IMG/VR virus record: IMGVR_UViG_3300017613_000793
Location: 5,195 to 69,194 of that record
Direction: 5' to 3' (one strand)
Origin: a virus
DNA: 64,000 nt
Shown here piece after piece: positions 1 to 64,000 of this stretch. The notes below the pieces were generated by a model. It made no database searches. It worked only from the letters and a program-made list of their open reading frames with translations, and was not told where the DNA came from. Positions within the stretch are counted from its first letter, which is position 1. The number at the start of each line of letters is the position of its first letter. The translations under genes were made by a program, and so were the position numbers.

Positions 1-219
1 AGTTGTGTCCGTGAATTTTCTCTTGCCAACACCACGCATTTTCTTAACATGTCCTGCTCTCTCCAGTGCTCTCAACTCTGTCCTATTCAATCTAACGCTT
101 GGCTTAAACCTTGCATCATTCACCCTAATAGTTTTGGTAGGAGATATATTAAATATAAATCTTGCCTTATCCAAAGTTGACTGATGTCCTATAATTTTTT
201 CCACTTGTAGTCTTCCCAT
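1..219 (-). CDS. Hypothetical protein, 3'-truncated by the window edge
   Basis: ATG at 219 immediately after the stop of the SLT gene; frame MGRLQVEKIIGHQSTLDKARF... stays open to position 1. Confidence 0.55.
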   Translation of the reverse strand, partial: MGRLQVEKIIGHQSTLDKARFIFNISPTKTIRVNDARFKPSVRLNRTELRALERAGHVKKMRGVGKRKFTDTT

Positions 220-220
220 A

Positions 221-934
221 TTACAATCCATTCATGAAAGTCTTCATCCTCTTTTCAATATCCAACGCATACTTCAAACTGGCCTTTGGTGTTCCACCCT
301 CAATAGCTGTCATCAAATTGCTTACAGCCTGTGTGCTCCAGTTGTATAAACTGAACGTCAACTTCCAGTCACTGTCAGACGCACTGCCGGATGCAATAAA
401 ACTTGTCTGGTAGTCAACCAACCGCTCCAGTCCTAACCTCAAGCTCCACACCGGGTCATACAAATATTCAAGCACCTTGTTCCGGCTGAGTCCATCCAGG
501 TCAAAATATCTATCCAAACCATCAACACCTGTAATAAACATATGCTGTGTTAATCCAATAGCTCCTGCATAAGATTCTGCTTCTGGGTTAAACCTGCTCT
601 CAATGTCAACCCAGGCCATGATTCTCCAATAGTCCAAACCAATGGGAACCTCACCATTTGTGCCATATCTCTGGTGATATTTATACGTGATAAATGATAA
701 CTCCCTGAGTGTCTGAGTATTCATGTAGTCCTCACCCTTTTCAAACCACCTGTCTTCAATCTCTTTATATAAAAGGATTTCATTGGACACACTGTGTAAA
801 GTCTCAACCTCTGAACGTATATCCGTCAAGTCCTTCCTAACTCCGGCATATTCAGTCACCAGAAAAGCTATACCACCACCCACCATTGTTACCATAATCA
901 ACAAAAGCAACACCTTAAAAAATACATCTTTCAT
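221..934 (-). CDS. Lytic transglycosylase (SLT domain) with N-terminal membrane anchor
   Basis: SLT motifs IESRFNPEAESYAGAIGLTQ and LYNW; hydrophobic N-terminus followed by a coiled coil. Confidence 0.85.
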   Translation of the reverse strand: MKDVFFKVLLLLIMVTMVGGGIAFLVTEYAGVRKDLTDIRSEVETLHSVSNEILLYKEIEDRWFEKGEDYMNTQTLRELSFITYKYHQRYGTNGEVPIGLDYWRIMAWVDIESRFNPEAESYAGAIGLTQHMFITGVDGLDRYFDLDGLSRNKVLEYLYDPVWSLRLGLERLVDYQTSFIASGSASDSDWKLTFSLYNWSTQAVSNLMTAIEGGTPKASLKYALDIEKRMKTFMNGL

Positions 935-950
935 ATCACACCTCTATCAT

Positions 951-987
951 ATTATATTAGTTGACATCTCTCTTGTCAATGTCAACT
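951..987 (-). promoter_or_regulatory. Consensus sigma70 promoter overlapped by a 9-bp inverted repeat
   Basis: Minus strand TTGACA(979-974)-17 bp-TATAAT(956-951); inverted repeat AGTTGACAT(959-967)/ATGTCAACT(979-987). Confidence 0.8.
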
Positions 988-1566
988 TTTAGGAACCAAG
1001 CTTGTCACATACCCTTTCCGTCTGTGCAACGCTTTATAAAATCCCCAGTCTATCCATTCCAACCACGGTTTAAATCTACAAAAAATTATCTTCTCAGGTC
1101 CACCAATAACCTGATACACCCCATGTTCAAATATACCAAACAACTCCCGAAGCCTTGCCCGGTCCCTCATCAACATCATCACCAAATCTTCAGTCCTGTA
1201 AAGCTTAAATATAACCACCGGGATTTTACCAGATGCTTGAGCATCACCTTCAGCTTGCTCCATCCAATCATATACCTGACTTGGCTTTCCATAAAGTCCT
1301 GCAAAGATATGCTTCACATTATCATCATGCCAATCTTTACACTCAACAGAAAATGGAAAGCTGTTATCCAACTGCATCTCTTCAGACTTATCCGACATAA
1401 ACTTAAATGGCTGTATATCTCCTGGTGCAATCCTCTTATCCCAACCACCAGAAGATGGTGTCCGTCTAAACTCTCCGTCATCATCTGGATACCACTCACC
1501 ATCAAACAATTTTCCAATACGCCTTTCATGCCGTCCTGACTTTTGCCTCTGTCCACCCTTCTTCAT
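982..1566 (-). CDS. Holliday junction resolvase-like PD-(D/E)xK nuclease
   Basis: ER..I, RTPSSGG, GDI, SVECK motifs typical of phage D14/Hjc-like resolvases; lies next to Rad50/Mre11. Confidence 0.75.
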   Translation of the reverse strand: MKKGGQRQKSGRHERRIGKLFDGEWYPDDDGEFRRTPSSGGWDKRIAPGDIQPFKFMSDKSEEMQLDNSFPFSVECKDWHDDNVKHIFAGLYGKPSQVYDWMEQAEGDAQASGKIPVVIFKLYRTEDLVMMLMRDRARLRELFGIFEHGVYQVIGGPEKIIFCRFKPWLEWIDWGFYKALHRRKGYVTSLVPKS

Positions 1567-1673
1567 CTAATGGCATCCTTTACCAATTTAATAACATACA
1601 CAATCAATCCTAACCATGCCAAAACACCAAGTATTTTTACTACGACAATTGCCCAAATTAAAGCTTCCATTTT

Positions 1674-3590
1674 TTATCCTTGTTCTATCACTGAACCATT
1701 CTCATCCTTCACCACCAAAATTTGATTATCAAAATAATCTCTCAATTCATTCTGATGACTAATAACAAAAATAGCCTTGTCCTTGGACTCTTCACGGAGA
1801 AGGTTTACAACTCTCTCAACACCTGTAATATCCAAGTGCTCAAACACCTCATCAAACACAACAAGGTTACAGTTGTTTGCATTCCGACTAAATATCATGT
1901 TCTGCAGTGCAAGCAAAATTGACACATCAATCCTTCCCTTTTCACCACTGGAACAATTTTCATAGGCCACAACTTCTTCACCGTAGATAATACTCACATT
2001 GAATTTGTCCCTGGTCTCACCGGACTTCAACGTGCTCTCTGTTTTGAACTCAAGCTGAATGTCATCATCCATCAACATGGATGCATAATAGTTTGCTTTC
2101 TTGTTTAGTTCTGGTACAATCTCATCCAGTAGAAAGGACTTGATTCCTTTGTTTCCAAAACCCTCAACCCAAAATTCATGATATTCAAATTCACCTTTGG
2201 TCTTCTCAATGCTTGCTGTCAGGTCTAAAAGTTGCTGTTGAAGTGGCTCCATCTTTTTTAATATTTGCTTCTTACGGTCCTCAATTTCCTTAACCGCTTC
2301 TTCAGTATAACCCTTAATCATTTTTATGTCATTCTGCTTTCCTTCAACCTCTGTGCTCAACCCAAGAATTTCACTCTTCAATGAGTCAATCTTAACAGAC
2401 ATACTTCCCAACTGTGAATCATACTCATGCCTTAAATCAACAACCTCTTTAATCCTCTTGTCAAAGTCAGCCTCAACTTTTTCCCGGTTCTCTTTTGCTT
2501 TTGTATATGCCTGTTCCTCAACCTCACACTTCTTTTTAATAACATCAAGCTCTTCACTAAAGTGGTCCTTCATTTCCGTAATTGATTCTTTTGTAACAGG
2601 TTGCTTACACTTCGGACACCGTGTTCCTTCTGGAACTGTCTCACCCTTCACAATAGCTTCCAACTCAATCATATCCGTTGTCAACAACCTCAAGTTCATA
2701 TAATGGGTGTTTTCTAATTCATTCAACTTTACCATACCACTAGACTTCTTATCTGCCAAAGTTGTTATGGTCTGATACAAAGTGCTGTCATCTTCCTTCA
2801 ATGAAGCCTTATCTTCCTGAAGCTTCACAAGCTTAGAATTATTTTCACCAATACTAATCTGCACTGATTGCATCTCAGCCTTCAACTTCTCTACTTCATG
2901 AAATGCCTTTTCCTTTTTCTTCTTGGCTTCCACAAGCCTTTGTTCCTCTTCACCAACACTGTCCTTATACTGCTCAATAGATGTGAGCACAATGCCCAAC
3001 TTTCCCTCATTCTCCTGCAGTGTAACTTTCAAAGACTTGACATCATCCTTAGCTCTAGCCTGTGCTTCCACATACTGATGGAACATCATGATTTCATCAA
3101 ATATTTCTTTCTTCTCTGCGTCCTTTGCCTGTGTGAATCTACGTGCTTTTTCACCAAAAATAACTGCATTAGAGAATACCAACCAATTCATTCCAAGCAC
3201 TTGGTCAATCATATCCTGGGTGTCATTCATGGTCCCGGCTGTAATGTCCTGCTCACCTTTTAAAAACCTTAATTCATTTGCATTGTCAGAGTCACCACGG
3301 AACCTAACAACTGTGTACTCATGTCCCTCAGATTCCAAAGCCAAAGCAACCATACAGTCTTTTCCAAACTTACGATTTATCACATCATCCTTACCAGTGT
3401 TTCTAATGGTCTTTCCATATAGTGAAAAACACACAGCTTCAAACAGTGCAGACTTACCTGCACCATTGCTATTACTCATAGCCTTACCTGTGACCTCACC
3501 ACCAATAAAATGCAAACCAGTGCTTGGAACACTAAACTCTAGTGTTTCAAATGACATAAAATTTATGGCTTCAATTGCATGTATTCTCAT
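1674..3590 (-). CDS. SbcC/Rad50/gp46-like recombination ATPase
   Basis: Walker A SNGAGKS, long coiled coil with CPKC zinc hook, signature SSGE, Walker B VFDEVF, SH motif. Confidence 0.93.
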   Translation of the reverse strand: MRIHAIEAINFMSFETLEFSVPSTGLHFIGGEVTGKAMSNSNGAGKSALFEAVCFSLYGKTIRNTGKDDVINRKFGKDCMVALALESEGHEYTVVRFRGDSDNANELRFLKGEQDITAGTMNDTQDMIDQVLGMNWLVFSNAVIFGEKARRFTQAKDAEKKEIFDEIMMFHQYVEAQARAKDDVKSLKVTLQENEGKLGIVLTSIEQYKDSVGEEEQRLVEAKKKKEKAFHEVEKLKAEMQSVQISIGENNSKLVKLQEDKASLKEDDSTLYQTITTLADKKSSGMVKLNELENTHYMNLRLLTTDMIELEAIVKGETVPEGTRCPKCKQPVTKESITEMKDHFSEELDVIKKKCEVEEQAYTKAKENREKVEADFDKRIKEVVDLRHEYDSQLGSMSVKIDSLKSEILGLSTEVEGKQNDIKMIKGYTEEAVKEIEDRKKQILKKMEPLQQQLLDLTASIEKTKGEFEYHEFWVEGFGNKGIKSFLLDEIVPELNKKANYYASMLMDDDIQLEFKTESTLKSGETRDKFNVSIIYGEEVVAYENCSSGEKGRIDVSILLALQNMIFSRNANNCNLVVFDEVFEHLDITGVERVVNLLREESKDKAIFVISHQNELRDYFDNQILVVKDENGSVIEQG

Positions 3591-4681
3591 AGGTATTTTC
3601 TCCCTATCTCAATCAACATATCAGCATCCAACTTACCTGCTCTTGCTTCCACATATTTTTCAATGATGTCCTTCCCAGAATCTGCCAATGAAATTGTTGT
3701 CCTCTTAGATGTATCTCTACTGGGTATCTGCATAACTCTTTTATACTTAATTGCCTTAACTTCTTCCGGCATATTAACACCATGTAGAATCACCCGGTAG
3801 AAGTCCGTCTCTGGTTTGCCAACAAACTTTGTGTCCTTCCCTTCCTGGTAAGTCAACGTATGGAACCTGGGAGAACCTGTGTTCTCCATGAACTGTAACT
3901 GATTGTCACCACCACCCTCTACATCTGTGTCCAGTATCCACCATCCGTGTGCTTTCCCTTCATCACTAAAGTTGTGCTCAAGTGGTGCTCCAATACTGAT
4001 GACATTATCCCTGACTCTCAACGTATCATGACAGTGCCCAACAAAGGAATACTTAAACTTCTTTGACAACATATCCGAGTCAAGTCCATTCTCCACAACA
4101 TACCCACCATAGTTGACACCAATGATGTCCTGGTGACCAAAGAAAATTGACTGCTCAAAATCTTCTACAGAAGCCTCTTCAATCTGTGTATTCAATTGAT
4201 TTGTCTTCCTGGTGTATGGGGATGCATATACATAAAGATTTTTCCAAACTGAAATACTTGCTTCCTGACTTATCAAAATCCTGTTCCACCCCTCATTCAT
4301 CACAATAATATTTTCACCCAGTGACTTAGCAACATCCAACAGTGCAGGTTCAGAACCCCAGAGCCTGTAATCATGGTTCCCAGGAAGAAGGTACACACGG
4401 CAAATTCTTGCCATACGTTCCAATGAGTCCATTAACACTTTAACAACCTGTGAGTCCACATTGTTTTTCAAATGTGTAAGGTCTCCACCAAACAATATTG
4501 CATTCAATGGAATGCTTTGAGCATACTCATTGATGCTTTCCATAACTTCCTTCTGATGGTACAGCCTGGAGTTAATACCATCATCTCTAATGTAACTGAA
4601 CTCCCGGAAATTGTGTCCGTGCAGGTCACTGAAAATTCCTATCTTCATTTTGTTACTCTCCACTTGATTATACGATACCAC
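3587..4681 (-). CDS. SbcD/Mre11/gp47-like nuclease (true start probably at MKIGIF)
   Basis: Metallophosphoesterase motifs SDLH, GDL, GNHD, GHCH; adjacent to the Rad50-like gene. Confidence 0.9.
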   Translation of the reverse strand: MVSYNQVESNKMKIGIFSDLHGHNFREFSYIRDDGINSRLYHQKEVMESINEYAQSIPLNAILFGGDLTHLKNNVDSQVVKVLMDSLERMARICRVYLLPGNHDYRLWGSEPALLDVAKSLGENIIVMNEGWNRILISQEASISVWKNLYVYASPYTRKTNQLNTQIEEASVEDFEQSIFFGHQDIIGVNYGGYVVENGLDSDMLSKKFKYSFVGHCHDTLRVRDNVISIGAPLEHNFSDEGKAHGWWILDTDVEGGGDNQLQFMENTGSPRFHTLTYQEGKDTKFVGKPETDFYRVILHGVNMPEEVKAIKYKRVMQIPSRDTSKRTTISLADSGKDIIEKYVEARAGKLDADMLIEIGRKYL

Positions 4682-4783
4682 ATAATTGGGTACTTAAACA
4701 ACCAAAACCACAAACTCTTCCATGACCATGGATTTTCATCCAAGTATTCCACATAGACAAGTGTTACCTCATCATCCCATGGT

Positions 4784-5719
4784 TCAACCTTCTTCCACTT
4801 TGCCACGGTCTTTCTCCTTTAACAGAAGCCTTTCAAATGGTTCCATAAAATGTTGGAACTTATTTAACAATCTCTGAAACCCATACTGGTTCATAATTTC
4901 CAACGCTGAATTGTAAAGCTCATCCACGCTCTTCAACTCACGCTTCTCTTTGTGCTCAAGTATCTCACGTCTTGGCAAATCCATAAACTCCATCAATGTC
5001 CTCATCAACTTCCAGGTGTCATCATTATTTACAAACTTTGTTACCGTAGTAATATCAGTCTTGCTCCAAACATTTTTGTCACCGTGTAAATACTCAATAA
5101 CAATTGAAGCACCTTTGGGTCCGATACCTTTGATTCCTGGAAGAACATCTGAAGGGTCACCAACAATAGCTTTGTAATCCAAGTACGCATCATATGCAAT
5201 GCCTGAATCTTTTTCCCAATTAATTAAATCCCACAACTTCTTCTTCACTGGATTAAAAATCTTTATGTCAACATCCAAATCAAACAACTGGAAATAATCC
5301 TTATCAGTGGTAACCACCACCATCTCAGGAACAACGGCCTGTGCCTTAGCAATGTTTACCAAACTGTTTATAACATCATCAGCTTCTCTTCCTGGAAGCT
5401 TGAACTGAGTCAACCCCAAATTCTTTAATGCATCTCTCAACTGGTCCATCTGCTTATATAGTATCTTTGCTTCCTGTTGCTCAAGCTCTGTCTTCTCTTT
5501 CCGCTTCTTGTACTCCGGGTATAAAGCCATTCTCCGTGGGTCTCTTCCACCATCCCACACCACAGCAACCCGGTCTGGATTAAACTGGTCCAGGTATCCA
5601 CGGACCATATTCATACCTGTGAAAATAGTTTCTGTTCTCTCACCCTCATGAGACATGACTTTACCATGTGCCATGTGAGCAATATTGTTACCGTCAATTA
5701 ATAGTATTTTCATCTTCAA
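4784..5719 (-). CDS. 5'-3' exonuclease/flap endonuclease (phage RNase H type)
   Basis: LIDGNN, YPEYK, EADD, DKD, GDPSD..PGIKGIGPK motifs. Confidence 0.93.
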   Translation of the reverse strand: MKMKILLIDGNNIAHMAHGKVMSHEGERTETIFTGMNMVRGYLDQFNPDRVAVVWDGGRDPRRMALYPEYKKRKEKTELEQQEAKILYKQMDQLRDALKNLGLTQFKLPGREADDVINSLVNIAKAQAVVPEMVVVTTDKDYFQLFDLDVDIKIFNPVKKKLWDLINWEKDSGIAYDAYLDYKAIVGDPSDVLPGIKGIGPKGASIVIEYLHGDKNVWSKTDITTVTKFVNNDDTWKLMRTLMEFMDLPRREILEHKEKRELKSVDELYNSALEIMNQYGFQRLLNKFQHFMEPFERLLLKEKDRGKVEEG

Positions 5720-6119
5720 AATATCCTAATACATCCAAGTCTTTTTCCACCTGTGTCCAGTCCCTGAAATGCAACCCACGGTCATCAATGTAGACATCTG
5801 CAATTGGTTTAAAAATTGATAGAAAGTGGAAATGCAACCCACGAAATTTTAACTGCAGTGTCAACTCTTCCTTAATTTTTTCTGCAGAACCGTTGCCCAT
5901 ATTGTGAACCCACTCTGTATTGGTCCGAGATGTATACAGAATTATTGTGTACCCTGCTTCCCACAACCGCTTCAGAACTCTCCCACAACCCTTCATGGTT
6001 GGGAACCTTTCAATGTCTGCCGGGTTATACGTATCAGGGTTAAATGTACCCTGCATGGAATCTATAATGACTCCATCAATATCCACAGCTACAACTTTAT
6101 GTGTCGGTCTTTTTTCCAC
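5694..6119 (-). CDS. HAD-superfamily phosphatase-like protein
   Basis: VDIDGVI, YTSR, KP.ADVYIDDR motifs. Confidence 0.8.
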   Translation of the reverse strand: MEKRPTHKVVAVDIDGVIIDSMQGTFNPDTYNPADIERFPTMKGCGRVLKRLWEAGYTIILYTSRTNTEWVHNMGNGSAEKIKEELTLQLKFRGLHFHFLSIFKPIADVYIDDRGLHFRDWTQVEKDLDVLGYFEDENTIN

Positions 6120-7062
6120 CTACAATCTCCTTCTCGTATATTTCCGGGAAGTCATCTTTTTGAAACTTGTTCTCACTTCCTGGAAGCCAATACCAACCGT
6201 TCTTTGACTCTTCCACCATCTCATGTCTGATGCAATAATCCAACAGTCCTGAATACTCCTGAATAGGAGTGTCCGTCAGCATCTCAAAATTCACAATACC
6301 GTATGGCCTACACACCTTTGACTTATCAATAATAATCTTTGTCTTGTATCCATCAAGCTCTGTTGTCTGCTTGTTTCTAATCTGCCCTGCAAGCTTACAG
6401 TGCATCCTCATTGATGCTGTAAACTTGATTGCCTTTCCACCAACTGTGTCATACTTCTCACCATACATGACACCCATCTTATCACGTATCTGGTTGATAA
6501 ATATAAGAGCAATCTTGTGCTGATATACATCAGCCATTATCTTCTGCAGTCCTTCACCTATCAACTTTGCACGTCTCATTGCTGTGGTGTTGGTTCCTAT
6601 CTCACCCTCAAGCAACGCCAATCCTGGTGTGATTGCAACACTGTCCCACACAATAGTTAAATATTTGTCAGGGTTCTTTTCCCTCAAACTCTTCACATAA
6701 AATTCAAATACCTCAAACACATCCTCAACACTTCTCAATTGGTCCGGGTCAACATACACCAACTTACTTGGGTCAACCCCTGTGAGGTCTAATAGTCCTT
6801 GGTCAATGGAACGCTCCAGGTCCAGATAGACTGCAATCCCACCAAGCTTGATAGTCTCTGCACAAATGTGCAACGCAATCCTGGTCTTCCCACTTTGAAA
6901 GTCACCGTAAATCTCTGACAACTTCCCTGCAGGAACACCACCACCTGTTATAATATCAAGTGCTTTGTTCCCGGTTGGAACTCTAAACTTCACAAAATCT
7001 TTGAGATGTGAAGTGAGGTCCACCGTTTGAATAGTGGACCTCTTCTTCCTTTTTTCTACCAC
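6097..7062 (-). CDS. recA: RecA/UvsX recombinase
   Basis: GGGVPAG, Walker A GDFQSGKT, WDSVA, FINQIR, GGKAIKF motifs. Confidence 0.92.
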   Translation of the reverse strand: MVEKRKKRSTIQTVDLTSHLKDFVKFRVPTGNKALDIITGGGVPAGKLSEIYGDFQSGKTRIALHICAETIKLGGIAVYLDLERSIDQGLLDLTGVDPSKLVYVDPDQLRSVEDVFEVFEFYVKSLREKNPDKYLTIVWDSVAITPGLALLEGEIGTNTTAMRRAKLIGEGLQKIMADVYQHKIALIFINQIRDKMGVMYGEKYDTVGGKAIKFTASMRMHCKLAGQIRNKQTTELDGYKTKIIIDKSKVCRPYGIVNFEMLTDTPIQEYSGLLDYCIRHEMVEESKNGWYWLPGSENKFQKDDFPEIYEKEIVGGKKTDT

Positions 7063-7063
7063 A

Positions 7064-8197
7064 CTAATCCGCTTTGTTCTTTATCTTGGCAAGCTTGGCC
7101 TTGAGTCCTGTCAGCTTCTCATCAGTCTCTTTAACCTTTTTTGCCTGTGGCTCTGGAGCTTTTTCCTTCTCAGGTTCAGGTTCCTTTGTGGCAGTTTCCG
7201 GCACTGTTGTTGTTACAGGTTCTGCCGGAGTTTCAACCTTTGGTTTGGCCTTATTCTTTTCCTGCTTTGGTGGTTTGGTATCCAGGTCTTCTTTACCGTC
7301 CTTTACTTCTTCAGCTTCCTGCTTGTCCTTCTCCAGCTTCCGTTGCTCTGCCCAATGTTCCTTCAGCATCTCACGCATCTCTTCACGCTCTTTACGACTT
7401 CCAAAAGTTTTGATGTGTGCAACTTCTTCATCAACTCTGTAGGATACGTTCTCCTGATTGTTAGGATTCAATGGGGTAATCTGTTCAACCCACTGCTCAA
7501 GCTGTTCCTGGGTTCCCAACTCCACATAGTCTGTTGGAACTGCATTGTATTGATTCATGGGTAATTGGTTCTTATCATAAATCACAATGATGTCCCTGCC
7601 CGGTTTAGTAATTTTTCCGTTCTCATCAAAATCATCAAAAATATCTGAAGACCGTCCACGGCTTGAAACTATGCTGATGATTTTAGTCCACAAAGAAATG
7701 GGTGATTGAAACAACTTCACAGTGTCATCAATAACACGCTCTGTCTTTCCCTCTTTATGATAGGTGGTGTACTTCACACCTAACACATTAAAAATACCAC
7801 GTCTCTGTGGTCTGTAGAAATTGGCTTTTTCCATAAGTTGCTTCCTGGCTTCCTTACCGGATTCAGCCTTAGCAATCTCAAGCCGTCTTTCATACTCTTC
7901 ACATCCTGCACACTTCTCACCATACACAATCTTCATGCAGGTGTACTGTTCAAAGTCGGTAGGTCCATATCTCAGGAAATGTCGTGCTGTAGTAATGTTG
8001 TACTCAGCATCTTCCTGAGTTGCAGGTAGAATCCTGATACCAACTTCTTCAGTTATAGTATCATCATTCCGTAAATCTTCCTTGGCGATTGCCTTCCAAA
8101 ATCTACTTGTAAAATCTTGTCCTCTGCTTTGTCTTTCCTTTTCAACTTCCAATAGTTCTCGGTCTCTGTCAAGGTTTGGTTTTGTAAATAAACTCAT
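7064..8197 (-). CDS. Single-stranded DNA-binding protein (gp32-like)
   Basis: IRILP, H...C..C..C zinc motif, GRDI motif, long charged C-terminal tail; located between UvsY and RecA. Confidence 0.7.
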   Translation of the reverse strand: MSLFTKPNLDRDRELLEVEKERQSRGQDFTSRFWKAIAKEDLRNDDTITEEVGIRILPATQEDAEYNITTARHFLRYGPTDFEQYTCMKIVYGEKCAGCEEYERRLEIAKAESGKEARKQLMEKANFYRPQRRGIFNVLGVKYTTYHKEGKTERVIDDTVKLFQSPISLWTKIISIVSSRGRSSDIFDDFDENGKITKPGRDIIVIYDKNQLPMNQYNAVPTDYVELGTQEQLEQWVEQITPLNPNNQENVSYRVDEEVAHIKTFGSRKEREEMREMLKEHWAEQRKLEKDKQEAEEVKDGKEDLDTKPPKQEKNKAKPKVETPAEPVTTTVPETATKEPEPEKEKAPEPQAKKVKETDEKLTGLKAKLAKIKNKAD

Positions 8198-8238
8198 GTT
8201 TTTACTCCGTTAATAGTATAGTTTTTTTTCACGTTTCT

Positions 8239-8691
8239 TTACTCCTTTTTAAAACGTTCTTTGTTAATATGAATATCCGGGTCTCTCTGTGCTCTCATGT
8301 TTGAAGCCAAAGCAATTACAGATTCCTTCCTGTGATTGAATGACTCTTTAAGTCCTTTAAGAATACCCACAGCTTTCTGTTTTTGAATAATGTCCATCCT
8401 TTGTAATTGGTAAGAACTGTTCAACAGAATTTTTGCCTGGATGCTTTTCTCCGTTGGCTTCTTTCCATCCACCAAGTCAAGCCTTATATTTGCATCAAGC
8501 TCTGCTTCCAGAATCTCCAATGCAAGCTTTGACTCACCCAAGTCTTCCTGTGCCTTCTCAGCAAGGACCGCATAAAAAGCAAATAAAGTCGGTTGCTTCT
8601 TTAGGTCTTCATTGATTGTCTCTTCATGTAGTTCAAGCTCTGAGAGATAATCAAGTTCAACGTCTTCACCGTTGATGTTAAGTTTTATCAT
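8239..8691 (-). CDS. UvsY-like recombination mediator
   Basis: Helical protein with KPTEKSIQAKI and F.HRK motif; synteny with SSB and RecA. Confidence 0.65.
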   Translation of the reverse strand: MIKLNINGEDVELDYLSELELHEETINEDLKKQPTLFAFYAVLAEKAQEDLGESKLALEILEAELDANIRLDLVDGKKPTEKSIQAKILLNSSYQLQRMDIIQKQKAVGILKGLKESFNHRKESVIALASNMRAQRDPDIHINKERFKKE

Positions 8692-8709
8692 ATAATTTCT
8701 CCATGCCTT

Positions 8710-8739
8710 ATAATACTCTAAAAAATATATTTATGTCAA
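8710..8739 (-). promoter_or_regulatory. sigma70-type promoter, 18-bp spacer
   Basis: TTGACA(8739-8734)-18-TATTAT(8715-8710) upstream of the UvsY-like gene. Confidence 0.7.
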
Positions 8740-11144
8740 GCACTTATTTCTTTTAATTTTCCCCAGTGGGTTCCAACAGCAAGGTCCACCACAAGTGGCA
8801 CACCCAACATCCAATCATATGTGATTGCTTCCAAAATCCTCTTGCCAATTCTTTTAAGTTCATCAAGCTCATCTTCATAACAATCAATACCTATAGAGTC
8901 ATGGACTTCCCAAATAAATTGAGACTTCATTCCACGGTTTCTAACCTCATGCCATAACCTTCCAAGCCCGGTCACAACAATATCACTAGCAGTTCCCTGG
9001 ATAGGCATGTTGATTGCTTCTCGCTTGACTTGATTCCTTTGGTTCTTAGTGACTGCTCTGCTCAAATTAAAATTTCTAATCCGTCCAAATGGCATATCAA
9101 TATATCCAAACTCCTGAACATGATTCCACACCTTTTCCTGATACCGTGTTACTTTAACATGTGCCCGATAAAAATCCTGAATCCATTTCTCTGCAACCTT
9201 CTTTGGTTTGCCCAACTCTTCGGCTAAACTATAAGCTCCTGTGCCATACACAATAGAAAAATTAACAGTCTTGGCATGGACTCTCTGTTCCTTTTTAATA
9301 GAATCCGACTTATCAGAATTGTCACCATACATCTCAAACCTAGTTGACTCATGAATATCCCTACCATCAATAAAGTCCTGCATCATTGGTTTGTCCTCTG
9401 CCAACATAGACAAAACCCTAAGCTCCAATTGTGAGTAGTCAAATTCCAAAAACACTCCATACTTGGATTTAAACACTGGCCTTGTATCATAAGGAATGTT
9501 CTGGAAGTTTGGATTGAATGAACTCAGCCGTCCTGTTGCTGTTGTTATAAAGGAATAGTCTGCATGTATCCTACCTTCCTTTTGTTTCTCAACATATGGT
9601 TTCAAATAAGTTCCCAACACCTTATCCTTCTTCCTGAACTCTATCATGTCTTTAATCAGTCCGTGCTTATTCTTTACCTTACCCAGTGCTTTCTCATCCG
9701 TCTGCATCTGACCTGTCTTTGGAGTGTAAACACCTGTGGTGATTCCCATAAGTTCAAACACTCTGCCCACCTGCAACGGAGAATTAAAATTAACTATCTT
9801 CTTACTTGCTTCCTCAATCTGTTTTATCTTTGGGTAAGAATGCATCTGGGCTTCCAACACCGTCAACTCGTCCACATATTTATCTGTAGTCTCTGTCAAA
9901 ATCTCCTGGTCCAAAAGAACACCTTCATGCTCCATCTCAGCCACTGCCATGAGTCCTGGTGCAATAGTCCAAGCCATCAATGCTCTCTGTGCATCATCAA
10001 AGTATGGTTTGTTCACAAACATTTGACACAGCTTGTATGTCATATAGGTATCCATAGCATTATAGTTTGCCAACTTATCCAGGTCCATACCTGCAAGGTT
10101 ATCCCGGTCAACATCATACCCACCTTCATGGGTATACTTCCAGGCCATTCCTTTTAATGTATGTGGGATGAACTTCCCAACCAACAGGTAGTGTGCAACC
10201 ATGGTATCAAACCAAAGGTTCTTCACAATGATTCCGTTCTGTCTCAAAAATTTAATATCAAACTTTGCATTCTGTGCAATAGTTCTAAAATGTGTATCAG
10301 TGAACAACACCTCAATTTGCTTCAACACCCATGGAACCTTATCCTTAAATGGACTATCCTTATGCCCCAATGGTATCACCCAATTTCTATCCTTGGTGCT
10401 AAATGCAATTGATAAAATCTTGTCTTCCTTCCAGTCCAATCCTGTGGTCTCAATATCAAACGCAAGGTCACAATATTTATTGTCTGCCATTCCCAAAAGC
10501 TCTGTCAGCATCAACTCCAAATCATCCACAGTGTCAACTAATACCTTGACAACCTCATGCCTATTGTCAAGGTATGCCTTGACTTTTGAAAGGTCTTCCA
10601 AGAATCCATCTTCTCTCCTGGTGTCTTGATTCTTTAATATATACCCTGGATGATATGTCACAAAAAAATGTTTACCATCCTTATTAAATCCATATCCTAC
10701 AGAGTTGAAAAATGCCTTCTTCCCAAGGACCGCTTCCAATGCTGTAGCTCCAAGCAGAACCACAAGGTCTCCACCAAAATCAGCAATCTCTTCCTTCAAA
10801 TACTTCTTACAGTTCTGGACTTCCTTCTTACTTGGTGCTCTGTTATTTGGTGGACGGCACTTACACACATTGGTGTAAACCACATCCTCAGGCTCAAGCT
10901 CCAGGACTTTGACTATGTTCCTAAGGTATTGACCCGACTCATCTTTGGAATCACCTGGGACATCTCCCACAAACAACACACATGCATCCTTCAGTGCACC
11001 ATAGTATGGAACCTGAGTTATACCACGGAGTGTACAGTCATCACACGAAGTCTTCTTGGATTTCTTCTTTGGGATTGCCACGGTCACCTTGGTGGATTCC
11101 AACTCCTTGATTGTGCTTCCTAGCAGGTCATCAATTTCACTCAT
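8736..11144 (-). CDS. polA: Family A DNA polymerase with N-terminal uracil-DNA-glycosylase-like domain and 3'-5' exonuclease
   Basis: UDG family 4 motifs CDDC, NVCKCRPPNNR, TYHPG; exonuclease DIETTG, NAKFD, YNAMD; polymerase TATGRLSS, DYSQLELR, KTVNFSIVYG, VHDS. Confidence 0.95.
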   Translation of the reverse strand: MSEIDDLLGSTIKELESTKVTVAIPKKKSKKTSCDDCTLRGITQVPYYGALKDACVLFVGDVPGDSKDESGQYLRNIVKVLELEPEDVVYTNVCKCRPPNNRAPSKKEVQNCKKYLKEEIADFGGDLVVLLGATALEAVLGKKAFFNSVGYGFNKDGKHFFVTYHPGYILKNQDTRREDGFLEDLSKVKAYLDNRHEVVKVLVDTVDDLELMLTELLGMADNKYCDLAFDIETTGLDWKEDKILSIAFSTKDRNWVIPLGHKDSPFKDKVPWVLKQIEVLFTDTHFRTIAQNAKFDIKFLRQNGIIVKNLWFDTMVAHYLLVGKFIPHTLKGMAWKYTHEGGYDVDRDNLAGMDLDKLANYNAMDTYMTYKLCQMFVNKPYFDDAQRALMAWTIAPGLMAVAEMEHEGVLLDQEILTETTDKYVDELTVLEAQMHSYPKIKQIEEASKKIVNFNSPLQVGRVFELMGITTGVYTPKTGQMQTDEKALGKVKNKHGLIKDMIEFRKKDKVLGTYLKPYVEKQKEGRIHADYSFITTATGRLSSFNPNFQNIPYDTRPVFKSKYGVFLEFDYSQLELRVLSMLAEDKPMMQDFIDGRDIHESTRFEMYGDNSDKSDSIKKEQRVHAKTVNFSIVYGTGAYSLAEELGKPKKVAEKWIQDFYRAHVKVTRYQEKVWNHVQEFGYIDMPFGRIRNFNLSRAVTKNQRNQVKREAINMPIQGTASDIVVTGLGRLWHEVRNRGMKSQFIWEVHDSIGIDCYEDELDELKRIGKRILEAITYDWMLGVPLVVDLAVGTHWGKLKEISA

Positions 11145-11335
11145 GTTCTCCCCACCGGATTTATTTTTATACTGCCATCCTTCCCCATAATTATTACCTT
11201 CCCTCTTGGCTCTCCCGGCAACGTCACAGTCTTTCCTGGAATCTTAAATCCAAGCTCTTCTTCCCACCGTTTTTTGTCAGCCGGAGAATGGAACCTAATC
11301 TCATAAGTTTTAAGTTCACTCATTGCCACCACCAA
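11141..11335 (-). CDS. Hypothetical protein
   Basis: Small ORF translationally coupled to polA. Confidence 0.5.
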   Translation of the reverse strand: MVVAMSELKTYEIRFHSPADKKRWEEELGFKIPGKTVTLPGEPRGKVIIMGKDGSIKINPVGRT

Positions 11336-11474
11336 GGGTCAGGCATAAACTGTTCACACTTCTGTAATACAGGACACTTTTCTTCACTACACGTTCCGTT
11401 CTTATGGAACAAACAGAAACCTGCAGAAAACCTATGCTTACAATGTTTCCTAAACCGTCTGAAGCTAATTAATC

Positions 11475-11735
11475 TCATTTGTTTTTCCTATACTTCAACG
11501 CAAAATATACCCACACCACATTGGCTGAGACAATCACAAGCCCACCTGCAAAGCTCCACCACTGCTCCAAATGTGGGTAATAATAAAGATTCCAGATTCC
11601 CCACGTAGTGAAAAATGCTGTGCTTAAAACGCTCACACCTTTTACCTTCTTCTGCTTGTATAATATCCTTACATTATTCCACAACATGATTCCACCAAGG
11701 GATTCATACAAACCATTTACAATGTCTTGCCACAT
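11475..11735 (-). CDS. PQ-loop/SemiSWEET-like three-helix membrane protein
   Basis: 86 aa, three hydrophobic helices, K..KGVS loop and W..YY motif. Confidence 0.6.
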   Translation of the reverse strand: MWQDIVNGLYESLGGIMLWNNVRILYKQKKVKGVSVLSTAFFTTWGIWNLYYYPHLEQWWSFAGGLVIVSANVVWVYFALKYRKNK

Positions 11736-11741
11736 ATTAAC

Positions 11742-13103
11742 TCACCTATCCACCAAACCAGTTGTGTCTTCTACAAGCTTTGCTTCATACAACTGACATT
11801 TAGCTTTGTCTATTTTTAAATTCACTTGCTTCCTATCTTTCATTTCTCTACCACCTGCAATAAATATTCTCACATCCTGTGGGTTTATATCCGGGTCAGC
11901 TTCTTGCTTTGTCTGATTCAATGTCAGGATTAAATCTGCATCCCTCATTGGTTCAATACTGTCACCAGAATCATCCAGGTCAATTATATCCTTACTCTTG
12001 GAACCCCTGGTTGTCTGGTGTAAAAGCCACACGGCAATCTTATGTTGCTGTGCCAGTGCCAACAGTTCCTTCGTGATTGCTCCAAGCAGGTGATACCTTC
12101 CACCACTTGATACATCCACCAACAATTTTTTATTACTTGACCTCATTAATCCCAGGTAGTCAATAACCAACATGTCCGGTTGAAACTTGTGTAGAAACTT
12201 TAGCTTCTGCATCAATGCTTCAATGGTCAAAGCACTACATCCTTGTGCCGGGTAATGTTGAACCCACAGCTTTCCTGAAGTTGGAGAATTTTTAAAAGCA
12301 GTTACTGCAGTCCTAACCTCATTTTCACTAACATGCAACATCTCTTTTGTAACACCGGAGATTGATGCATCATACAAGTTCTGTGTTCTGTCCCTGCTAC
12401 CTTCCATTCCAATATGTAAAACGTTCTTGCCATTGTACAATGCCCCTTTAGAAAAGCACACAATGCTCATGGTCTTTCCACGCTTCATGGGACTCATGAA
12501 GATTGCCAACTCTCCAGGAGCAACACCACCACCAAGGTCTGAATCCAATTTATTAATCCCGGTTGGAATTGCAATGTTACTTCTCAACGTCAAATCTCTA
12601 CGTGCTAACAAACGCTCTTCTATATTTTCAAAATACATATCACCAAGGTCTTCCTGGTTCTCACCTATTCCCATTGCTTCCTTGACATCATCCAATATTG
12701 GACTGTAGTCCTTCTTCTCTGTCAACAGTTTGGCTCCTTTAATTACTGCATCTCTAACAGCCTGGAACCGGGCAAATTCAACTGCCCTATCTTTGACATA
12801 TTGGAACTCTCCCTTTTCACCTAACCTGATAACCTCTTCAAAAGCATCTGTCCACTCATCAGCAGGAATCTTCCGTCTCTCCATCTCCAATTGAACCTCT
12901 TCCAAATACTCATCTAGGTCCGGTCCTTTTTTGTACTTCTCATAAAAGGAAAATATAACACTGACAAATCCCTGGAATACTGTGTGGTCAAAAAACTCCG
13001 GCTTGATAATTTCCAGGTTGTTAATCAAAGACAAATCATCATACAACAACATAGATACTAAACGTGCTTGGATGCCTTCTGAGAAGTCATACTTTTCAGA
13101 CAT
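11742..13103 (-). CDS. dnaB: DnaB-like (SF4) replicative helicase
   Basis: IPTG...LD, GELAIF, Walker A variant PMKRGKT, MEG, VIDYLGLM, Q..R, ADL motifs. Confidence 0.88.
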   Translation of the reverse strand: MSEKYDFSEGIQARLVSMLLYDDLSLINNLEIIKPEFFDHTVFQGFVSVIFSFYEKYKKGPDLDEYLEEVQLEMERRKIPADEWTDAFEEVIRLGEKGEFQYVKDRAVEFARFQAVRDAVIKGAKLLTEKKDYSPILDDVKEAMGIGENQEDLGDMYFENIEERLLARRDLTLRSNIAIPTGINKLDSDLGGGVAPGELAIFMSPMKRGKTMSIVCFSKGALYNGKNVLHIGMEGSRDRTQNLYDASISGVTKEMLHVSENEVRTAVTAFKNSPTSGKLWVQHYPAQGCSALTIEALMQKLKFLHKFQPDMLVIDYLGLMRSSNKKLLVDVSSGGRYHLLGAITKELLALAQQHKIAVWLLHQTTRGSKSKDIIDLDDSGDSIEPMRDADLILTLNQTKQEADPDINPQDVRIFIAGGREMKDRKQVNLKIDKAKCQLYEAKLVEDTTGLVDR

Positions 13104-13806
13104 AAATATTTACCCCTTCTTCACCGTATTGTTTTTTTAAATCAACCCTCAAGTTCCTGAGAATTTCCTTTTGCTCTGTGGTCAAAACCTTCCCAACCTC
13201 TAACTGAATTTTCTTTAAATACTCATTGCTAGTTTGCCACAATAAAGGATGACTGTAAACATATATGTTGGTTACATATCCCATACGTGCTAATATCTCA
13301 AGTTCCTTGATTGCATTATGAGTATCAATCAGAGAAAACTTCTCCAACCGCTCCTTGAATTTCTCTGCAGACTGAAAGATTGATTTCCTATAATCTTTGT
13401 TGACTTCATACAATTTATTTACAGCTTCCTTCTTGGATTCAAATTGGTTCTGGTTTTTCTTTTCCCACTCAAGGTATCTCAACATTGCGTTCTCTGTGAC
13501 TAACATAGGAAAGGTTGGGAATTTCATTCCCTTCTTCTGGAGCCAACCCTTTAACATTTCAAACTGAATCTTCATGTAAACTGGGAAGGTCACACCAAGC
13601 TCTGTGCAAATTAAAATCAATGCCCGGATATTACTAACCTTCTTTTTGTACTGTGGAGAAGACTTGTCTCCACTAAGATAAAAGGAACGTCTGCCTGAAT
13701 ACTTCTGAACAAACTCTGCATATATGTCAGAGACCATTTTGTATGTGGCCTCATTATCTAACTGTTCAAATCCTGAGGTTACAGGACTCCTAAATTTTAA
13801 TTCCAT
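13096..13806 (-). CDS. Hypothetical replication-associated protein
   Basis: 236-aa ORF with RBS, overlaps the helicase start, downstream of the candidate origin. Confidence 0.6.
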   Translation of the reverse strand: MELKFRSPVTSGFEQLDNEATYKMVSDIYAEFVQKYSGRRSFYLSGDKSSPQYKKKVSNIRALILICTELGVTFPVYMKIQFEMLKGWLQKKGMKFPTFPMLVTENAMLRYLEWEKKNQNQFESKKEAVNKLYEVNKDYRKSIFQSAEKFKERLEKFSLIDTHNAIKELEILARMGYVTNIYVYSHPLLWQTSNEYLKKIQLEVGKVLTTEQKEILRNLRVDLKKQYGEEGVNIYV

Positions 13807-13901
13807 CCAAGCTCCTTTGCCGAGTTTCCCGGCTCAACAATTTTTGAATACCTGAACGAAGTGAAGGTATGAGATGATTGTTGTAATATCATTGTTGTCT
13901 T

Positions 13902-13931
13902 ATTATACTACACAAGAAGTTCTAATGTCTA
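13902..13931 (-). promoter_or_regulatory. sigma70-type promoter, 18-bp spacer
   Basis: TAGACA(13931-13926)-18-TATAAT(13907-13902). Confidence 0.6.
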
Positions 13932-13971
13932 CACATACCGACTGTAAGAAGCAGACCTCTGTTGGAACCCT

Positions 13972-14059
13972 TGAGTTCCCTATTCTACGGTATAGCCAAA
14001 CGCTTGACTTCCCTGTTCTACGGTATAGTGACATGTGAGTTCCCTGTTCTACGGTATAG
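13972..14059. repeat. Three 24-bp direct repeats (iteron-like; candidate replication origin)
   Basis: TGA(G/C)TTCCCT(A/G)TTCTACGGTATAG starting at 13972, 14005 and 14036 (periods of 33 and 31 bp). Confidence 0.85.
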
Positions 14060-14362
14060 TCATACCAACCAGAAGATTGTTTTCCTGCTTCCACGCTTGC
14101 TTAATTTCTTAATAAGATTCATATTATGAAACTTTTCAATCAACTTTGTAATGGTTGCACGTGAAAATCCTGTGAGCTTTTCAAGCTCCTTGTATGTAGT
14201 TTCAATAAATTTGGTCTCTTCATTTACCAGTGCTCCAAGCACCATGTAAAATCCTGTGGCTCCTTTCTGCAGGTCTTCAATTTCTGCAATCAGTCCTTCC
14301 TTGATTGCAACCTTTCTAATCCAAACTGTGTTTTTTAAATTAGGTTCATTTGACAAACTCAA
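14060..14362 (-). CDS. Winged-helix DNA-binding protein, putative replication initiator
   Basis: HTH TTYKELEKLTGFSRATITKLI followed by a wing; stop codon abuts the repeats. Confidence 0.7.
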   Translation of the reverse strand: MSLSNEPNLKNTVWIRKVAIKEGLIAEIEDLQKGATGFYMVLGALVNEETKFIETTYKELEKLTGFSRATITKLIEKFHNMNLIKKLSKRGSRKTIFWLV

Positions 14363-14906
14363 ATTGTTTCTCCTTTTCTCTTTTTAAAATTATCTCTTTG
14401 ATAGTATACCAGTCCCACGGCCTAAAGTCCATAACATCTATTCCAACATCTTGCATCCTACCATACGGTTCAATGTTTCCGTGGCTGTGTCCATGCAGGT
14501 GGAAGGAACCATGTATTGATGCTCTCCAGGACCGGAGTGGATAGTGGCACAGATGAATCTTGTCACCACCGTCTTTAATGTAATCCATGTATGCTACCTT
14601 GGCAAACCACTCTTCAAACTTCTTCATGTTCTTGTCATCATGGTTGCCACGGAGTAGGATTATCTGTCCCTTCAATTGGCTGATGATATAATCAATAGGC
14701 CATGCATCCACCTTGGAACCTAATGCAAAATCTCCAAGATGATATACAACATCTCCACGTGTAACCACCTCATTCCACCTGTCAATAAGCCCCTGGTTCA
14801 TTTCATCTACAGACTTCCACAGGTGCTTCCGGTAGGTTTCCATAACACCCCGGTGGTTGAAGTGTGTATCAGCCGTGTAAAATTTCACTCTTGTTCTATT
14901 CTCCAA
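14346..14906 (-). CDS. Calcineurin-like metallophosphoesterase
   Basis: ADTHF.H, HLGDF, GNHD, CHYP, HLHGHSH motifs. Confidence 0.9.
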   Translation of the reverse strand: MENRTRVKFYTADTHFNHRGVMETYRKHLWKSVDEMNQGLIDRWNEVVTRGDVVYHLGDFALGSKVDAWPIDYIISQLKGQIILLRGNHDDKNMKKFEEWFAKVAYMDYIKDGGDKIHLCHYPLRSWRASIHGSFHLHGHSHGNIEPYGRMQDVGIDVMDFRPWDWYTIKEIILKREKEKQFEFVK

Positions 14907-15068
14907 TTACCAGTAATCCCAAGTAGCACAAGAACTCCACCAACAATCACTCTATGCCAGTAGAAGAAACTACTTGGTTCAACTTTGTAGTCTGAAGCAA
15001 GTAGAAACCATATGCCTACAATAAAGGTTACCCAAAGCATTACTTTCATATTTAATTATCCTTTTATT

Positions 15069-15431
15069 TTATTCTTCTTCAGATGGTTCTCCTATAAACT
15101 TGAGTGCTTTCTTGTTCAAATTCCTAGAAGCCCTTTCCATTTGTTTAAGCCACTCAACTGGAAGTCTAATGTGACTTGCTAGTTCCTCAATTGTCATACC
15201 TTGGTCAATTCTGTCTTCTTCAAGCTTCTGTGCAAGTGCAACCTTATACAGAATCTTGTCGTGGCTCTCATTAAACTGCTTAGTTGTTTTGAAAACCATT
15301 CCAGACAAATCTTCCAGCCGTCCAACAACAAGTGCTCTTTTGGTAATATTATTACCATTAGATTTTTCTGTGAGGTATGACAGCATGTTTAAAATAAGCT
15401 GTCTTCTCTCACTGCTTTCAGTGTGTTCCAT
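15069..15431 (-). CDS. XRE-like HTH DNA-binding protein
   Basis: C-terminal R..QGMTIEELASHIRLPVEWLKQMER; own promoter and RBS. Confidence 0.65.
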   Translation of the reverse strand: MEHTESSERRQLILNMLSYLTEKSNGNNITKRALVVGRLEDLSGMVFKTTKQFNESHDKILYKVALAQKLEEDRIDQGMTIEELASHIRLPVEWLKQMERASRNLNKKALKFIGEPSEEE

Positions 15432-15449
15432 GTATGTCTCCTTTCACAC

Positions 15450-15479
15450 AGTATACCACAAAACATATTCTTTTGTCAA
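15450..15479 (-). promoter_or_regulatory. sigma70-type promoter, 18-bp spacer, extended -10
   Basis: TTGACA(15479-15474)-18-TATACT(15455-15450), preceded by TGG. Confidence 0.75.
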
Positions 15480-15520
15480 ATGCTCTAATCAATCCTAAGC
15501 CACGATATTTCCTGTGAATA

Positions 15521-15601
15521 CACAGGTACAGACCCCCCCTGAGTTCGCCTCACTGTGGTCATCTGGTGACATTAGAGAGGGTATTTTGGCATACACCTGT
15601 A
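15521..15601 (-). ncRNA. Putative small multi-stem structured RNA (intergenic)
   Basis: Closing helix UACAGGUGUA/UGUACCUGUG, inner ACCCUCU/GGGGGGU, two hairpins GUCA-CCAGA-UGAC and UGAG-GCGAA-CUCA. Confidence 0.5.
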
Positions 15602-15612
15602 ACAACTCAAAA

Positions 15613-17001
15613 TTATGCATCCAAATAGCCTTCTCTTATATAAACTTCTATCCTACGTTCACTGTGTTGTTTTAAATATTTGCTGTTATCTAAGAAGTCA
15701 TATGCCTTGAGAACACCACCATCTTTCTTCTTCCTTAACCCACGTCCTATCCTCTGGATAGTCTTCACATCTGACTTTCCACCGGACGCTGTAATGAGCA
15801 CATTGATTTCCGGGATGTCAATTCCTTCATCAAATATTCCTGAAGCAATCAGGATTCCTTTTCCTTCCAGGAACCACTGAACTGAATCATCTCTCTGGTC
15901 CATAGAATTGGAACCATGAACAAATCTCACAGGCCAACCTTCCAGCATCCTTCTCAGGATTCCACCATGGTCAATCTGCCGGACCAGGATAAGCACCTTG
16001 TCACCTTTCTCATAATGACCTGTTGCAGTATTTACAATCATCTGGTTTCTTTGTTTACTATCCACAATACCTTCTCTATAAATCTCTTGCCAACGTGCTC
16101 CATAAACCGTCTCATCATTGTCTAGTATGTCCATGATTATTGGACATAGGTCACCATCTTCAATTGCGTCCTCAGTCTTTCTCTTATATATAGTCTGTCC
16201 AACAACTGCCATAAGCTTCATGGAATCAAGTTCTTCCCGGTCCATCGGAGTACCTGAGAATCCAAACCTGTAGAATGCATTGTGTGCCCACATCCCGGCT
16301 GTATACCAAGTCTTTGCTGATGCATGATGACACTCATCAAACATAATAACCTGGAAGGTCTTCATGAAGTCACCAAATCTTTTTGTGCTCTGTTTCTTCA
16401 TCTGGTCCAGTGATTGAACTGTAGCTATTGTCACTCTGGTTCCTGGAGCAAAAAGACTATCTCCAAAAACACCTATCTCATAAATGTTGGAATTAAGTCT
16501 AACAATAAACCTGTCATGTGTTTGCCACATAAGAGACTTGCTGTTGACCATGATGAGCGTAGGAAGGTTCAGTGCCTTAGTGATTCCAATAGCAACCTCA
16601 GTCTTCCCGGTCCCGGTTGGCATATGGATGACACCACGGAAATTATTAACAGCATCAATAATTGCATCTAGCTGGTCTTGTCTCAATGTGATTCCATGTA
16701 AGAGGTCTTTGTGCACAGACCATATCCTTCCAGAGTCAATTAAATCTCTATCATAACCTCTCTCATCAACAATCTGAAAATCTGTGCCCTCTTCCCTAAA
16801 GTAACCTTCCACAATATGCAGAAGCCCTGTTGGAAATTTCCCTGTCATTATATCCAGGAAGTGAGTTTGACCATCCCACAACCCATCTTTGTATTTTGTG
16901 GAGTGCCAATACTTAGGCCACCAGCAAGACAACTTCTCTTCAAGCCCCAATGTGTAATTGCTCAACTGAGACTTAACGTTCCTGACTTTAATTGTAATCA
17001 T
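15613..17001 (-). CDS. SF2 DEAD/DEAH-like helicase (UvsW-like)
   Basis: PTGTGKT, DECHH, SGT, EGIDIP, QRIGRGLR motifs. Confidence 0.93.
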   Translation of the reverse strand: MITIKVRNVKSQLSNYTLGLEEKLSCWWPKYWHSTKYKDGLWDGQTHFLDIMTGKFPTGLLHIVEGYFREEGTDFQIVDERGYDRDLIDSGRIWSVHKDLLHGITLRQDQLDAIIDAVNNFRGVIHMPTGTGKTEVAIGITKALNLPTLIMVNSKSLMWQTHDRFIVRLNSNIYEIGVFGDSLFAPGTRVTIATVQSLDQMKKQSTKRFGDFMKTFQVIMFDECHHASAKTWYTAGMWAHNAFYRFGFSGTPMDREELDSMKLMAVVGQTIYKRKTEDAIEDGDLCPIIMDILDNDETVYGARWQEIYREGIVDSKQRNQMIVNTATGHYEKGDKVLILVRQIDHGGILRRMLEGWPVRFVHGSNSMDQRDDSVQWFLEGKGILIASGIFDEGIDIPEINVLITASGGKSDVKTIQRIGRGLRKKKDGGVLKAYDFLDNSKYLKQHSERRIEVYIREGYLDA

Positions 17002-17642
17002 TCATCTTTCCTAGCAGTGATAACAATGTTCACTGGTGAGTCCATCCACTTGTCAGCCTTAGCATGAACCGTTCCCAAGTTCAGCTTCTTTAGCTTATTC
17101 ACAAGGTTTAAACTCCATGCTTCATACGCAGACAATTTATCATTTAGAAATACCGGAAGCTCTGTGTTTCTTTTTTGGCTAAAACCAGGAGCCACACAAC
17201 ATGGACTTAGGATGAGTGCTCTAACTCCAATCCGTTCTTCATAGATATTGATGAGTCTTTCAGCAAGCTCACCACAAGCATGACATGCAACCAAAATGGT
17301 TGGTTCACCTTGAAAGAATTTGAATGGTTTGTAGATGTCGGCTTTCTGATACTCCCAACGTTTAACATCCTTGAAGCCCTGTCTGTTCCTGTCCTTCTTG
17401 TCCACTGAGATACATGCCTTGACCGGAAGAGTAAACACTGACAGTATCCCGGTCAAACAATTCCCGGCACACATGTCAACCACGTTGTAATGCATTGGTT
17501 TTGGCAGAACAATCTTTCTTAGCTCCTGCCGGATTGCCATTGCTTCTGTAATTTCCTTATGAAACTTTTGTACTGGAGCCACCGCATTGATGACATCCCC
17601 GGCACACTTGAACTGTAAGAACTGTCTAATATATTTATTCAT
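16998..17642 (-). CDS. SAM-dependent methyltransferase-like protein
   Basis: VVDMCAG, HACGEL, SPCC motifs. Confidence 0.7.
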   Translation of the reverse strand: MNKYIRQFLQFKCAGDVINAVAPVQKFHKEITEAMAIRQELRKIVLPKPMHYNVVDMCAGNCLTGILSVFTLPVKACISVDKKDRNRQGFKDVKRWEYQKADIYKPFKFFQGEPTILVACHACGELAERLINIYEERIGVRALILSPCCVAPGFSQKRNTELPVFLNDKLSAYEAWSLNLVNKLKKLNLGTVHAKADKWMDSPVNIVITARKDE

Positions 17643-18020
17643 TTACTTAATCTCCTTATCTGCACAATAGAACTTTGTTACATTCGGCTTGTCTGGAACT
17701 TTACATTCCTTCACACACTTTTCACACTGTGGAAGTACACCATCAAAATCAAACCTCTCACTAAAATCAAATGCTGGATTTCTAATCGGACCACTAATTC
17801 TCCGTCTTGTCATCTTTCCTCTATTTCGTATGTTAACATTAATTGAAGTGGCGTAACATGGAGTACAAACTTTATGTCCATTAACATTACTAACCCACAC
17901 CCAATAAAGTTCAGACATTTTATTACCACATCCACCACCACACTTACCCTCAATAAGTTCTGGGTTGTCAGACAATTTAACTCTTTCGTAATTGTATCTG
18001 CTCTGAGTTAAACGGCTCAT
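17643..18020 (-). CDS. Cys-rich (zinc-finger-like) hypothetical protein
   Basis: CGGGC, CTPC, CEKC...C motifs. Confidence 0.6.
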   Translation of the reverse strand: MSRLTQSRYNYERVKLSDNPELIEGKCGGGCGNKMSELYWVWVSNVNGHKVCTPCYATSINVNIRNRGKMTRRRISGPIRNPAFDFSERFDFDGVLPQCEKCVKECKVPDKPNVTKFYCADKEIK

Positions 18021-18358
18021 TTGTTATACCCCACAAATAAATCAGTGGCAGAACCTTCACCAGAAAAAACATACAGACCATAAGACTCTGCAACCTCTTC
18101 TAACACTTCCCAAAATGCAGTGTCTTTTTCCACATCATGCTTGGTCTGGTTTGTGGTCCACGGCATGTAATACTTACCGGAAGGCATTACACCCAGAATA
18201 GAACCAACATAAGTTGAATAGGTTTTGGTGTCAAGACAGTCATCATTGGATGGTTCAGAATTATCACAATTTCTTTTGAGACCATTCCAATCCCATCCAG
18301 ATATTTCCTTCCGGTACTTCACCTTCAAAATTTCATGTCTATTAAAACCTTTATACAT
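18017..18358 (-). CDS. Hypothetical protein
   Basis: RBS AGGAG before ATG; coupled to the next gene. Confidence 0.7.
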   Translation of the reverse strand: MYKGFNRHEILKVKYRKEISGWDWNGLKRNCDNSEPSNDDCLDTKTYSTYVGSILGVMPSGKYYMPWTTNQTKHDVEKDTAFWEVLEEVAESYGLYVFSGEGSATDLFVGYNK

Positions 18359-18373
18359 TTTTTGTCTCCTTTT

Positions 18374-18568
18374 TTAATCACAATCAAAATGTTCAAGCAT
18401 TGTCTGAAGCAGGTGGTCATAGTCTCCACTTCTTGCTTCATCCATTACTTCTTTTCGTTTTTCCTCAGACCATCCTGCACGTCTTGCAGATTGGTTAGCT
18501 CTTGCTAAAATAAAAAAAGCATTACCATCCAATCCAACCAGTTTCAATTTAGGTTTTACATTCTCCAT
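18374..18568 (-). CDS. Small phage protein
   Basis: RBS AAGGAG; motif LVG.DGNAF.IL...SGDYDHLL recalled from small phage proteins. Confidence 0.75.
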   Translation of the reverse strand: MENVKPKLKLVGLDGNAFFILARANQSARRAGWSEEKRKEVMDEARSGDYDHLLQTMLEHFDCD

Positions 18569-18578
18569 ATTGTCTCCT

Positions 18579-18749
18579 TTATATTTTTTTGTTCATCAGA
18601 TGTGGAAGCTCACAAGCTTCCAGGAATCTGGTCTTATCAAATTTAACATTGTCCCTCTTCAGTATTCCCATAAGGTCAAGCACAAAATCATCATTTGGTT
18701 TATGCTCCTTAATGGAACCAGCCAACGCAACATAATTTTTTCTATGCAT
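18579..18749 (-). CDS. Small phage protein (56 aa, not in the ORF track)
   Basis: RBS AAGGAG; MHRKNYVALAGSIKE...DNVKFDKTRFLEAC. Confidence 0.7.
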   Translation of the reverse strand: MHRKNYVALAGSIKEHKPNDDFVLDLMGILKRDNVKFDKTRFLEACELPHLMNKKI

Positions 18750-18764
18750 TTAAACTCTCCTTTT

Positions 18765-18956
18765 TTAAGATATGTTTACTTCCACAAAAGTAGCATCTTC
18801 ATAGCAACACAACCCAGAACTGATTGCATCCGATATTGCATTCTCAATAAGGTTGGTAGCATAAAAGCTCCACAAGAATACTCTATCAAAATGGTTATCA
18901 TAAATCCAAACTGCATAACCACGAATACTTTCACTAACTCTTTCATTCATTAACAA
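18765..18956 (-). CDS. Hypothetical protein
   Basis: Small ORF in the operon with RBS AAGGAG. Confidence 0.5.
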   Translation of the reverse strand: MLMNERVSESIRGYAVWIYDNHFDRVFLWSFYATNLIENAISDAISSGLCCYEDATFVEVNIS

Positions 18957-20190
18957 TCTCCTTATTTATTTTAGCTTTTGTGATGATGGTCTGTTTGGTA
19001 TCCTGGAACTCTTCAAACTTCTTAATGGTTGCCTTCATGGAAACCACCTGACCTTCAACCAGTCCTTGCCCACTAGAAGCAAACCAAACAAACACATGCT
19101 TCTCATCTGTGAATTTATAGAGATGAGTGATTCCATACTGAGTATCAAAGGTTGTATGGAATACCAATTTTAAATCACTGAGGTCCACCCTGTCCTTGAT
19201 TTCAGCCGGGTAGTATTCAATGGTCTGAGTCTTTTCTGCCCTCTGCTTTTTTTCCTCTATATAACCCATAGCTTTTTTGTAAGCTTCAATCATGTACCCT
19301 GCTTGTCCAACGTGGTAAGAAGGGACGGTTCCGGCTCTTGCAATATTGCGGAGAGTGAACTTAAACTCATTGTCCCAAGCTTCCTCATCAGCAATTTCTT
19401 TTGCCCACTGGATTGCTTCTTGTGCTAAGTCTGCATCTTCCTGGTCTATGATGAAATGTTCATAATGCTTTTTAGCTGATGGTGTCTTTGCGTGCATCCA
19501 ATTGAGTGCATCAACTGCAGTGGCAATACCTAAATCCTGGCTTGCCTTAGCTTTAGAAATGAATCCCTCAGCCTTAGTGATGGTTGCCACTCTGGTTAAA
19601 TAATCTCCCAAATAAAACTCACCAATTTCTTCTTGGCTCCCACGGCCTAAATCCCAATCCTCTTCATTTATGCCTTCCAAGTCTTCCATGATTGCCCAAT
19701 ACCGTGCCAGCTTTTCAGGTGACACATGCCCAGTAAAATCTTTAACACAACTGGAACCAACCTGTCTCCAAGTTCCAAGCATGCTGTGCTGTACAAGGTA
19801 AGCTTTCCGTCTTTTACGATTGCTCAAGCAGTGCTCACACAGATGACTGTTGCCGTTGTCTTTAAGATAAAAGGAAGGGATAGTTGCATTCTTGGAAACC
19901 TTTTTAATCAGAAGTCCAAACTCTTCAGAGAACTCAAACCGTGCTACAAAAGTCCAGCCTGAAATTACAGGTGACTCACCTTCCACGTCAATGGTAACAT
20001 ACGGAACTTCTATAGTTGCCAATCCATGCTTCCAAGTTTTAATCCAAGGTTTAGACACGGTGACTTTGATTTCAGCCACGCCTATCTTGACCGCTCTGTT
20101 CTGAAGCTTCTTGATGGATTTAAGAAACCCCTTCAAACTAACTTCAGGAATTTGAAATTGATTGAGGTTGATGTCTTGGATGCTACTCAT
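18943..20190 (-). CDS. Phage protein with zinc motif and C-terminal OB-like fold
   Basis: CEHC...R.R, QVGSSC.KDF, C-terminal YG.T..YKF.D...FVWFAS. Confidence 0.75.
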   Translation of the reverse strand: MSSIQDINLNQFQIPEVSLKGFLKSIKKLQNRAVKIGVAEIKVTVSKPWIKTWKHGLATIEVPYVTIDVEGESPVISGWTFVARFEFSEEFGLLIKKVSKNATIPSFYLKDNGNSHLCEHCLSNRKRRKAYLVQHSMLGTWRQVGSSCVKDFTGHVSPEKLARYWAIMEDLEGINEEDWDLGRGSQEEIGEFYLGDYLTRVATITKAEGFISKAKASQDLGIATAVDALNWMHAKTPSAKKHYEHFIIDQEDADLAQEAIQWAKEIADEEAWDNEFKFTLRNIARAGTVPSYHVGQAGYMIEAYKKAMGYIEEKKQRAEKTQTIEYYPAEIKDRVDLSDLKLVFHTTFDTQYGITHLYKFTDEKHVFVWFASSGQGLVEGQVVSMKATIKKFEEFQDTKQTIITKAKINKEIVNE

Positions 20191-20363
20191 ATCTGCACCT
20201 TTATTTCTACATAGACTTGGTGCATATCATTGTAATGGGTACAGAAAGCCTTGAGTCCTTTTGCCCGGTGTGCATCTAACATGTCTTGAGCAAAGTGATT
20301 ATCATTTGTTTCATAAACATACCGACATTCTACCCCGGCATACCATTTGTTTTCTCTCTTCAT
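20187..20363 (-). CDS. Small hypothetical protein (58 aa, not in the ORF track)
   Basis: RBS AGGAG; MKRENKWYAG...; ATGA overlaps at both ends. Confidence 0.65.
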   Translation of the reverse strand: MKRENKWYAGVECRYVYETNDNHFAQDMLDAHRAKGLKAFCTHYNDMHQVYVEIKVQI

Positions 20364-20836
20364 TTTTTGTCTCCTATATTATATTCTTTCCAAGTCTTGT
20401 CCCAAACTTCCTGGAGAAGTCTACAATTATTCCTAAGTGACTTGCTTCTGGAAAGGACAACTCTTCTGACACTACCTCTTCTCTCTTCCATACCAAGAGT
20501 CCAACCACTGGGTGAAGTCCAGGAACCAGGAAGTAGAGCCTTGAGTGAACTGTCAGTAGTACATTTCCAACTCATGGTCTCAGTCTTGGAAACAACTCTC
20601 TCAAGTCTAACACTCTTCCAAGCCCAAGGTCTGAGTGCAAGAGCAACAAGAGCACTGGAGAGATTCATATCAGTCAGCTTCAGTTCCCAAGTTCTGTTGT
20701 TCCATTCTTCCAGTTCCTGCTCACTACTCTTCTTAGGAAGAGCACTCATTTTGGCTTGGCTCTTCATCCATCTCTTCAGTTCCTTGCTAGGCTTGCTGAG
20801 ACTTTTCTTACTCATCATCCTTGCTTGCTTATTCAT
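20360..20836 (-). CDS. Hypothetical basic Ser/Trp/Lys-rich protein in compositionally odd DNA
   Basis: RBS GAGGT and ATGA coupling to the next gene; no Phe or His residues. Confidence 0.5.
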   Translation of the reverse strand: MNKQARMMSKKSLSKPSKELKRWMKSQAKMSALPKKSSEQELEEWNNRTWELKLTDMNLSSALVALALRPWAWKSVRLERVVSKTETMSWKCTTDSSLKALLPGSWTSPSGWTLGMEERRGSVRRVVLSRSKSLRNNCRLLQEVWDKTWKEYNIGDKK

Positions 20837-20900
20837 AATTTACCTCTACTTATAATACGACTCAACAGGGTATTTTATTCAATATTGCCAAAATAAAAAT

Positions 20901-20971
20901 AGGTTAGGAATGCCGGAGACCTTGAGCGGTCTGGTTAGAAACATACTTTTTATTTGTGGCATTCCCAACCT
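20901..20971 (-). terminator. Terminal 14-bp stem of the ncRNA cassette followed by a U-rich tract
   Basis: AGGUUGGGAAUGCC/GGCAUUCCUAACCU enclosing hairpin AGACC-GCUCAA-GGUCU, then AUUUUUAUUUU. Confidence 0.55.
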
Positions 20972-21015
20972 TTAAAAAAATATTTATAGGAGAAAATCAG
21001 AAAGCTTAAATATAT

Positions 21016-21097
21016 TGCAGGGAGTGATGGGATTGGATACCCACAACCTTCCGGGTCTGATGCCGGATGCTCTACTAGCATTTGAGCTACACTCCCT
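21016..21097 (-). ncRNA. Aberrant tRNA-like RNA (8-nt anticodon loop, 8-nt T-loop)
   Basis: Acceptor GGGAGUG/CACUCCC, D-stem GCUC/GAGC, anticodon stem UCCGG/CCGGA with loop CAUCAGAC, T-stem GUGGG/CCCAU with loop UAUCCAAU; no encoded CCA. Confidence 0.75.
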
Positions 21098-21156
21098 AAT
21101 CAGCACAAGGTCTTGTCTCATAAGACTCACCTGCACTGTCCATGGCTTGTAAAAAT

Positions 21157-21190
21157 GTGAGGAAGAGCCGGAGGTGGAACCCTTCCCCAC
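21157..21190 (-). ncRNA. Hairpin presenting an anti-Shine-Dalgarno loop
   Basis: GUGGGGAAGGGUU/GGCUCUUCCUCAC stem (several G-U pairs) with loop CCACCUCC. Confidence 0.6.
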
Positions 21191-21236
21191 GGAGACAAAA
21201 AAATGATTAACAAATTTTTTAAATTAAAATTACGGT

Positions 21237-21309
21237 CCGGGTGTCTTGCTCCCCAGTGAAGCAAGAATTTTTTCGTAGTGTTATACCCACCACCTGGATG
21301 TTCACCCGG
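21237..21309 (-). ncRNA. Small three-way-junction RNA
   Basis: CCGGGUG/CACCCGG closing stem, hairpins GUGGUG/CACUAC and UCUUGCU/AGCAAGA. Confidence 0.55.
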
Positions 21310-21349
21310 CAAAAATTTATCAAAGGAGTTTACTATGCAAAATTATATT

Positions 21350-21765
21350 GACACTGTGAGACTTGGACAGACAGTTGAACATTCAGTATTCAAGTCGGCT
21401 ACTCGGTGACAACGAACTTCACAGCCACTCTATGGCTCCATCCATTGGGCTTGGATAATGACTCCAGCCTTACCATACCTAGTTTCAACTTTTTGTAACC
21501 GGGACCACCCGGACCTTGCTCACTCACCACAGGAATGCCCTAGACAACTTGTTCCAGAACAAACGGAGTATGTGTATCTTGTAGACAATCCAAGTATTTT
21601 CGTGTGAGAAGCCGTGGCTCCAATTCATGATATGGCCTTCTCATGGTCTTGTGGGTTGCTTACGCTGAAGCTTCATAGCAGTGACCCCTCACCACGTCTG
21701 CTTCCCCAACGTTCTTGTATCAGTCACAGCACCTCAGCTATGACCCTCACACGTCTCACAGCATC
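21350..21765 (-). ncRNA. Large (416 nt) structured non-coding RNA of unknown class
   Basis: 13-bp terminal helix GAUGCUGUGAGAC/GUCUCACAGUGUC, numerous internal hairpins, G-U pairs favouring the minus strand, no minus-strand ORF, promoter upstream. Confidence 0.72.
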
Positions 21766-21813
21766 CAAACAAAGACAAGGTATTAAGCCCTGTCTGTGTT
21801 ATCTACTTATTAA

Positions 21814-21826
21814 GTTGTCAAAGAAC
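21814..21826 (-). promoter_or_regulatory. boxA-like antitermination element
   Basis: GTTCTTTGACAAC about 25 nt after the predicted start site; resembles rRNA-leader boxA (GYTCTTTRANAA). Confidence 0.6.
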
Positions 21827-21855
21827 TCAGTCACTCAATCCTGGTGACCATTATC

Positions 21856-21885
21856 AGTTTACCAAAAAACTATTTCTCTTGTCAA
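21856..21885 (-). promoter_or_regulatory. Promoter of the ncRNA cassette
   Basis: TTGACA(21885-21880)-18-TAAACT(21861-21856), preceded by TGG; embedded in the 3' end of the sigma gene. Confidence 0.75.
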
Positions 21886-22659
21886 GCACTTTTTTATAAA
21901 AGAACTAAATCTAAATCTATCTGTTGATTCTCTATTAATAGTAATGTCCCAATTCTTTTTTGGAACCATCTTCTTTACTTTCTTATAACACTTACTCTGA
22001 CTCCAATAATGAACTTCAACCTCTTCCATTTTAATTGATTCAGGTTCAAGTTCAGGTTCAACCCATTCTTCTTTTGGCCTTAATGTAATTTCCTTTTTAT
22101 AACAGTTGTTTTGATTCCAATAATGAACCTCAACTTGTTCCATGGTCTCATCTAAATCCTGTGAAGGTTTTGATTTTGGTACAAACTTGTCTCTGATGTT
22201 TCGTATTATCTGAGCAGTCCATCGTTGACTATACCCTAAAACTTTTCCAGCTTCCTCTGTGGACATACCATCAAACACAACCAACTGAACTAAACGCCTT
22301 TGCTTTGGTGTCAACTTGTCTAACAAGTTTTGTTTCTGTTGGAACAATTGTTTAAACTCAAATATATCCATAGGAGTTTTTTTATCTTGCGTATCTTTAA
22401 AAAATGCTTTCTCATGGTCCAACAATCTTCTTTGTTGGTATTTCCATCTAATATGGTCCACCACTGCCCGGTCTGCAATTGTGTAAGCATAAGTTTCAAG
22501 AGTGCTCCTACCCTCAAACTTATCCAACGCCTCAACCAATCTCACATATGCATCAGATATAACATCTTCAATAACTTGGTGTGGTCTACCTGCAAGTTTA
22601 CCATAAATATGCCCACGCATTTTCTGTAGAACCTTATCTGAAATTTCAAACATACTCAT
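21859..22659 (-). CDS. sigma-70 family (ECF-like) RNA polymerase sigma factor with C-terminal duplicated motif
   Basis: Region 2 EDVISDAYVRL...KFEGRSTLETYAYTIA...VDH.R; region 4 LTPKQRRLV.L....GMSTEEAGKVLG. Confidence 0.85.
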   Translation of the reverse strand: MSMFEISDKVLQKMRGHIYGKLAGRPHQVIEDVISDAYVRLVEALDKFEGRSTLETYAYTIADRAVVDHIRWKYQQRRLLDHEKAFFKDTQDKKTPMDIFEFKQLFQQKQNLLDKLTPKQRRLVQLVVFDGMSTEEAGKVLGYSQRWTAQIIRNIRDKFVPKSKPSQDLDETMEQVEVHYWNQNNCYKKEITLRPKEEWVEPELEPESIKMEEVEVHYWSQSKCYKKVKKMVPKKNWDITINRESTDRFRFSSFIKKCLTREIVFW

Positions 22660-22674
22660 GCCTTGAAATTTTTT

Positions 22675-22750
22675 TGGAGCGTCCTGTCAGATTTGAACTG
22701 ACACCCTCAGGTTGGAAGCCTGGAATGCTACCGTTAAACACCAAGGACGC
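22675..22750 (-). tRNA. tRNA-Gly(TCC)
   Basis: Cloverleaf, anticodon loop CTTCCAA, encoded CCA. Confidence 0.9.
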
Positions 22751-22751
22751 T

Positions 22752-22825
22752 TGGCACTGACTGTGGGATTTGAACCCCTTCTCCCGGTAGACAGCCGGGT
22801 GTGTTACCATTACACTACAGCCAGT
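22752..22825 (-). tRNA. tRNA-Asp(GTC), non-canonical
   Basis: Anticodon loop CTGTCTA; extended acceptor helix, short T-stem, G discriminator plus CCA. Confidence 0.7.
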
Positions 22826-22828
22826 GTT

Positions 22829-22904
22829 TGGCAGGTCCGTCTGGATTTGAACCAGAGGCCACGGTTTTGGAGACCGTGATGTTAAGCCACTACACCACAG
22901 ACCT
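22829..22904 (-). tRNA. tRNA-Trp(CCA)
   Basis: Cloverleaf, loop CTCCAAA, G73 plus CCA. Confidence 0.9.
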
Positions 22905-22907
22905 GTG

Positions 22908-22980
22908 CGGAGCATAGGGGAATTGAACCCACTAATACAAGGTTGAAAGCCTTGTGTCCTAACCATTAGACTAATGCTCC
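22908..22980 (-). tRNA. tRNA-Glu(TTC)
   Basis: Cloverleaf, loop CTTTCAA; bulged T-stem; no encoded CCA. Confidence 0.8.
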
Positions 22981-22981
22981 A

Positions 22982-23058
22982 TGGTGGAGACGGTGGGACT
23001 TGAACCCACAACTTCCTGCTTGCAAAGCAGGTGCTCTCCCAAATTGAGCTACATCCCC
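22982..23058 (-). tRNA. tRNA-Ala(TGC)
   Basis: Cloverleaf, loop TTTGCAA, G3:U70 pair, encoded CCA. Confidence 0.93.
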
Positions 23059-23069
23059 AAAAATATTAT

Positions 23070-23144
23070 TGGAGGGTTGGAGTGGATTTGAACCACAATC
23101 TTCCGAGTTCACAGCCCGGTGCTCTACCTTTGAACTACCAACCC
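23070..23144 (-). tRNA. tRNA with GTG anticodon (His-like, lacks G-1:C73)
   Basis: Loop CTGTGAA; acceptor GGGTTGG/CCAACCC, U discriminator plus CCA. Confidence 0.8.
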
Positions 23145-23146
23145 AT

Positions 23147-23222
23147 TGGTGGGAAAGACAAGACTTGAACTTGCAACCCCTGGCTCCCAAAGCCAGTGCT
23201 CTACCAATTGAGCCACTTTCCC
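23147..23222 (-). tRNA. tRNA-Pro(TGG)
   Basis: Loop TTTGGGA; acceptor GGGAAAG/CTTTCCC, A73 plus CCA. Confidence 0.88.
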
Positions 23223-23225
23223 TGT

Positions 23226-23300
23226 TGGCTGTGGTGGATAGATTTGAACTATCAACACCCTGTTTAACAGACAGGTGCTCTACCATTGAGCTACACCACA
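23226..23300 (-). tRNA. tRNA-Asn(GTT)
   Basis: Loop CTGTTAA, G73 plus CCA. Confidence 0.92.
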
Positions 23301-23367
23301 ATCCGGCAGTTTTACTCATTAAAATGCTCCACATAAATGAAGCGTTAGCCACTCTTTCCATGTTTCT

Positions 23368-23396
23368 ATTTTAACACAAAACTGGTGTTTCATCAA
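23368..23396 (-). promoter_or_regulatory. Probable promoter of the tRNA cluster
   Basis: TTGATG-17-TAAAAT with TG extension, just upstream of tRNA-Asn. Confidence 0.55.
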
Positions 23397-23599
23397 CTCC
23401 ACTGACCACCACGCTCATATCTTTTTACTGCTTTAATCTGTGCTACACGTTCACCAAGAACTTCAGACACAGCTTCAAGCATTGCAGTATCCAAAGTATC
23501 CAGTTCTACTATCTTCTCCAACACTTCTACAATGTCAAGCAAGTCATCAGTGTTAAGCCGTCTGCAATGAGTTAAATAAATTAACTTTACTGATTTCAT
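23393..23599 (-). CDS. Hypothetical protein
   Basis: RBS AGGAG; 68 aa. Confidence 0.6.
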   Translation of the reverse strand: MKSVKLIYLTHCRRLNTDDLLDIVEVLEKIVELDTLDTAMLEAVSEVLGERVAQIKAVKRYERGGQWS

Positions 23600-23780
23600 T
23601 TTACACTCCTATATTTATTTAATGGACAGCATGTGTGACAGTCAAATGTTCTAGTGATATTACCATCTGTGTCACGCTCTGTGCCACTCCATTTAGCTGT
23701 ACAAGGGTCCGGGCAGGTCCACTTCTTTTTCATGGACTGAGCCACATTTGTGGACCACTTAGGACGCTTCTTTGGTATTA

Positions 23781-24293
23781 TTAGCTACCTTGTTTTTCCA
23801 ACTTCTCAATAACTTCCATCTTGTCAAAAAGCAGTACCTTCAATTCCTGGATTCTGGATGTTAATTTAGCAACCCTCTTTGATGTGATATTCAACTTGGC
23901 GTTCTTTTCATTATACTCTTCCTGGCAGTTGTGTAACTCTTCCCGGAGTTCTGTCTTCTCTAACTGCAACCGCTCCACATCCTTCTCCACCAAATTCAGC
24001 CTTTCAAGTCCCACAGTCGTTGCTTCAAGCTTCTTACTGATGTCGTCTACAGCCTTTTGTAAATCTTTCTTTATCCGGGTCTCATCTTCTAACCTACTTT
24101 CCAAGCTCCTGATTTTACCACGACTTTCTTCATGTCCATAAATGATTTGACGTATGTCCGGTCCAAGGTCATCCAGAATCTGACGCTCAACATAGTGCAT
24201 CATGTTTCCAAACATGTTATCCAGATAACCCCCCTTTTCAATCCGGCCTAAGAACAACTTAAATTGTTTAATCTCTTCCGCTTTACTTTTCAT
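23781..24293 (-). CDS. Coiled-coil hypothetical protein (start at MKSK)
   Basis: RBS AAGGAG before ATG at 24293; heptad-rich C-terminal half. Confidence 0.7.
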   Translation of the reverse strand: MKSKAEEIKQFKLFLGRIEKGGYLDNMFGNMMHYVERQILDDLGPDIRQIIYGHEESRGKIRSLESRLEDETRIKKDLQKAVDDISKKLEATTVGLERLNLVEKDVERLQLEKTELREELHNCQEEYNEKNAKLNITSKRVAKLTSRIQELKVLLFDKMEVIEKLEKQGS

Positions 24294-24478
24294 TTTTTCT
24301 CCTTTAATATAATTCGTTACCAACCAATTTCCAAACATAAAAAGTGTTGTCATGAATCCTGACATCCCTCACGCCCTCTTTCATCAAATCATACTGCTCA
24401 CACAAGAATGTCAGACTTGCTTCATCACCATAAATCTTTTTCCACTTTTTAACAAACTTAACTTTACTACCCTTCATC

Positions 24479-24643
24479 TTATTTACTCTCCTTTCCGCTT
24501 ACGATACGGAACGCTTTTTCGCTTGCAGAATCTTTATCCATACCGTCAGCAATAAACTCCTGCATGAGTTTCCAGTGACGGTCCAATCGGTTCTCAATAT
24601 TTTTCAGTTCACGTTTGCCTGGACGTAGGTTACCTAGAGCCAT
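24479..24643 (-). CDS. Small hypothetical protein (start at MALG)
   Basis: RBS GAGGAG before ATG. Confidence 0.55.
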   Translation of the reverse strand: MALGNLRPGKRELKNIENRLDRHWKLMQEFIADGMDKDSASEKAFRIVSGKESK

Positions 24644-24775
24644 TGTTTTTCTCCTCTTCATCAACAGGTTCGTGCTTGCAAAAATCTTCCGGCCTAACAC
24701 ACACCATGTCTTCTATTAAGTAATGCTCACACTTGTGCCACAGACACAAGGTGTTATCCTTCAAGTTGTATGCCA

Positions 24776-25708
24776 TCATTTTTTACTCCCGGCACACTTG
24801 GCAATCTGCTTGAGCATTTTGTCAGCCGTGCTCATAACCTTCTCAGCACTACGCTCTATCTTCTCAGCATTACCCTTCCAGTGAGCAATGTAATCTGCAG
24901 AACCTTCAAGTTCATCAATCCCAACACAAGCACACACTAAGTAAGCTGTGGCCTGTGCTTCCAGTTCTACTATCTCACGGACCTCACGTCCATCCACACC
25001 CTCAAACCGGGCAGTACGTTTGGCCTTGTCCGTGTGGCCTAACATGTGATGAGCAATCTCATGAAACAAACTAGCACATTCCTGAGCTTTGTTTTTCCGT
25101 CTTGCCACAGCAACCCTATTAGAATCATGGTAAGCCTTACCATCTGAAATAGCTTCAACCATCTCCACTTCATACTCAGGAAAACATTTGGACATGCCGT
25201 CAACCGTGAACTCTCTTCCTTCAAACTTAGAAGAGTTCATACCAATATCCAGGTCCGGTCCTTCAGTCTGTGCAACATCATAAACTGGTACAGAAAAAAA
25301 CCACACAAGACGGTCACGGTCAACCGTGGTCAACTTATAGTTTCCATCCTCTTCCTTAATCCGATGTCCTTCCTCATCCCTAGCATAGACAGTAACCTTT
25401 TCCTTCTTGAACTGAGGTGCTAAAATCCACTGAGCTTTGTAAGTCTCAGAAGGTTTAACTTTCCGTTTGTGTTTTTTCAACCACGTACCACGTCCGGCAC
25501 ACAAAGAAGCCTTTCTGTTCTGAAGCAGAATGAGCAGGTTGTTCCTAAAGGAATAAGAATGAAAGCCTGTTCTCCACTGTCCGGCAAACTTCTTGAGTTG
25601 TTCTGGTGACCGAATGATAACCCTCATCAAATCCTTCAGCTTCTCTTCAAGAATCTTAGTCCGTTCTCTAGCTGACATACCTTCATATTCTTTTGTTTTG
25701 GTCATCAT
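24776..25708 (-). CDS. ArdC-like ssDNA-binding antirestriction protein with zinc-metallopeptidase-like domain
   Basis: YSFRN.LLI..Q, G..TW...R.VK, VYDV.QT.G, HEIAH, ELEAQATAYLV, SADYI..W motifs. Confidence 0.82.
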   Translation of the reverse strand: MMTKTKEYEGMSARERTKILEEKLKDLMRVIIRSPEQLKKFAGQWRTGFHSYSFRNNLLILLQNRKASLCAGRGTWLKKHKRKVKPSETYKAQWILAPQFKKEKVTVYARDEEGHRIKEEDGNYKLTTVDRDRLVWFFSVPVYDVAQTEGPDLDIGMNSSKFEGREFTVDGMSKCFPEYEVEMVEAISDGKAYHDSNRVAVARRKNKAQECASLFHEIAHHMLGHTDKAKRTARFEGVDGREVREIVELEAQATAYLVCACVGIDELEGSADYIAHWKGNAEKIERSAEKVMSTADKMLKQIAKCAGSKK

Positions 25709-26055
25709 ATCTTCTCCTTTATTGGGATTCCAGATTCATCTATTGGCATTCCATATTCATCAACAAACACAACCTGACTATCATCAAGCTCCTGCAATTT
25801 TTTCTCTTCAAGCTGTGCCGTCTTACAACGAAGACCATTAAGCCGTGCAAGCTTTTCATACTTCGCATATTCCCAGTTAATTTCAATGTCATGGTCAGAC
25901 CAACGAAAAGTATGCTCTCTACATGGACATACAGTTACAACATGAAAAGAATTTCCAGACTTCCATCCCAGGACTCTAAGCTTGCTAAACCTAGAACACT
26001 TAGGACACCACTTCTCTAAAACCTTCAAACTTTTTTTGTTCTTTTTTGTGTTCAT
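25705..26055 (-). CDS. Zinc-ribbon hypothetical protein (start at MNTKK)
   Basis: RBS AGGAG; CPKC and CPC motifs. Confidence 0.6.
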   Translation of the reverse strand: MNTKKNKKSLKVLEKWCPKCSRFSKLRVLGWKSGNSFHVVTVCPCREHTFRWSDHDIEINWEYAKYEKLARLNGLRCKTAQLEEKKLQELDDSQVVFVDEYGMPIDESGIPIKEKI

Positions 26056-26068
26056 ATTTACTCCTATT

Positions 26069-26227
26069 TTAATATGCACAATCACCAAGGTTCGTGTACC
26101 CACCATAGCTCTCACCACATCGTAAACAAGCACACCCAACATAGTTTGTGGTGTTTGTTGAGACCATGGAATGACCAGACAGATAACAAACCATCTGACT
26201 AACAAGGTTCTTAATTTTGTTTATCAT
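26069..26227 (-). CDS. First gene of the putative early operon (52 aa, not in the ORF track)
   Basis: RBS AGGAGG; MINKIKNLVSQMVCYLSGH...CLRCG. Confidence 0.65.
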   Translation of the reverse strand: MINKIKNLVSQMVCYLSGHSMVSTNTTNYVGCACLRCGESYGGYTNLGDCAY

Positions 26228-26244
26228 ATTTGCCTCCTACATAT

Positions 26245-26274
26245 ATATTACCAGAGGTGAGAATATTCTGTCAA
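26245..26274 (-). promoter_or_regulatory. sigma70-type early promoter, 18-bp spacer
   Basis: TTGACA(26274-26269)-18-TAATAT(26250-26245), preceded by TGG. Confidence 0.72.
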
Positions 26275-26368
26275 GCAGTTTTTTACAGACTGGTACACCA
26301 GCTTTTCAAAAATAGTCAAAAACCCACAGGATAGTGGGGTATAGATAAAACAACAATACTACATGTTG

Positions 26369-26776
26369 TTATTTATTATTTTTAAATTTTTTGTTTTTAG
26401 GCTGTCCACCTGTACGCATTTTTCGCTTCATGTCTTCAACCATAATATCTCTAATGGTCTTCAGATATGTATCAAGTTCAAGCTTCACCTGTCTTAATGC
26501 ATGGATTGCTTCTTCGTATGGTGTTGCTAATCCCACCAATTTTGCGTAGCTTCTTCCAAGTTTTTCTTCCATTAGTTTATTGCTCCTTCTAATTTCTTCT
26601 AACAATGAACCCACAAATTTTACCTGCTCCAACAGCACGTGCTCTGCTTGGTCTAAGGAACCACACTGGTCCAACCAACCACCAAGATTGTTGTGCCTCT
26701 TCTCACACTCAGCTTCTATGGAAGCCACAAAACGGATTTGTGTGCCCACTACTTTTTCTATAGATTCTCCGTCCAT
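26369..26776 (-). CDS. Hypothetical coiled-coil protein
   Basis: Last ORF of the structural operon, coupled to the upstream gene. Confidence 0.65.
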   Translation of the reverse strand: MDGESIEKVVGTQIRFVASIEAECEKRHNNLGGWLDQCGSLDQAEHVLLEQVKFVGSLLEEIRRSNKLMEEKLGRSYAKLVGLATPYEEAIHALRQVKLELDTYLKTIRDIMVEDMKRKMRTGGQPKNKKFKNNK

Positions 26777-27024
26777 TATCCACCACCTATTGCTTTTAAA
26801 ATTAAATCTTTTAACATCCCAAAAATTAGTGAAGATAAAATCCCCACTACCGCTCCAAGTCCTGCAACCTTCAAATACAGGTTGTTAATTCTCTTATCTA
26901 AATCACCGTACAACTTGAATAGAGTTTTTAAATCTCCGTCAATATCTTCCAATGCCCGGAGAACATATCCACGCCATTCGTTCATCTTGTCCCGAAAGGA
27001 CCGTTCACCATTAATCTGAACCAT
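26776..27024 (-). CDS. Holin/hemolysin XhlA-like membrane protein
   Basis: Coiled coil followed by one C-terminal transmembrane helix; end of the tail operon. Confidence 0.5.
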   Translation of the reverse strand: MVQINGERSFRDKMNEWRGYVLRALEDIDGDLKTLFKLYGDLDKRINNLYLKVAGLGAVVGILSSLIFGMLKDLILKAIGGG

Positions 27025-27514
27025 TGCAATCCACCCTCATAGTCTCTGCCGGAGACCTTCCAATAAGTATAACGGCACTGGTTCCATTCCATCTTAGTGG
27101 TATTGCAATCAAGCTACCACCCATTCCCACATCAACTCTTTCTTCATTGTCTTCCTGAATATGTGGTGCTATAAAATCAATTTCATTTATCTCACCAGTG
27201 TCTATTGCTTTTTGCAAAGGACACTTCTCACATGGATGGTCTACACCAAACATCTCTGCAAAACATTTCCCACCAACCGTGGGTTCAGTACCACCCATTC
27301 TTTTCACGTGGTCCTTTGTGTATTGATTGACATACACAATCTCTAAATCCGGTGTGACAATCTCACAAAGGACTGGCATGTAATCTAACAAAGTTGTAAC
27401 AAGTTGAAATACAGAGTCCGGGTCATAATGTTGTTCCTCATGAATCTCTTCAGCCAACTCACGTGTTACTTCTTTTAGACGTAAAAGATTATCTGACATC
27501 TTTAATTTAGCCAC
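27011..27514 (-). CDS. Stand-alone PAS-domain protein
   Basis: LLDYMP...IVTPDLEIVYVN, G.KCF...FG.DHPCEKCPL..AI.TG motifs. Confidence 0.75.
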   Translation of the reverse strand: MAKLKMSDNLLRLKEVTRELAEEIHEEQHYDPDSVFQLVTTLLDYMPVLCEIVTPDLEIVYVNQYTKDHVKRMGGTEPTVGGKCFAEMFGVDHPCEKCPLQKAIDTGEINEIDFIAPHIQEDNEERVDVGMGGSLIAIPLRWNGTSAVILIGRSPAETMRVDCNGSD

Positions 27515-28212
27515 TAGAAAGCTCCACCTAGTTCATCAAAGTGCTTATAGTTTGCTTCAGTAAAAATTTTCTTATGCACACCTATCTTTCCATCATCTAT
27601 AAAGGTATGAGAACTTGGGGCATAGAGCATAGAAGCTTTTTGTTTTATCCAATCAGCATCCTTTTCAATTTCTAAAAAATCTATAATCTTTTTAAATTCA
27701 GCTTGTTGAACAGAATCATCACCACCACCTTTCTTGCCCACCAACTTTTCAAAATATGTTGTATAACAATTATCACACTCATCCCATTTTAACCAACGAT
27801 ATTTAAAATTCAAAATCGTAGCACAATCATCCCGGTCTTCCTCATCTGGAATACCGTCCATAATAAGATTAATAAAATCTGTCTTGTTCATTATCTTATA
27901 ATATGGCAAGTATTGTGGATGAAAACTTTTCTCTTTTACCGCTCTATACATAGAAGCTACAGCATCCTTTAGGTCACGAAGGATTGTAATCATTTTCACA
28001 TCTTCTGCAACCATCCAATCTGCAAATTCTTTTGTATAAGAAATGTGTTGTGTAAACACAGCAATATTTTCCTTGTGCATCATTCCAAAATTCAACATAC
28101 CTCCAGGTGACTTTACTTCTAAATTCCCCCGAACTTTACCTAGAATCTGTATGAGTCTATGTAACAGATGATTCCCACTTTTTGGGAAACCGTTCAAAAT
28201 AATCTTTTTCAT
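27514..28212 (-). CDS. Sulfotransferase-domain protein
   Basis: 5'-PSB loop GFPKSGNHLL, 3'-PB RDLKDAVAS, C-terminal GKIG. Confidence 0.85.
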   Translation of the reverse strand: MKKIILNGFPKSGNHLLHRLIQILGKVRGNLEVKSPGGMLNFGMMHKENIAVFTQHISYTKEFADWMVAEDVKMITILRDLKDAVASMYRAVKEKSFHPQYLPYYKIMNKTDFINLIMDGIPDEEDRDDCATILNFKYRWLKWDECDNCYTTYFEKLVGKKGGGDDSVQQAEFKKIIDFLEIEKDADWIKQKASMLYAPSSHTFIDDGKIGVHKKIFTEANYKHFDELGGAF

Positions 28213-28355
28213 AATTCATCCCTCTTAATTTAGTTGATGTCAATTTTGTGGCTCTAATACAAGCTTGCTGAATCTCTATCTTGGATACACCAAACCTTTT
28301 AGCTAACCATTCCACAGACACTTTGTCCTTAACTATGAATGTACAAATGCGTCTA

Positions 28356-28592
28356 TCAGTCTCTATACTCAAAGCCATCTTTCTTCTCCGTCAAATGCCA
28401 CTTCGTGGACTCTTCTGACATTTTGTCTATCCCATGCTCTTCTCCCAGAACTAAAACCAAATCTTTCCATTCCTGTTGCAACACTACCATTCTATCCTGA
28501 AAGGCTTTTTTCTCAAGCTCAATTCTTTCTTGCATAAGTAGAACTGCAATTTTTTGGCTCTCTGTAAATTTCTTTATTTTATGTTGAATCAT
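28356..28592 (-). CDS. Hypothetical protein
   Basis: 78-aa ORF in the operon. Confidence 0.55.
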   Translation of the reverse strand: MIQHKIKKFTESQKIAVLLMQERIELEKKAFQDRMVVLQQEWKDLVLVLGEEHGIDKMSEESTKWHLTEKKDGFEYRD

Positions 28593-28836
28593 GTACCACC
28601 TGCCATGTTCCTGCCACTTTTACCCAAACTTTTTCGCATTGCGTCCACACACCTCCTACCTTGACATATATCTTTTCAGCCTCATTCCACGCACCTGAAA
28701 CCTTAACATGAATTTTTTGAACGACAGAAACAGCACCTGCTATAGCATAAAGAACACCGTACTCCATATCTCCTGCATTTCCACCGGAAGCATAGAATAC
28801 CCCGTATTCCATATCTCCAGGATTTGTAGCTGCCAT
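28579..28836 (-). CDS. Small tail-fibre-associated protein
   Basis: Repeats GDMEYGV (x2) and V.V.G.W (x3), typical of fibre C-termini. Confidence 0.6.
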   Translation of the reverse strand: MAATNPGDMEYGVFYASGGNAGDMEYGVLYAIAGAVSVVQKIHVKVSGAWNEAEKIYVKVGGVWTQCEKVWVKVAGTWQVVHDST

Positions 28837-29280
28837 TATACTAAATCATCAAAATAGCAGATAGCATCTACACCATCTCCTATTCCTGGAGATAAAATCG
28901 GCACTGGATTTGCCATTCTTATTTTATATACAGCTTTTACTGCAGTAAATGAAAGTGTTAATTCCTCCCACGCACCTGTACTTGACGGTGTATCTGAATC
29001 TTGTACCTCTCCTGTTAATGTTAAAACTTCCAACCTGGGATTTGAGCCTGATAATGGATAGACATAGCAACTAATTGCTGCTACTCCTGCATCCAAAGCA
29101 TAATAAACCTCTTTCCATCCCCCAAGACCAAGAGCCAAACTATATGTTCCACCTCTCGCTTGAACGCTGGAAAACCACGAATTACAGTTTCCGATATGAG
29201 GCATCTTCAGAAAGCCTTTTTGGAATTGCACTGGTGTTGTTGCATAAGAAAGCTCTACCCCACCTGTGTATTCTGCCATT
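28836..29280 (-). CDS. Putative tail tip protein (carbohydrate-binding-like; start near MAEY, coordinate approximate)
   Basis: Beta-rich, ends YFDDL like CBM-type domains. Confidence 0.5.
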
Positions 29281-30073
29281 AATTCATCCTTATCCAAGAA
29301 CCATATTTTGTAGAGTATGTTCCATTCCAGTACATCCATGTTTCTCCGTCACATTGAACTCTCTCACCCTCACGCACATTAAATCCTGTTGGAGAATGAG
29401 AATAGCAATGCATAACACCATCCAACCTACCCATTAAAAGTTGTGAAGTCTCATCCAAAATAGGTGTTTCCCAAAAAAGATATTCACCATTAACTGTTTG
29501 ATAGAATTTTTCACTGCTGGTTTGAGCATATGGATTTATCACAACACCTGCTGTTGGAATATGATTCCAAAGAGCACCCCACAAACAGGCGGTTGCTGAA
29601 TGATATAATCCCAATGGATTATGCCAATTTGAACTGGCTGAACTTTTGGCAATAAGAATTGGCATACACAACGATGTATCAAATCTTTTTAATTCACCAA
29701 TATAACAAGCCTGTATGCCGTAGTATGATGCTATTATAACTCTATGGTCATTATAAATAACATACGCACTTTCACCTACATAAGAGCGGAATGAATTTGT
29801 AGGAAGTATTGTGAGACTATCCCCTGTTCCCACGTGAGTTGATGTATCCCAACCCTCCCACAATTCCAGCGTTGAATAATAAGTTTGATTATCTAGCACA
29901 TTCACATAAAAATCAACATTCTCACCTGAATCATAGCAACGATAGACTTTCTGGTTCGTTCCGGCTGAAGCATCATACACTGACCAATAAGTATTATTTA
30001 CAACCACTCCATCCCAGATTGCAGCTATTCTGCCACCTGCTGCTGTGTCTACCCAAACCTCTTCGCAAGCCAT
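29279..30073 (-). CDS. Tail tip/fibre protein, paralog 3 (start near MACE)
   Basis: Shares WSVYDASAGTNQKVYRC and ELWEGW...THVG with its neighbours. Confidence 0.65.
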   Translation of the reverse strand: MACEEVWVDTAAGGRIAAIWDGVVVNNTYWSVYDASAGTNQKVYRCYDSGENVDFYVNVLDNQTYYSTLELWEGWDTSTHVGTGDSLTILPTNSFRSYVGESAYVIYNDHRVIIASYYGIQACYIGELKRFDTSLCMPILIAKSSASSNWHNPLGLYHSATACLWGALWNHIPTAGVVINPYAQTSSEKFYQTVNGEYLFWETPILDETSQLLMGRLDGVMHCYSHSPTGFNVREGERVQCDGETWMYWNGTYSTKYGSWIRMN

Positions 30074-30861
30074 TATGTCAGCCTCACTAATCCATGATAC
30101 TTTGTAGAATATGCACCTTCCATATGAAGCCAAGGACCATCTTCTGCATGAATAATCTGACCATCCCACAAATAATTTTCTGAATTATAAAGATTTATAG
30201 CTCCATCTAACCAACCATATATTAACTTATGGTTATCACCTACTATTGCTGTTTCATTTAGATTATATCCCCCATTTAGTGTCTTTATGTAATTATCACT
30301 ATCTGCTTCAAAGACAGGATTTATTGCTGTCCCTGGTGCTCCCATATGATTAATTAGAATGCCCCACATTGTTGAAGTAGTTGCATGATACAATCCCAAT
30401 GGGTTATGCCAATATGTACTGGCTGAACTTTTGGCAATAATAACTGGCATATTTCTTGACACATCTGCCCTTTTGAGCTGTCCTATATAACACTGTTGAG
30501 AACCATAACTGGTACAGATTATAACTCTATGGTCATTGTATACCACATGAACCATTCTTGCTGCATAAACTCTAAATGTATTTGTCGGCATTGCTGTCAA
30601 ACTTCTTTTCTCTCCGACATGGGTTGATGCATTCCAACCTTCCCACAACTCTATTGTTGAATACAGTGTTTGGTTATTTATTACATTCACATAAAAATCA
30701 GAGTTGTTGTCGCTATCATTACACCGATAGACTTTTTGATTTGTGCCTGCACTTGCATCATAAACAGACCACTTAGAATTATTGACCACAATATCATCCC
30801 AAATATCTGTGATGTGATTTCCAACAACAGTCTCATCCAGCATTAATCTTTCATAAGCCAT
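30073..30861 (-). CDS. Tail tip/fibre protein, paralog 2 (start at MAYE)
   Basis: Same motifs as its neighbours; located in the tail module. Confidence 0.65.
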   Translation of the reverse strand: MAYERLMLDETVVGNHITDIWDDIVVNNSKWSVYDASAGTNQKVYRCNDSDNNSDFYVNVINNQTLYSTIELWEGWNASTHVGEKRSLTAMPTNTFRVYAARMVHVVYNDHRVIICTSYGSQQCYIGQLKRADVSRNMPVIIAKSSASTYWHNPLGLYHATTSTMWGILINHMGAPGTAINPVFEADSDNYIKTLNGGYNLNETAIVGDNHKLIYGWLDGAINLYNSENYLWDGQIIHAEDGPWLHMEGAYSTKYHGLVRLT

Positions 30862-30863
30862 TG

Positions 30864-31682
30864 TTACTCTTCCTTTATAAAACAAGAATATCTGGTGGAT
30901 GATGTTCCCTCAATATATCTCCAAGTGTCACCACCTATTGTCAGATAGTCATCATTATCCCAAGGGACATAATTATAATGCGGAGACACATTCTCTAATA
31001 GCCCCATCACCATCTGATTATTGGCTGAATCATCAGCAACTATAGCTGGTATTACAAAAGCAGAACCAGCTATTGTTTGAAACTTTTGGTCAGCATTGAC
31101 TCCATTATATGCCTGTACCACAACTTTTGGTGCACCTTTAGTCCCAATCAAACCTCTCCATATAGCTGATGTTCCTGTCCCCACACATCTGCCCAAAGCA
31201 TTATATCCTGAGGCGTACCCTGTGCTTGTAGTTATCAGAACAATCATTTGCCATGGTGCTGGACGACAACCTGGAGGAGTTTTAAGTGAACCAACATAGT
31301 TTGCTGCCCATTCAAATTTATCAACGTAGATAAATCTGTGTGGCAATGAACTAAAATAGTATCCACTAGCTGCCTTTCCAACATATGGATAATAAGAAGC
31401 CCCACCACCATAAGTGATAGAATATCCAACACCAGCATGAGTGCTTGTATCCCATCCTTGCCATATCTCTATCCTAGCATAACCTGTCTGATTATCTTGA
31501 ACATAAACATAATAATCTATAAGTGGGTCATTACTCGCATCCAAACAGCGATAGACTTTCTGATTTGTTCCAAACGTATCATAAGCTGTCCATTCAGAAT
31601 GGGGTGTCACTAAAAGGCTGTCAAGCATTGTTATAAACGCCCCTGCCACATTCAACGCTGTTGCACTACTTGTCCAAGCCAT
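30864..31682 (-). CDS. Tail tip/fibre protein, paralog 1
   Basis: YDTFGTNQKVYRC and EIWQGWDTSTHAG motifs. Confidence 0.65.
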   Translation of the reverse strand: MAWTSSATALNVAGAFITMLDSLLVTPHSEWTAYDTFGTNQKVYRCLDASNDPLIDYYVYVQDNQTGYARIEIWQGWDTSTHAGVGYSITYGGGASYYPYVGKAASGYYFSSLPHRFIYVDKFEWAANYVGSLKTPPGCRPAPWQMIVLITTSTGYASGYNALGRCVGTGTSAIWRGLIGTKGAPKVVVQAYNGVNADQKFQTIAGSAFVIPAIVADDSANNQMVMGLLENVSPHYNYVPWDNDDYLTIGGDTWRYIEGTSSTRYSCFIKEE

Positions 31683-31685
31683 TAT

Positions 31686-32369
31686 TTAATACTCACAATA
31701 AATATCACCATTATCACCTTCTGTAGTTGGAGCATCATCACTAGAAAATATCCTTCTCCCAAACTCCAATCCATCTGGAACAGAATTTACTTTAACATAT
31801 CTATCATCCTGAGAAGTATATGCTGAAGGTGTATCTGCCAAAGCTAAAAAGTCATCCATATTTACCCACTCACAAGCTGTCTCTCCAGTATTGACTCTTA
31901 ACAGCTTTAATGATTCTCCTGCGATTGTTGGAACATCTTCCAAGTCTTCTAAATCAGCCCCAAATTCTACCGCATCTGGAGTGTCATTGACTCTCAAAAT
32001 TTTTAAACCTTGTCCTGAATAGTCTGATGGAGTATCAGCCAAGGCAACAAAAGAAGTGGCAAGTGTTGTAAACTCTAAAGCATCTTCACCAACATTTACT
32101 ATAAGACCTTTTCCAGCTTGTCCTGAATAGTCTGATGGAGTATCAGAAAAATACAGGAACGATGATTCATCAAAAGTAACTCTGTCTTCATCAGCATGGA
32201 CCATAAGAAATTTATTTCCTTGGTCAACATAACTAGCTGGTGTATCAAGAAGCTCTGAGAAATTAGAAACTCTTCCTGTAGTCCTCACCCTAAGTGCAAC
32301 AATCCTACGCTCTAATCTTTGAGCCAAAAGCTCAAATTCCTTTTTGGTTATAGCTCTATCACCTATCAT
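31686..32369 (-). CDS. Tail fibre shaft protein with four repeats
   Basis: F..L.DTP..Y..Q repeats; exact 30-bp DNA repeat at 32009-32038 and 32117-32146. Confidence 0.7.
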   Translation of the reverse strand: MIGDRAITKKEFELLAQRLERRIVALRVRTTGRVSNFSELLDTPASYVDQGNKFLMVHADEDRVTFDESSFLYFSDTPSDYSGQAGKGLIVNVGEDALEFTTLATSFVALADTPSDYSGQGLKILRVNDTPDAVEFGADLEDLEDVPTIAGESLKLLRVNTGETACEWVNMDDFLALADTPSAYTSQDDRYVKVNSVPDGLEFGRRIFSSDDAPTTEGDNGDIYCEY

Positions 32370-32377
32370 TTTAGCTC

Positions 32378-33919
32378 CTAATAAGATTGTGTATCAAGCA
32401 CACATGTCATCACAGTATGTCCAGTTGCTACTATCTTCCTCACTTTTAATATTCTAAACAACACAGCATCCAAAGAACCACCTGTAGCATCTGCTCTAGC
32501 TTTTGTTATTTTTACTTTATCAGCACCCGGCCTTAAATCAAACCCATATCCAGATACTTTTATTTGAATTTTCTTTTGTGGGTATTCTGTTAAAGCTTGG
32601 TAGTCCTGTGCCCTTTGTCCAGCATCCCCACTATCCTTAAAATAAGTTTCAATAGCAAGCAGCTTCTTCTTCCCATACACATACTCTGCAACTTCAGAAT
32701 CAAACTCTTGCTTCTTGTATGTTTTTGTAGTTGGGTCTTCATCATACAAAATCTGAACTGTTTTGTGCACAGATGCCAAATCTCTCCAGGATACAAATTC
32801 TATAAAATCTTCATCTTTAAGGTGTGGTGTTCCGGCTGGCTCACCTGTGGTATAATAATCAACTGTGTATGTACCGTCATCCAAATTGTAATTGAATTTA
32901 AAAAGACTTCCAGATTCCAACCTAGTTAGAAAAGTATTAAATGAAATTTCTGTATCTAACTGTGGGTTCAAAGGTGCAGGACGTGCTGCTGCAAATGCTG
33001 CAAATGCTGCAGAATCTAGTTCAGATGCATCCCTACCTAAAATCTCCACAAGCACATCTTCAAGAATATCAGCCACGTTATCCATTACTGACCCACCACC
33101 TGTCTTGTAGCCTTTGAATGATACTAAAATTTCAGATTGGTCACTAATTTCATTGTATAAATTTTCTCTCACAGCATGAGATGTAGTCAAATCCCCCACA
33201 CTTACTTTCTGTGTCTTTCCACCAACTCTAGTCTCTGATTGGTCTGAATGAATCTCCACCCTTAAATTGCCAGTAGGAGTACCAACTTTTTTCATCCAAA
33301 GCGTAACCTTCGTTGCATAAAAATCGTAGTCAACAGGTGTCTTAAAACTCTGTGCAATCTTTGTTATTGAGCCTGTATTTCTTACTGGATAATCTGCAGT
33401 ATAATAAGTCCCATAAGGATACTCAACTTTCAACTCTTCTTCACCCTCAATAGAATTTTTACCATACACCCTAAAACAAAGGTCCACTCCAGAAAAACCT
33501 GTCCAACTATCTACTGAATCAATATTATATTTTTGTCCATCAGCATAAGTTCCAGAAGAGTCACCTGCAATTTCAACATAGTCAGAACCATTAACAGTCC
33601 AATCCCCTTCTACCAAAAAATAATAAGTAGTATCCTTGGTCAACTTCGGCATACCGTAGATTGTAAATTCAGCATTAGTAAGGTCTTCTTCATAATCATC
33701 TGTAATAGCCAAATCAAAACCATCGGCTGATACACTATCAATACTGTATATCGCTCTCTTTGCCAGCTTGTATTTTAAAGTTGTTGTATCAATACATACA
33801 GGAGTGACATTAGATTTTACGCCATAAGTTTCTGGTATAGGAAACCCCTCAAACCATGGGTGTAAATTGGGATAGTCTGCAACCCAATATTTGTATTTAG
33901 GAATTATTTCTGAAAACAT
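32378..33919 (-). CDS. Tail tip/baseplate hub-like protein
   Basis: 513 aa, position downstream of the distal-tail-like genes. Confidence 0.6.
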   Translation of the reverse strand: MFSEIIPKYKYWVADYPNLHPWFEGFPIPETYGVKSNVTPVCIDTTTLKYKLAKRAIYSIDSVSADGFDLAITDDYEEDLTNAEFTIYGMPKLTKDTTYYFLVEGDWTVNGSDYVEIAGDSSGTYADGQKYNIDSVDSWTGFSGVDLCFRVYGKNSIEGEEELKVEYPYGTYYTADYPVRNTGSITKIAQSFKTPVDYDFYATKVTLWMKKVGTPTGNLRVEIHSDQSETRVGGKTQKVSVGDLTTSHAVRENLYNEISDQSEILVSFKGYKTGGGSVMDNVADILEDVLVEILGRDASELDSAAFAAFAAARPAPLNPQLDTEISFNTFLTRLESGSLFKFNYNLDDGTYTVDYYTTGEPAGTPHLKDEDFIEFVSWRDLASVHKTVQILYDEDPTTKTYKKQEFDSEVAEYVYGKKKLLAIETYFKDSGDAGQRAQDYQALTEYPQKKIQIKVSGYGFDLRPGADKVKITKARADATGGSLDAVLFRILKVRKIVATGHTVMTCVLDTQSY

Positions 33920-34599
33920 TATGAACTCCTTGCATCCTCTATATTCATAACAACCTCATTTTCACTCCAGCTTACATCACCTACCCAACCTCTCCAAAGA
34001 ATAGCTACATCCCCAGAAGGTGCTCCACGGTAAGTTATCTTCACCAAAATTAATCTGTTCTCATACACATAATCATTTAACCTAGAATCAAAATATCCAT
34101 CAGCATTGATATAAGATACTGACCCAAAAGATTCTCTCACTCCACCTTCATGATAATCAGAAACTTCTGAAACAACGTCCGGCACAGAATCTGAATTTAG
34201 ATATGGCAAATAATAGTGGTTATTAAATATCACAGGTTCCTTAGCATCCTGAGAGCTACAAATATATTCCCAGAAATAACCCATAATTAAATACTTGGTT
34301 CCAATTCCTGGGTCATCAGAATCTTCCATGTGGAGATACAATCTCCGTGGACTTACACTGTCATCATAAAACCAACTGGATGCATTGCTATCTAATGTAG
34401 CAAGGTCTGCACGTACTGTGTATGGTAAACCGCTTTCATAAACAGAATCTACAACACCATCATCATGCTCTATATACCAGCAATTTGTATAAGTCCCATG
34501 CTGTGTCCAACTGTCTCCATCCACACGGTGACCCAAATGGGTCTCTGTGATAAAAATCTTTTCCCAATTAGGCTTAGATAATATATCTGCAAACGCCAT
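33919..34599 (-). CDS. Minor tail protein
   Basis: Position in the tail module; W.G.V.DV.W C-terminal motif. Confidence 0.55.
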   Translation of the reverse strand: MAFADILSKPNWEKIFITETHLGHRVDGDSWTQHGTYTNCWYIEHDDGVVDSVYESGLPYTVRADLATLDSNASSWFYDDSVSPRRLYLHMEDSDDPGIGTKYLIMGYFWEYICSSQDAKEPVIFNNHYYLPYLNSDSVPDVVSEVSDYHEGGVRESFGSVSYINADGYFDSRLNDYVYENRLILVKITYRGAPSGDVAILWRGWVGDVSWSENEVVMNIEDARSS

Positions 34600-34602
34600 A
34601 GT

Positions 34603-35619
34603 TTACCTCATTGTTTCAGCTAAAACCTGTGCTGAATAAAGGTCTTTATCTGTCTTAGATATTGACTCTATTTCTAAATCGTTTGACATTGTAACATAAT
34701 AAGTTTTCTTCCACCAGAATTTTTCATTTTCACAAATCCAGAACTCACCACCTCTACCTCTATCTTCAAAGATACCTTCTAAGCTTTCTCTGTCACTATC
34801 AGACAACCACTCTAAGCTGTATTGAATCTTCCTATATTGAGGTTCAGGAATAGCTCTAATTTGTCCGGGCAGTGAAGTGAATTTCTCACCATCTTCTGCA
34901 AAAGCTTTTACTATTTTTTTACTTACGTTAGCTTCCGGCTCCCAATAATCCCCAAGAAAAATTCGCCCAACTCTATGATGGTAAGTACAGTATGGACATT
35001 GGTCCTTATCCCCTCTTATGGCAACACCTGTTTCATCATCTGTATCAATATACAAACGCCAATACCTATAACTTTGAACACTGTCCCAAAATTTCACAAG
35101 AGGATATTCTGGATGAGTTACTTCAAGAGATACATCAACAGGTGGTGAAGTCCAAATGTCAGATGTGTTGGCTTGAATCCTAATATCAGCATTTGGAAGC
35201 CACCAATGGAAATTTAGAATAAAGGCTTTTACATCTTGTGCTGAACCTAAATCTGCAACAAGGGTTTGCTCTCCACCAACAGTTGTCCTCCAGTGCCAGT
35301 GAACCCACCTATGCTGAGTCCTGTTCGCCCAAAATTCTGGTTGTTCTGAAGAGGCAGTCAATGTAGCTTGGTCCCAAAGATTGTTCCATAGGAATCTTAC
35401 TTTTGTCCAATCTCTTTCAACAGGCTCAACAAGTGCATCTCTCCATTGCCACCACACATAATTCTGTTCTGGAAATTCATGGAACGGAACGAATCTCCAA
35501 TACTCCAGGATTTCTGGATAACCCACAGGAGAACTGCGAGTTATTGCTCCAGGATAAGTAATAGGATATGGAACAAATCTAGCCATTCCTATTTTATCTT
35601 CAAACACACTTGTGGTCAT
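34603..35619 (-). CDS. Minor tail protein with discoidin-like domain
   Basis: ASSE, DLGSAQDV, YRYWRL motifs; paralog of 36841..37596. Confidence 0.65.
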   Translation of the reverse strand: MTTSVFEDKIGMARFVPYPITYPGAITRSSPVGYPEILEYWRFVPFHEFPEQNYVWWQWRDALVEPVERDWTKVRFLWNNLWDQATLTASSEQPEFWANRTQHRWVHWHWRTTVGGEQTLVADLGSAQDVKAFILNFHWWLPNADIRIQANTSDIWTSPPVDVSLEVTHPEYPLVKFWDSVQSYRYWRLYIDTDDETGVAIRGDKDQCPYCTYHHRVGRIFLGDYWEPEANVSKKIVKAFAEDGEKFTSLPGQIRAIPEPQYRKIQYSLEWLSDSDRESLEGIFEDRGRGGEFWICENEKFWWKKTYYVTMSNDLEIESISKTDKDLYSAQVLAETMR

Positions 35620-35620
35620 A

Positions 35621-36841
35621 TTAACTTATACTCAATTTCAATCTAGCAATTTTGGCTTCTTGTGTTGTTCCTGCACCTGGGTTACAACGAAGCCAAAAGG
35701 GGCGTTCCTGATTTTCTACGAAAGTACCAACAGCAGCAGATGAACCCCAAGTTCCAGGTGCTCCAGAGGAATCAGGTGCTATTTGAAGGATGTCATCTGC
35801 GTCACCTCTATTATCTGAAATGATTTGGATGGTGACTGTCCCTGCTTCTGCTTCAAGTGCTCTGATATAATATTTCACTCCTGCTGAAACTCTGTCTTTT
35901 GGCACTGAACCCAGAGACATAGGCGAGTCCAGTCTCTCACCACTTTGGTCTAAATATACAAACCGTATTCTTGGAGTATAAGTAACAAAACAGTTTCCAT
36001 GAGCTGTGTCAGGTAGAGCTAGATATTCAGACCACGTTTCTGCCGTACAATCAAACTTATAAATAGTTTCATCGGTCCAGTTGTGAAAATAAATATAATT
36101 GTCTCCGTCCCAAGACATGCAATTCACTGCGTGGTCTGACGGAGCGGGTCCAGGAGGGTCGCCAACAATTGACCACGTGTTTGTGGAAACATTATATTTC
36201 CGAAAATCATCTGTAGAACCTCCGAACAAATAATAAATATATTCTGTCCCTGAACCATCTGCCCAAACCAAAGGTCCAGTATTGCCAATAAAAGGTGCTA
36301 CCGTACGAGAAGTCCATCCTGTAAGCCATGAATATCTCCAAAAAGCTGTACTAGAGTTAGATTGTAAAGTATAAAAAGTGCCGGGGTCATTCGTTGCCCA
36401 CGGTGGAATAGAAGCCATCCCTCCAGAATACGCCATAGAAGTACCTAGATTTTCTGGAATCACAAAGGTTTGTTTCGTGCCATAACTATAGCCTCCAAAC
36501 CCCATTGGTGAATCTACTCCCCCTTGCCAAATAATACCTAAACGATAATCAGACATCAGCCCTTTTGGGCCTATCCAGGAATCCACATCACAAGGCCAAT
36601 CATCAACACTCTCATCAAAAAGATTTATCCGCTTGAACTTTGACACAGAATGATTGTGGTGGAGCCAAAGGTGATACGCACCATCCCAAATTGCCCCATG
36701 TGTTGCATTTGCATCGAAGGAACCCCACTCATACACAGAAGGATTATATTCTCCTTCCGCTATATTATATCTGCCAATCCACTTCTCCAAGGCATCATTA
36801 TCATCGTATCCTATCCAAAGACTCTCATCTATTGCTGCCAT
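35621..36841 (-). CDS. Kelch/beta-propeller-like tail protein
   Basis: Repeated IY...GG....F..Y....TW pattern. Confidence 0.6.
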   Translation of the reverse strand: MAAIDESLWIGYDDNDALEKWIGRYNIAEGEYNPSVYEWGSFDANATHGAIWDGAYHLWLHHNHSVSKFKRINLFDESVDDWPCDVDSWIGPKGLMSDYRLGIIWQGGVDSPMGFGGYSYGTKQTFVIPENLGTSMAYSGGMASIPPWATNDPGTFYTLQSNSSTAFWRYSWLTGWTSRTVAPFIGNTGPLVWADGSGTEYIYYLFGGSTDDFRKYNVSTNTWSIVGDPPGPAPSDHAVNCMSWDGDNYIYFHNWTDETIYKFDCTAETWSEYLALPDTAHGNCFVTYTPRIRFVYLDQSGERLDSPMSLGSVPKDRVSAGVKYYIRALEAEAGTVTIQIISDNRGDADDILQIAPDSSGAPGTWGSSAAVGTFVENQERPFWLRCNPGAGTTQEAKIARLKLSIS

Positions 36842-37596
36842 TATCTCATTTCCTCTAGCTCTATAGGTAAGCTAAACCATTCATCTAAACCTAAGTGTTC
36901 CAAGTCCCAATCAGTGGCATTCTGAACATAATATGTTGTCCCACTTGTATCAGCATCTTGTGTTATAAAATAAGGAATACTTTGTCCAACTGCATTAAAA
37001 ATATCCTCAAAAGTAACATCATCTGGTGTGTGCACAAACTGAAAATAATACTGAAGCATTCTATAGTGTGCCTTTTGATTTACTGATACCTGCCCACCAC
37101 TGGAATAGGCTTTCACAGAAGGGTCTCTCATGGTGTACCTATAATCATTTGTAAAATTGTATTCCGGTGAAAAATAAGTGCCCAAAAATAACCGACCTAT
37201 CCTTATATATGTGTCAGGATTAGAAGCATCCACCAAGCTAACTCTCCACCACCTGTAAGACTCTACTGAAGACAAAAAGTGAACAATCGTTTCAGTGGTA
37301 ACAGTAACCGTTGCATCCACTGATGGTGAACCCCAAGAGTCTGTTGCATTCCCCTGGAGTTTAACTGTTGCGGAACCTGTAAGGTTATGATACTTCATAA
37401 CCAACGCTTGAACATCCTTGGCTTCCGATAAATCTATCTTAACCCATTCAGCCGTATCATCTGTAGAACGCCAATGTCTTGTATGCCATCGGTTTACTAT
37501 ATTTGCCAAAGGAAAATCACTTTCGGCTGAAGAAGCACTTTTTGTGTGAGCTTCATCATCCCAATAATTATTCCACATGAACCTTATATTTTCCAT
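36841..37596 (-). CDS. Distal tail protein with discoidin-like domain
   Basis: Directly after the tape measure gene; WRS, DLSEAKDV, YRWWRV motifs. Confidence 0.65.
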   Translation of the reverse strand: MENIRFMWNNYWDDEAHTKSASSAESDFPLANIVNRWHTRHWRSTDDTAEWVKIDLSEAKDVQALVMKYHNLTGSATVKLQGNATDSWGSPSVDATVTVTTETIVHFLSSVESYRWWRVSLVDASNPDTYIRIGRLFLGTYFSPEYNFTNDYRYTMRDPSVKAYSSGGQVSVNQKAHYRMLQYYFQFVHTPDDVTFEDIFNAVGQSIPYFITQDADTSGTTYYVQNATDWDLEHLGLDEWFSLPIELEEMR

Positions 37597-37597
37597 G

Positions 37598-40500
37598 TTA
37601 TCCTCTCACTTGTCCGGTAGGTACTCTCACATGACCTTTTTCAATTTTCTTTACTACGAAGTTGACTATGGTCTCATGCTCCCTTGGTATAACCACAGGC
37701 TCAATATGCACCTGGATATTACCTGCTCCAGCTTGGTGCTCACCTCTTTCAACCTCATCCTTTTTCCACACCTTAACATACTCACCTTTATGAGCCATGA
37801 ACGGTTGTGTAGGTTGTCTGATTAATCCTTCAAAACCACCCTGAGCACTTTGTACTTGTCTCCTCTTTTTCTTTTTACCACCATCACCTGTTTGTGCCTG
37901 ACCTTTTACATTATAATCAACATCTACTGTAAGGTCAGGAGCTTCAAGAGAATCAAGTGCATCCTGAACACCATAAACATCTGATTCCATATCACTAAAT
38001 TTATCTGTCAATTTTTCAGCATCAGTGCTCATCTTAGAAAATGTTGCATCTGCTATTGTACCTAAGATTTCCATAGCACCTGTAACACCTGAACCATGAA
38101 CTGAGTGCTCCAGTTCATTCATCTTATCTATAGATTCCTGCATGGCTTCCGGTATGTCTGCACCAAGTGCTTGAATTATCAAACCAAATCCTGCCAACAT
38201 AACATCCGTTGTTGACTGTTGTTCGTCACCCATTAGTCCAGCTTGCTCTGCTTGGTCAATCAACTTTTGAGTTCCTTTATCAATCTCAAGTCCATGCTGT
38301 TCTGCATAGTATTTCAACTGTTGCAGTGTTGGAGCCATCTGTGCCAACGCTTGGTTAGAATCCATTCCAGCCTTCATTAACTGTTTGTAGTAGTTCTTAG
38401 TCTTCTGTCCTGCATCCATCATAGCTTGCTGTGTTAGACTTCCAGTATTGCCCAAGGCATTCATTATCGCAAGGTTTCCATCTATAGCATTGAACAACTT
38501 CTGGTGCTCTTGCTGAATCTCTCTGATTTTTAAAAGCTCCTGGATTGCTTCACCACCCTTAATACCCATCTCTTCCTGAGCCAAAATAAGTTGGTCCAAA
38601 GTTCCACCAATAGAGTTCATAGCTTCAGAGTAGCTTGCTCCATTTGCAATCATAGCATTAAACACTGACAGAGCCTGTGACTCCAGGTTCATCATGTTCC
38701 TTTTTGCTTTGTTTGAGATATTATCCAATTTGCTATTTGTTGCATCCAACTCAGTCTGAAGGTCTTTGTATGCCTGACTTCCATGGTCTTTAATTTTATC
38801 CATTTGGGCAATGATGTCTTCCTGCTTATCTTTCCACTCTTTAAACTTATCAATTGGAAGCTGGTCTGCCATAGCCTGGAGTCCTTCACTAGCACTCATA
38901 GCTTTCTGTGTGGTGATTCCCAATTGGTCATTAATATATTCTGTAACTGCACCAACCTCTAACCCAGATTCTTTAACCCGGTTCATAAAATCTACCATGG
39001 CCTTAGAGCCTTCTAATCCGAACTCCTGTGCACCTTTCAGTAATGTCTCAAACTGGTCACCAAGTCCTTCTGATGCTGTCTCAGCGTCAACCAATCCCTG
39101 CTTATATGCATCAATCAAACCATGTGCTTGACCCCACAATTTATTAATATTATCCTGTGTAATCCCAACGTCCTTCATCACCTTATCAAAGTGAATTGCT
39201 CCTGCTACCCAACCACCAAACTCCTTCCGGCTTTCTGCAATAGCCTTTGCTGTTGAATCTGAAATGTCACCAAGCTCACTAAAAGTTTTCTTAGCTTCTT
39301 CCACCTGTTGGTTGAACTGCTCCAACAGTCTCTGCTCTTCTGTCTTTGGTGGGAGTTTCTTTTTAAATATACCACCTAACAACCCACCTGCTATTGAACC
39401 AATTGCCTTCCCCAGTGGTCCAAAAATTCCACCGATGGTTGAACCTATGGATGCACCAAGAGATGCAAAATTATTTTTAGTCTTTGAAATGAATGAACCT
39501 ATTTGCCCACCAAGCTTTCCAAGTATAGGTGATATTGCACCCAACACTTCACCAACACCCTTAACACCCTGCTTCACAGCACTTACAGCTTGTTGAACTG
39601 CTATACCAACACCAGATATAAACTGCCCTAAATCACCACCAACTTCACTACCAAGTATATCTATAAACTGACCAAGCTTTTCAAACTCAGCAGTCAAATC
39701 TCTACTTCCTTCTTTGGATTTCTTTAGAAGGTCTTTGTACATAAGTTCCCACTCTTCTGGAACTTCTATTCTAAGCTGTTTATATAGTGTGATTATTCTT
39801 TTAACTGTCTGAAGTTGAGAACCTTCAAACACATCAGTTGTTGTCATAACTTCTCTAAAACCTGCTTCTAATCCTGCAAGCTGTTTTCTCATATCTTGTT
39901 TAAACGTAAGACCCAAAGCCTTTGCTATAGCCTTTACCCGGTCCATACTCTTGTAGACATTTTTACCTTCTTCGTCTACACCCATGAAACCTTGATGGAC
40001 ATTCTTTAATGTACCCGGCACTAACTCCAGAATCTTCCTTGTATCTTTAATCTTTGGTTCTAACACAGAAATAGTCTTATCAGCATTATCTAATGATTGA
40101 ATCCAACCCTCTATTGCCTGAGGCATGTCCTTACCAAATACTTCTTCAAACGTTTTACCTTGAGCGTACAACTTTCTAATTGTGCCTTCAAAAAGTTTCA
40201 AAATTTCCTCAGAATCACCACCCTTAGCTTCTAGCTCTGCCATTGCTTGAGCAATACCCTTAGTACCATCAGTAAGGTCTTTAGCAGTTGGAGCAACAGC
40301 CTTTATGGTGTCAACAAATTTTCTCCACTCTGCATTAGCTTCTGCGGTTGCTTCTTCCGTCTTCACCATTGCTTGTACAAGCTTCTCAATACTTGCTGGA
40401 ACTTCTATTCCAGCATCCGTGTACTTTTTCATCAACTCCGCTAATTGTTTTGTAGCTCCTTTGTATGATATTTTTCCTGTTTCATACATCTTTAACAAAG

Positions 40501-42682
40501 CACTACTTTGGTCATCCAAACTTTCTTTCAGTGATTTTCCAGCAGGAATAAGTTTTTTAACTGTGCCTATTAACCCACCAAAAAGTTTATTGGCAAAGTC
40601 TGCACCTTCTCCTGATTCTATAAAAGCCTGTGCCCAAGCTCTAGTCTCTTCAGTTAAAACTACTGTAACTCCTTTTGCTTCATTCTTAACAGAATCAAAA
40701 CCATCCTTAAAATCTTTCTTCCACTTCTTCCAGAATTGTGCCTTCTCAATGGCATTTTTTACCCAATCAACAGCTTTTTTAATTTCATTAAATACACCTT
40801 TCCAGAATGCAATTAACAACTCACCATACTTCTTCCATATAGCAAAAATCCCTTTTGCCCAACCACCAACAAACTTAATAAAGAAAGCACCAATAGGTTT
40901 TAACACCACCAGGACTTGTCTCATAGGCCACGTCAAAATATCTAATACCTTCTTTGCCCAATCTGGAAGGAAACCACTTATAGCATTCATTGCTCCAGCA
41001 AAAACGGCACGTATATTAGTCCACAAGTCCACAAAGAATTTCTTCACTTTGTCCCAATGCTTTATCAACATATATCCAGCAAGAGCCAATGCTGTGATAC
41101 CTGCAATTACCAAACCAACTGGACCTGTACCTACCACCAAGTGTACCAATTTTGCTCCAAGAGCTTTAACACCTTTACCCATATGCTTAAAAACTTTCTG
41201 AAAAAGTGTAGCATTACCTTCTGCAGTTTTTCCAAGTATTCCTAACTTAACTATCAAACTGTGTATAGCAGTAGATGTAGTGTCTGCCCACTTTGTAACT
41301 TTGCCAATAGCAAATAATGTAACAAGAACCTTTGTAACTGTAATGATAGTTTCTCTAAAATCAACAAGCCACTTAATAACTTTACCAATAGACTGCCCAA
41401 GCTTTGTACCAAATTCAATTGCCCTTTTCTGAAGCTCTTCCATAGATTTTGTTACATCTTCAGTATTTAAAATTGCTTCCTGAAATGGTGCTACCATACC
41501 TTCCCAAATAGCTATTTTAAATTTGTCAAGAATAGTTTTTAAAATCTTGAGCATTGCATCTGCGTTCTGTAATTGTTTTACAAGTGCAGATGTTGTAGCT
41601 GTTCCATCGGCCTTAGCTTTTGACATCATTTCAACAGACTCTACATAAGTGTCCATCTTATCACCAGCCAACGCAAAGATACCCATCAATGCACGGACAT
41701 TTCCAAACATTGCTGTCATAGCATCAACATTATCTCCAGCCTTTTCGTTGACATGAACTAACCAATCAGCAAAACCCATCTCTGCCAAAGAAGCAGAATC
41801 AAACGCAATTCCAAGGTCTTTTGCTACCTTCACTGCATCTGTAGTTGGCTTCAATACAGAAATTAAAACCTGACGTAAAGCCACAGTAGATGTATTAACA
41901 TCAATTCCCTGTTTGGTCATTGTTGCCATAGCTCCTGCTATTTCTTCAAACTCCACCCCAACCTGAGATGCAATTGGTACAATAGTTCCAATGGCTCCTG
42001 CCAACGTTTCATATGTCAGCTTACCTTCCTGAATAGTCTTAAACATAATATCAGAAATTTCATTTGCTGAATATGCTTCTGCACCATAAGCATTATATAC
42101 TGAAGTTAAAGCATCCACACTGGTTGAGATGTCAGTCACCCCGGCTTGTGCACTCTTAGATGCTGTTGCTAGAAAATCAAGTGACTCTGCAACAGGAATA
42201 CTTGCTGACAAAACTTGATACAATCCATCTGACAAACCTTTAGCTCCACCAAGATGTGGAGCCATATTCATCAATCCATCTCGCATATCAGTTATAGACA
42301 TGTTTGTGTCATCAATAGACTGTCCAGTTGTTTTCATCATGGTTGTAGTATTTGCCCACGACCTTTGAAATTCTCTTCCTGTAGTTACCACTGAACCAAG
42401 CATCCTACCAACAAACCGGAACTGTGTTGCAAGTCCCTGAAAGGCTGATACACCAATTGCCACCTGTCCTGCAGTAGACTTTAATATTCCTTTTAACTTA
42501 TCCATGCCAGTTTTACTTTTACCAGCTTGGTCTGCAAACTTCTTTAAAGCCTTCTCTGCATCTTTTGCTTTTCCTTCAAACTGCCCAAGGGTTTTCACAC
42601 CATCCTTGGTTGCTTTCTTGAGTATAGCTGTGCCCTTGTCATCAAATGACAGGATAAACTTTACGTCTTTGGTGTTCGCCAT
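37598..42682 (-). CDS. Tail tape measure protein
   Basis: 1694 aa, helical Ala/Gly-rich, TP901-type core (GLYQVLSA, D.MF.T...G), Trp/Phe-periodic repeats; follows the chaperones. Confidence 0.93.
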   Translation of the reverse strand: MANTKDVKFILSFDDKGTAILKKATKDGVKTLGQFEGKAKDAEKALKKFADQAGKSKTGMDKLKGILKSTAGQVAIGVSAFQGLATQFRFVGRMLGSVVTTGREFQRSWANTTTMMKTTGQSIDDTNMSITDMRDGLMNMAPHLGGAKGLSDGLYQVLSASIPVAESLDFLATASKSAQAGVTDISTSVDALTSVYNAYGAEAYSANEISDIMFKTIQEGKLTYETLAGAIGTIVPIASQVGVEFEEIAGAMATMTKQGIDVNTSTVALRQVLISVLKPTTDAVKVAKDLGIAFDSASLAEMGFADWLVHVNEKAGDNVDAMTAMFGNVRALMGIFALAGDKMDTYVESVEMMSKAKADGTATTSALVKQLQNADAMLKILKTILDKFKIAIWEGMVAPFQEAILNTEDVTKSMEELQKRAIEFGTKLGQSIGKVIKWLVDFRETIITVTKVLVTLFAIGKVTKWADTTSTAIHSLIVKLGILGKTAEGNATLFQKVFKHMGKGVKALGAKLVHLVVGTGPVGLVIAGITALALAGYMLIKHWDKVKKFFVDLWTNIRAVFAGAMNAISGFLPDWAKKVLDILTWPMRQVLVVLKPIGAFFIKFVGGWAKGIFAIWKKYGELLIAFWKGVFNEIKKAVDWVKNAIEKAQFWKKWKKDFKDGFDSVKNEAKGVTVVLTEETRAWAQAFIESGEGADFANKLFGGLIGTVKKLIPAGKSLKESLDDQSSALLKMYETGKISYKGATKQLAELMKKYTDAGIEVPASIEKLVQAMVKTEEATAEANAEWRKFVDTIKAVAPTAKDLTDGTKGIAQAMAELEAKGGDSEEILKLFEGTIRKLYAQGKTFEEVFGKDMPQAIEGWIQSLDNADKTISVLEPKIKDTRKILELVPGTLKNVHQGFMGVDEEGKNVYKSMDRVKAIAKALGLTFKQDMRKQLAGLEAGFREVMTTTDVFEGSQLQTVKRIITLYKQLRIEVPEEWELMYKDLLKKSKEGSRDLTAEFEKLGQFIDILGSEVGGDLGQFISGVGIAVQQAVSAVKQGVKGVGEVLGAISPILGKLGGQIGSFISKTKNNFASLGASIGSTIGGIFGPLGKAIGSIAGGLLGGIFKKKLPPKTEEQRLLEQFNQQVEEAKKTFSELGDISDSTAKAIAESRKEFGGWVAGAIHFDKVMKDVGITQDNINKLWGQAHGLIDAYKQGLVDAETASEGLGDQFETLLKGAQEFGLEGSKAMVDFMNRVKESGLEVGAVTEYINDQLGITTQKAMSASEGLQAMADQLPIDKFKEWKDKQEDIIAQMDKIKDHGSQAYKDLQTELDATNSKLDNISNKAKRNMMNLESQALSVFNAMIANGASYSEAMNSIGGTLDQLILAQEEMGIKGGEAIQELLKIREIQQEHQKLFNAIDGNLAIMNALGNTGSLTQQAMMDAGQKTKNYYKQLMKAGMDSNQALAQMAPTLQQLKYYAEQHGLEIDKGTQKLIDQAEQAGLMGDEQQSTTDVMLAGFGLIIQALGADIPEAMQESIDKMNELEHSVHGSGVTGAMEILGTIADATFSKMSTDAEKLTDKFSDMESDVYGVQDALDSLEAPDLTVDVDYNVKGQAQTGDGGKKKKRRQVQSAQGGFEGLIRQPTQPFMAHKGEYVKVWKKDEVERGEHQAGAGNIQVHIEPVVIPREHETIVNFVVKKIEKGHVRVPTGQVRG

Positions 42683-42694
42683 TATATGCTAACC

Positions 42695-43141
42695 TTAATA
42701 CCTAACCTTTCCGGGTTGTGTCTCCGTGGACCGTCCCTGTTTAGCTTCCTTAGCACGTTCTTGTGCATCTTCCATTTTCTTTTTCTTTTTCTCTCTACGG
42801 TCTTTTGCATCCAATAATGCACTATGTAAAAACATCAGTCTATTATAATAATCTTCCCACAAATCAACATGAATACCATACACCTGAAACACAAATTGTA
42901 TTCCATCTGCAGACATTTCTTTTATTCCTGAGAATGCGTCATATTTTTGTGGTAGAGATTGATAGAGTTCTAGTATGTTCTCATTATCTTGAATTGGTTG
43001 GCTCAGTGTCACCTCACAGTTAGCACAATCGAATGCTTCTGCAACGTGCACCTTTGCACCTTTTTGAAAAGAAGTTGGAGACCCGAACATTTTGCAGGTC
43101 TCACAACTTCGCTTTTTTTCCTTAGAAAGCCACTGAGCCAC
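42695..43141 (-). CDS. Tail assembly chaperone, T segment (-1 frame)
   Basis: Between the G chaperone and tape measure; in the -1 frame after the slippery site. Confidence 0.75.
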   Translation of the reverse strand: MAQWLSKEKKRSCETCKMFGSPTSFQKGAKVHVAEAFDCANCEVTLSQPIQDNENILELYQSLPQKYDAFSGIKEMSADGIQFVFQVYGIHVDLWEDYYNRLMFLHSALLDAKDRREKKKKKMEDAQERAKEAKQGRSTETQPGKVRY

Positions 43142-43605
43142 TATCTTAAATTTTCTTCAAGTTCCTCTTGGCGTTCTGCAACGTGCTTGAAATTTTTAAC
43201 CTCAGTAGCAATATCAATCACCCAAGCTTCAAACTCAAGTGACGCTTCAAGCAAAGCTACTGCCACGTCATGACTAAACTCAATTGGTCTTGCTCCATCC
43301 TCATCTTTGAACTCAACACCCGGAAGGATGTCTGCCAATTTTGAAGGTGTCAAACCTTTCCACTCACGGATAATCTGACGTGCATACTCATCCCTAAGTT
43401 TGTCTTCATTAATTCGTTCTTCTTTCTGTCCGGTCCTTGGATTGCCGTGAATTTCACGTGCTACTTCCCTAATCTGATTTAACACAAATTTAGAAGCGTA
43501 AGCAATCTCCACTTTAAAGTCCTTAATATAAGGACATGAGAACTCGCTGGTCCTCTGAGCTTTTCCGGCCTTCCTAATAAGTCCGGCAAAATCTTTTGAT
43601 TCCAT
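43141..43605 (-). CDS. Tail assembly chaperone G
   Basis: After the tail tube gene; II.EWKG motif; slippery site at its end. Confidence 0.8.
   Translation of the reverse strand: MESKDFAGLIRKAGKAQRTSEFSCPYIKDFKVEIAYASKFVLNQIREVAREIHGNPRTGQKEERINEDKLRDEYARQIIREWKGLTPSKLADILPGVEFKDEDGARPIEFSHDVAVALLEASLEFEAWVIDIATEVKNFKHVAERQEELEENLR
43147..43153 (-). other. Programmed -1 frameshift slippery heptamer A AAT TTA
   Basis: X XXY YYZ in the correct phase just before the final codon and stop; the -1 frame reads AAG ATA GTG GCT into the downstream ORF. Confidence 0.8.
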
Positions 43606-43640
43606 TTACTTTTTCTCCTTGTATGGAATTAGAATATTGA

Positions 43641-43664
43641 GTGAGGTCTATTGCTAGACCTCAC
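43641..43664 (-). terminator. Stem-loop after the tail tube gene
   Basis: GUGAGGUCUA-GCAA-UAGACCUCAC perfect 10-bp hairpin; no strong U-tract. Confidence 0.55.
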
Positions 43665-43675
43665 CCTTGTAAAAA

Positions 43676-44848
43676 TTATTTGAATGTGATTTCAAACTCA
43701 TCATTCAGTGATGCACTGGCAACTCCGCTAAACGGAATTGTCTGTTGGAACTCTTCATCACCAGACAGAGTAGGCGTACCGTACTCCGCATATGGTAGAC
43801 TCAGTTCCATGATGTACCCTGACACATTCCCTGCAGGAATTAGCAGAGCATCAGCAATCTGGTACTCAGCACGGTAGAAGTATGTAGGTCCGGCTTGCAT
43901 AAAATACGCTTCAAGCGTACCTTCAACAGCACGTTTACCCGGTCTTCCAAACCGCTCTGCGGTCCAAACGTTATTTTTTTCATCAACATAATACTTAATG
44001 TTGTTTGTGAGTGTAACGTTACCACTCAACACAATTGCATCCTCACCGTCAATTGTTACCATGCCCAGTTTTCCGTGGACAGGTTCTCCAACTTCCGCTC
44101 CGGCTGTAGGCCACCATGGTGTCACACCTGGGTCTGTACCCTGTGTTGGTGCACCGTCTAGTGCAGGACTGATTGTGAGTGTGTCCGTAGTGTAATTAAC
44201 ATCAGTGATTTCGTATCCTGCTCCACTATTATCGTTATCATCAACCACAATAAACATCCCTATGGTATACCGTAGAGAATTTTTAGGCTTCATCACAATC
44301 TCAGTTTCAGAACCTGAATAGGTTCCGTGTGCTGTTGCTGTTCCTGCCCAACCTTGTTCCATATAATTACCACTCCAGGATGCACCTGAAATAGCATCAC
44401 CGCTCACTCCATGTTCCATGCCCTGAACTGCCGTTCCACGGAAAGAATAGACAGTATGTCCTTTCTTTACCCACATGGAAAAAGCGTCCAACTGGTTAGC
44501 TAGTGAATACACAACACTGGTTCCACCGTTTACAGTCTTCTCTCCCATTGCACAATCATAGAGCACGTCATGCTCTGGGGCTGTGCCCGGAGAACCAGAC
44601 GGCTTCACGTAAGTATTCATACTCCACTCACCGGGGTTCTTCCTTCCCTTAATCTTACTCAGCATAGAAGCTGACGGACGTACCTGCTCATCATCCAAGA
44701 ACTCCTGTTCCTGGGTGAACTCAACTGGTCCAACTGAGAAGATTCTGTCGCTTGTTGTAGGCTTCACTAAAGTTCCACATACAGTTTCTTTCAAAATAAA
44801 ACATTCTTCTTCGTTTGAGAATGCAAAATCTAATGCACAATTTGCCAT
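43676..44848 (-). CDS. Major tail tube protein
   Basis: 390-aa beta-rich protein upstream of the chaperones and tape measure; no sheath gene nearby. Confidence 0.8.
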   Translation of the reverse strand: MANCALDFAFSNEEECFILKETVCGTLVKPTTSDRIFSVGPVEFTQEQEFLDDEQVRPSASMLSKIKGRKNPGEWSMNTYVKPSGSPGTAPEHDVLYDCAMGEKTVNGGTSVVYSLANQLDAFSMWVKKGHTVYSFRGTAVQGMEHGVSGDAISGASWSGNYMEQGWAGTATAHGTYSGSETEIVMKPKNSLRYTIGMFIVVDDNDNSGAGYEITDVNYTTDTLTISPALDGAPTQGTDPGVTPWWPTAGAEVGEPVHGKLGMVTIDGEDAIVLSGNVTLTNNIKYYVDEKNNVWTAERFGRPGKRAVEGTLEAYFMQAGPTYFYRAEYQIADALLIPAGNVSGYIMELSLPYAEYGTPTLSGDEEFQQTIPFSGVASASLNDEFEITFK

Positions 44849-44860
44849 TGTTTACTCCCT

Positions 44861-45178
44861 TTAGACCTCTATATATTTGTATGTTGTCTTTACCTCAAAG
44901 TTCCTATCTAACTTTAGGGCATTGGCAATTCTTTCAGAGACCTCAAATTCCTTCCCTGGGTGGATTCTGCCCACACCGGAAAGTGTAATATCTTTTGCAG
45001 TACCTGTGTACGTTGCCACATGCACATGCTTTCTTTTTCTTTTTGGTTTTTCTTCTACCACTAATTCAGGTTCCGGCACAACTTCCACTAAGGTCTCAAT
45101 TTCAACCTCAGTCACCGTACCATTCACCAATTCTGTAGTAGGTTCATCTTCAGTAGTTTTAATTTCATCTTCACCCAT
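44861..45178 (-). CDS. Hypothetical virion-module protein
   Basis: RBS GGGAG; acidic N-terminus. Confidence 0.6.
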   Translation of the reverse strand: MGEDEIKTTEDEPTTELVNGTVTEVEIETLVEVVPEPELVVEEKPKRKRKHVHVATYTGTAKDITLSGVGRIHPGKEFEVSERIANALKLDRNFEVKTTYKYIEV

Positions 45179-45189
45179 AATTTACTCCC

Positions 45190-45624
45190 TTAGGTTATTT
45201 GCTGGTTCAGGTAATACTTTACCCTCAAGTCAAAATCAATGTTCCACAGTGGCACTTCTCCAAGCACCTTTGAAATGTCAGTTATCCAACATGCCGTAGC
45301 GGTTCCATCGACTCTAAAATCTCCACCAACTTTATCACGTAAGTTCTTCACAAAGGTTTCATAAGTGCTCTGGACATCATCATTCCAGTCCACAAAATAA
45401 AGCCTCAGAACGGTGTCTAAAAATTGTATAGACCTATGACTTGTCATCTCTTCATCGTTTTCTTCTGCAGGTTCTATAAGGTCTATCAAAGGCAGGTTTG
45501 CCTGTGTATATTGTGTGATGTCAATTCCCTCATCACCGTATGACCTAACCACCGTTGTAATCCCGGTCACGGTTGCAAGTAACGTCTCAAGTCCTGATAA
45601 AATATCTCTTCTGTTCAATGCCAT
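45190..45624 (-). CDS. Tail terminator-like protein
   Basis: 144 aa, R..IL..L...L N-terminus, position before the tail tube. Confidence 0.65.
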   Translation of the reverse strand: MALNRRDILSGLETLLATVTGITTVVRSYGDEGIDITQYTQANLPLIDLIEPAEENDEEMTSHRSIQFLDTVLRLYFVDWNDDVQSTYETFVKNLRDKVGGDFRVDGTATACWITDISKVLGEVPLWNIDFDLRVKYYLNQQIT

Positions 45625-45627
45625 AAT

Positions 45628-46068
45628 TTACTCCACACTAAAAAATATAATGTCTAACATTATTACAAAGATTGCTTTAGGCCACCTGTTACCTGAATCT
45701 GTTTCAATCACGCTAATATCTGTTGTGTATGCTTCACCACCACGACTTCTGTCAGCAACAACAGCATCCTTCACAGCCTCACTAAACGTGTTCAATTTGG
45801 TTCCAAGGTTTTCCATCACACCGTCAACCTCTTCTCCCCACACACCACCAACTAAGCCCACCATGAATGTGTTCTTAGTGATGTCCTTTAACATCTTCAC
45901 CTTGTCAACCCTAGCATCATTAATGAACATAAATGGATACCTATCCTTTGTAATGCTCTGGTCATAAACCCTCTGCCAATCCACAAAACCAATACCACTT
46001 ACAGCATTGATTGCAGTCTCTAAGTTTAACAAGATTGCTTCCTTTGTTCCTCTCTTATATAATGTCAT
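45628..46068 (-). CDS. Tail terminator/completion-like protein (second copy)
   Basis: Similar size and pattern to the neighbouring gene. Confidence 0.6.
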   Translation of the reverse strand: MTLYKRGTKEAILLNLETAINAVSGIGFVDWQRVYDQSITKDRYPFMFINDARVDKVKMLKDITKNTFMVGLVGGVWGEEVDGVMENLGTKLNTFSEAVKDAVVADRSRGGEAYTTDISVIETDSGNRWPKAIFVIMLDIIFFSVE

Positions 46069-46550
46069 GGTTTTTTCTGCCTCATAATCTTATCAAGCAT
46101 GGCATACTGTTGGCGTTCCCACCAGTCCATCTTAGGCTTGATATATCTCTCTGTCTGCTCAATCATTTTGTAAGCCTTAGTTCCTGGATGCCTTACTTTA
46201 TGTGCATGAACCTCTTTTCCCATCCATTGGAACCGTAAAGGCCAACTGCCTGTTGACTTTATAACATGTGGTCTGGTTCCTTCCTCAAAAAACAATATGA
46301 TTTGGTTTGGCTGGTAAGTGTTCTCAATAATAAACACCTGTCTAGTCTTCTGTCTGCTTTCCTTTATTTCCCACATAGACCGAATGTCTGTTCCTGTCGT
46401 AGTATCTGGTGTCCGTTTCTGTATCATATCCAAGGCAATCTCTGCAACCTGCTTTGCCGTCACTTTAGCATAAGGCATAAGCTTTAAAATCATGCGGTCA
46501 ACCTTTGCTTTCCACAGCGAATAGTCAACATGCATTCTAGTTTTTGCCAT
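46065..46550 (-). CDS. HK97 gp10-like neck/tail-completion protein
   Basis: TP..TG.....W, EEGTRPHVI, V.HPGT motifs. Confidence 0.75.
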   Translation of the reverse strand: MAKTRMHVDYSLWKAKVDRMILKLMPYAKVTAKQVAEIALDMIQKRTPDTTTGTDIRSMWEIKESRQKTRQVFIIENTYQPNQIILFFEEGTRPHVIKSTGSWPLRFQWMGKEVHAHKVRHPGTKAYKMIEQTERYIKPKMDWWERQQYAMLDKIMRQKKP

Positions 46551-46554
46551 AGTT

Positions 46555-47244
46555 CTACCTTGAATAAATCATAGCTTTAACTCTCAAAGCCTCATCAAAT
46601 TCATCCTTCTTATCCTGCACAAAAAGTCTTAGTTCAGTTGATGGATATGTCACATGCCCACCTTCCCTAAGCTGTCCACCAAGATTGCTTCTCTTTAAAG
46701 CAACTTGGCTTAACGATTTCCATGCCGTGCCAACCACCTGCATCTCTTCAAAGTCATCCGGTAAACTCTTCAATGTCCACTTAGTCCGGTCTACAGATTT
46801 ATAAAAATAATTTATTCCATCCTCTGATGGAGCCGGGTCAATTTTTAGCTTCCGGTTTATTGGGTCATACTCATGCTGAACCCTTGGAAGCCCCCTCATC
46901 TTTCTCATCATCTTAATTTTCCAAAGAGATGGAAATTCAAAATCACTTACAATGCCACCAGAGTATTGTGCTACCACAGATGTTTGACCAAAATCAAACT
47001 CATCCTGTATTGCGTCCCATGGAAAAATCTGTTGAACTCTTAACACATCAGAGGGTACAGCATACTCCCTTTCATCTGCTTCAGAAGTAATATATCTCAC
47101 CGTCTTCACGGTTATCTTCTCACCCATAATCTTCAGTATCTTCTGACCGTATCGGATTATATCCGGGTCATCTACTTCATCCATTGCAACTGTGATTTTA
47201 CCACACTCAGCACGGACAGCATCAATCAACTCTTGTTCTGTCAT
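46555..47244 (-). CDS. Head-tail adaptor/neck protein
   Basis: REY.VP.D, L.IDPAP, LP.DF motifs; first gene of the neck module. Confidence 0.65.
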   Translation of the reverse strand: MTEQELIDAVRAECGKITVAMDEVDDPDIIRYGQKILKIMGEKITVKTVRYITSEADEREYAVPSDVLRVQQIFPWDAIQDEFDFGQTSVVAQYSGGIVSDFEFPSLWKIKMMRKMRGLPRVQHEYDPINRKLKIDPAPSEDGINYFYKSVDRTKWTLKSLPDDFEEMQVVGTAWKSLSQVALKRSNLGGQLREGGHVTYPSTELRLFVQDKKDEFDEALRVKAMIYSR

Positions 47245-47375
47245 GCTTGCTCCTTTTGACAACCAACAATGTTTTCTCTTGCTTTGGATAAATCACATGT
47301 TCCTTTCCATATGCATCCTTTTTGTATATATCTATTTCTAGTTTATTTTTAATGACCTGCTTAACAAGCCTTATA

Positions 47376-47624
47376 TTACTTTGGTCCATAATCTTTAAAT
47401 GTCCTGAACACTCCTGGAGCCTTACCGGACTCAATAGCATTTTTAAACAGCACATCAATCTCCTCAATCAATGCATTCCGTTGGTTGTTCAACACATTGA
47501 TTTTCAACTTGGCTCTACCCACAGTCTCCAATTCAGAAACCGGGTCATGAGCAATATCTTCAGTGTGATAAATCTTCAGATTCACCACCGTCAACTTGTC
47601 AATCAGACTACCTATTGTTTCCAT
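47376..47624 (-). CDS. DUF4254-like protein
   Basis: ETIGSLIDKL...NLKIYH and LN.QRN.LIEEID motifs. Confidence 0.65.
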   Translation of the reverse strand: METIGSLIDKLTVVNLKIYHTEDIAHDPVSELETVGRAKLKINVLNNQRNALIEEIDVLFKNAIESGKAPGVFRTFKDYGPK

Positions 47625-47892
47625 TTTTCTTCCTTATTTTATTTACTCCCAAACCAGCCAATATCAAAATGGTTGGAAGCAATGGTGATACAATTACAAC
47701 CCAATCTTTTGCTTCAGCTTTAAAAACAATATACCAATGCTCACCATCTTTGTCTTCTCCTATATACACAAGTTCTGCACTGGCAACTTCTTGAACACCT
47801 GGCTTTTTATTAAATGTGTTAAACACTAAACAAACTGCCACAGCTACTGACATGATAATCAATGTCCAAGCAATTCCTGTTTTTAATTCCAT
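47608..47892 (-). CDS. Small membrane protein
   Basis: Two hydrophobic segments. Confidence 0.55.
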   Translation of the reverse strand: MELKTGIAWTLIIMSVAVAVCLVFNTFNKKPGVQEVASAELVYIGEDKDGEHWYIVFKAEAKDWVVIVSPLLPTILILAGLGVNKIRKKNGNNR

Positions 47893-49145
47893 TATCTTTT
47901 TTGATACAACATCACCACTCTTGGTGATGGTGTCATTGGTGCACTGTCCACCAACTTAAAGTATTTCTTAAACGCCCTTAAAAAGTTAGCATGTGTGTAC
48001 CAGGGTTTGTCCACTCCAAATTTATTAACCCTACCTGTCAAACATTTGTCTGTATCAGGTATCCATTCAATCATCAAATACTTTCCTGTAAATCCTGCAA
48101 GCTGTTCTGCTAATTGGTCAAATGTAACCCCTCTGAAATAACATAGGTGGTGCACCAATGCTATGCACAAAACCAAGTCACATCTTAATCTATCTTGTAC
48201 TATCTTGTGATTTGAGTAGGCTTCATACTTGTTCATAACACTTAAATGTCCACAAGTCACTGGAAGCTTTTCCTGTTTTATCTGGTTGTAAAACCCCTCA
48301 ATAACTTCTTCATCAACATCAACTGCCACAACCTTTTTAACACCATTAGCAAGCATACACCTTGTGAACACTCCACGGCTTGCTCCTATGTCAAGCACTG
48401 TGTCCACACTGTCGTGTAAATGTTTTTGAAACATATGGGTTGCATCCCCATACTTGCTTTTATGTGTTTCAGGTTTTGTCACATCCATACCTTTTGGAAG
48501 TGCCTGAGAATATCTGGACCACTGTGTTTTTCGGTCACTTGGCTCAAGCTCTTTAACCATCTTAATACTCTCTGTGTACAACTGGTCAGGGTCTGTATAT
48601 TTATACACAAGATTCTCCAACGTGGCTTTTGTGATATTCATCCAAAGCCCCCAACCCTGGAAAGCCCTTCTCCTACCCAACCAAAATTGTTCTGCCAACC
48701 TTGTTACATCTGGAAGGTCAGGATGAATAGAATCATAGTCATAATATATTGGCCTGTAATCTTTAAAGGTCACATTGTTTATATGTGGGTCATGTAGACT
48801 AAACCCATGTTTCCTTAAAAGTCTCTGTAGCTTCAGGACCATTATGACTGCATCCTTCTTCTGTTGAAACGTCCACTCCTGAATATGTGTCTGATGACTA
48901 AACCGCTCATGCTTCAGAATGTAGTGCCCAAAACTTGTTTCACCAAGAAACTCTGTTTTTATAAGACCAATCTTTTCCAACTGTGGTGTGAGTTCTTTTA
49001 ACAAATCCATCTTTGGTATTAGCTTTGGTGTGTATATAACTCTGTAGATTTCACCATCTACTTCACCAACCAGACCCCACCGCACAGAACCACTCATGTT
49101 CTTTGCTCTTAATATTGACTCTATATCATTTAGTGACATAACCAT
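47892..49145 (-). CDS. Kinase-like/SAM-methyltransferase fusion (NoeA-like)
   Basis: N-terminal EWTF.Q.KDA, D.H..NV.F, YYD..S; C-terminal VLDIGASRG, ALVHHL, IEWIP..D. Confidence 0.8.
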   Translation of the reverse strand: MVMSLNDIESILRAKNMSGSVRWGLVGEVDGEIYRVIYTPKLIPKMDLLKELTPQLEKIGLIKTEFLGETSFGHYILKHERFSHQTHIQEWTFQQKKDAVIMVLKLQRLLRKHGFSLHDPHINNVTFKDYRPIYYDYDSIHPDLPDVTRLAEQFWLGRRRAFQGWGLWMNITKATLENLVYKYTDPDQLYTESIKMVKELEPSDRKTQWSRYSQALPKGMDVTKPETHKSKYGDATHMFQKHLHDSVDTVLDIGASRGVFTRCMLANGVKKVVAVDVDEEVIEGFYNQIKQEKLPVTCGHLSVMNKYEAYSNHKIVQDRLRCDLVLCIALVHHLCYFRGVTFDQLAEQLAGFTGKYLMIEWIPDTDKCLTGRVNKFGVDKPWYTHANFLRAFKKYFKLVDSAPMTPSPRVVMLYQKR

Positions 49146-49923
49146 TGCTACTCAACAAAAAATCCAATTTACTTTTAACCTTTTTCTTCTCTGCTCCACT
49201 CACCCACTTGTGCCACTTATCCGACTTTGGAAACTGGAGCTTAGTTTTGTGCATGAATCCACCTAACATCTGTAGTCCTTCGTTCTGTCCACGCTCAACA
49301 ATCTTTTCAATCTCTGGTTTTTCTAATGGTACTCCAAAATGACTGTATACTTTATCAAGCCACGGCACAGGTTCAGTTATCAAGTCCTCATACCTCATCA
49401 CAATTGCCCTTTTCTTGAGTGCCTTTTGAGCAGTCTTCAAATGCCCCCACCATTCTATATACAGGTCACACATGTCATTGATACCAACTACTTTACCAAG
49501 CTGTTCGTATACCTTCTTCCCTTTTGGGTTATTCCTATATTGAAACATAGCAGAAGCAATGGTGTCGTATGGATGTCTATGCATCAAAATCACCTTGCTC
49601 TCCGGGAACATTCCCTGTGTAATCTCTAGTATATATGGAGCCAACCATGGATGCTTCAGCACCAAAGTGTCTTTCTTTGTAGTCTTCATTAGCTCACCAT
49701 AGTGAGCCTTAATAAAAGCATTGACTCCAACATTAAAACACTTGTTGTAATCTGCTCCAAACATCTCCTTGTATTGCTTCTTCCACCGGGCACATCTGGT
49801 CACCAAATGGAATAAATGGTTTGGCTCTGCATACCCAGTTTCAATCCTGGGGTTTGCCCTCATATAACTCAGGAACATTGTTGAACCTGTTCTTGGAAAG
49901 CTGAAATGAAAATTAATGTTCAT
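49126..49923 (-). CDS. Sulfotransferase family protein
   Basis: PRTGST, RHPYDTIAS, RYEDL...P motifs. Confidence 0.85.
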   Translation of the reverse strand: MNINFHFSFPRTGSTMFLSYMRANPRIETGYAEPNHLFHLVTRCARWKKQYKEMFGADYNKCFNVGVNAFIKAHYGELMKTTKKDTLVLKHPWLAPYILEITQGMFPESKVILMHRHPYDTIASAMFQYRNNPKGKKVYEQLGKVVGINDMCDLYIEWWGHLKTAQKALKKRAIVMRYEDLITEPVPWLDKVYSHFGVPLEKPEIEKIVERGQNEGLQMLGGFMHKTKLQFPKSDKWHKWVSGAEKKKVKSKLDFLLSSNGYVTK

Positions 49924-49925
49924 AA

Positions 49926-50585
49926 CTAATCCTTTCTTACACACACCCACAACTCACGCCTCTTTCCGTATATAGCAACTTTCTTCACAGGCTTAAACCC
50001 AAACCTATCCAGTGCTTGATTCAACCAACCTTCTGATGGAATAACATTTATCCAACTTCTGTGCTCTTCCCTGATTCCAATACCTAACTTACCAACATCA
50101 ACCCACATTTCCAAAACCAAAAGCTGTTTAGTGATGTCACAGATGTCTTTCAATTGCCGTCCATATCTAAACATTGGAAAGTGATGAATTACACCTAAAC
50201 ACAATGTAATATCAAAGCCACCCCACAATGCTTCAAATGTCTGTCCACTTGTCTCCAGAAAGTCTATCTTTTCAAACCATAATTTATCATCTAAAATGCC
50301 CAACTGTTCTTTGGCTTTCTCTGCAACTTCCAACAGCCATTGCACATTGTCAATCCCCACAACAAACTCTGCTCCAAGCTCCACTGCTTCTATAGCTCCA
50401 TAACCTTCTGATGTTCCAATATCCAGAACTTTTTTTCCTTCAAAATTTACATACTTCTCAATGATGTCCCACTTCTGTGTAGCATTCTTATGTTGTTCAT
50501 TCATAATAGGATATGGCTCACCACGGACCCCATTCCTTATTGGTTCAAATATTTTTGTGTGTCTCATTCTTCCCCTCTTGTACAT
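49926..50585 (-). CDS. Class I SAM-dependent methyltransferase
   Basis: GKKVLDIGTSEG, FDITLCLGVIHH motifs. Confidence 0.85.
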   Translation of the reverse strand: MYKRGRMRHTKIFEPIRNGVRGEPYPIMNEQHKNATQKWDIIEKYVNFEGKKVLDIGTSEGYGAIEAVELGAEFVVGIDNVQWLLEVAEKAKEQLGILDDKLWFEKIDFLETSGQTFEALWGGFDITLCLGVIHHFPMFRYGRQLKDICDITKQLLVLEMWVDVGKLGIGIREEHRSWINVIPSEGWLNQALDRFGFKPVKKVAIYGKRRELWVCVRKD

Positions 50586-51337
50586 AGTATATTTCTAAAT
50601 GGCAACCCTTGCTCTTTGTATTCAATCACCCAATCTAAGTTGTCATCTGTAATCAATCCAAGTGTTTTGGTTCCATGTAGAATCATCCACACATCAAAAC
50701 CAAACTCCCTCAACATATTATAGAAGTCCTTTAAGTCATAATTTGCATTGTCAAAATTCTCTTGTGAGAACTCTGCCATAACTACAACATCCGGGTTATC
50801 TTCAATGACTCTCTGCATACCCAACAACACCATAACCTCATTGCCCTCTGTGTCTATCTTTACAAAATCAACCCGGTCACCTGATTCAAAGTAGCTGTCC
50901 AAGCTGACCTGTTGTACATTCTGAAAGCTTGTTGTTTCACCTATCTCAAACAAGCTGTGGTGTCCACCATTGTTTCCAGTCAAATGTAGCTTAACAAGTT
51001 CAGACTCAGCATTGCTTACTGCCCTACGCTCAATTTTTGTATTGGTCAGATTGTTAAGTGCAACGTTCTGCCCAAGGTATAAAAAGTTGTGTGTCTCAGG
51101 TTCAAATGCAACTACCTGTCCTTCCTGTCCAACCCAATGTGACATCAGCAAAGTCCAATATCCAATGTGTGCTCCAACATCAACTGCAACATGCCCACGC
51201 TCTACAAATCTCTGACACACTATTGACTCTATTGGTTCCCACACACCATGCTTCCAAAGCCTTTTGGATAATACATCCTCATTGCTCTGCAACCACATAT
51301 CAAACTTACCTATTCTTTTCTGTCTTTCAAACTCCAC
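50564..51337 (-). CDS. FkbM-family methyltransferase
   Basis: DVGAHIG, AFEP, KIDTEG.E motifs. Confidence 0.9.
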   Translation of the reverse strand: MEFERQKRIGKFDMWLQSNEDVLSKRLWKHGVWEPIESIVCQRFVERGHVAVDVGAHIGYWTLLMSHWVGQEGQVVAFEPETHNFLYLGQNVALNNLTNTKIERRAVSNAESELVKLHLTGNNGGHHSLFEIGETTSFQNVQQVSLDSYFESGDRVDFVKIDTEGNEVMVLLGMQRVIEDNPDVVVMAEFSQENFDNANYDLKDFYNMLREFGFDVWMILHGTKTLGLITDDNLDWVIEYKEQGLPFRNILCTRGEE

Positions 51338-52082
51338 GTATATACTCCATTTGTTCTTTTATTTTTCCCGGCTTGGTAATCTCCGGGTCATTTCCCCACC
51401 ACGTCTTCATGATTCTCATATCAATAGTGGGCTTACCTATAAGCCTATGTAGTGACAACCTGTGTGAACCTTGGACCACATGTTCCTTATCCAGTGCAAA
51501 CCAAATAGGCTCATCCATCCACGGCTTGTAATCACGTCTTAAATCTCTCACTCTCTGATGATACTCAGGTTCTCTCTTTTCAATTAAAGGCCACAAGTCA
51601 TTCCACATAGAATGAGCAATTGGAACATCTGATACCACCACATCTTCAGGAAGCTTCATAAAGTCTGAAGCAACTGTATAAGGAATCCTTTCCATACGTT
51701 CTGCCAATAGAAGATTTCTCCACGTCCCTGTGTAGTGTTTCTGTATAATCTTGAACCCCATGTCCTTCAATCTCAATGTCAAACGCCTGAGAGTAATTGG
51801 TGTGTACCCTGCAATCCGTGAAGGCTTCTCTCCAAAGGAATGTTCATTCTTTGGTGTCTCTTTAAATTTGACTTCAATGTATAAAAAACGTCCAGCACAA
51901 TAAGCTAATTTTGCTAACCACTCTTCATACTCAACATGGTCTTTTGCAAAGTGCAACACATTTGGACACACCACAGAATCAAATCTCATGAACTCTGATA
52001 TTGCAGGTCTAAACCTCTGCAGGTCTGCTGTATTTGTTACTGTTAGGACTTTGCCCATGGTTCCCTCACTTTGGTTTCCCAA
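51327..52082 (-). CDS. Hypothetical protein (methyltransferase remnant plus ParB-like G.HR motif)
   Basis: FDSVVCPNVLH; VVQGSHRL. Confidence 0.5.
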   Translation of the reverse strand: MGNQSEGTMGKVLTVTNTADLQRFRPAISEFMRFDSVVCPNVLHFAKDHVEYEEWLAKLAYCAGRFLYIEVKFKETPKNEHSFGEKPSRIAGYTPITLRRLTLRLKDMGFKIIQKHYTGTWRNLLLAERMERIPYTVASDFMKLPEDVVVSDVPIAHSMWNDLWPLIEKREPEYHQRVRDLRRDYKPWMDEPIWFALDKEHVVQGSHRLSLHRLIGKPTIDMRIMKTWWGNDPEITKPGKIKEQMEYIRGV

Positions 52083-53926
52083 TCTGGATTTAATTTCTTC
52101 ACAGCATTCACCGTGTTTAATACATTACGTTCTTCATATGGATTAAAGTTCCATATCTTCTTGAATGCTTCAACACCCTTGCTCCATTCCCGGTCCTGCT
52201 TCTGTCTATCAAAAGCTTTAAACACCGCTCCATGCTTGTGGTAAAACGTGGTTGCATAGGTCTTAACAATGTCATGTCCTGATAACCGTATTCTTAACAA
52301 ATGGTCCTCATCTGCCTGATACCTGGGAGCAAGATTTCTAAATGGTCCAATTTCCTCAATACATTCCATACTCACCAACAATGCTGAATAATCCCCGGCA
52401 ATCATTATCTGAATTGGCTTCTCAGCATTATACACTTTATCCTGAAAATGTAATTGGTCTGTTTCATGTTTGTTGACAACCTGCCCGGTCACTGCGTATG
52501 CTTTCCGTCTCTGAATTGTGTCAACCAGAGTATCTATATATGTGGAACTCAGTATAATGTCATTGTTGCACAACAACACATAATCATACCCTTCTGCCCA
52601 TGCCTTCTTCATTGCAAGGTTCCACGCTTCAGGCACGTTCATGGACCTGGACAAAAAGTCCACATTATTGTCCAGAAGCCATTCCTGTGTACCGTCCTCA
52701 CTCTCATTATCTATCACAAAGATGTCATAGTCATGCTTGCTTCTTACAGAATCAATACACTGCTTTGTTAAGTCCAAAAAGTTATACGTCAATATATTAA
52801 CAAGAACCTTCTTTGACTCTAACATCTGCTCATTTATTGATGTCAAAACTATTTCCGGGTCTATATTTAAACACTGAGGACTCCGTGTGGTTTCCTTCTC
52901 CTGCATGTTCCGTCCTGGTAAGCACTTGAGTGTCCACCAACATCTGCTACGTTCTCCAATTGGACACGGTATCTGAACACAAGAAACCTTCTCATAATCC
53001 TCAACCCAAATCTCACCATCTACACTTCCGCACACCATCACTGCTCTCTTCTTCAAAGCACCTGCAAGATGATATACATAACTGTTTGGAGATACCACAA
53101 TATCACATTGCTCAACAATGGCTCCTAATTGCTCCATGTTAAATTCATATTTATCATCTATCTTTCTATCAAGTATTACAAACTGTGGTCCATCTTCCGG
53201 GAAAAGTCCCATAAGCTTTTCCATATGTGGATATGTCCGACTTACATTGGAACCATCCAACTGTAATCCAATTACTGGCCTATCCTTATCATAATCCTGT
53301 GCAACCAACCACTCTTGTGCCCACACTTTTTCATCATTAGTCACCACATAGGTTGGTGTTTTATTCTCCAGGAATAACCCCATTTGCTCCAAATATATTG
53401 AAGCCCTATTCTTGATAACTTTACCATCACGCTCAAAGTCTTTAGTTTCAACACGGAACTCAAGATTGTTTACGTCAATCTTAATGTCCGGCACAGCTTT
53501 CAACATTGCTTCCTGGCCTGTGTAAACCCGGTCAACATATGGGTTGTGTTTCAGGATTCTCTCATAACCCTTTTTAACAGCGAACCACACTTCAACATCT
53601 TCTCCATATTTGTACTTGAGTGCTTTAGCTATTACAGAAGCCATGAGGACATCACCACGTCCGTTCATGTCTCTGATTATACCTACAGAAAACTTCCCTT
53701 TCTTCTTATGTGCAAAATCAAATGAACCTCTTGCCATAATGCTATCTGGATGAATAAAATATTTAGGGTCTATATTGAACCGCTTTATTAATTCATCTGA
53801 TACAAATTGCCCTGGTTTGAATTTCATTGTTACATTTCCTTTTGAATAAAGTTGGCTTGGAATATTAGACCGCATTCTTCTACCAGACACTGTTGCACCA
53901 CGCATAAATTTCATTCTTTCTCCCAT
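52043..53926 (-). CDS. GT9 (heptosyltransferase-like) and GT2 glycosyltransferase fusion
   Basis: GDVLM, NPYVD, HLAGAL (GT9); DNESEDGT, NNDI, DED (GT2). Confidence 0.88.
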   Translation of the reverse strand: MGERMKFMRGATVSGRRMRSNIPSQLYSKGNVTMKFKPGQFVSDELIKRFNIDPKYFIHPDSIMARGSFDFAHKKKGKFSVGIIRDMNGRGDVLMASVIAKALKYKYGEDVEVWFAVKKGYERILKHNPYVDRVYTGQEAMLKAVPDIKIDVNNLEFRVETKDFERDGKVIKNRASIYLEQMGLFLENKTPTYVVTNDEKVWAQEWLVAQDYDKDRPVIGLQLDGSNVSRTYPHMEKLMGLFPEDGPQFVILDRKIDDKYEFNMEQLGAIVEQCDIVVSPNSYVYHLAGALKKRAVMVCGSVDGEIWVEDYEKVSCVQIPCPIGERSRCWWTLKCLPGRNMQEKETTRSPQCLNIDPEIVLTSINEQMLESKKVLVNILTYNFLDLTKQCIDSVRSKHDYDIFVIDNESEDGTQEWLLDNNVDFLSRSMNVPEAWNLAMKKAWAEGYDYVLLCNNDIILSSTYIDTLVDTIQRRKAYAVTGQVVNKHETDQLHFQDKVYNAEKPIQIMIAGDYSALLVSMECIEEIGPFRNLAPRYQADEDHLLRIRLSGHDIVKTYATTFYHKHGAVFKAFDRQKQDREWSKGVEAFKKIWNFNPYEERNVLNTVNAVKKLNPDWETKVREPWAKS

Positions 53927-54096
53927 TTATATGGTGGTAATTGTTCTTCATCCATATTGTATTTTTTGGTTGTCCGGCAAATCATACACCGCTTAAATCC
54001 CATACGCCTTGTGTCACCCGGTATATTCTTACACGGTCCTTCATAATGCCCCCATTTACATTCACTATCACTTTGGTGTATCAATCTTGTTTCCAA
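53911..54096 (-). CDS. Small Cys-containing hypothetical protein
   Basis: Overlaps both neighbours in operon fashion. Confidence 0.45.
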   Translation of the reverse strand: METRLIHQSDSECKWGHYEGPCKNIPGDTRRMGFKRCMICRTTKKYNMDEEQLPPYKWEKE

Positions 54097-55121
54097 TACT
54101 TCATTATTGAAGGTCTCAGAGCTTCATATACATCCTCTGATTTTACACTGGTAAAACAGGTAACTTTATTCTCACACTCAACCGCTCTTTCAAAACACGG
54201 CTTACATTTTATCCACTCATTCAACTTCAGTGCTGTTACATCCGTCTTAAACAATGGATGTAAGCTCAACCGCTCTTCAGGTCTACTAGGACCAAGGACG
54301 GCTGTCAAAGGTGTTTTAGTAAAGTGTGAAACCCATACTGGTGAACTATCCATACTGATTACCATCTTTGCATCTTTTATAATGCTGAATAGCTCCGGGA
54401 TAGTCTGATTCATAAATCTAAAATCTGCATCCCCTTCAAGGTCTATCTTCCCACCTATATATACAACATTTATATCCTCAAGGTTTAAGAAGTGGATTAT
54501 GTCCTGCACCACGTGCTTTGGCAATCCCCTCTTCTCTGTATTTCCCATTCCTTGGAATACAATATACTTGTCAAACTTAACCGGGTTATCCGGGAAACCT
54601 ATCAGTGGCATATGCCAATCTGGAGTGTATCCCCATTTCAACCCAACTGCTCTACTATAAATTTCAACCCTATGCATCTTCTGCATCTTAGGGTCATGAT
54701 GGTCCTTTTCAACCACTTGGTCAAGCATTAAACCTGGGGTCTTCCTCAGCCTATTATGAGTATCAACTTCAATACCAAGTAGCTCTAATATTTCCTTATA
54801 CTGTGGGAGCGTCCTGATATATGGACTGTACCCCAACGAACTAATTTGTCTGAGCACTGGAACCAACATTAACGTGTCGCCCAATGAAAACGTTCTCTCA
54901 AGATAGAATCTATGCGTATCTGCTTCGTCCATCTCTTTTATAAATGGATGCTTCAATTTGGTGAGCACTCCATGGTATCCACCATTCAATAAGCTCACAT
55001 CTACAAAAGCATCAGGAGCAACTGTTACTGAACCGCTTGCTCTACGGTACGAAAAAATCTGATTAATACCTGTCTTATTTGTTTGGAATAAATCCCACAT
55101 CTTTTTTTGTCTTCTCCACAA
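54081..55121 (-). CDS. GT9 (ADP-heptose:LPS heptosyltransferase-like) glycosyltransferase
   Basis: SLGDTLM..P, SMDSSPVWVS, LGPS, C.PC....C motifs. Confidence 0.85.
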   Translation of the reverse strand: MWRRQKKMWDLFQTNKTGINQIFSYRRASGSVTVAPDAFVDVSLLNGGYHGVLTKLKHPFIKEMDEADTHRFYLERTFSLGDTLMLVPVLRQISSLGYSPYIRTLPQYKEILELLGIEVDTHNRLRKTPGLMLDQVVEKDHHDPKMQKMHRVEIYSRAVGLKWGYTPDWHMPLIGFPDNPVKFDKYIVFQGMGNTEKRGLPKHVVQDIIHFLNLEDINVVYIGGKIDLEGDADFRFMNQTIPELFSIIKDAKMVISMDSSPVWVSHFTKTPLTAVLGPSRPEERLSLHPLFKTDVTALKLNEWIKCKPCFERAVECENKVTCFTSVKSEDVYEALRPSIMKYWKQD

Positions 55122-55153
55122 GTTTCATTTCTTCCTTTTTAAAATAAATCTCA

Positions 55154-55180
55154 GTGGGACCGGAGATTGTCCAGTCCCAC
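55154..55180 (-). terminator. Rho-independent terminator after the major capsid gene
   Basis: GUGGGACUGGA/UCCGGUCCCAC hairpin followed by a U-rich tract. Confidence 0.7.
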
Positions 55181-55204
55181 CAAGAGGGTATACCATATCA
55201 AGCG

Positions 55205-56410
55205 TTAGCTAGATGTGATAGTAACTGTTCCCAGTCCCAGGTTTCTGTCAGCCAGCGAACCTGCTTTTTCTTCAGGTATAATACCGAAGGCGTACCTTGT
55301 CATTGCACCTTTGAAGAACTGAGTGAAGTCATCACCAACGATGTACTTAGGTGAGGTAAACAGTGGGATGTATGGAGCATAATAGCCACATGCATACTGC
55401 CAGTTGTCGCCCTTGAACCCAAGCAGAATCTTAGTTGCATCCGGGAAGTCCGGGTCTACGTAGCACTTAAACATGCCACCACCCAAAGTTCCAACATACC
55501 GTCTGCCCATAATGGACATGCTGTCCTGTGCCAGTGGGTCAGTGTTAAACTTCTCCAACTTACTCAGTCTCAGGTATGCATCAGGATGAACCACTATCCA
55601 ATTAGCGTTCCGTCCTTTAACCTTAAAGATTTCATTGTTCACTTCAAGGATTTTGTCATACAGAGTTGCATCATACTCTTTCTGATGAAAGGTGTATTTC
55701 AGGTCTTCTGTGAGAGCACCATTGCTGTTCCAGTTGGCATTGTGTCCAACTCCTGCAAGCAGTGCTGTGATTATCTGATAGTCAACTTCCCTAACCACTT
55801 CTTCAACAGTCTTTGGCATAAGTTCAGCTTCAAGGTTCAGCCCCCACTGGGAACGTAAATCCTGTTCAGCTTCAATTGTCCACTGACCCTTAATTTTCTT
55901 GGTCACGGCTGTGATTGTATCAGATTCCAGAGAGTAATTAACCTCTCTGATTGTACCCTTTTCTCCAGAGTCTGCATAGGTAGCAGTTCGACCTTGGTCA
56001 AGCCTATCACCTGCAGTTCTTCCGTCATACGTATTGCCAAACTTGTGGTCTATCCAATACAGGATACTTGATGGTCCGTTCATAGGTTGAACAGATACCA
56101 GTTCCATAGCAATCAGCTTGGTATAAATACGTCTGATTGCAGGAAGTAACTGAGTCGTGAAGGTTGCAATGTCAGTTGACACTGTGTCTTCATGTAACAT
56201 GCCGTCTTCCATCCGGTCAAGGTCTGGTCTCAGAGTGTTCCCTGATTCAGCCTTAATCCAGTTGATTGTATTGTCATACAGACGTTCTCTCAGCTTCGGA
56301 TAATCCTGTCCTGTCCGTTCCCGGTCCAACAGTCCTTCAGCTTCATCAAGCTCAAGGTTTCGTCTCTTCTGGGCTTCCAGAAAAGAATTGAGTTTTTCTC
56401 TATTTACCAT
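55205..56410 (-). CDS. Major capsid protein (T4 gp23-like)
   Basis: VQPMNGP, WT.EAEQDL, YYAPYIPL, G.MTRY motifs. Confidence 0.92.
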   Translation of the reverse strand: MVNREKLNSFLEAQKRRNLELDEAEGLLDRERTGQDYPKLRERLYDNTINWIKAESGNTLRPDLDRMEDGMLHEDTVSTDIATFTTQLLPAIRRIYTKLIAMELVSVQPMNGPSSILYWIDHKFGNTYDGRTAGDRLDQGRTATYADSGEKGTIREVNYSLESDTITAVTKKIKGQWTIEAEQDLRSQWGLNLEAELMPKTVEEVVREVDYQIITALLAGVGHNANWNSNGALTEDLKYTFHQKEYDATLYDKILEVNNEIFKVKGRNANWIVVHPDAYLRLSKLEKFNTDPLAQDSMSIMGRRYVGTLGGGMFKCYVDPDFPDATKILLGFKGDNWQYACGYYAPYIPLFTSPKYIVGDDFTQFFKGAMTRYAFGIIPEEKAGSLADRNLGLGTVTITSS

Positions 56411-56427
56411 AGATATTTGTCCTCTTC

Positions 56428-57870
56428 TTAGGAGTTAAGATTTAGAACATCTGCTTTAAAAGCTTTGATGTCTTTCTTAAATCCCGCTTTCTTTGCTTCC
56501 GCAAATTGAGTCTTGATTTTCTTTTCGGCCTCTTCTGCCGTCTCAGACTCTTCGTTTTTCACCGTGCCTACAGGCTCCAAACCAGATTCTACAATCCGAT
56601 TCTTAACACCCTCAGCAATGATGTTTGAAAACTTTTCCTTCAGCTTTGTAATCGCTTCAGGTAGAGTTTCTACATCACCATGGGTAATGTCTCCGTCCTC
56701 ATTAACAAGTTCACCCTCAATCATGGACTTGAACTTTACGTTCTCATCCTTCTCAAGTTCCTCATCAAGTTTGGTACGAAGTGTAGACTGTGCTTCCTCT
56801 TTGTCCTTAGCTTCCTGTTCAGCATTCTCACGGTCTGTGATACGCTTTTCCAGGTCAGCATTCTGGGCTTTCAAGTCAGCAATAGTCTGTGAAAGGTCTT
56901 CCTGCTTCTCTTTACCTTTTCCCTCATCAGGGCCTTCAGTTTTTTCTTCTTCAGGAATTACGCCTTCAAGTGATGTCAGCTCATTAATTGCATCACGGAC
57001 ACCTTCCACCATAGATTCATTAGACTTTTTAACAGCATCCACTGCAGAGTTAAGTTTTTCCTCAAGCTCTTTAGTCCATTCATCTTTAGCTTCAGATACC
57101 TTATCAGCAATCTGTTGCTCCATATCAGCTTTCTGAGCTTCTTCATGAGTCTTAAAAAGTTCCTCATGGTCTGCTCTCAGAGCTTCAATGTTTTCGTATT
57201 CTTTCTTGTCCATATTCTCCTCTTTGGAATTTTGTGTTGAGTCGTCAGGGTTCTCATCCTGGGACTCTATAAACAAGTGTTTATTCTCTTGTATATAAGA
57301 AGTCACAGCATCACTCATGCTGTCTTCCATAACCGCTCTCACTCTAGCATCAGGGACACTTGGTGTGAGCACAAAGTCACCCGGACTCAAGAGCCGGAAG
57401 TCTTTGTTTACTTCACTGTAGGTAGACATTTTTCCATTTACTCTACCACGCTTTTCAGTGACAGTTCCTGCCCCTCTTGAACTGACTCCAACACGACCAT
57501 GCTTTATAAGCACCATTGCATCTTTGCCTGTTCTTGTGGGAAGAACTGTACACTCACCATAACATTCCCCATTCTCATCCATCCAGATTTTATTCCAAAT
57601 GTGGGAAACATCATTAATGTTTGCAACTCCGGTTGTAGGATGATATGATGCTCCATAGATTTCTCCATTAACCACCTGCTCCTGCAATCTGTCAATCTCT
57701 CTTTGTAGGAGTTCCTTTTGGTACAACCTACCATTACGATTAACAATATTACCGTGTTGCCATTTTACCTGCACTCTCATAGTCGGGTCTTTAGTATTTT
57801 CGTCTAAAGACTCTTCCAGAATCTGTGCATTGACGGCTTCAAATTCAAGCCGTGCAGGAAATTTTCTCAT
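56428..57870 (-). CDS. Prohead protease (T4 gp21-like) fused to a scaffold-like coiled coil
   Basis: NRNGRLY, HP, VSH, GVSSRGAG, DFV..PS motifs; acidic helical C-terminal half. Confidence 0.88.
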   Translation of the reverse strand: MRKFPARLEFEAVNAQILEESLDENTKDPTMRVQVKWQHGNIVNRNGRLYQKELLQREIDRLQEQVVNGEIYGASYHPTTGVANINDVSHIWNKIWMDENGECYGECTVLPTRTGKDAMVLIKHGRVGVSSRGAGTVTEKRGRVNGKMSTYSEVNKDFRLLSPGDFVLTPSVPDARVRAVMEDSMSDAVTSYIQENKHLFIESQDENPDDSTQNSKEENMDKKEYENIEALRADHEELFKTHEEAQKADMEQQIADKVSEAKDEWTKELEEKLNSAVDAVKKSNESMVEGVRDAINELTSLEGVIPEEEKTEGPDEGKGKEKQEDLSQTIADLKAQNADLEKRITDRENAEQEAKDKEEAQSTLRTKLDEELEKDENVKFKSMIEGELVNEDGDITHGDVETLPEAITKLKEKFSNIIAEGVKNRIVESGLEPVGTVKNEESETAEEAEKKIKTQFAEAKKAGFKKDIKAFKADVLNLNS

Positions 57871-57873
57871 GTC

Positions 57874-58629
57874 CTACTCCGTTAATTGTTTTTCCATAAC
57901 CGCAAATTCAATCAGGTCAGCCGTACTGACCTCACCTTCATAAGTCACTTTCCGGTCCACTGATTCTGGTGTACCATCAAAGACGGCCTCACCATTCTCA
58001 ATTTTATACTTTACCTTGAAATAGGTTTCCTCACTTGACTCATCATTCCATTTGGAGTAAACAACTTCATCTTTTGAGAAGTCTACCAAATAGGTACGCT
58101 TGCCCTGTGATTCAACCGCTTTTCCAAGTGCCTGTTTTAACGACTGGAAAGCTTCCTTCAAAATCTTGTTTGCATTCATTTTTACCTCATCACTCATATT
58201 TTTACCACCGTGTGCTTTGCTCCAACTGGCAATACACCGTGCCTTCATTCTTGCCGGGACCATTTCTTTGCTCTGCCGTGATTTCAACCTCTTCATACAC
58301 CGTGTTACAAAAGCATTTTTTGCTTCACCCTTTGTTGGGCTTGGTGTTACTGATTGATTATCACCAGGAGCTTCTTGCCGTATCAGTGCTCTTAAACCCC
58401 TCATACTTTTCATCTTCATCACTGTCTCCACCTTGTTACCTACCCTTGCTTGAGCCTTTTCATATAGAGCCTCTTCTTTAACATCTTTAGCTTTCTGCTT
58501 CCATGTAGAGTAACAAACCCCGGCTCTCTTCTTCTGGTCCGGGTATTCTTTTCTCAGGGATGGATTCCCCATACACCGTGAGATAAACTTCTTCTTGTCT
58601 TCGCTCTGTCTAGGTTTAGGTATAGGCAT
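57874..58629 (-). CDS. Head-module protein with duplicated P.P...E....F..RCM motif
   Basis: Two copies of the motif; upstream of the protease. Confidence 0.65.
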   Translation of the reverse strand: MPIPKPRQSEDKKKFISRCMGNPSLRKEYPDQKKRAGVCYSTWKQKAKDVKEEALYEKAQARVGNKVETVMKMKSMRGLRALIRQEAPGDNQSVTPSPTKGEAKNAFVTRCMKRLKSRQSKEMVPARMKARCIASWSKAHGGKNMSDEVKMNANKILKEAFQSLKQALGKAVESQGKRTYLVDFSKDEVVYSKWNDESSEETYFKVKYKIENGEAVFDGTPESVDRKVTYEGEVSTADLIEFAVMEKQLTE

Positions 58630-58638
58630 ATCTACTCC

Positions 58639-58947
58639 TTATGAATACAGTTCAAAAACTGTAAACTCAAATGAGTCACCATGACCGGACCAACCTGGAG
58701 CTTCACCGTATGGTTGACATACATATTTTCCCGGAAGGTCAAAATCATCAGCCACTATAGTGTATGTCAAGATGTTCTCATTTCCACCACCTGCTTTCTG
58801 TGCACATGTCCACACATCTGTGGTGTTGTCATGCTTTTTAAACACCTTCAGCTTCAACACTGTGAATGCAGTTAGGTCTTCACCCATAGCTACTTCAATG
58901 ACCGTTCCTACATCATCAACATACGGCCTGTAATCAACGTCTGCCAT
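58639..58947 (-). CDS. BppU-like Ig-fold virion protein
   Basis: D.GT.I, LTY....DFD.PG.Y..Q motifs. Confidence 0.6.
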   Translation of the reverse strand: MADVDYRPYVDDVGTVIEVAMGEDLTAFTVLKLKVFKKHDNTTDVWTCAQKAGGGNENILTYTIVADDFDLPGKYVCQPYGEAPGWSGHGDSFEFTVFELYS

Positions 58948-59273
58948 TATAACTCCTCAGTTATCCATCTGGACTCAAATCGTAGTGTCCTTTCAAATTG
59001 AGATTCCTTTTCTATTAAGGTCTCAAAGTTAGATTCTTTCTCAATCAACTCTTCCCTCTTAGAAGTAAAGTTCATTGTTTTCGTAAATTTAGAATTATGT
59101 CCCATTCTATTCTCCGTCTATCAGTCTAGTAAATCCAGACTGTTTGCTTATGCTCTTTGTAAACTTAGAGGCAAACCTAAGTATCTCTGCCCGGATTATT
59201 CCAAGCCATCCTCTGCCATATCCTCTAGTGATAATCCGATTAAATCTGTAATATCCTCTTGTTATTAAACTGC

Positions 59274-60644
59274 TCAAACTCTTGTCCTCATAATTGGATT
59301 ACCTTCACCGTCATAGGCTAAATCAAACCGCATAAACTCAATAAGGGAATCATTGTAGAAAATCATCTGATTACCAGATATTTCCCACTTCCCAGTTTCC
59401 GTCTGTTTAATCATATCAACATCTGATAAAAGTGATAGTGCCACAGCATCTGCCCACACTGCATCTGCAATTGTTGGGTTGCTCAATGCCGAATCATCAG
59501 TCAAATTCACTGCACCATTATTAGTAATTGTCATAGCACCTCTTGCTGATATATTACCACCTGAACAAGACGCATCAATAACCAACTGTCCGTCTGACTC
59601 ATAAGACATTGTATCCCCAGAATCCATATCATTAACCTGAAGCCCACCAGAATAGTGCCTAACGCTCAGATTCACCGTACCTGTCTCAAATGTAAACTCA
59701 GGAGTTGCATTCCCGGCTACTGCTGATTTACATCTATCAAATATATGATTTCCTGCTCTTATTGAATTGTTCCCTGTCAACCAACATGCATCTGCAAAAC
59801 ATTCAAGCTCTGTTAATCCTGTCAACCAACAGTCCTGCAGGTAGCAAATCTGTGAACCACCCTGCTCTCCAGTGATAATCATATTATGGAAATATGAACC
59901 ATCTACATTCTGTGAACCAAAATCTACTTGATTATATTCACCATGACCAAAGAACCTAAAGTTCTCATAAGCTTGTGCCAACGTAATAGAAGTCCTGTTC
60001 ATCAAGTGAATCTCACGGACACCTACTGCATCTGCAATAGTCCGTGCTGATGCTATGGTAGACACTGGATTCTCTTTGGTTCCATCTGTTCCTACCACCG
60101 TGTTGGTGTTACTTGCATTCTCATCTATGTATATTCCACCTCTATACCTTAACAAGTTCAACCACAGCCCGGTTGTTCCGGCTGTCAAATGGTCACCTGC
60201 AGGTTCATCCCAAACAGCCACAGCCGTCTCTGAGTCCAAACCCATCAACTTGTCGTGCTCTTCCTGGGACATACCACTGCCCTGTGTTACCGTTATTAGT
60301 CCGGCTGAATTAAAACTACGCAATGATACCTGATTGACATTCATCACGTCTGCCAAATTCGTATTAGCTCCTTTAGCCTCAACCGCATACTGTCCATCTT
60401 CAAAGGTCACTGTGTAGTTGTTTATAAACACCAGGAACCGTGCATATGTGGTTCCTGATAACGTCACCTCTGTGTTATGATAATGTGTGTCAGGGAAAGG
60501 CATTCCCTCTTCATCGTCTTCCAAATCTTTTAAGTCCAACCTTAATCCATCAAGGTCAAGTTCGTACACACCACCACCCAAAGGAGTCAGGTAGTTCTGG
60601 GGCACGTTAATGACCCTATTTCCCCAGTCTACAGTTATTGCCAT
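59274..60644 (-). CDS. Accessory virion protein (beta-helix-like)
   Basis: MAITVDW...I.V N-terminus, AVW repeats, DGT..NP motif. Confidence 0.65.
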   Translation of the reverse strand: MAITVDWGNRVINVPQNYLTPLGGGVYELDLDGLRLDLKDLEDDEEGMPFPDTHYHNTEVTLSGTTYARFLVFINNYTVTFEDGQYAVEAKGANTNLADVMNVNQVSLRSFNSAGLITVTQGSGMSQEEHDKLMGLDSETAVAVWDEPAGDHLTAGTTGLWLNLLRYRGGIYIDENASNTNTVVGTDGTKENPVSTIASARTIADAVGVREIHLMNRTSITLAQAYENFRFFGHGEYNQVDFGSQNVDGSYFHNMIITGEQGGSQICYLQDCWLTGLTELECFADACWLTGNNSIRAGNHIFDRCKSAVAGNATPEFTFETGTVNLSVRHYSGGLQVNDMDSGDTMSYESDGQLVIDASCSGGNISARGAMTITNNGAVNLTDDSALSNPTIADAVWADAVALSLLSDVDMIKQTETGKWEISGNQMIFYNDSLIEFMRFDLAYDGEGNPIMRTRV

Positions 60645-60646
60645 TT

Positions 60647-60934
60647 TTAATTAGGATTCCCACCTAGTGAAACAACTAGCTGTCTCAAGCGTTCAATCTC
60701 TTGAGCATTCTGTTGTTGAAGTTCATTGTTTGCCGTTATGGACAAAAAATTAATGTTCTTTGCTGATTCCACCTGAGCCTCAAGAGTTTGAGCCATTTCA
60801 GCCAACCCTTTATTAGCTTCCTGTGCATCAAGCAATTGCTTCTGTAGTTTTATAACAGAAACGTTTGTAGAATCATGTAGCTGTCTCAAGCTTTCATAAT
60901 CCTTCTTCCAGTCTCTTGTTCCGTCAATTGTCAT
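60647..60934 (-). CDS. Coiled-coil hypothetical protein
   Basis: RBS AAGGAG; heptad pattern. Confidence 0.6.
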   Translation of the reverse strand: MTIDGTRDWKKDYESLRQLHDSTNVSVIKLQKQLLDAQEANKGLAEMAQTLEAQVESAKNINFLSITANNELQQQNAQEIERLRQLVVSLGGNPN

Positions 60935-60944
60935 TATTTTCTCC

Positions 60945-62192
60945 TTATGATTGTTGTGTTTTCCACAGCCAACATTGGTCTAAGTAGCATGTGGAACTAC
61001 TATAATACATTGAAATTACAATTCTATATACTGAATAATCTGGGTGTGCAAAGAAACGCATTGTATCCTGCTCCCAATCTCCTGAATTATATAAATCAAA
61101 ATCTGCAAATGAACCCTGCCATGCTTTTGTTGAAGCATTCCACCACTGATTTGAACCTGTGTCCCGAATCTCAACCGAACCGATATTGTGCAACGTTCCT
61201 AGAGAATAATTGTGCCAGCAAGTTAATGTGTAGCGTTCACTCGGTAAAAGAATTACATTCTGATACACCTCTACTGAACCAGATGCTCCAAGAATCATTC
61301 TTGCAGAGTATGTACCTTCCCAGACTTCAGTATCTTCTCTCTGAAGATTCCCACCAAGCAATTCCGTATAGGACCAATTGTTTGGAACCTCTCCACTTAT
61401 CCAACTATCCCACGTTCCATTTAAGAATATATTTGTTGGTTGTTCTCCGTCTTCTACCATTCCCAAAGTAGAATCATAACCACTTGCTGTGATTGTACCT
61501 GATATTCCTGTGGTCAAATAGAACTTCCCAGAGCTTGACTTCCTAGCCCTTCCAGCAATTGGCTGAGAGCTTGTGAAATTGTGAGTATCTGATATTTGTC
61601 CGTTTATATCTGTGTAGCCTTGCAGTATCACAGACGTTGAAGTGATTGTACCTGTAGCTGGTGTGTCTGGACTTCCTGACACTGAAAAGGTATAAGCATT
61701 TACTGTTGTCACTGTTATCTTTTTAATACCATTGTATTGATTCTGTACAGCCCCTTCAATGAGTACATACATATCATCTACCAATCCATGACTTGTATGT
61801 GTCACTGTAGCAGTAGAACCTGACCTTGCAATAGTAACGCTATCCTCAAAAGGTAAGTCACCACCACTTGACGCAAGAACAAGGACTCTAGCATTCTGTA
61901 TTGCTGTCTGCTCTGAAGCCGTTTTAACTGTGACCTGTACTGTGACATTATTCTGTATTGTCACACTACCAGAACCATTGTTATCAATATCACCAAGAAC
62001 TAAAGCAGTTGTACCATTCTGTAGAATGATTGTTGTATCACCTGTCACTCCTGAATCTATTTCTATGTCATATGTTCCACTCTGGTCAAACAAACAGTTG
62101 TCCAAAGTATATGTTCCAGAAGAGGTGATTAAGAGTGCCACCTTAGTTGAATAGTTCTGAAACACCATGTCCGATAATGTCATTGTTGCCAT
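60945..62192 (-). CDS. Accessory virion protein with C-terminal carbohydrate-binding-like domain
   Basis: Thr/Ser-rich beta segments; NG.WD.W...P..W and EG.YS motifs of CBM-like domains. Confidence 0.6.
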   Translation of the reverse strand: MATMTLSDMVFQNYSTKVALLITSSGTYTLDNCLFDQSGTYDIEIDSGVTGDTTIILQNGTTALVLGDIDNNGSGSVTIQNNVTVQVTVKTASEQTAIQNARVLVLASSGGDLPFEDSVTIARSGSTATVTHTSHGLVDDMYVLIEGAVQNQYNGIKKITVTTVNAYTFSVSGSPDTPATGTITSTSVILQGYTDINGQISDTHNFTSSQPIAGRARKSSSGKFYLTTGISGTITASGYDSTLGMVEDGEQPTNIFLNGTWDSWISGEVPNNWSYTELLGGNLQREDTEVWEGTYSARMILGASGSVEVYQNVILLPSERYTLTCWHNYSLGTLHNIGSVEIRDTGSNQWWNASTKAWQGSFADFDLYNSGDWEQDTMRFFAHPDYSVYRIVISMYYSSSTCYLDQCWLWKTQQS

Positions 62193-62196
62193 TGTT

Positions 62197-63321
62197 TTAT
62201 CCTATACTCAAAAGATGGTCTCCATAAGGATTCTTGAATGCACTTCCATCCAAATCCCCAGAAGCATCAAGTGTTACCACACCAACATCATCAAATGTTG
62301 CATTTCCTGATACAGAGGAACCTATCTCAAAATCTCCCATTCCCCTAAAAGCTACCGCATTAAATGTCACTACAGCAGAATCACTCTGCCCAAAATCAAA
62401 TGGTGCTCTTGTCTGCCAAATATATGTACCACTAAATGTGGCAGTATCAGCTACATTATTTCTAAGGTACAAGTACACTCTAAATGCCTGTGTAGTTACT
62501 CTAACTCTAGGGTCTGCTGAATCATTTGACCCAGGACTTATAACTGTCTTCCCCTCATCATCAAACGTAGTAATTGTAGAATTGTTTCCTATCTTAAACC
62601 CCATGTCTATGAAAACAACATCACCAATTTTTCTCACCCAGTTTCCATACTTGTCTGTGTAATCTGTACCCTGGACTGTAGTAACTGCATCAATAATTTT
62701 ACTTCCAGAGCCACTGAACGTAGGCGTGTTTGCAGAAGTCTTTGTAGTATCTAAAATATATAACTTACCCTGATAATTCCAATTTGAACCTGTTCCTGCC
62801 ATGTTAAGCCTTGTTGTAAGAATAGCAAAACTTGTAACACTTGTATTATCAAAACTCCCACTAGATGCATCATGAGAACTATCATTCAAGTCAACCACAA
62901 AAGGGTACTGTCCTTTACAACACTCTGCGTTTGGTGTGTCATTACCACCAACATAAAAATCCCGATACACTGTAGGTGGTGAACCTGTTCCTGAATATAT
63001 CCGTATGATAACACCACCATTAGATACAGAATCCACTTGAATCCTGTTTGGAGCATTGAACTGATTGTGCCACAGCATTACCTTTGTATCAGAAGACACA
63101 TCATAAACAGGTGACTGTCCGTTCTCAAACTCTTTAGCATATCCTTTTGTTGAACCAGCAGAGTTGTTATCAAACTCAGTTGCCACACCAGTTGCAGGTA
63201 AGTTACCCTGTGCTTTTGTTCCTGTATTTGATGGGGAATTTATATCTGCCAACCACTTAGGGTCACCTGCACCCCTACTTATAGCACAACCATCTTTAAC
63301 AGCAGGAAGAGCGAAGCTCAT
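62197..63321 (-). CDS. Accessory virion protein (paralog A)
   Basis: Shares RVRVT..AFRVYL.LRNNVADTATFSG with the upstream ORF. Confidence 0.65.
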   Translation of the reverse strand: MSFALPAVKDGCAISRGAGDPKWLADINSPSNTGTKAQGNLPATGVATEFDNNSAGSTKGYAKEFENGQSPVYDVSSDTKVMLWHNQFNAPNRIQVDSVSNGGVIIRIYSGTGSPPTVYRDFYVGGNDTPNAECCKGQYPFVVDLNDSSHDASSGSFDNTSVTSFAILTTRLNMAGTGSNWNYQGKLYILDTTKTSANTPTFSGSGSKIIDAVTTVQGTDYTDKYGNWVRKIGDVVFIDMGFKIGNNSTITTFDDEGKTVISPGSNDSADPRVRVTTQAFRVYLYLRNNVADTATFSGTYIWQTRAPFDFGQSDSAVVTFNAVAFRGMGDFEIGSSVSGNATFDDVGVVTLDASGDLDGSAFKNPYGDHLLSIG

Positions 63322-64000
63322 GGCAACTCCACCAGATAACTACCATGTGGATTCTTGAATAAACTACCATCTAAATCTACACCAGCATCTTGGTATTGAA
63401 CAGGTCCACAATCATTAAAAATTGCGGTGCCTGTAATACTAGAACCAACCTTAAAATTTCCAGTTCTGTTAAAGGTCACTCCATTAAAAGTTACCACTGC
63501 TGAATCATCTTGGTCAAAATCCCAAGGTGGATAACTGTTCCCTGCATCATAATACCCAGAAAATGTCGCAGTATCAGCTACATTATTTCTAAGATTTAGA
63601 TATACTCTAAATGCATTTTCTGTAACCCTAACTCTGGGGTCTGTTGGGTCATTGTGGTTAGCCCAAAACACAGACACCCCATTGTCATTGAAAGTCGTGA
63701 TGCTTGAGTTATTTCCTATCTCTATTGGACAAGCTACTGAAAAAATATCCCCTTCTCGCTTCAACCACTCGTCTGTTATCTTGCTAGAATAACCTGTACC
63801 CATAGCAGTAATAATATCATCCCAGTCACTTCCTGAGCCTGTGAATCTAGGTATATTTGTTGCATTCTTTGTGGTTTCAAGTATGAACAAACGAGCAAAA
63901 AACCACTGCATCGTAGTACCACCGAGATGCGCCTGTTTACCACCACTGCCCCAACATTCAATATCTGTGTTATCCCACGTTCCTGAAGAACTATCATAGG
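63318..64000 (-). CDS. Accessory virion protein (paralog B), 5'-truncated by the window edge
   Basis: Frame stays open to the window edge (YDSSSGTWDNTD aligns with HDASSGSFDNTS of paralog A). Confidence 0.65.
   Translation of the reverse strand, partial: YDSSSGTWDNTDIECWGSGGKQAHLGGTTMQWFFARLFILETTKNATNIPRFTGSGSDWDDIITAMGTGYSSKITDEWLKREGDIFSVACPIEIGNNSSITTFNDNGVSVFWANHNDPTDPRVRVTENAFRVYLNLRNNVADTATFSGYYDAGNSYPPWDFDQDDSAVVTFNGVTFNRTGNFKVGSSITGTAIFNDCGPVQYQDAGVDLDGSLFKNPHGSYLVELP

What the first reader, a model, noticed from the sequence alone, without database searches (positions are those of the whole stretch)
20890..21885. Dedicated phage non-coding RNA operon: promoter, boxA, large structured RNA, small RNAs and a tRNA mimic
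Seen: about 950 bp with no credible protein gene in an otherwise densely coding genome. It opens with TTGACA-18-TAAACT and a boxA-like motif. Six separately folding modules follow (416-nt RNA, three-way junction, anti-SD hairpin, hairpin at 21101-21138, tRNA-like fold, terminal stem plus U-tract), mostly separated by AU-rich linkers, with G-U pairs consistently favouring the minus strand. Known: phages carry large ncRNAs such as GOLLD and ROOL near tRNA clusters. Inference: a polycistronic, processed RNA precursor organised like an rRNA operon, a combination I do not recognise as described.
Basis: partly seen in the sequence, partly recalled or inferred. Interest (0 to 1): 0.9.

Follow-up and report, generated by a model that had tools for sequence, protein, structure and literature searches.

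The report
Orphan phage non-coding RNA cassette
An uncultured marine phage has about 1 kb without genes, just after its tRNA genes, that looks like a string of folded RNAs including a tRNA look-alike; phages T4 and T5 have similar arrangements, and no related copy was found to test whether this one matters.

Summary
The gene-free stretch is real. No minus-strand frame shows a coding signal from 21860 to 20840. No protein family matches in six frames. 0 of 8 local ORFs are in the gene collection.

The described folds all appear in the minimum-energy structure. GC-rich modules (45-65% GC) alternate with 17-18% GC linkers. The "tRNA mimic" scores 44.2 bits on Rfam tRNA but has 8-nt anticodon and T loops and no encoded CCA.

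The promoter's -35 hexamer recurs at the same place in one relative, L015.

Three supports fail:
- The boxA match is at chance level (33 found, 35.7 expected).
- The G-U strand bias also occurs in a coding control.
- The middle of the "416-nt RNA" is not unusually stable.

No Rfam family other than tRNA matches. I found no homologue by any route. L015, the only relative with readable upstream DNA, lacks the region.

The layout is not new. T4 has a tRNA cluster followed by rnaD and rnaC, and T5 has rnaX.

Verdict: a plausible lineage-specific non-coding RNA cassette, unproven. The scan has reported similar large phage RNAs on other DNA.

The parts
22675..23300 (-). Array of 8 tRNA genes (Asn, Pro, His, Ala, Glu, Trp, Asp, Gly), upstream context
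   Evidence: Rfam tRNA 35.8-72.8 bits; ARAGORN
21859..22659 (-). ECF-like sigma factor gene (266 aa). It starts 15 nt after the last tRNA, and its last codons contain the promoter.
   Evidence: Pfam Sigma70_r2, Sigma70_r4 and Sigma70_ECF; phrog_1740
21856..21885 (-). Sigma-70-type promoter TTGACA-18-TAAACT with extended -10 TG
   Evidence: 10 of 12 positions. The -35 hexamer and the coding context around it recur at the 3' end of the sigma gene of relative L015.
21829..21849 (-). 5' leader hairpin
   Evidence: MFE, pair probability 0.74-0.82. The whole 85-nt leader is not exceptional (z -1.7).
21773..21795 (-). 8-bp hairpin followed by a U-rich run, terminator-like (T1)
   Evidence: pair probability 0.98
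21350..21765 (-). 416-nt GC-richer domain (49% GC), closed by an 11-bp long-range helix, with two sub-domains
   Evidence: Closing helix probability 0.99. z -2.4 on minus and -1.1 on plus. Local 150-nt windows through the middle score about 0.
21207..21323 (-). Three-way junction module: an AU stem, a 7-bp GC stem and two hairpins
   Evidence: z -4.0 on minus (0 of 300 shuffles) and -1.2 on plus; pair probabilities 0.98-0.99
21157..21190 (-). 13-bp hairpin with a C-rich 8-nt loop, followed by AUUUUU; terminator-like (T2)
   Evidence: z -3.2 on minus and -0.8 on plus
21101..21138 (-). Bulged hairpin
   Evidence: z -2.8
21019..21096 (-). tRNA-shaped element. All four stems pair. The anticodon loop and the T loop each have 8 nt, the D loop lacks GG, and no CCA is encoded.
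   Evidence: Rfam tRNA 44.2 bits, E 8e-8. Missed by the whole-window gathering scan and by ARAGORN even at lowered thresholds. Compared with the 8 phage tRNAs.
20888..20971 (-). 14-bp terminal stem with an inner hairpin, then a U-tract: the likely end of the RNA unit (T3)
   Evidence: Inverted repeat I2, 93% complementary; pair probability 0.99; z -5.8
20360..20836 (-). Downstream neighbour: 158-aa W/R-rich ORF of unknown function with atypical codon usage. It is absent from relative L015, as is the RNA stretch.
   Evidence: Codon score 0.08 against a training minimum of 0.165. Homologues at 49, 44, 32 and 37% identity. No Pfam or PHROG match. AF2 pLDDT 77.5, with no fold match.

Best explanation
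The stretch 21850-20890 (minus strand) is a lineage-specific cassette of non-coding RNAs at the tail of the phage's tRNA-sigma transcription unit.

Inferred transcription. RNA polymerase starts at the sigma-70-type promoter embedded in the last codons of the sigma gene, and perhaps also reads through from the tRNA promoter upstream. It then makes a long untranslated RNA that ends at the strong stem plus U-tract at 20971-20888.

Inferred content. GC-rich folded modules separated by 17-18% GC linkers give a 416-nt domain, a three-way junction, two hairpins and a tRNA-shaped element. I take the tRNA-shaped element to be a structural tRNA mimic, not a decoder.

Inferred processing. By analogy with T4 (tRNA cluster plus stable RNAs rnaD and rnaC) and T5 (rnaX plus tRNA-Arg), I think the precursor is cut at the tRNA-shaped element and in the AU-rich linkers by host tRNA-processing and RNase E-type enzymes into stable pieces. 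Their role would be in host takeover or counter-defence, and it is unknown.

What is shown: the absence of genes, the promoter motif and its recurrence in one relative, the folds and their statistics, and the tRNA-model score. What is inferred: transcription, processing and function.
For: - No coding signal in any minus-strand frame. No family hit in six frames. 0 of 8 local ORFs were called as genes in the collection.
- This is the largest non-coding-like stretch in a 64-kb window where every passing ORF lies on the minus strand.
- The promoter scores 10 of 12 with a TG. The same -35 hexamer sits in the homologous C-terminal codons of the sigma gene of L015.
- Modules are 45-65% GC and linkers 17-18% GC. 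The phage's tRNA array is similarly GC-rich, 45-52%.
- After dinucleotide control the minus strand folds better than the plus strand for the three-way junction (-4.0 vs -1.2), the 13-bp hairpin (-3.2 vs -0.8) and the 416-nt domain (-2.4 vs -1.1).
- The cloverleaf scores 44.2 bits against a gathering score of 29, inside the range of the phage's own tRNAs (35.8-72.8), with every stem position paired.
- Precedents are annotated in T4 and T5.
- No reverse transcriptase is present in the record, which removes retron, DGR and group II readings.
Against: - There is no homologue of any module, so no covariation test. blastn against 50,697 phage records found none. nhmmer against 30 fetched loci found none. 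Three loop-pattern scans of IMG/VR gave 0 true hits. A search for mis-called ORFs in one frame found none.
- L015, the only relative whose upstream DNA could be read (1 of 1), runs from the same promoter straight into the 415-aa gene with no RNA stretch.
- No Rfam family other than tRNA matches at E <= 10.
- The centre of the 416-nt domain is no more stable than shuffles.
- Module borders were set after folding.
- boxA is at chance level, and the G-U strand bias is compositional.
- There are no expression data.
Confidence: 0.45

Rival explanations
1. Mostly non-functional spacer. On this reading the stretch is a fast-evolving, recently acquired or decaying intergenic region that holds a dead tRNA gene, a few terminators and chance hairpins. 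The large "ornate RNA" would be an over-reading of a minimum-energy fold.
For: The region is absent from the one relative with readable upstream DNA. No homologue was found anywhere. The middle of the 416-nt domain has z about 0. The whole 1.67 kb, including the 158-aa ORF, is compositionally atypical, as expected of foreign DNA. The loops of the cloverleaf are damaged, and ARAGORN rejects it.
Against: 1 kb of junk is unusual in a window with only four other gaps of 200 nt or more, one of which is the tRNA array. All stem positions of the cloverleaf pair while the changes sit in the loops. The sharp alternation of GC-rich and AU-rich segments and z-scores of -4 to -5.8 for three modules are not expected of decayed DNA. 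All six frames carry stop codons at random density, with no remnant of a gene.
Confidence: 0.25
2. Cis-acting leader. On this reading the stretch is a long 5' untranslated region carrying three successive terminator-like hairpins (T1 21795-21773, T2 21190-21157, T3 20971-20888). These would gate transcription from the conserved promoter into the 158-aa, 58-aa and 415-aa genes. AU-rich linkers could also pair with the ribosome-binding site of the 58-aa gene.
For: In L015 the same promoter directly drives the 415-aa gene, so here the stretch lies between a promoter and the genes it drives in L015. Two terminator-like sites were flagged by the scan, and a third comes from the fold. 21202-21191 is perfectly complementary over 12 nt to the ribosome-binding site of the 58-aa gene (20374-20363), and 20996-20985 matches the same site at 11 of 12.
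Against: 5 terminator-like sites in 3.2 kb against 2.9 +/- 1.8 expected is a weak signal. A second promoter-like site (20405-20378, 10 of 12) lies just before the 58-aa gene. Complementarities of 13-17 nt to unrelated parts of the window occur by chance. A 1-kb leader containing a cloverleaf is not needed for attenuation.
Confidence: 0.2
3. Unrecognised small protein genes, or a DNA-level element such as a replication origin or packaging site.
For: A 24-aa plus-strand ORF at 21335 has a strong Shine-Dalgarno site at good spacing. Distant phages carry ORF-free gaps 2-3 kb upstream of their 415-aa homologue.
Against: There is no coding signal or family hit. There are no iterons or repeat families here. 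The gaps in the distant phages are rich in visible short repeats, have z about 0 and share no sequence with this stretch. The strand asymmetry of z-scores for two modules argues for RNA rather than DNA structure.
Confidence: 0.07

Closest known systems
Phage T5 rnaX (RNAX), annotated as "stable RNA with unknown functions", NC_005859 40848-41566
   Same: It is a promoter-driven, gene-free stretch of 0.7 kb in the tRNA region, on the strand of its neighbouring genes. It contains a tRNA-shaped fold that Rfam's tRNA model scores at 38.3 bits. It is of similar size and its function is unknown.
   Different: No sequence similarity: blastn of this stretch against the phage collection found nothing, and that collection holds 525 records matching rnaX. 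A covariance model of the conserved 5' domain of RNAX (7 sequences) scores 3.6 bits, E 1.4, here. In T5 the tRNA-like fold has a canonical T loop and lies near the 5' end, and a real tRNA follows. Here the loops are aberrant, the fold lies near the 3' end and a terminator follows.
Phage T4 tRNA cluster with the stable RNAs rnaD (species 2) and rnaC (species 1), NC_000866 70908-72530
   Same: The order is the same: a tRNA array, then a protein gene inside the RNA cluster (segB in T4, a sigma factor here), then small stable non-coding RNAs, all on one strand.
   Different: The T4 RNAs are 119 and 139 nt, whereas this stretch is about 960 nt with a 416-nt domain. No sequence match was found. That the T4 RNAs are cut from the tRNA precursor is my recollection and comes from no call.
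GOLLD (RF01998) and ROOL (RF03087), large ornate RNAs of phages and prophages
   Same: They are large structured RNAs of unknown function. I recall that they are often found in phages near tRNA genes. The papers appeared in a search listing only.
   Different: Neither family matches at E <= 10 in the sensitive scan of 20700-22000. There is no evidence here of the deep conservation that defines those families.
Transfer RNA (RF00005)
   Same: The element is a cloverleaf with four paired stems and scores 44.2 bits against a gathering score of 29. Among the phage's own tRNAs it is closest to tRNA-Ala(UGC) in the alignment.
   Different: The anticodon loop has 8 nt, the T loop has 8 nt without the usual U-U-C run, and the D loop lacks GG. 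No CCA is encoded, whereas 7 of the 8 array tRNAs encode it. ARAGORN does not call it.

Membership tests
Any Rfam 15 family (including GOLLD, ROOL, group I/II introns, tmRNA, RNase P, ribozymes) | Covariance-model match at or near the family's gathering score | tested here: not met
   The whole-window gathering scan found only the 8 tRNAs. In the E <= 10 scan of 20700-22000, every family other than tRNA scored at most 20.6 bits with E >= 1.1. The scan of 20100-21000 had nothing below E 1.7.
tRNA (RF00005) | Cloverleaf scoring above the gathering score | tested here: met
   44.2 bits against 29, E 8e-8, model positions 1-71
tRNA (RF00005) | 7-nt anticodon loop, canonical T loop and D-loop GG; recognised by a tRNA gene finder | tested here: not met
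   The cmscan alignment shows one inserted base in the anticodon loop and one in the T loop. ARAGORN finds nothing at default or lowered thresholds.
tRNA (RF00005) | Encoded 3' CCA, as in this phage's own tRNAs | tested here: not met
   7 of the 8 array tRNAs end in CCA in alignment A3; the element does not.
T5-type RNAX | Sequence similarity to rnaX of T5-like phages | tested here: not met
   blastn (word 11) of 20800-22000 against the phage collection found no match. T5 rnaX finds 525 records in that collection.
T5-type RNAX | Conserved 5' domain (T5 nt 20-175) with its structure | tested here: not met
   Model R1 with filters off scored 3.6 bits, E 1.4, at the tRNA-like element and 1.7 bits at the three-way junction. 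The genuine tRNAs scored higher, up to 18.6 bits. Only this domain of RNAX was modelled.
T5-type RNAX | Promoter-driven, ORF-free, in the tRNA region, holds a tRNA-shaped fold | tested here: met
   This is a resemblance in layout, not homology.
rrn/lambda-type boxA antitermination site | boxA motif better than chance, downstream of the promoter | tested here: not met
   The site at 21827-21815 has 3 mismatches. 33 such matches occur in the window against 35.7 +/- 6.0 in 100 shuffles, and 66 of the 100 shuffles have at least 33. The consensus was recalled.
Intrinsic terminator | GC-rich stem followed by a U-tract | tested here: met
   21190-21157 and 21795-21773 were flagged. 20971-20901 has a 14-bp stem and a U-tract, but its long inner loop is outside the scan's rule.
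Retron / DGR / group II intron RNA | Reverse transcriptase gene in the element or genome | tested here: not met
   PF00078 has 0 matches in the 69-kb record, which is 75% complete.

The most novel reading that the evidence does not exclude
The 416-nt domain and the three-way junction could be founders of a new class of large phage RNA. On this reading they were acquired as one foreign cassette with the conserved W/R-rich 158-aa protein of unknown fold, and possibly work with it as an RNA-protein particle. The tRNA-shaped element would serve as the built-in processing or stabilising handle.
Probability: 0.15. Interest if true: 0.6.

Novelty: new member of a known kind. Interest (0 to 1): 0.35.

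Why it matters
Large stable RNAs in phage tRNA regions (T4 rnaC and rnaD, T5 rnaX, GOLLD, ROOL) have, as far as I recall, no established function. Each independent example with a different architecture narrows what they might do.

This one would be useful because its parts are cleanly separated, it carries a tRNA mimic with intact stems and altered loops, and it sits behind a promoter found in at least one relative. It could therefore be tested by deletion or Northern blot if a related phage were cultured.

As it stands it is a single sequence with no comparative or expression support. Its value is as a lead, not a result.

Tried and rejected
HOMOLOGUE SEARCHES THAT FOUND NOTHING USABLE
- blastn of 20800-22000 against the phage collection: no match.
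- tblastn of the sigma factor against the phage collection: no match.
- Single-protein scans of IMG/VR with the sigma factor and with the 415-aa protein: none.
- Alignment A1 of the 415-aa protein family:
  - IMG/VR gave 13 loci at 30% identity or less.
  - JGI metagenomes gave 17 loci. Only L015 (46%) and L016 (58%) are close. L015 has 972 nt of upstream DNA, and L016 has none.
  - GTDB genomes gave 1 distant locus.
- nhmmer of the stretch against the 13 and then the 30 fetched loci: 0 hits, then 1 hit at E 4.7.
- Alignment A2 of the 158-aa family in IMG/VR: none.
- Loop-pattern scans of IMG/VR:
  - tRNA-like loops gave 34 stretches, about the chance number, and 0 of 34 had paired stems.
  - The three-way-junction pattern gave 0.
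  - The hairpin pattern from the 416-nt domain gave 0.
- Search for mis-called ORFs of a homologous region, one frame of six, shorter proteins: 26 candidates, none at E <= 0.01.
- The scan's earlier notes, by place and by sequence: no look-alike in other windows.

SEQUENCING RUNS
No RNA holder was listed. Three DNA runs of one study were laid as contigs. X1 and X2 gave short low-depth pieces identical to the window. X3's listed pieces lie only on the tRNA region. No piece spanned the stretch and no variants fell inside it. This says nothing about expression.

READINGS CONSIDERED AND DROPPED
- Recoded or decayed gene: stops in all six frames at about random density and no family hit.
- tmRNA: ARAGORN finds none.
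- Retron, DGR or group II intron: no reverse transcriptase.
- Iteron origin: no repeat family.
- The ORF-free gaps of distant 111-kb phages (L005-L009) looked like a parallel. They are rich in short repeats, fold no better than shuffles and are unrelated in sequence.
- The 158-aa neighbour gave no fold match in PDB or BFVD. Its two large-protein hits are repeat proteins with unrelated Pfam families, which I take as spurious.

PAPERS
- bioRxiv 10.1101/2024.12.08.627333 and PMC5737381: search listing and the start of the abstract only.
- PMC2330249: four passages; it does not mention the stable RNAs.
- A search for "species 1 RNA" found no paper holding that phrase among the ten listed.
- Supplementary files were not requested.
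Full report
CONTEXT
The window is part of a 69-kb IMG/VR virus record estimated at 75% complete. Low-depth identical pieces occur in DNA runs labelled marine sediment and seawater. Every ORF that passes a codon-usage test lies on the minus strand.

Read 5' to 3' on that strand, the neighbourhood runs as follows:
- a promoter-like site at 23396-23368;
- eight tRNA genes at 23300-22675;
- an ECF-like sigma factor gene at 22659-21859, starting 15 nt after the last tRNA;
- the finding, 21885-20890;
- a 158-aa ORF, a 58-aa ORF and a 415-aa gene of family phrog_2319.

THE ABSENCE OF GENES IS REAL
- ORFs inside the stretch are 77 aa or shorter.
- A codon log-odds model trained on 34 long genes of the window gives negative or near-zero scores in all three minus-strand frames from 21860 to 20840. 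The sigma gene scores 0.33 and the training genes 0.17-0.50.
- Stop codons of all three kinds interrupt all six frames at about the random density, so a recoded or lightly broken gene is unlikely.
- Read through with X at the stops, the six frames give 0 Pfam families and one PHROG row at E 0.13.
- None of the 8 local ORFs I looked up is in the 15-billion-protein collection, while the 158-aa and 58-aa neighbours are.
- In the whole window, 20191-21858 is the longest stretch without a coding-scored ORF, followed by the tRNA array.

PROMOTER
TTGACA-18-TAAACT with an upstream TG is at 21885-21856. The scan as such is weak evidence, with 9 sites found against 5.6 +/- 2.4 expected.

The site gains weight from a relative. 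Contig L015 encodes a 415-aa homologue at 46% identity. Its sigma gene (E 3e-9 to ours) ends with homologous codons that contain the same TTGACA. A promoter inside the end of the sigma gene is therefore shared by both phages. That makes minus-strand transcription into the finding likely, though it is still an inference.

THE FOLDS
They are the 416-nt domain closed by an 11-bp helix (probability 0.99), the three-way junction, the 13-bp hairpin with a C-rich loop, the hairpin at 21138-21101, the cloverleaf, and a 14-bp terminal stem before a U-tract.

Z-scores against dinucleotide shuffles are given as minus strand / plus strand:

| Module | Minus | Plus |
|---|---|---|
| 416-nt domain | -2.4 | -1.1 |
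| Three-way junction | -4.0 | -1.2 |
| 13-bp hairpin | -3.2 | -0.8 |
| Second hairpin | -2.8 | -1.9 |
| Cloverleaf | -4.0 | -2.9 |
| Terminal stem | -5.8 | -3.9 |
| 85-nt leader | -1.7 | -2.1 |

These borders were chosen after folding, which inflates z. An unbiased 150-nt sliding scan shows strong signals only at 20825-21049, 21200-21349 and 21650-21799, and values near 0 through the middle of the 416-nt domain. So the 3' half is a row of clearly non-random small folds, while the "large ornate RNA" is only modestly supported.

The composition pattern is striking. Modules are 45-65% GC and linkers 17-18% GC, in a genome of 40% GC.

- The boxA-like motif has three mismatches to the consensus as I recall it. 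Matches of that quality are as common in shuffled sequence: 33 found, 35.7 expected, and 66 of 100 shuffles reach 33.
- The excess of G-U pairs on the minus strand (42 against 31; -305 against -257 kcal/mol) is matched in a coding control of equal length (45 against 33; -258 against -218). It reflects the genome-wide G>C skew. What remains after composition control is the z-score asymmetry for three modules.

THE tRNA-SHAPED ELEMENT
Rfam's tRNA model gives 44.2 bits (E 8e-8) over its full length. That is within the 35.8-72.8 bits of the eight genuine tRNAs. Yet the element was dropped by the filters of the whole-window scan, and ARAGORN misses it at any threshold tried.

The alignment shows every stem position paired. 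It also shows one extra base in the anticodon loop, one extra base in the T loop, and a D loop without GG.

Aligned with the phage's tRNAs, the element is closest to tRNA-Ala(UGC). It lacks the encoded CCA that 7 of the 8 carry. If it descends from a tRNA-Ala-like gene, two acceptor pairs differ on both sides and the whole anticodon stem differs yet still pairs. That pattern fits selection for shape. Because it rests on one assumed ancestor, I treat it as suggestive. I read the element as a structural tRNA mimic rather than a decoder or a simple dead gene.

WHAT IT IS NOT
- No Rfam family other than tRNA comes near significance. That excludes GOLLD, ROOL, introns, tmRNA, RNase P RNA and the known small ribozymes at the sensitivity of those models.
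- There is no reverse transcriptase in the record.
- There are no repeat families.

HOMOLOGUES: THE MISSING EVIDENCE
All routes open to me failed. They are listed under Tried and rejected and cover.

The one informative relative, L015, goes from the shared promoter straight into the 415-aa gene. The RNA stretch, the 158-aa ORF and the 58-aa ORF are all missing. So about 1.67 kb is lineage-specific, either gained here or lost there.

The 158-aa ORF has atypical codon usage but real homologues (49, 44, 32 and 37% identity). This hints that the whole block was acquired from elsewhere.

COMPARISON WITH WHAT IS KNOWN
A lead from earlier notes of this scan pointed to rnaX of T5.
- The T5 record annotates a promoter, then a 719-nt "stable RNA with unknown functions", then tRNA-Arg.
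- Rfam's tRNA model finds a 38.3-bit tRNA-like fold inside that RNA.
- rnaX has 525 matching records in the phage collection, none of which matches our stretch.
- A covariance model of its conserved 5' domain, built from 7 sequences, scores 3.6 bits here and less than on the genuine tRNAs.

So this is not a member of RNAX, but it has the same layout. The T4 record shows the same order as here: a tRNA array, a protein gene, then the small stable RNAs rnaD and rnaC. The combination is therefore a known kind, and this is an unrelated new example.

MECHANISM, WITH ODDS
- Processed non-coding cassette (0.45). I favour this reading. The shared promoter is followed by a long untranslated RNA that ends at 20971-20888. 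GC-rich folds are released at AU-rich linkers, and the tRNA mimic serves as a handle for tRNA-processing enzymes. The function is unknown.
- Mostly non-functional spacer with a dead tRNA gene (0.25).
- Cis-acting leader with serial terminators (0.20). A 12-nt perfect and an 11-of-12 complementarity to the ribosome-binding site of the 58-aa gene would fit this reading. Complementarities of 13-17 nt to unrelated parts of the window also occur by chance.
- Small peptides or a DNA-level element (0.07).

VERDICT
The elaborate interpretation is only partly supported. The kind is already known, and nothing here can yet show function. Interest is moderate to low until homologues or transcripts are found.

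Noticed in passing
window 21859-22180 (-): The sigma factor carries about 100 extra C-terminal residues after region 4. They include two copies of a roughly 40-aa repeat with a shared H-Y-W...C-Y-K-K motif. The sigma factor of relative L015 is 184 aa, shorter by about that much.
   Followed up: partly
window 20360-20836 (-): The 158-aa W/R-rich ORF has atypical codon usage and a small family of homologues (invariant R-P-W-x-W and R-R motifs). It has no Pfam or PHROG match. The AF2 model has pLDDT 77.5 and finds no fold match in PDB or BFVD.
   Followed up: partly
window 21191-21202 and 20985-20996 versus 20363-20378 (-): Two AU-rich linkers are complementary to the ribosome-binding site of the 58-aa gene, one at 12 of 12 positions and one at 11 of 12. 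This could be chance in low-complexity sequence.
   Followed up: partly
window 21323-21409 (+): A 24-aa plus-strand ORF starts at 21335, six bases after a strong Shine-Dalgarno motif. It lies antisense to the junction between the 416-nt domain and the next linker.
   Followed up: no
L007:3212-4173, L008:3483-4173, L006:3101-3546, L005:2941-3856, L009:2390-3096: Distant 51-112-kb phages have ORF-free gaps of 450-960 nt lying 2-3 kb upstream of their 415-aa homologue. The gaps are GC-rich (43-51%). The L007 gap has many visible copies of a short motif and folds no better than shuffles (z about 0). It looks like an iteron or operator array rather than an RNA.
   Followed up: partly
L068:162-235, L074:634-706 and rows H34-H69: In GenBank records of T5-like phages, the tRNA-shaped fold inside rnaX is variously annotated as tRNA-Sec, tRNA-Ser or tRNA-OTHER, or the region is annotated as hypothetical proteins.
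   Followed up: no
window 22659-22675 (-): The sigma gene starts 15 nt after the last tRNA of the array. The sigma mRNA is therefore probably cut out of a tRNA precursor.
   Followed up: no

Follow-up and report, generated by a model that had tools for sequence, protein, structure and literature searches.

Within the window, by which is meant the whole 64,000-nucleotide stretch of DNA analysed here, an uncultured marine-sediment phage carries a gene-free stretch of about 1 kb, hereafter the cassette, in which folded RNAs alternate with A/U-rich spacers. Read from the minus strand, its parts have the order of an RNA operon: a host-type promoter is followed by a 416-nt RNA, spacer C, tRNA-like RNA 2, spacer B, a terminator-like hairpin, tRNA-like RNA 1, spacer A, and a long hairpin (Table 1). 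The long hairpin, which would end the operon, was missed by the terminator scan because its loop is too long. The three spacers are 37-43 nt long, against 1, 3, 2, 1, 11, 2, and 3 nt for the spacers of the phage's real tRNA array. As read from the sequence, U7 stands before each hairpin and a U-run after it; this layout is that of Hfq-binding modules. DNA contigs from public runs (three DNA runs of one study, which may be the source sample) match 20967-21261 and 21251-21449 with 0 differences; because they are identical over these pieces of the cassette, they supply no variants for comparison.

Table 1. Features of the cassette, listed from promoter to putative operon end; positions are those of the window, and z is the fold z-score.
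Feature	Position	Strand	Remarks
RNA-operon promoter	21856..21885	(-)	TTGACA, 18 nt, TG-n-TAAACT; 10/12 matches + TG; putative start near 21848
Leader with small hairpin (21795-21773)	21766..21848	(-)	z -1.87
Folded RNA of 416 nt with a closing terminal helix	21350..21765	(-)	z -2.46 minus, -1.20 plus; no Rfam family
Spacer C	21313..21349	(-)	RNA bears CAU 21337-21335, CUCC 21328-21325
tRNA-like RNA 2	21233..21312	(-)	three-way fold: 7-bp closing stem, 6-bp hairpin, 9-bp hairpin; z -3.92 minus, -1.15 plus
Spacer B	21191..21232	(-)	free 3' end CAUUUUUUUGUCUCC; CAU 21206-21204, CUCC 21194-21191; hairpin immediately after
13-bp hairpin, terminator-like	21147..21190	(-)	loop CCACCUCC, then AUUUUUAC; terminator scan (21190-21157); z -3.12
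Small stem-loop	21101..21138	(-)	z -1.48, weak
tRNA-like RNA 1	21019..21096	(-)	RF00005, 44.2 bits
Spacer A	20976..21018	(-)	CUCC 20992-20989, then UAUAAAUA + U7; no anti-start in register
Long branched hairpin	20885..20975	(-)	14-bp closing stem 20971-20958 / 20914-20901, then U-run; z -5.42; inverted repeat I2; putative operon end

The promoter of the cassette belongs to a small class. The pattern TTGACA-N15-17-TGNTANNNT has four matches, all on the minus strand, where 0.34 would be expected, and four were reached in 0 of 100 shuffles; the cassette promoter aligns with the promoters preceding genes 26227 and 15431, which serve two coding operons, to give a 3-member intergenic class. All 89 called genes are likewise on the minus strand, none of the four class matches is on the plus strand, and a sigma-70 promoter scan found no plus-strand site in 20856-21860, although the phage's own sigma factor may use other promoters. 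Within the spacers the scans list no promoters, and by eye there are only weak -10/-35 hexamers. Fold z-scores favour the minus over the plus strand in all three elements folded on both strands. The minus strand is supported in silico as the predicted transcribed strand, and its RNA would display anti-Shine-Dalgarno (anti-SD) and anti-AUG sequence between stable folds, as the initial annotation had proposed.

tRNA-like RNA 1 scores 44.2 bits against the tRNA family, above the gathering threshold of 29, in searches of 1 kb and of 10 kb, and is absent from the gathering search of the whole window. Its Infernal alignment places one inserted base each in the anticodon loop and the T loop, giving 8-nt loops; its D loop has no GG and no CCA is encoded, whereas seven of the eight canonical phage tRNAs end in CCA. 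ARAGORN does not call it, and it departs from a decoding tRNA, which needs an anticodon loop of 7 nt, a standard T loop, and GG in the D loop. tRNA-like RNA 2 is called by neither ARAGORN nor Rfam; when the spacers and other folds were compared with Rfam 15, the tRNA match was the only one, and the rest lay far below thresholds (E 1.3-6.9). The elements upstream of the spacers are tRNA-like and probably non-decoding. Spacers B and A each lie behind such an element and before a hairpin with a U-tail or U-run, a layout of the 3'ETS type in which the second terminator is putative.

On the plus strand the spacers read like translation starts. Spacer C gives AAAGGAGTTTACTATGCAAAATT from 21322, with GGAG at 21325-21328 and an ATG at 21335-21337 that opens a 24-codon frame; spacer B gives GGAGACAAAAAAATGATTAACAAA from 21191, with an ATG at 21204-21206 that opens an 18-codon frame; and spacer A gives AGGAGAAAAT from 20988 and has no suitably placed start codon. 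The three linkers singled out by the initial annotation are thus found where it placed them, the last without an ATG. In the RNA, spacers B and C each display CAU...CUCC, which is anti-start plus anti-SD, and spacer A displays CUCC only. All four G's of spacer B(+) and all four of spacer C(+) lie inside GGAG and ATG. A partition function computed for a 966-nt minus-strand transcript predicts CUCC to be unpaired with a probability of 0.97 in spacer C, 0.96 in B, and 0.83 in A, and the hairpin loop CCACCUCC with 1.00; the boxes are left unpaired in both MFE and ensemble folds. At 0.83-0.97 unpaired, the spacer boxes are predicted to be open for seed pairing with the SD, the start codon, or both. 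Other segments are predicted to be paired: the 3' part of spacer C pairs with the middle of spacer B (inverted repeat I5), and tRNA-like RNA 2 is bracketed by a 13-nt inverted repeat that is 85% complementary (P(unpaired) ~0). The minus strand of the cassette also contains five GGAG words, and the hairpin at 21147..21190 holds the sole CACCUCC of this strand in the whole 64 kb.

Whether such boxes exceed chance depends on the null. In 5000 dinucleotide shuffles of single spacers, the probability of GGAG-N5-10-ATG, a motif definition chosen after the data were seen, is 0.0002-0.0012 for spacer B and 0.0010-0.0012 for spacer C; with a loose definition of the ribosome-binding site (RBS) it is 0.054 and 0.040. 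Shuffling the whole cassette (2000 dinucleotide shuffles) gives a mean of 0.27 such motifs and P(≥2)=0.033, or P=0.10 under the loose definition; the GGAG count of the cassette is 7 against 2.66±1.51 in shuffles (P=0.0115). The probability of GGAG per spacer in single-spacer shuffles is 0.094, 0.027, and 0.031; for CUCC in all three long spacers the product of such probabilities is 8e-5 (dinucleotide shuffles) or 3e-6 (mononucleotide shuffles). The 1-kb cassette has 7 copies of CUCC, and the same strand of the 64 kb has 89. The boxes are non-random with respect to spacer composition and borderline with respect to whole-cassette shuffles, and are unlikely to be due to chance.

The initial annotation had also called for pairing against shuffled backgrounds. 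Of 87 phage start regions, the three spacers pair at ≤-12 kcal/mol with 17, 10, and 21, against 6.4±3.8, 4.9±3.0, and 5.3±3.1 in 150 shuffles, and shuffles as extreme in this count have frequencies of 0.02, 0.06, and 0/150. The number of paired start regions is thus above shuffles but the energy of the best target is not: the best duplex was equalled in 0.09, 0.13, and 0.08 of 120 shuffles for A, B, and C, and that of their 20-24-nt cores in 0.41, 0.11, and 0.19 of 150. Complementarity to a particular target beyond composition was not found in either comparison (shuffle fractions 0.08-0.13 in the first, and 0.11-0.41 for the cores). In silico, the spacers pair with phage start sites in general, with no standout target gene.

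The start regions quoted in the initial annotation for genes 26227, 18358, 20363, and 18749 read as it gave them, and its matches for spacer B hold in part. Genes 26227, 20363, and 18358 are the best three targets of spacer B among 89 and of its core among the 87 start regions, and a 12-mer, GGAGACAAAAAA, is exact in spacer B, 18358, and 20363; but their energy does not rise above shuffles, and the 12-mer is one of six plus-strand places in 64 kb, one of them in the cassette, at which 12-mers are shared with any start region. The proposed likeness of spacer C to gene 18749 fared worse, that gene ranking 5/89 for the spacer and falling outside the top 6 for its core, and the suggested preference for early genes reduces to a weak contrast of the 13-27 kb (early) block with the rest (0.07-0.11). 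GGAG stands upstream of 45 of 87 phage genes, and GGAGAC-type sites precede 4 of 89, all at 15.4-20.4 kb. In spacer C the distance from GGAG to ATG is 6; in spacer B it is 8, which is used by 0/45 of the GGAG-type genes of the phage, so that pairing of spacer B requires a bulge. In an A-rich genome almost any start region will pair well with the complement of a ribosome site, and for that reason attractive target matches carry little weight unless shuffled controls accompany them. Words that resemble an SD or are rich in A have low complexity.

Relatives of the cassette itself were not found in the sets searched: a 'distant' blastn search of 20800-21900 against 50,697 phage records gave no match, and blastn and nhmmer against 30 and 143 fetched loci gave nothing better than E=0.10. 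Matches in IMG/VR to a 16-base loop pattern numbered at least 113, were attributed to chance, and yielded no cassette when screened by blastn/nhmmer; two stricter loop patterns had 0 matches each in IMG/VR. For the neighbouring genes, single-protein IMG/VR scans with the sigma, 158-aa, and 415-aa genes gave no confirmed relative, and a comparison of the sigma protein with 5.8 billion proteins returned nothing but that protein. Fifteen other proteins are related to the 415-aa neighbour, with eight of these sharing 40-65% identity, and lie on contigs of 1.4-10.9 kb. Scans based on alignments yielded 13 loci from IMG/VR, the best at 30% identity; 17 from metagenomes, of which the top two (58% and 46%) are short; and one from GTDB at 29%. 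One relative, L015 (46% identity in the 415-aa neighbour), covers the junction; its sigma gene directly adjoins that neighbour and the cassette is absent.

The explanation favoured here, tentatively and as somewhat short of probable, is that the spacers carry generic anti-RBS boxes on processed spacer RNAs and are not gene-specific guides. Host RNA polymerase would read the cassette as an early operon whose output is folded RNAs only, namely the 416-nt RNA and the two tRNA-like RNAs. Cutting of the RNase P or RNase E type at the tRNA-like elements would then free spacer B and spacer A, each joined to its own hairpin, and the 416-nt RNA, with spacer C left as a tail at its 3' end. The B and A products would each be a small RNA in which a free pyrimidine seed and a U-run precede a hairpin and a U-tail. 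By pairing with the GGAG-type SD and the start codon, the released RNAs would reduce the translation of many messages. A point against this proposal is that a generic anti-RBS RNA would also strike the phage's own messages.

A rather unlikely alternative is that the spacers are inert, serving only as A/U-rich leaders and trailers at which RNases can enter between the folded RNAs, with the look of a ribosome site arising by chance or as a relic of once-inverted intergenic DNA. The borderline whole-cassette shuffles, the failure of any single target to beat shuffles, the 12-mer start-region matches at five other places in the window, and the low complexity of SD-like and A-rich words are all compatible with inert spacers, and absence from L015 implies that the cassette is dispensable. 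Such spacers would leave unexplained the values of about 0.001 each for B and C in spacer shuffles, the confinement of all their G's to GGAG and ATG, and the presence of CUCC in every long spacer; moreover, 1-11-nt spacers suffice for the phage's real tRNAs. The opposite extreme, an array of guides in the strict sense, with spacer B directed to 26227, 18358, and 20363 and spacer C to 18749, is highly improbable. It draws on the ranking of the three targets of B, on the position of 26227 as the first gene behind a promoter of the cassette's class, and on the restriction of GGAGAC-type sites to four genes; but shuffles match the best-target energies (B 0.13/0.11, C 0.08/0.19), and neither the rank of 18749 nor the early-versus-rest contrast favours it. 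Since the best target never beats shuffles, the matches to 26227, 18358/20363, and 18749 are no evidence of specific guides, and the array of target-specific guides envisaged in the initial annotation is not supported.

It is also very improbable that an antisense transcript carries two micro-ORFs, of 18 and 24 codons, with the plus-strand signals as their real starts. GGAG lies at a working distance ahead of each ATG (8 and 6 nt), A-rich codons follow, and of seven plus-strand GGAG-N5-10-ATG sites these two alone are in A/T-rich non-coding DNA. A start-site matrix with fixed spacing, derived from the 89 starts of the phage, gives 9.9 to the site at 21335 (real starts have a median of 10.5) and places it second among 63,969 positions; the site of spacer B receives -10.8 (rank 11,281 of 63,969), a value that misjudges it because its spacing is 8 and the matrix spacing is fixed. 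Against micro-ORFs stand the minus-strand position of every called gene, the lack of a plus-strand promoter in the cassette by sigma-70 scan and of plus-strand members of the promoter class, the lack of a start codon behind the GGAG of spacer A, and the disuse of spacing 8 by the GGAG genes; the two frames are no longer than expected free of selection, and each continues into sequence antisense to folded RNAs. It is quite improbable that the pyrimidine boxes and U-runs act in cis or through proteins, by tertiary pairing with GGAG loops of the 416-nt RNA, through an RNase III-type helix of spacers C and B around tRNA-like RNA 2, or as stabilising Hfq- or S1-type sites. The paired 13-nt inverted repeat around tRNA-like RNA 2, the five GGAG words of the minus strand, and the U7 and U-run flanking each hairpin would suit such a role, but the boxes are unpaired in MFE and ensemble folds, and a CAU at RBS spacing from CUCC in two spacers would have no explanation.

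The generic boxes invite comparison with several known systems. In the C-rich sRNAs of Bacillota (RsaE/RoxS and the hairpins of RNAIII), pyrimidine boxes bind the SD of numerous mRNAs; the motifs are UCCC or CCC, placed in the hairpin loops of chromosomally encoded sRNAs, unlike the boxes of the cassette, three of four of which are in linear spacers and two of which have an anti-start codon in register. The c4 antisense RNA of phages P1 and P7 is described as blocking translation by pairing around the RBS, its precursor being cut by RNase P (PMC12197685, PMC11143913). Like c4, the cassette would encode a phage RNA with the complement of an RBS, which is here predicted; in the cited descriptions c4 has one target operon (ant) and complementary sequences in loops, whereas the boxes of the cassette are generic and occupy the spacers that separate tRNA-like folds. 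No relation between the two was found in sequence or in Rfam. In the account of 3'ETS-leuZ of E. coli, the spacer that follows a tRNA is excised from a polycistronic precursor and base-pairs with the help of Hfq (PMC8166272); the cassette spacers also lie behind tRNA-like elements in one putative precursor. As that account presents it, 3'ETS-leuZ sponges RyhB and RybB, not ribosome-binding sites, and follows a real tRNA, whereas the cassette spacers follow tRNA-like elements. The RegB endoribonuclease of T4 is described as targeting the GGAG of early messages and switching them off (PMC1702504); RegB in that description is a protein nuclease and the cassette a putative source of GGAG-masking RNA, so that the analogy is functional only. 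A review (PMC12197685) refers to a table of 38 phage sRNAs that have no described function. A limited literature search found neither arrays of anti-RBS spacers between phage tRNA-like elements nor an RNA-based general shut-off of translation start sites.

An extended form of the favoured explanation, which is improbable as a whole, would make the early operon one long precursor in which the tRNA-like folds act as cutting handles, and in which two seed-plus-terminator sRNAs, together with the 416-nt RNA and its 16S-like pyrimidine tail, jointly make the GGAG and the start codon inaccessible on early or host messages; it would be an arrayed RNA counterpart of the T4 RegB switch. To our knowledge, few small RNAs of lytic phages have known targets. 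If the boxes do not work, the cassette is a warning case on target matches offered without shuffled controls; if they do, they would give phages a cheap, protein-free means of timing gene expression, and would account for the presence of tRNA-like and ornate RNAs beside phage tRNA arrays.

The window covers 64,000 nt of an IMG/VR virus record 69,194 nt in length. The minus strand carries all long reading frames of the window, and a rough gene call gives 89 genes, all on that strand. The window proteins share <30% identity with those of cultured phages, and the public DNA runs containing window sequence, in which the cassette is identical to that of the window, are labelled as marine sediment or seawater metagenomes. 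The cassette, ~1 kb without a credible gene between an ECF-type sigma factor gene and a 158-codon gene, consists of putative folded RNAs and the A/U-rich linkers between them, spacers A, B, and C. Its tRNA-like folds are trailed by A/U-rich segments of 42-43 nt, whereas the canonical phage tRNAs, seven of eight with an encoded CCA, lie 1-11 nt apart. The tRNA-like RNA 1 has one extra base in each of the anticodon and T loops (8-nt loops), a D loop without GG, and no encoded CCA; ARAGORN makes no call on this gene (21096-21019), which is probably not a decoding tRNA, and an Rfam search finds no other family match in the cassette. A 13-nt word in the T arm of tRNA-like RNA 1 (21037-21049) recurs, with 12 of 13 positions identical, in tRNA-like RNA 2 (middle hairpin, 21283-21295), which hints that the two folds may be related.

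Features of the RNA cassette, its promoter class, and neighboring genes (window coordinates)
Feature	Position	Strand	Remarks
Eight tightly packed tRNA genes	22675-23300		array just upstream of cassette
ECF-type sigma factor gene	21859-22659	minus	
Intergenic promoter class	15450-15479, 21856-21885, 26245-26274	minus	TTGACA, 18 nt, TGGTA-A/T-A-N-T, upstream A-tract
Sigma-70-type promoter	21885-21856	minus	perfect TTGACA, 18-nt spacer, TG-n-TAAACT
Leader	after promoter	minus	
416-nt fold	21765-21350	minus	z -2.46 minus vs -1.20 plus
Spacer C	21349-21313	minus	
Three-way tRNA-like fold (tRNA-like RNA 2)	21312-21233	minus	z -3.92 minus vs -1.15 plus
Spacer B	21232-21191	minus	
13-bp hairpin, loop CCACCUCC, U-tail	21190-21157	minus	terminator-like by scan
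Weak stem-loop	between 13-bp hairpin and tRNA-like RNA 1	minus	
tRNA-like gene (tRNA-like RNA 1)	21096-21019	minus	Rfam 44.2 bits
Spacer A	21018-20976	minus	
Long branched hairpin, then U-run	20975-20885	minus	z -5.42
158-codon gene	20360-20836	minus	

Everything computable favors the minus strand as the RNA strand, because the promoter class, the match to the tRNA model, the better z-scores of the folds, the hairpin resembling a terminator, and the uniform gene orientation point the same way. The pattern TTGACA-N15-17-TGNTANNNT would be expected 0.34 times in the window but matches four times, always on the minus strand (four or more in 0/100 shuffles). Three are intergenic and can be aligned with one another, including an A-tract upstream of the -35; since the other two, which precede genes 26227 and 15431 (genes are named by position), align with that of the cassette, the cassette promoter is of the same class as those of two coding operons. 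Gene 26227, described in the initial annotation as the first early gene, is indeed the first gene behind a promoter of this class, with a terminator-like hairpin just upstream. In the two coding operons the Shine-Dalgarno (SD) sequence begins only ~8-10 nt past the -10 box; the fourth match, at 52816-52846, is intragenic. The 158-codon gene contains a promoter-like site (20378-20405, minus; TTGGGA, 16 nt, TATAAT) whose -10 box ends ~3 nt ahead of the SD of gene 20363, one of two genes holding the 12-mer matched by spacer B.

The three spacer words originally singled out as resembling translation starts are found where reported, as are plus-strand frames of 18 and 24 codons, and the four gene starts compared with them read as quoted. 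In the minus-strand RNA, spacer C reads ...CAUAGUAAACUCCUUUG..., spacer B ...CAUUUUUUUGUCUCC, ending at the hairpin foot, and spacer A ...UUUUCUCCUAUAAAU...; CUCC in all three and CAU in B and C are the complements of a plus-strand GGAG and ATG. The proposal that this RNA would expose anti-SD/anti-AUG sequence between folds agrees with the fold ensemble predicted for the full 966-nt transcript, in which the CUCC boxes are mostly unpaired (probability 0.97 in C, 0.96 in B, and 0.83 in A). In the same predicted fold the CCACCUCC loop has an unpaired probability of 1.00, and a further CUCC, located in the tRNA-like gene's acceptor stem, is fully paired. A 13-nt inverted repeat with 85% complementarity is predicted to join the 3' portion of spacer C to the central portion of spacer B, so that the free part of spacer B would be only its last 15 bases, CAU to CUCC. 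CACCUCC occurs just once on the minus strand of the window, in the loop of the 13-bp hairpin (21157-21190).

GGAG-N5-10-ATG occurs at 7 plus-strand and 67 minus-strand sites of the window; two of the seven plus-strand sites lie in the cassette, and none of the other five is in A/T-rich non-coding DNA. A whole-window null is unfair here because the plus strand elsewhere is G-poor antisense of genes. The 1,005-nt cassette, when dinucleotide-shuffled 2000 times, contains a mean of 0.27 such sites (P(≥2) = 0.033; 0.10 with a looser SD definition) and 2.66 ± 1.51 GGAG words against the 7 present (P = 0.0115). When each spacer is shuffled separately (5000 shuffles), the P values of GGAG-N5-10-ATG are 0.0002-0.0012 (B) and 0.0010-0.0012 (C), 0.0012 and 0.0046 with borders extended by 6 nt, and 0.054 and 0.040 under a loose definition (GGAG, GAGG or AGGA; 4-10 nt; ATG, GTG or TTG). 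For GGAG alone, P in A, B, and C is 0.094, 0.027, and 0.031 with dinucleotide and 0.041, 0.008, and 0.009 with mononucleotide shuffles, and on the plus strand of both B and C all four G's fall in GGAG or ATG. An accident of composition is an unlikely source of the RBS-like make-up of B and C, at a strength of ~1e-2 to 1e-6 depending on the share of the motif definition counted as post hoc. Chance is probably not the origin of the CAU...CUCC predicted to be exposed in these A/U-rich spacers. Real micro-ORFs in the 18- and 24-codon frames would also account for start-like sequence: scored with a matrix derived from the 89 start sites of the phage, site 21335 reaches 9.9 (real-start median 10.5) and ranks second of 63,969 plus-strand positions. 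Site 21204, in spacer B, has a low score owing to its spacing of 8, which 0 of 45 GGAG genes use. Promoter scans list no plus-strand promoter inside the cassette (the phage's own sigma factor may use another promoter type), the frames are no longer than unselected ones, both run into antisense of the folded RNAs, and spacer A has no start codon; for these reasons micro-ORFs are improbable.

The spacers could alternatively be an array of guides, each for chosen genes, as the gene-specific matches of the initial annotation implied. RNAduplex energies of spacer RNA against the start regions of called genes, with dinucleotide shuffles of the spacer as control, indeed place genes 26227 (-20.6 kcal/mol), 20363, and 18358 as the first three targets of whole spacer B among 89 start regions, but its best energy is equalled or bettered in 13% of 120 shuffles; gene 18749 is among the start regions matched by spacer C, but ranks only 5th, and the best target of C is equalled or bettered in 8% (A, 9%). 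Cores of 20-24 nt, set against 87 start regions and 150 shuffles, give best-target fractions of 0.41 (A), 0.11 (B), and 0.19 (C); at neither length does a best target exceed shuffles (0.08-0.13 whole; 0.11-0.41 cores). The CCACCUCC hairpin loop likewise does not exceed them (0.44 for the best target, 0.087 for the count). Plus-strand words of at least 12 bases common to any start region are found at six window positions, spacer B included; those of at least 13 bases are found at two, neither in the cassette. Pairing is broad instead: 17 (A), 10 (B), and 21 (C) of the 87 regions pair with the cores at -12 kcal/mol or better, against 6.4 ± 3.8, 4.9 ± 3.0, and 5.3 ± 3.1 in shuffles (as extreme in 0.02, 0.06, and 0/150), and mean energies are as extreme in 0.02, 0.033, and 0/150. 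GGAG is found at the start sites of 45/87 genes, at 5-7 nt in 35 of the 45. Broad pairing above shuffles, without a better best target, indicates that the spacers resemble the complement of the phage's consensus start site rather than guides to chosen genes, and the strict guide array is very doubtful. All three spacers lean weakly towards genes in the 13-27 kb block (A 0.08, B 0.07, C 0.11), and GGAGAC-type sites, in 4/89 genes, all lie within 15.4-20.4 kb, which is suggestive for spacer B, not more.

No cassette homologue was found in phage records, fetched viral/metagenomic loci, or IMG/VR pattern scans. The 415-aa gene neighboring the cassette has metagenomic relatives at 40-65% identity; of two short loci fetched from among them, one, L015 (46% identity in this gene), spans the junction: a homologous, shorter sigma gene (E 3e-9; 389-943) abuts the 415-aa gene (931-2178), with neither the RNA cassette nor the window's two small genes between them. 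Judged from the one relative seen, then, the cassette is either an accessory insertion or has been lost there. In a distant IMG/VR relative (L003:8900-14062; 24% identity), four N-free stretches, 263-1786 nt long, lack 60-codon ORFs on both strands, which could reflect a recoded stop codon or non-coding DNA.

Behind the tRNA-like folds, each trailer closes with U7, a CUCC box, and a G+C-rich hairpin that has a U-tail. Such an arrangement would fit a small RNA whose seed is free and which carries a terminator, placed after a processing handle, with the spacers serving as generic anti-RBS seeds, a role that we infer tentatively, as possible rather than probable. In the leuZ tRNA precursor of E. 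coli, the 3' external transcribed spacer is described as excised and acting by pairing with the help of Hfq (PMC8166272); the likeness would be a spacer behind a tRNA or tRNA-like element. Also among the nearest described cases is c4, the antisense RNA with which phages P1 and P7 cover a ribosome-binding site and whose precursor is an RNase P substrate (PMC12197685, PMC11143913); the cassette RNA would likewise cover an RBS. T4 RegB, reported to inactivate early messages by cutting GGAG (PMC1702504), is a functional parallel only. If real, the cassette would be a variant of RBS-masking antisense RNA and spacer-derived sRNA, both known kinds.

Follow-up and report, generated by a model that had tools for sequence, protein, structure and literature searches.

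Phage T5 carries 'tRNA-like stable RNAs' within or beside its tRNA cluster, small RNAs comparable to RNAs C and D of phage T4. The two T4 RNAs come from the tRNA region of that phage, and their roles are given as unknown in the available text (PMC3014915). GOLLD and ROOL lie near tRNA islands, with which they are possibly co-transcribed, and tRNAs are found in the GOLLD linker, according to the accessible parts of two reports (PMC5737381; 10.1101/2024.12.08.627333). In the window analyzed here, a 64,000-nt stretch of a 69-kb phage record (~75% complete, with ~25% of the genome absent from it), a ~1-kb ORF-free unit reaches from a promoter-like site to a terminator, and its last module is a tRNA-shaped element. 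The element is a true tRNA homologue, with perfect helices and an abnormal set of loops and 3' tail. Our best explanation, held tentatively, is that it is a module of tRNA shape that does not decode but serves processing or stability, comparable to T4 RNAs C and D. The likeness, as far as the source text extends, is that of small non-coding RNAs within or near a phage tRNA cluster (PMC3014915). In contrast to those RNAs, the element keeps a complete cloverleaf and ends a ~1-kb unit, and a sigma-factor gene separates it from the tRNA array. We know of no sequence relation between it and RNAs C and D. With GOLLD and ROOL the locus shares a large ORF-free phage RNA, here a candidate structured RNA, by a tRNA island, and a tRNA-type module presumed to be transcribed together with it; however, the linked module is an aberrant tRNA here and a normal one there. 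The models for GOLLD and ROOL (RF01998 and RF03087) gave no match at E ≤ 10 in 20860-21870 (1-kb search). The features of the locus are listed below.

22675..23300, minus strand: array of 8 canonical tRNA genes (Asn, Pro, His, Ala, Glu, Trp, Asp, Gly).
21859..22659, minus strand: phage sigma-factor gene (Sigma70_r2, Sigma70_r4, Sigma70_ECF), between the tRNA array and the non-coding unit.
21856..21885, minus strand: promoter-like site TTGACA-18-TAAACT with TG ahead of the -10, candidate start of the non-coding unit.
21098..21855, minus strand: ORF-free, GC-enriched stretch (0.46-0.50) upstream of the element, candidate large structured RNA(s).
21157..21190, minus strand: 13-bp hairpin with AUUUUUACAA after it, lying 60 nt upstream of the element; it may be an internal terminator or attenuator.
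21019..21096, minus strand: tRNA-shaped element, from the Rfam tRNA match and the fold; no ARAGORN call.
20889..20971, minus strand: terminator of the unit, with a 14-bp outer stem and an inner hairpin followed by UAUUUUUAUUUU (z -2.3), 47 nt downstream of the element.
20360..20836, minus strand: 158-aa ORF with no assigned function, directly after the terminator.
18943..20190, minus strand: gene for a 415-aa protein (phrog_2319) that weakly resembles OB-fold/SSB-like proteins; it served as the anchor gene in finding related loci.

On the minus strand, we confirmed the four paired stems, the 8-nt anticodon loop containing UCA, the 8-nt T-loop without UUC, the D-loop without GG, and the UGCA end reported in a preliminary description of this DNA. 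The stems measure 7, 4, 5, and 5 bp, and 21 of 21 pairs are standard. The acceptor stem (GGGAGUG/CACUCCC, 7 bp) can gain an eighth pair between A-1 (21097) and U73. The D stem, GCUC/GAGC, closes an 11-nt loop, AAAUGCUAGUA, from which G18 and G19 are absent, and the anticodon stem, UCCGG/CCGGA, closes the 8-nt loop CAUCAGAC, in which U33 and the purine A37 fall in register only when one extra 5' base is allowed. A 5-nt variable region, AGGUU, precedes the T stem (GUGGG/CCCAU, with one G.U pair) and the 8-nt T-loop UAUCCAAU, which is not UUCRAAU. The discriminator is U (U73), the body is class I, and the 3' trailer at 21018-21016 is GCA, one base away from CCA. The cloverleaf is full-length, with free 5' and 3' acceptor ends.

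Scoring with the Rfam tRNA family RF00005 gave a clear match. The element scores 44.2 bits against a gathering score of 29, in a full-length alignment, with E values of 1.8e-7 (3-kb search) and 6.2e-8 (1-kb search). This score falls inside the span covered by the tRNAs that the phage itself encodes (35.8-72.8 bits), exceeding the array Gly tRNA (35.8 bits) and lying near the array Asp tRNA (47.6 bits). ARAGORN, proposed as a check in the preliminary description, left the element uncalled at its default, 95%, and 80% thresholds, and a whole-window Rfam scan with the default filter did not list it. Standard tRNA finders skip such elements, and the phage region is annotated as if empty. Compared with a canonical elongator tRNA, the 7/4/5/5 cloverleaf, the length of the variable region, the Rfam score, and 57 of 78 positions shared with the phage tRNA-Ala are all alike, whereas the two 8-nt loops, the lack of G18G19, the GCA tail, and the missing ARAGORN call set the element apart. 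The array itself lies 1.6 kb upstream on the same strand. After Ala, its member closest to the element is His (55/78). All eight array tRNAs have TTCAA and seven encode CCA; the exception, Glu, has CAC, and the missing encoded CCA of the element is accordingly not disqualifying by itself.

The element could instead be a decaying pseudogene, a former member of the phage tRNA set (nearest Ala or His) that is functionless and passively transcribed, having suffered indels in two loops, loss of G18/G19, and mutation of CCA to GCA. We consider this reading the main rival of ours, and somewhat less likely. All translation hallmarks are damaged at once, the GCA tail looks one mutation from the CCA of seven of the eight array tRNAs, and the element is a singleton for which no conserved relatives were found. 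Against it, helices occupy 42 of 81 positions, and none of the 21 helix pairs is broken, while at least six departures from consensus all lie at unpaired positions. By our arithmetic, which presumes a canonical ancestor, the neutral chance of every departure sparing the helices is ~2-3% (~0.57 per event, or ~0.03 for six events). Four of the eight array tRNAs (Glu, His, Asp, and Gly) carry one non-standard pair each in the Rfam output, versus none in the element. The Rfam score above that of the array Gly tRNA and near that of Asp also counts against decay. Phage genomes are also compact, and the unit that holds the element is among the largest ORF-free gaps of the window, the other being a gap of 412 nt. 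Selection on shape rather than decay, as the preliminary description had proposed, is plausible; the standard pairing and the confinement of the consensus departures to unpaired positions speak for it, but no homologue was found in which covariation or conservation could be seen. If the element is merely a decaying tRNA, the finding is ordinary.

Folding predictions are consistent with an autonomous structure. The minimum free energy of the element is -31.2 kcal/mol (z = -2.77), equaled or bettered by 3 of 200 shuffles. When the element is folded as part of a predicted transcript of 961 nt, its acceptor, anticodon, and T stems retain pairing probabilities of 0.83-0.99, and only ~1.1 of 78 element bases are expected to pair with the outside. 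The D stem is the exception (P = 0.1), competing with a local UAGC/GCUA hairpin. The element is thus predicted to fold as an independent module of this transcript.

The non-coding unit sits between the phage sigma-factor gene and a replication-type gene. Its promoter-like site matches 10 of 12 hexamer positions, the joint best of a 3.5-kb scan, and is a consensus match only. The ORF-free stretch upstream of the element, ~750 nt, matched no Rfam family. Its minus strand folds to -239.6 kcal/mol (z -2.5), versus -190 kcal/mol (z -0.45) for the plus strand. A role as a processing signal, one of those suggested in the preliminary description, is the best fit to this context, in which the element is the final module before the terminator of an ORF-free unit by a tRNA array; the cleavage that such a role entails is inferred. 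In the mechanism that we favor, the element would have descended from an ordinary CCA-encoding phage tRNA, keeping its geometry while decoding was lost or nearly lost. It would be transcribed as the closing part of a ~1-kb non-coding operon just downstream of the tRNA island and the sigma gene. Host tRNA-processing enzymes would recognize the intact top half formed by the acceptor and T-arm, with RNase P cutting the 5' end and RNase Z or exonucleases trimming the 3' end, possibly followed by CCA addition. The RNase P/Z cuts would free the upstream structured RNAs and set their 3' ends, leaving the element as a stable, small tRNA-like RNA that is presumably not aminoacylated. Such a module would resemble T4 RNAs C and D and the tRNAs linked to GOLLD and ROOL. 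We found no CCA-adding enzyme of the phage.

Several points weigh against this scheme. The hairpin and U-run at 21190-21157 could stop transcription before the element is reached. RNase P normally contacts the elbow formed by the T-loop and D-loop as well as position 74, and with the altered elbow and G74 of the element, its cleavage may be inefficient. If the tRNA shape is indeed kept for processing, stability, or mimicry, the element would be a further case of phage reuse of the tRNA fold as a structural module in non-coding RNA operons. Its combination of perfect helices, two expanded loops, a lost elbow, a CCA-to-GCA tail, and two RNA ligases in the same phage could help to define the use of the top half by itself. 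An attP-type tRNA fragment of a temperate phage was also considered and rejected, as the record gave no match to the tyrosine integrase family PF00589 and the element is full-length rather than a 3' part only.

The preliminary description had further raised a quadruplet- or UGA-reading tRNA, which we now regard as quite unlikely. The element would then be a working decoder, either a SufJ-type +1 tRNA acting on CUG-N (C31.5-A32-U33-CAG-A37-C38) or a tRNA reading UGA or CUGA through UCA or UCAG. No bacterial Leu identity set is known to accommodate a class-I body with U73. SufJ is a +1 frameshift suppressor tRNA with a C31.5 insertion, and, on the available text of its report, the likeness lies in an 8-nt anticodon loop with an extra base on the 5' side and U33, anticodon, and A37 otherwise in register (PMC4238358). 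Rfam aligns U33, CAG, and A37 of the element in just this register, and the perfect helices also fit a functional tRNA. However, SufJ, a laboratory mutant of tRNA-Thr, is normal in all other respects, whereas the T-loop, D-loop, and 3' tail of the element are abnormal too and no frameshift client was found for it. Abnormality of the anticodon loop, T-loop, D-loop, and tail together argues against efficient ribosomal use, and the T-loop, D-loop, and G74 defects should hamper function with EF-Tu and the ribosome. Reading through UCA is further disfavored by the base that precedes it, an A at position 33 in that register and not U33. A tRNA-Sec has an 8/5 acceptor/T helix, a long variable arm, and a 6-bp D stem. 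The element departs from tRNA-Sec and from UGA suppressors in the A before UCA and the lack of an evident in-frame UGA client, and from tRNA-Sec also in its 5-nt variable region and 4-bp D stem.

No decoding client of any kind was found among the phage genes of the 69-kb record, ~75% of the genome. TGA behaves as an ordinary stop, ending 25 of 82 crude gene calls, and no TGA read-through product is evident. The longest in-frame extension after a real gene, and the one examined, is 88 codons; another is 46 codons. The 88-codon extension follows the stop of a helicase gene and was rejected as a product, since it has an RBS and ATG of its own and is a distinct gene for a small membrane protein. 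The TGA-read-through frame at 21113-21988 (plus strand) was rejected by inspection; it contains five TGAs, is non-protein-like, and runs antisense into the sigma gene. No gene pair requires a +1 shift: none of the 21 minus-strand +1 ORF pairs lacks a downstream start codon of its own, with these starts falling between 92 nt before and 10 nt after the stop of the upstream ORF. An in-frame CTG occurs in two of the 21 overlaps, and both downstream ORFs have their own starts. Exact complements of the 8-nt loop, GTCTGATG, occur at five sites, all on the plus strand and one of them the element's own complement; none lies on minus-strand transcripts. With up to one mismatch, 82 sites were counted versus 57 expected, an excess that we ascribe to base composition.

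Genes for RtcB (321 bits) and, next to it, an ATP-dependent RNA ligase (PF09414, 50 bits) are present in the phage record, the kit used by phages against anticodon nucleases. For such repair, the T4 Rnl/PrrC system provides the precedent in the available portions of the sources (PMC10264068, PMC3014915). The element might be a tRNA mimic that acts, as decoy or sponge, on a host anticodon nuclease or some other defense protein that binds tRNA, and a non-cleavable binder could well combine a full tRNA body with an abnormal anticodon loop. The Microbacterium phage Pumpernickel has an unannotated tRNA-like element in a tRNA island beside an RtcB-like ligase. A decoy had been among the suggestions of the preliminary description, and the presence of RtcB and a second RNA ligase lends it some color. 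We nevertheless judge it improbable. The two genes lie ~25 kb from the element, the element loop to our knowledge resembles no known nuclease target, and literature searches yielded no description of expanded-loop tRNA decoys. A further proposal, which we hold to be very unlikely, is a tRNA mimic purpose-built for phage-host conflict over tRNA, either an anticodon-nuclease decoy or a 'pro-tRNA'. In the latter version, a wobble-excising or anticodon-loop nuclease would trim one base off the 8-nt loop, and the phage RtcB or RNA ligase would reseal it into a normal 7-nt loop (C-U-CAG-A-C). If this were true, host defense would activate a phage tRNA.

The presence of RtcB also bears on the Y RNAs. 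YrlA RNAs are tRNA mimics, and rsr/yrlA operons often have a link to RtcB. The element, a tRNA mimic in an RtcB-encoding genome, could be the tRNA-like domain of a YrlA-type Y RNA working with Ro60/Rsr. This idea, too, was put forward in the preliminary description, and we regard it as highly improbable. YrlA (RF02553) has no match at the element, and its sole weak match (21.7 bits against a gathering score of 69) falls on the canonical tRNA array. No TROVE-domain or Ro protein was detected in the 69-kb record, and control genomes did give matches. The element also differs from YrlA in architecture, having free acceptor ends rather than being embedded in a Ro-binding helix.

The search for relatives returned no homologue of the element in any collection searched. 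The region 20300-22700 has no DNA match in GenBank phages, a 24-nt exact pattern gave 0 matches in IMG/VR, and in 152 loci BLAST with the element and with the 1-kb unit found nothing beyond two matches at chance level (E 0.2-0.3). A pattern for the loops alone had 84 matches in IMG/VR, about our chance estimate, none of them with both stems paired. A D-loop pattern had one viral and four genome matches, of which none of the five was tRNA-like by model R1 at E ≤ 1. The screen with model R1 covered the window and 199 of 224 distinct loci (L213-L237 were left out). Neither the sigma factor nor the DNA polymerase led to a close phage relative in protein searches. The relatives P0002-P0006 are 46-65% identical, and P0009 is 40% identical. 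One moderately close relative, L082, is without the whole non-coding unit and the 158-aa ORF; the region is thus dispensable, which we count for the pseudogene reading. The ORF-free gaps of L042, L052, L063, L039, L140, and others are related to one another, unrelated to the window, and contain no tRNA-like element. A contig from run X1 is identical to 20967-21261 (0 differences); the two may share a sample of origin, so this match does not count as independent support. The contigs of runs X1-X3 are low-depth, identical fragments with no variants inside the element where it is covered.

Canonical tRNAs occur upstream of the homologue of the 415-aa gene in six other loci, and because tRNA genes recur at this position in distant phages, a tRNA wreck there would be unsurprising. 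The 415-aa protein was considered as a tRNA enzyme, a role that was rejected. Its structural model (pLDDT 76, pTM 0.51) has OB-fold SSB/RPA proteins as best Foldseek matches, with E ≥ 1.9e-3 and none below 0.001, and no PDB sequence match was found. With such weak OB-fold matches and no PDB match, the link of this gene to tRNA genes is probably positional.

Two distant phages (L043 and L036) carry other tRNA shapes upstream of their homologues of the 415-aa gene, with intact top halves and non-decoding bottoms. We count them as analogues in favor of the processing or stability reading, although the two elements are unrelated in sequence and could be independent tRNA wrecks gathering where tRNA genes gather. 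The first, at the 3' end of a 1.4-kb ORF-free gap, scores 50.1 bits with the Rfam tRNA model; its acceptor, D, and T arms are canonical, and its anticodon arm is replaced by a 9-bp hairpin with a 3-nt loop. The second has an acceptor stem, a T-arm, and CCA, with a non-canonical remainder. It has a homologue in phage Pumpernickel, and compensatory changes are present in the acceptor stem.

The preliminary description (four paired stems, odd loops, and a UGCA end) proved correct in every detail at 21019-21096 on the minus strand, where the element is built as follows.

21019-21096, minus strand: tRNA-like element
Acceptor stem: GGGAGUG/CACUCCC
D stem: GCUC/GAGC, loop AAAUGCUAGUA
Anticodon stem: UCCGG/CCGGA, loop CAUCAGAC
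Variable region: AGGUU
T stem: GUGGG/CCCAU, loop UAUCCAAU
3′ end: discriminator U, then GCA

ARAGORN calls eight canonical tRNAs at 22675-23300. As for the element, it makes no call at default, 95%, or 80% thresholds, the two relaxed settings already emitting 31 extra calls, and a whole-window Rfam scan at gathering thresholds does not list it. Under laxer filtering, the element aligns end to end with Rfam's tRNA model at 44.2 bits versus a gathering score of 29 (E = 1.8e-7 in a 3-kb search and 6.2e-8 in a 1-kb search), within the 35.8-72.8 bits of the phage's own tRNAs. The alignment places a single-base insertion in the anticodon loop (C-a-U-CAG-A-C) and another in the T-loop (U-a-UCCAAU). 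This output flags no non-standard pair among the element's 21, and one in each of four array tRNAs out of eight. The element folds at -31.2 kcal/mol (z -2.8), and positions 20967-21261 are matched exactly by a contig of sequencing run X1, possibly from the same sample as the window. The element is more than chance. Across the whole window, 82 words lie within one mismatch of GTCTGATG, the anticodon-loop complement, versus 57 ± 6.7 expected; exact copies number five, all on the plus strand.

In this window, 93% of the sequence lies under stop-to-stop ORFs of 100 aa or longer, with almost every gene on the minus strand. The element is the last module of an ORF-free unit.

21859-22659: sigma-factor gene
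21885-21856: promoter-like site TTGACA-18-TAAACT, opening the unit; joint best score of the region scanned
21190-21157: 13-bp hairpin and U-run inside the unit, before the element
20360-20836: 158-aa ORF

The ~1 kb between the sigma-factor gene and the 158-aa ORF contains no credible ORF, and a terminator 47 nt past the element (a 14-bp stem, then UAUUUUUAUUUU) closes the unit. Its GC content is 0.46-0.50, versus roughly 0.36-0.45 in most flanking coding sequence; it folds at -239.6 kcal/mol on the minus strand (z -2.5) and -190 on the plus strand (z -0.45), and Rfam offers no family for it, up to E ≤ 10. In the fold of the predicted 961-nt transcript, the element is a self-contained module. 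Its acceptor, anticodon, and T stems form with P = 0.83-0.99, and pairing outside the element is expected for ~1.1 of its 78 bases. The odd D-loop creates a local UAGC/GCUA hairpin, which competes with the D stem.

The array tRNAs nearest to the element are tRNA-Ala (57/78 identical) and tRNA-His (55/78). Against GenBank phages there is weak likeness to assorted tRNAs, the best being a tRNA-Asn (79% over 67 nt). In seven of the eight array genes, an encoded CCA immediately follows the discriminator, and the element's GCA tail is one base off. By these likenesses and this tail, the element descends, with divergence, from an ordinary tRNA gene that encoded CCA. That it is simply a decaying tRNA is possible but doubtful, as the damage spares all helices. 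Intact stems with altered loops argue against neutral decay, although this is suggestive only: our own stem/loop arithmetic, which assumes a canonical ancestor, gives ~0.57 per event and roughly 0.03 for six events. Separately, tRNA-Glu is the sole array member without encoded CCA (22905-22908, minus strand); it has CAC and abuts tRNA-Trp, so the host must provide 3′ trimming and CCA addition.

The element could instead be a true decoder, which we consider very improbable. Its anticodon loop has the layout of tRNA-SufJ, the classical +1 suppressor, which according to PMC4238358 carries an extra base 5′ of U33. The 69-kb record holds no client for a +1-shifting tRNA of this type. Among +1 ORF pairs on the minus strand, all 21 downstream ORFs have a start codon, placed from 92 nt before to 10 nt after the stop of the upstream ORF, and only two of the 21 overlaps contain an in-frame CTG. 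The UGA-reading or quadruplet role proposed earlier likewise lacks a visible client in the record, and the UCA register puts A at position 33. The phage genome uses the standard genetic code; stops in 82 crude gene calls are TAA (46), TGA (25), and TAG (11), and in-frame extensions past TGA are mostly short. The longest past a real gene, 88 codons beyond the DnaB-like helicase gene, was rejected as read-through since an RBS and ATG of its own mark it as a separate gene. Two 46-codon extensions are also present, one of them behind a 77-aa plus-strand call in the cassette that is itself doubtful. A gene for a small hydrophobic protein (~86 aa; 11478-11735, minus strand) is absent from crude ORF lists, and the RBS of this small membrane-protein gene overlaps the helicase TGA stop. 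A plus-strand frame of 291 codons across the cassette (21113-21988), with only five TGA interruptions, is not protein-like and was therefore judged chance or antisense bias.

Every feature needed by the ribosome is damaged and no helix is, the element sits as a module at the end of a non-coding operon, and no decoding client was found for it; together, these observations favor a non-decoding role. Our tentative reading is a non-decoding tRNA-shaped module acting via its acceptor/T-arm half, which would serve RNase P/Z processing, end definition, and stability; we infer this function. The processing-signal role suggested earlier gains from the end position in a non-coding operon and the missing client, with cleavage itself presumed. 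RNAs C and D of the T4 tRNA region, whose role PMC3014915 gives as unknown, and the GOLLD/ROOL-linked tRNAs described in PMC5737381 and 10.1101/2024.12.08.627333 are precedents.

The virus record (69 kb, an estimated ~75% complete, 64 kb of it in the window) belongs to a tailed phage, whose genes include those for a family-A DNA polymerase, helicases, a tape-measure protein, and a sigma factor. Searches of this record found no TROVE/Ro protein, CCA-adding enzyme, or tyrosine integrase, and control genomes gave matches for each. With no Ro protein, the proposed Y-RNA-like role loses its partner, and we regard it as extremely unlikely. The record does encode RNA-repair enzymes.

G000:C1:1-2247 (locus L240:1-1026, 1291-2247), minus strand: RtcB ligase and RNA ligase region, outside the window

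The contig end truncates the RtcB gene (321 bits). One gene separates it from that of an ATP-dependent RNA ligase (PF09414, 50 bits), after which comes ribonucleotide reductase. The two ligases, ~25 kb from the element, look like an RNA-repair kit. Phage RNA ligases are a known counter to host anticodon nucleases, as reported in PMC10264068 and PMC3014915, which makes conflict directed at tRNAs a plausible feature of the life of this phage. Such conflict keeps an anti-defense decoy in play without demonstrating it; we consider a decoy improbable.

Related loci were anchored on one gene.

18943-20190, minus strand: 415-aa protein (phrog_2319)

Residues C118, H120, C121, and C148 of this protein are invariant. 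It has a weak OB-fold (SSB/RPA-like) structural likeness (best Foldseek E 1.9e-3; model pLDDT 76). Probably it carries zinc, binds single-stranded nucleic acid, and serves in the replication module. Searches for DNA relatives of the element and the cassette came up empty in GenBank phages, in IMG/VR by exact pattern, and in 152 loci encoding relatives of the protein. A loops-only pattern gave 84 matches, about the chance estimate, none with both stems paired, and a D-loop pattern gave five, none tRNA-like. The only moderately close contig, L082 (415-aa homologue 46% identical), keeps the order of sigma factor and 415-aa gene, with collinear sigma homology (E = 3e-9). There the two genes abut, and L082 lacks the non-coding unit, the element, the 158-aa ORF, and any tRNA, which implies that either the cassette was inserted in one lineage or L082 lost it. 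By sequence, the element is thus far a singleton; in kind, it fits among the tRNA-like small RNAs or non-canonical tRNA genes already known from phages.

Analogous shapes occur in other phages. ARAGORN finds 18 tRNAs in 10 of the 152 loci, upstream of the 415-aa homologue and on its strand in 8 of the 10. One of these calls, in L043, was flagged for a 4-base anticodon. R1, a covariance model from the window's nine sequences, was run on the window and on 199 of the 224 distinct loci, which add ~1.6 Mb of phage sequence from elsewhere. Beyond ARAGORN calls, this screen yielded one clear extra element, in L036 (28 bits), and two marginal matches.

L043:3555-3641 (same contig as L111): tRNA-shaped gene, Rfam 50.1 bits
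L036:3728-3811: element with acceptor stem, T-arm, and CCA, middle non-canonical
L246:2492-2571 (NC_073468.1, about 100456-100535): homologue of the L036 element in Microbacterium phage Pumpernickel

In the L043 gene, the acceptor, D, and T arms are canonical and the variable arm is long; its "anticodon arm" is replaced by a hairpin with a 9-bp stem and 3-nt loop (z -3.6), and it occupies the 3′ end of a 1.4-kb gap devoid of ORFs (2388-3800). The L036 and Pumpernickel elements, both unannotated and ARAGORN-negative, differ by compensatory acceptor-stem changes and share a T-arm and a conserved CUUCUAA/C hairpin loop. The Pumpernickel copy lies within a tRNA island beginning two genes beyond an "RtcB-like RNA ligase" gene. 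Phage tRNA islands, as these cases show, contain conserved non-decoding tRNA shapes overlooked by annotation. Being non-homologous to our element, the cases speak for the class but not for this element.

ORF-free gaps of 0.9-1.4 kb occur in 8 of 78 distinct loci, versus a median largest gap of 208 nt. Mutually homologous ORF-free stretches of 0.6-1.3 kb lie upstream of the 415-aa homologue in five loci (69% over ~1.1 kb, with patches of 80-94%).

L042:1561-2819
L052:2020-3176
L063:1852-3176
L039:1530-2512
L140:1418-2055

No Rfam family matches these stretches, candidates for a large phage RNA family not yet described, to which L041 and L066 are weakly related. Just downstream of L041's own ORF-free gap lies a near-threshold type II hammerhead ribozyme match (L041:3239-3301; 35.5 bits versus a gathering score of 37).

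Follow-up and report, generated by a model that had tools for sequence, protein, structure and literature searches.

The gap at positions 20837-21858 in the genome of a marine tailed phage can be read, with moderate confidence, as a small cluster of non-coding RNAs transcribed from the gene strand. Positions refer to the window, i.e., the whole analysed stretch of 64,000 nt, which corresponds to bases 5195-69194 of a 69,194-nt IMG/VR virus record. The largest element of the gap, a 416-nt stretch termed RNA-A (21350-21765, minus strand), is a plausible and credible candidate for an orphan structured ncRNA, represented by a single sequence and backed by moderate statistics; it is supported by its MFE fold, shuffle tests, the lack of a matching Rfam family and the lack of a coding signal. 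The chance that RNA-A is a real ncRNA, folding independently and transcribed with the rest of the cluster from the gene strand, is put at about even.

The record, with a completeness estimated at 75%, stems from an uncultured marine tailed phage that encodes an SbcC-like nuclease, a family-A DNA polymerase, DnaB-like and other helicases, a major head protein and a prohead protease. Nearly all long ORFs of the window lie on the minus strand; its GC content is 40%, with a strong G/C skew. In minus-strand order, an array of eight tRNA genes (Asn, Pro, His, Ala, Glu, Trp, Asp, Gly; 22675-23300, minus strand, identified by both the Rfam scan and ARAGORN) is followed by a sigma-factor gene, the gap with RNA-A, an ORF of 158 aa and a gene of 415 aa. 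The sigma-factor gene (21859-22659, minus strand; 266 aa) lies directly upstream of the gap and is of the ECF type (Pfam Sigma70_r2, r4 and ECF; PHROG "RNA polymerase sigma factor"). Its product combines sigma-2 and sigma-4 regions with a C-terminal extension of about 100 aa that carries two repeats of the form VEVHYW.Q..CYKK. The 415-aa protein downstream of the gap belongs to PHROG 2319, which is labelled RecT-like in the annotation of some phage records; the gap is placed just upstream of replication and recombination genes (RecT-like 415-aa protein, helicases and polymerase). The two ORFs that follow the gap, of 158 aa (20360-20836) and 58 aa, together spanning 20187-20836 on the minus strand, had coding scores of 0.04-0.05 vs 0.19-0.36 for their neighbours, neither matched a Pfam or PHROG family, and the Atlas model of the 158-aa ORF was poor (pLDDT 0.40). 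It is doubtful whether the two are real genes; if not, the non-coding region would be longer. Elsewhere, a 64-aa ORF (18374-18568, minus strand) within an apparent 584-nt gap at 18359-18942 was 60-62% identical to ORFs of two distant relatives, G001 and G002, far above the conservation of its neighbours.

With 1,022 nt, the gap upstream of the 158-aa ORF is the longest stretch of the window without a minus-strand ORF of at least 70 aa, among six such gaps of at least 200 nt. Stop codons interrupt all of its frames (16, 25 and 25 on the minus strand; 20, 10 and 13 on the plus strand), and none of its eight stop-free pieces matched Pfam (E≤1) or the PHROGs (E≤0.1). Codon-usage scoring, for which 19 long genes of the phage served as the training set, gave at most 0.05 in all frames across RNA-A vs 0.19-0.36 for the real neighbouring genes. 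The stretch is therefore solidly non-coding. Its composition is unusual as well: the GC content of RNA-A, 48.8%, lies 3.1 sd above the window mean (40.4 +/- 2.7%), and the immediate flanks of this GC-rich core have only 28-36%. A GC fraction of at least 0.47 occurred in just 3 of 306 windows, two of them being the tRNA array and one coding.

The helices listed in the preliminary description do exist, and their reading sense is the minus strand (21765→21350), the strand of all the genes. The ends had been described as pairing fully, GAUGCUGUGAGAC with GUCUCACAGUGUC; 13 bp can indeed form, including two G·U pairs, whereas the MFE structure uses 11 of them (21765-21755 with 21360-21350), with a mean pair probability of 0.99. 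Within this closing helix the MFE places domain 1 (nt 13-165; 21753-21601) and domain 2 (nt 171-405; 21595-21361), and the proposed domain closures GUGUGAG/CUCACAC and CUUGGA/UCCAAG are both present, with mean pair probabilities within 0.75-0.98. Four of the listed hairpins, GGUCAUAGC/GCUGUGACU, GUGGUGA/UCACUGC, CCGGG/CCCGG and AGCCA/UGGCU, are also part of the MFE structure (mean probabilities 0.75-0.98), whereas AUCCA/UGGAU and UUGAAUA/UGUUCAA pair on paper, compete with MFE helices and are absent from it. The two pseudoknots put forward are 6-bp complementarities that partly overlap with MFE helices. The word ACAAG does recur four times as stated, yet without enrichment (2.05 per kb on the strand, hence 0.85 expected here; outside the eight most enriched 5-mers). 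Embedded in 721 nt of its surroundings, RNA-A kept the same fold and its own terminal helix (z -3.3, 0 of 20 shuffles as stable). The sole hint of self-association in the sequence, and a weak one, is the palindrome GGCC, located in the predicted 10-nt loop GAAGGCCAUA (RNA-A nt 126-135).

Comparison with dinucleotide shuffles, proposed at the outset as a check, favoured RNA-A in part. The full length reached z -2.46 with 2 of 100 shuffles as stable (z -2.36 and 3 of 300 in a repeat, i.e., z about -2.4), and domain 1 reached z -2.78 (6 of 500), whereas domain 2 was within chance (z -1.39, 30 of 300). The complementary strand folded less well, both over the full length (z -1.20, 12 of 100) and by domain (z -1.69 for domain 1 and -0.70 for domain 2). 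RNA-A thus has a strand-specific fold that is better than that of its shuffles. The ensemble is well defined, too: its diversity was 60 vs 107 +/- 27 in shuffles and its mean positional entropy 0.66 vs 1.09 +/- 0.27, values as low being found in 4 of 120 shuffles in either case.

A control within the genome was more sober. When G and C content was used to predict, by regression, the MFE of 306 overlapping minus-strand windows of 416 nt, RNA-A had a residual of -1.48 sd and 17 of the 306 windows, mostly coding, were lower, even if its raw MFE was equalled or bettered in only three. The closing helix served to pick the boundaries of RNA-A by eye, a choice that inflates the z-score; together with the 17 better genome windows this makes the fold energy suggestive and not decisive. 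Nor is the terminal helix significant alone, since ten helices of 13 bp (at most two G·U pairs, span up to 600 nt) occur on the minus strand of the 64 kb, about one per 6 kb. Three of these ten fall inside the gap, which makes up 1.6% of the window; with 0.16 expected, the Poisson P is about 6e-4 at a threshold chosen post hoc. Of the 12 such helices on the plus strand, none falls there. The enrichment fades at shorter lengths (12 bp: 3 of 34, P about 0.02; 11 bp with at most one G·U: 1 of 40; 10 perfect bp: 1 of 34).

Several putative signals accompany RNA-A on the minus strand. Upstream, a sigma-70-type promoter-like site with an extended -10 element (TTGACA-18-TGgTAAACT; 21856-21885) matches 10 of 12 consensus positions, with the TG present, and overlaps the last codons of the sigma-factor gene; transcription would start near 21849. 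A twin at 15479-15450, likewise intergenic, is identical to 21885-21856 at 24 of 30 positions; the pattern used in the search came from the two sites themselves, which makes the chance figure for it circular. The twins (15450-15479 and 21856-21885, both minus strand) share TTGACAA.AGAA...GTTTT.TGGTA.ACT, and a third site (969-979, minus strand) has TTGACAAGAGA in common with them. Judged by sequence, the three may be early promoters of the phage. Between promoter-like site and RNA-A lies T1 (21773-21795), a terminator-like hairpin of 8 bp, four of them G-C, followed by UUGUUUGG; the hairpin also forms in the 721-nt fold and is probably the terminator of the sigma-factor gene or an attenuator just before RNA-A. 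A promoter with a terminator-like hairpin 60 nt further on is an odd driver for a 700-nt RNA, a point against the arrangement.

Downstream of RNA-A, fold and inverted repeat delimit a 117-nt domain, RNA-B (21207-21323, minus strand), closed by a 13-bp A/U-rich helix. Its segment CACCCGGACC (21243-21234) is perfectly complementary over 10 nt to GGUCCGGGUG (21515-21506) in the CCGGG hairpin of RNA-A; 34 perfect 10-nt complements occur in the window and 0.5 are expected in the gap, so that the single pair between RNA-A and RNA-B is near chance. RNA-B also carries GCCGGGUG, which makes alternative pairings possible. A second terminator-like hairpin, T2 (21157-21190, minus strand; 13 pairs, six G-C, then AUUUUUACAA), formed in the larger folds and is likely the 3' end of an RNA-A/RNA-B transcript. 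Beyond it follow a degenerate tRNA-like element (21019-21096, minus strand) and, just before the next ORF, hairpin C (20901-20971, minus strand), an inverted repeat of 71 nt with a stem of 13-14 bp, a 43-nt loop and a U-rich run thereafter. As RNA-A, RNA-B, the terminator-like hairpins, the tRNA-like element and hairpin C stand in a row, the gap appears as a cluster of structured RNA modules.

The tRNA-like element forms a cloverleaf that scores 44.2 bits with the Rfam tRNA model, above the gathering score of 29, and was missed by ARAGORN and by the whole-window gathering scan. Whereas tRNAs have 7 nt in the anticodon and T loops and G18G19 in the D loop, both of its loops (anticodon loop CAUCAGAC) have 8 nt and GG is missing from its D loop; nor does it encode the CCA present in its neighbours. 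In an alignment its nearest member of the array was tRNA-Ala(UGC), of which it seems, by its sequence, to be a decayed or repurposed copy.

Taken as a transcription unit, the cluster would work as follows. Host RNA polymerase would initiate at the sigma-70-type promoter within the end of the sigma-factor gene and pass T1 as a weak terminator or attenuator. It would then transcribe the 416-nt RNA, its ends clamped by the 11-13-bp helix around two multi-branched domains, followed by the 117-nt domain, and would halt at the strong hairpin terminator T2, beyond which the degenerate tRNA-like element is found. RNA-A would most likely act in trans, early in infection, as a stable, compact structural RNA that binds protein or RNA. 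The transcription of RNA-A, its ends and its stability are inferred, as would be any role as a scaffold, as a decoy or in self-assembly.

ROOL and GOLLD, two large RNAs that form RNA-only cages and were discovered only through their many relatives, are the closest known systems. A scan with covariance models, as suggested in the preliminary description, assigned RNA-A to no family of Rfam 15, neither at gathering scores over the whole window nor at E≤10 with permissive filters over 1,301 nt and 436 nt. This release presumably includes the models for RNase P, tmRNA, 6S, HEARO and group I/II introns. No Rfam row for RNA-A came from ROOL, GOLLD, OLE, HEARO/omega RNA, 6S, RNase P RNA, tmRNA or group I/II introns; ARAGORN found no tmRNA either, and Rfam searches at E≤10 revealed no tRNA remnant inside 21350-21765, the one tRNA-like element being elsewhere in the gap. 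The rows that did touch 21350-21765 were at chance level and far under their gathering scores: TP53TG1_1 (13.4 bits) and sR18 (15.1 bits) overlap its edges, and sR60 and GlsR19 (11 bits) lie on the strand opposite RNA-A.

[quoted passage not shown] Two sources describe ROOL and GOLLD as phage or prophage RNAs, often near tRNAs, and ROOL as a large multi-junction non-coding RNA of unknown function (PMC5737381; 10.1101/2024.12.08.627333). For GOLLD, the recent study mentions phages and tRNA islands as context, with tRNAs sometimes in the linker of the RNA, one marine-metagenome example downstream of a tRNA, and expression that rises in phage lysis (10.1101/2024.12.08.627333). RNA-A resembles ROOL in being phage-borne, with the tRNA array 0.9 kb upstream and the tRNA-like element 250 nt downstream. 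It differs in its length (416 nt vs an average of 581 nt), in the fewer junctions of its MFE structure, in not being matched by the ROOL model of Rfam even at E≤10 and in a fold that derives from one sequence without covariation support. As with GOLLD, RNA-A lies in a phage beside a tRNA island; it differs in lacking an Rfam match, in its length, which is roughly half that of GOLLD (>800 nt), and in showing no similarity to the conserved 3' region. RNA-A is ROOL/GOLLD-like in setting only and a member of neither family.

Two further systems offer partial parallels. "Species 1 and 2" of phage T4 are stable RNAs of about 120-140 nt with unknown function inside the transcription unit of an 8-tRNA cluster, co-processed with the tRNAs. 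By this description RNA-A, beside an 8-tRNA array, is similarly placed; it differs in its 416 nt and in the sigma-factor gene between it and the array. MALAT1 carries with mascRNA a tRNA-like 3' processing module of a long non-coding RNA. By analogy, the tRNA-like fold downstream of RNA-A could recruit RNase P or RNase Z to set RNA ends; here, however, a strong terminator-like hairpin stands between RNA-A/RNA-B and the element, which is 250 nt from RNA-A. We also considered a TnpB/omega-RNA locus. Atlas matches of the 158-aa ORF to OrfB_IS605 clusters (0.91) rest on few shared features, and a six-frame search of the genome gave one 11-bit match to PF01385 elsewhere and none to PF07282. With neither domain at the locus, the idea was dropped.

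The preliminary description had called RNA-A a new or divergent class, and a second member was sought at several levels with none found. BLASTN searches of the DNA against a phage collection and a plasmid collection gave no match, and in viral contigs neither the sigma factor nor the 158-aa ORF nor the DNA polymerase led to a close relative. The sigma factor is an orphan: it retrieved itself alone among 533 candidates in a search of 5.8 billion clusters, and its best other match among 1.84 billion representatives was 30% identical (E 1.4e-15). Its surroundings are better connected, as the 415-aa neighbour has 16 relatives (best 65% identical, on a 2.6-kb contig) and the capsid protein 324, up to 95% identical. 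Capsid relatives with 81-95% identity lie on contigs as long as 100,958 nt in Logan/ENA assemblies. The relatives compared comprised 24 loci from the capsid alignment, 39 from the helicase alignment and five whole records (355,221 bases); they are distant, with identities of at most 65% for the capsid protein and 45% for the helicase. BLAST against them returned only chance words of 14-16 nt, nhmmer of the gap had no match at E≤10 in the five records or the 63 loci, TBLASTN with the sigma factor and the 158-aa ORF found nothing, and no comparable ORF-free stretch was present near the helicase in the five records and 63 loci. In G001 and G002, homologs of the flanking 415-aa and 310-aa genes are present, and there is neither a sigma homolog (23 window ORFs tested) nor a match to the gap. 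As the flanking genes are kept and the sigma-RNA island is absent from both, the locus looks like a lineage-specific insertion.

A covariance model built from the single sequence of RNA-A nt 1-170 recovered itself alone in 975,324 bases and nothing in three genomes; in 151 genomes of the phylum Acidobacteriota it gave one partial match of 57 nt (E 0.44), and nothing credible was found across 154 prokaryotic genomes. A degenerate hairpin-plus-junction pattern had no match in viral contigs. Two short words were followed up and rejected as chance: a 21-mer with one match in metagenome contigs, where a GC-rich organism codes for Gly-Pro repeats, and an 18-mer with one match in viral contigs, within a helicase-like gene. 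As no homolog of RNA-A was found, no pair is backed by covariation, which counts against it. Among the sequencing runs listed as matching the region none was an RNA run. Two DNA runs of one study (marine sediment and seawater) yielded identical low-depth fragments and no variants in the gap; a third run of the study was also compared.

The most serious competing account, which we consider somewhat unlikely, takes the fold as a product of chance in decaying or newly acquired DNA, i.e., as the best-looking structure in 1 kb of unconstrained sequence left by dead genes or tRNA genes or brought in by a GC-richer insertion. It would accommodate the 17 of 306 ordinary windows that fold better after composition correction, a domain 2 no better than shuffles, 13-bp helices that arise about once per 6 kb by chance, the decayed tRNA copy within the gap, the likewise weak coding scores of the adjoining ORFs (20187-20836) and the absence of the whole sigma-RNA island from the relatives searched. 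Against this account, neither protein remnants in the eight stop-free pieces (Pfam, PHROGs) nor tRNA remnants inside 21350-21765 (E≤10) were detected. The strand specificity of the fold, the restriction of long G·U-containing helices in the gap to the gene strand, the well-defined ensemble and the promoter and terminator that frame RNA-A argue in the same direction, as does the fact that 1 kb of useless DNA is rarely retained in phage genomes.

A cis-acting role is rather unlikely in our estimate. Here the structured region and its three terminator-like hairpins would form a leader or read-through switch that gates transcription from an early sigma/tRNA unit into the replication genes, which could be achieved by attenuation or by an RNA that renders the polymerase terminator-resistant. 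The put RNAs of phage HK022 make the polymerase terminator-resistant in this way. All genes lie on one strand, so upstream transcription must cross the gap, and the terminator-like hairpins at 21795-21773 and 21190-21157, the hairpin with U-run at 20971-20901, the phage sigma-factor gene immediately upstream and alternative pairings that the 10-nt complementarity of RNA-A and RNA-B could allow would all suit such a switch. Yet RNA-A is, with 416 nt, far above known antitermination or attenuator RNAs, keeps its own terminal helix as a self-contained unit in the larger fold and matches no Rfam cis-regulatory family, and one 10-nt complement in the gap is near the expectation of 0.5. Highly improbable, finally, is an element that acts as DNA, with the inverted repeats serving as a replication origin, packaging site or recombination site beside the replication module. 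Its position just upstream of the replication and recombination genes and the AT-rich stretches (28-36% GC) around the GC-rich core would fit, whereas the long helices require G·U pairs and are gone on the other strand (3 vs 0), the cumulative GC skew has no turning point here and all direct-repeat families in 20700-22000 have two copies only. The idea of an origin of replication was dropped, as there are no iterons in 20700-22000.

If RNA-A is a structured ncRNA, it might further be the first member of a new class of large phage structural RNAs, parallel in function to ROOL and GOLLD, unrelated to them in sequence and smaller. It would be expressed early from a host-type promoter close to the sigma factor and tRNA island of the phage, self-assemble or serve as a decoy that engages a host factor (e.g., a defence directed against tRNAs), and have the tRNA-like element in the same module. 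This extension is speculative and we hold it to be distinctly unlikely; the roles named at the outset (scaffold, ribozyme or decoy) have the genomic context as their only basis. Should it be true, RNA-A would be a third unrelated RNA in the setting of ROOL and GOLLD, which would suggest that phages in general, and not in two isolated cases only, make use of big structural RNAs beside their tRNA islands, and a marine lineage with its own sigma factor would supply a smaller molecule (416 nt) to work on. At present its value is that of a lead for targeted sequencing and structure probing.

Additionally, the search for relatives brought up another conserved non-coding element. The 18-mer of the T arm of the tRNA-like element had four matches, none with RNA-A nearby. 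A conserved block of two hairpins, non-coding, is common to three phage contigs of IMG/VR that are AT-rich (27-32% GC; L095: 9835-10010, minus strand; L096: 8905-9075, plus strand; L097: 7915-8100, plus strand). The block contains the same T-arm-like hairpin of 18 nt as the tRNA-like element of the window, plus a conserved UUGGUUGGC. Compensatory changes are seen in 3 of the 11 pairs predicted for its first hairpin, and the block has no Rfam match at E≤0.1. The 18-mer common to this block and the tRNA-like element may be a coincidence.

The capsid protein provided some observations on the hosts of related phages. One match with 52% identity lies on a 1.6-kb contig binned as Thorarchaeota, which is probably a binning artefact. 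Relatives with 38% identity were found in two MAGs of Candidatus Aminicenantes, one of them on a contig of 1.32 Mb; these matches hint that prophages exist and give a clue to the hosts used across the wider capsid clade.
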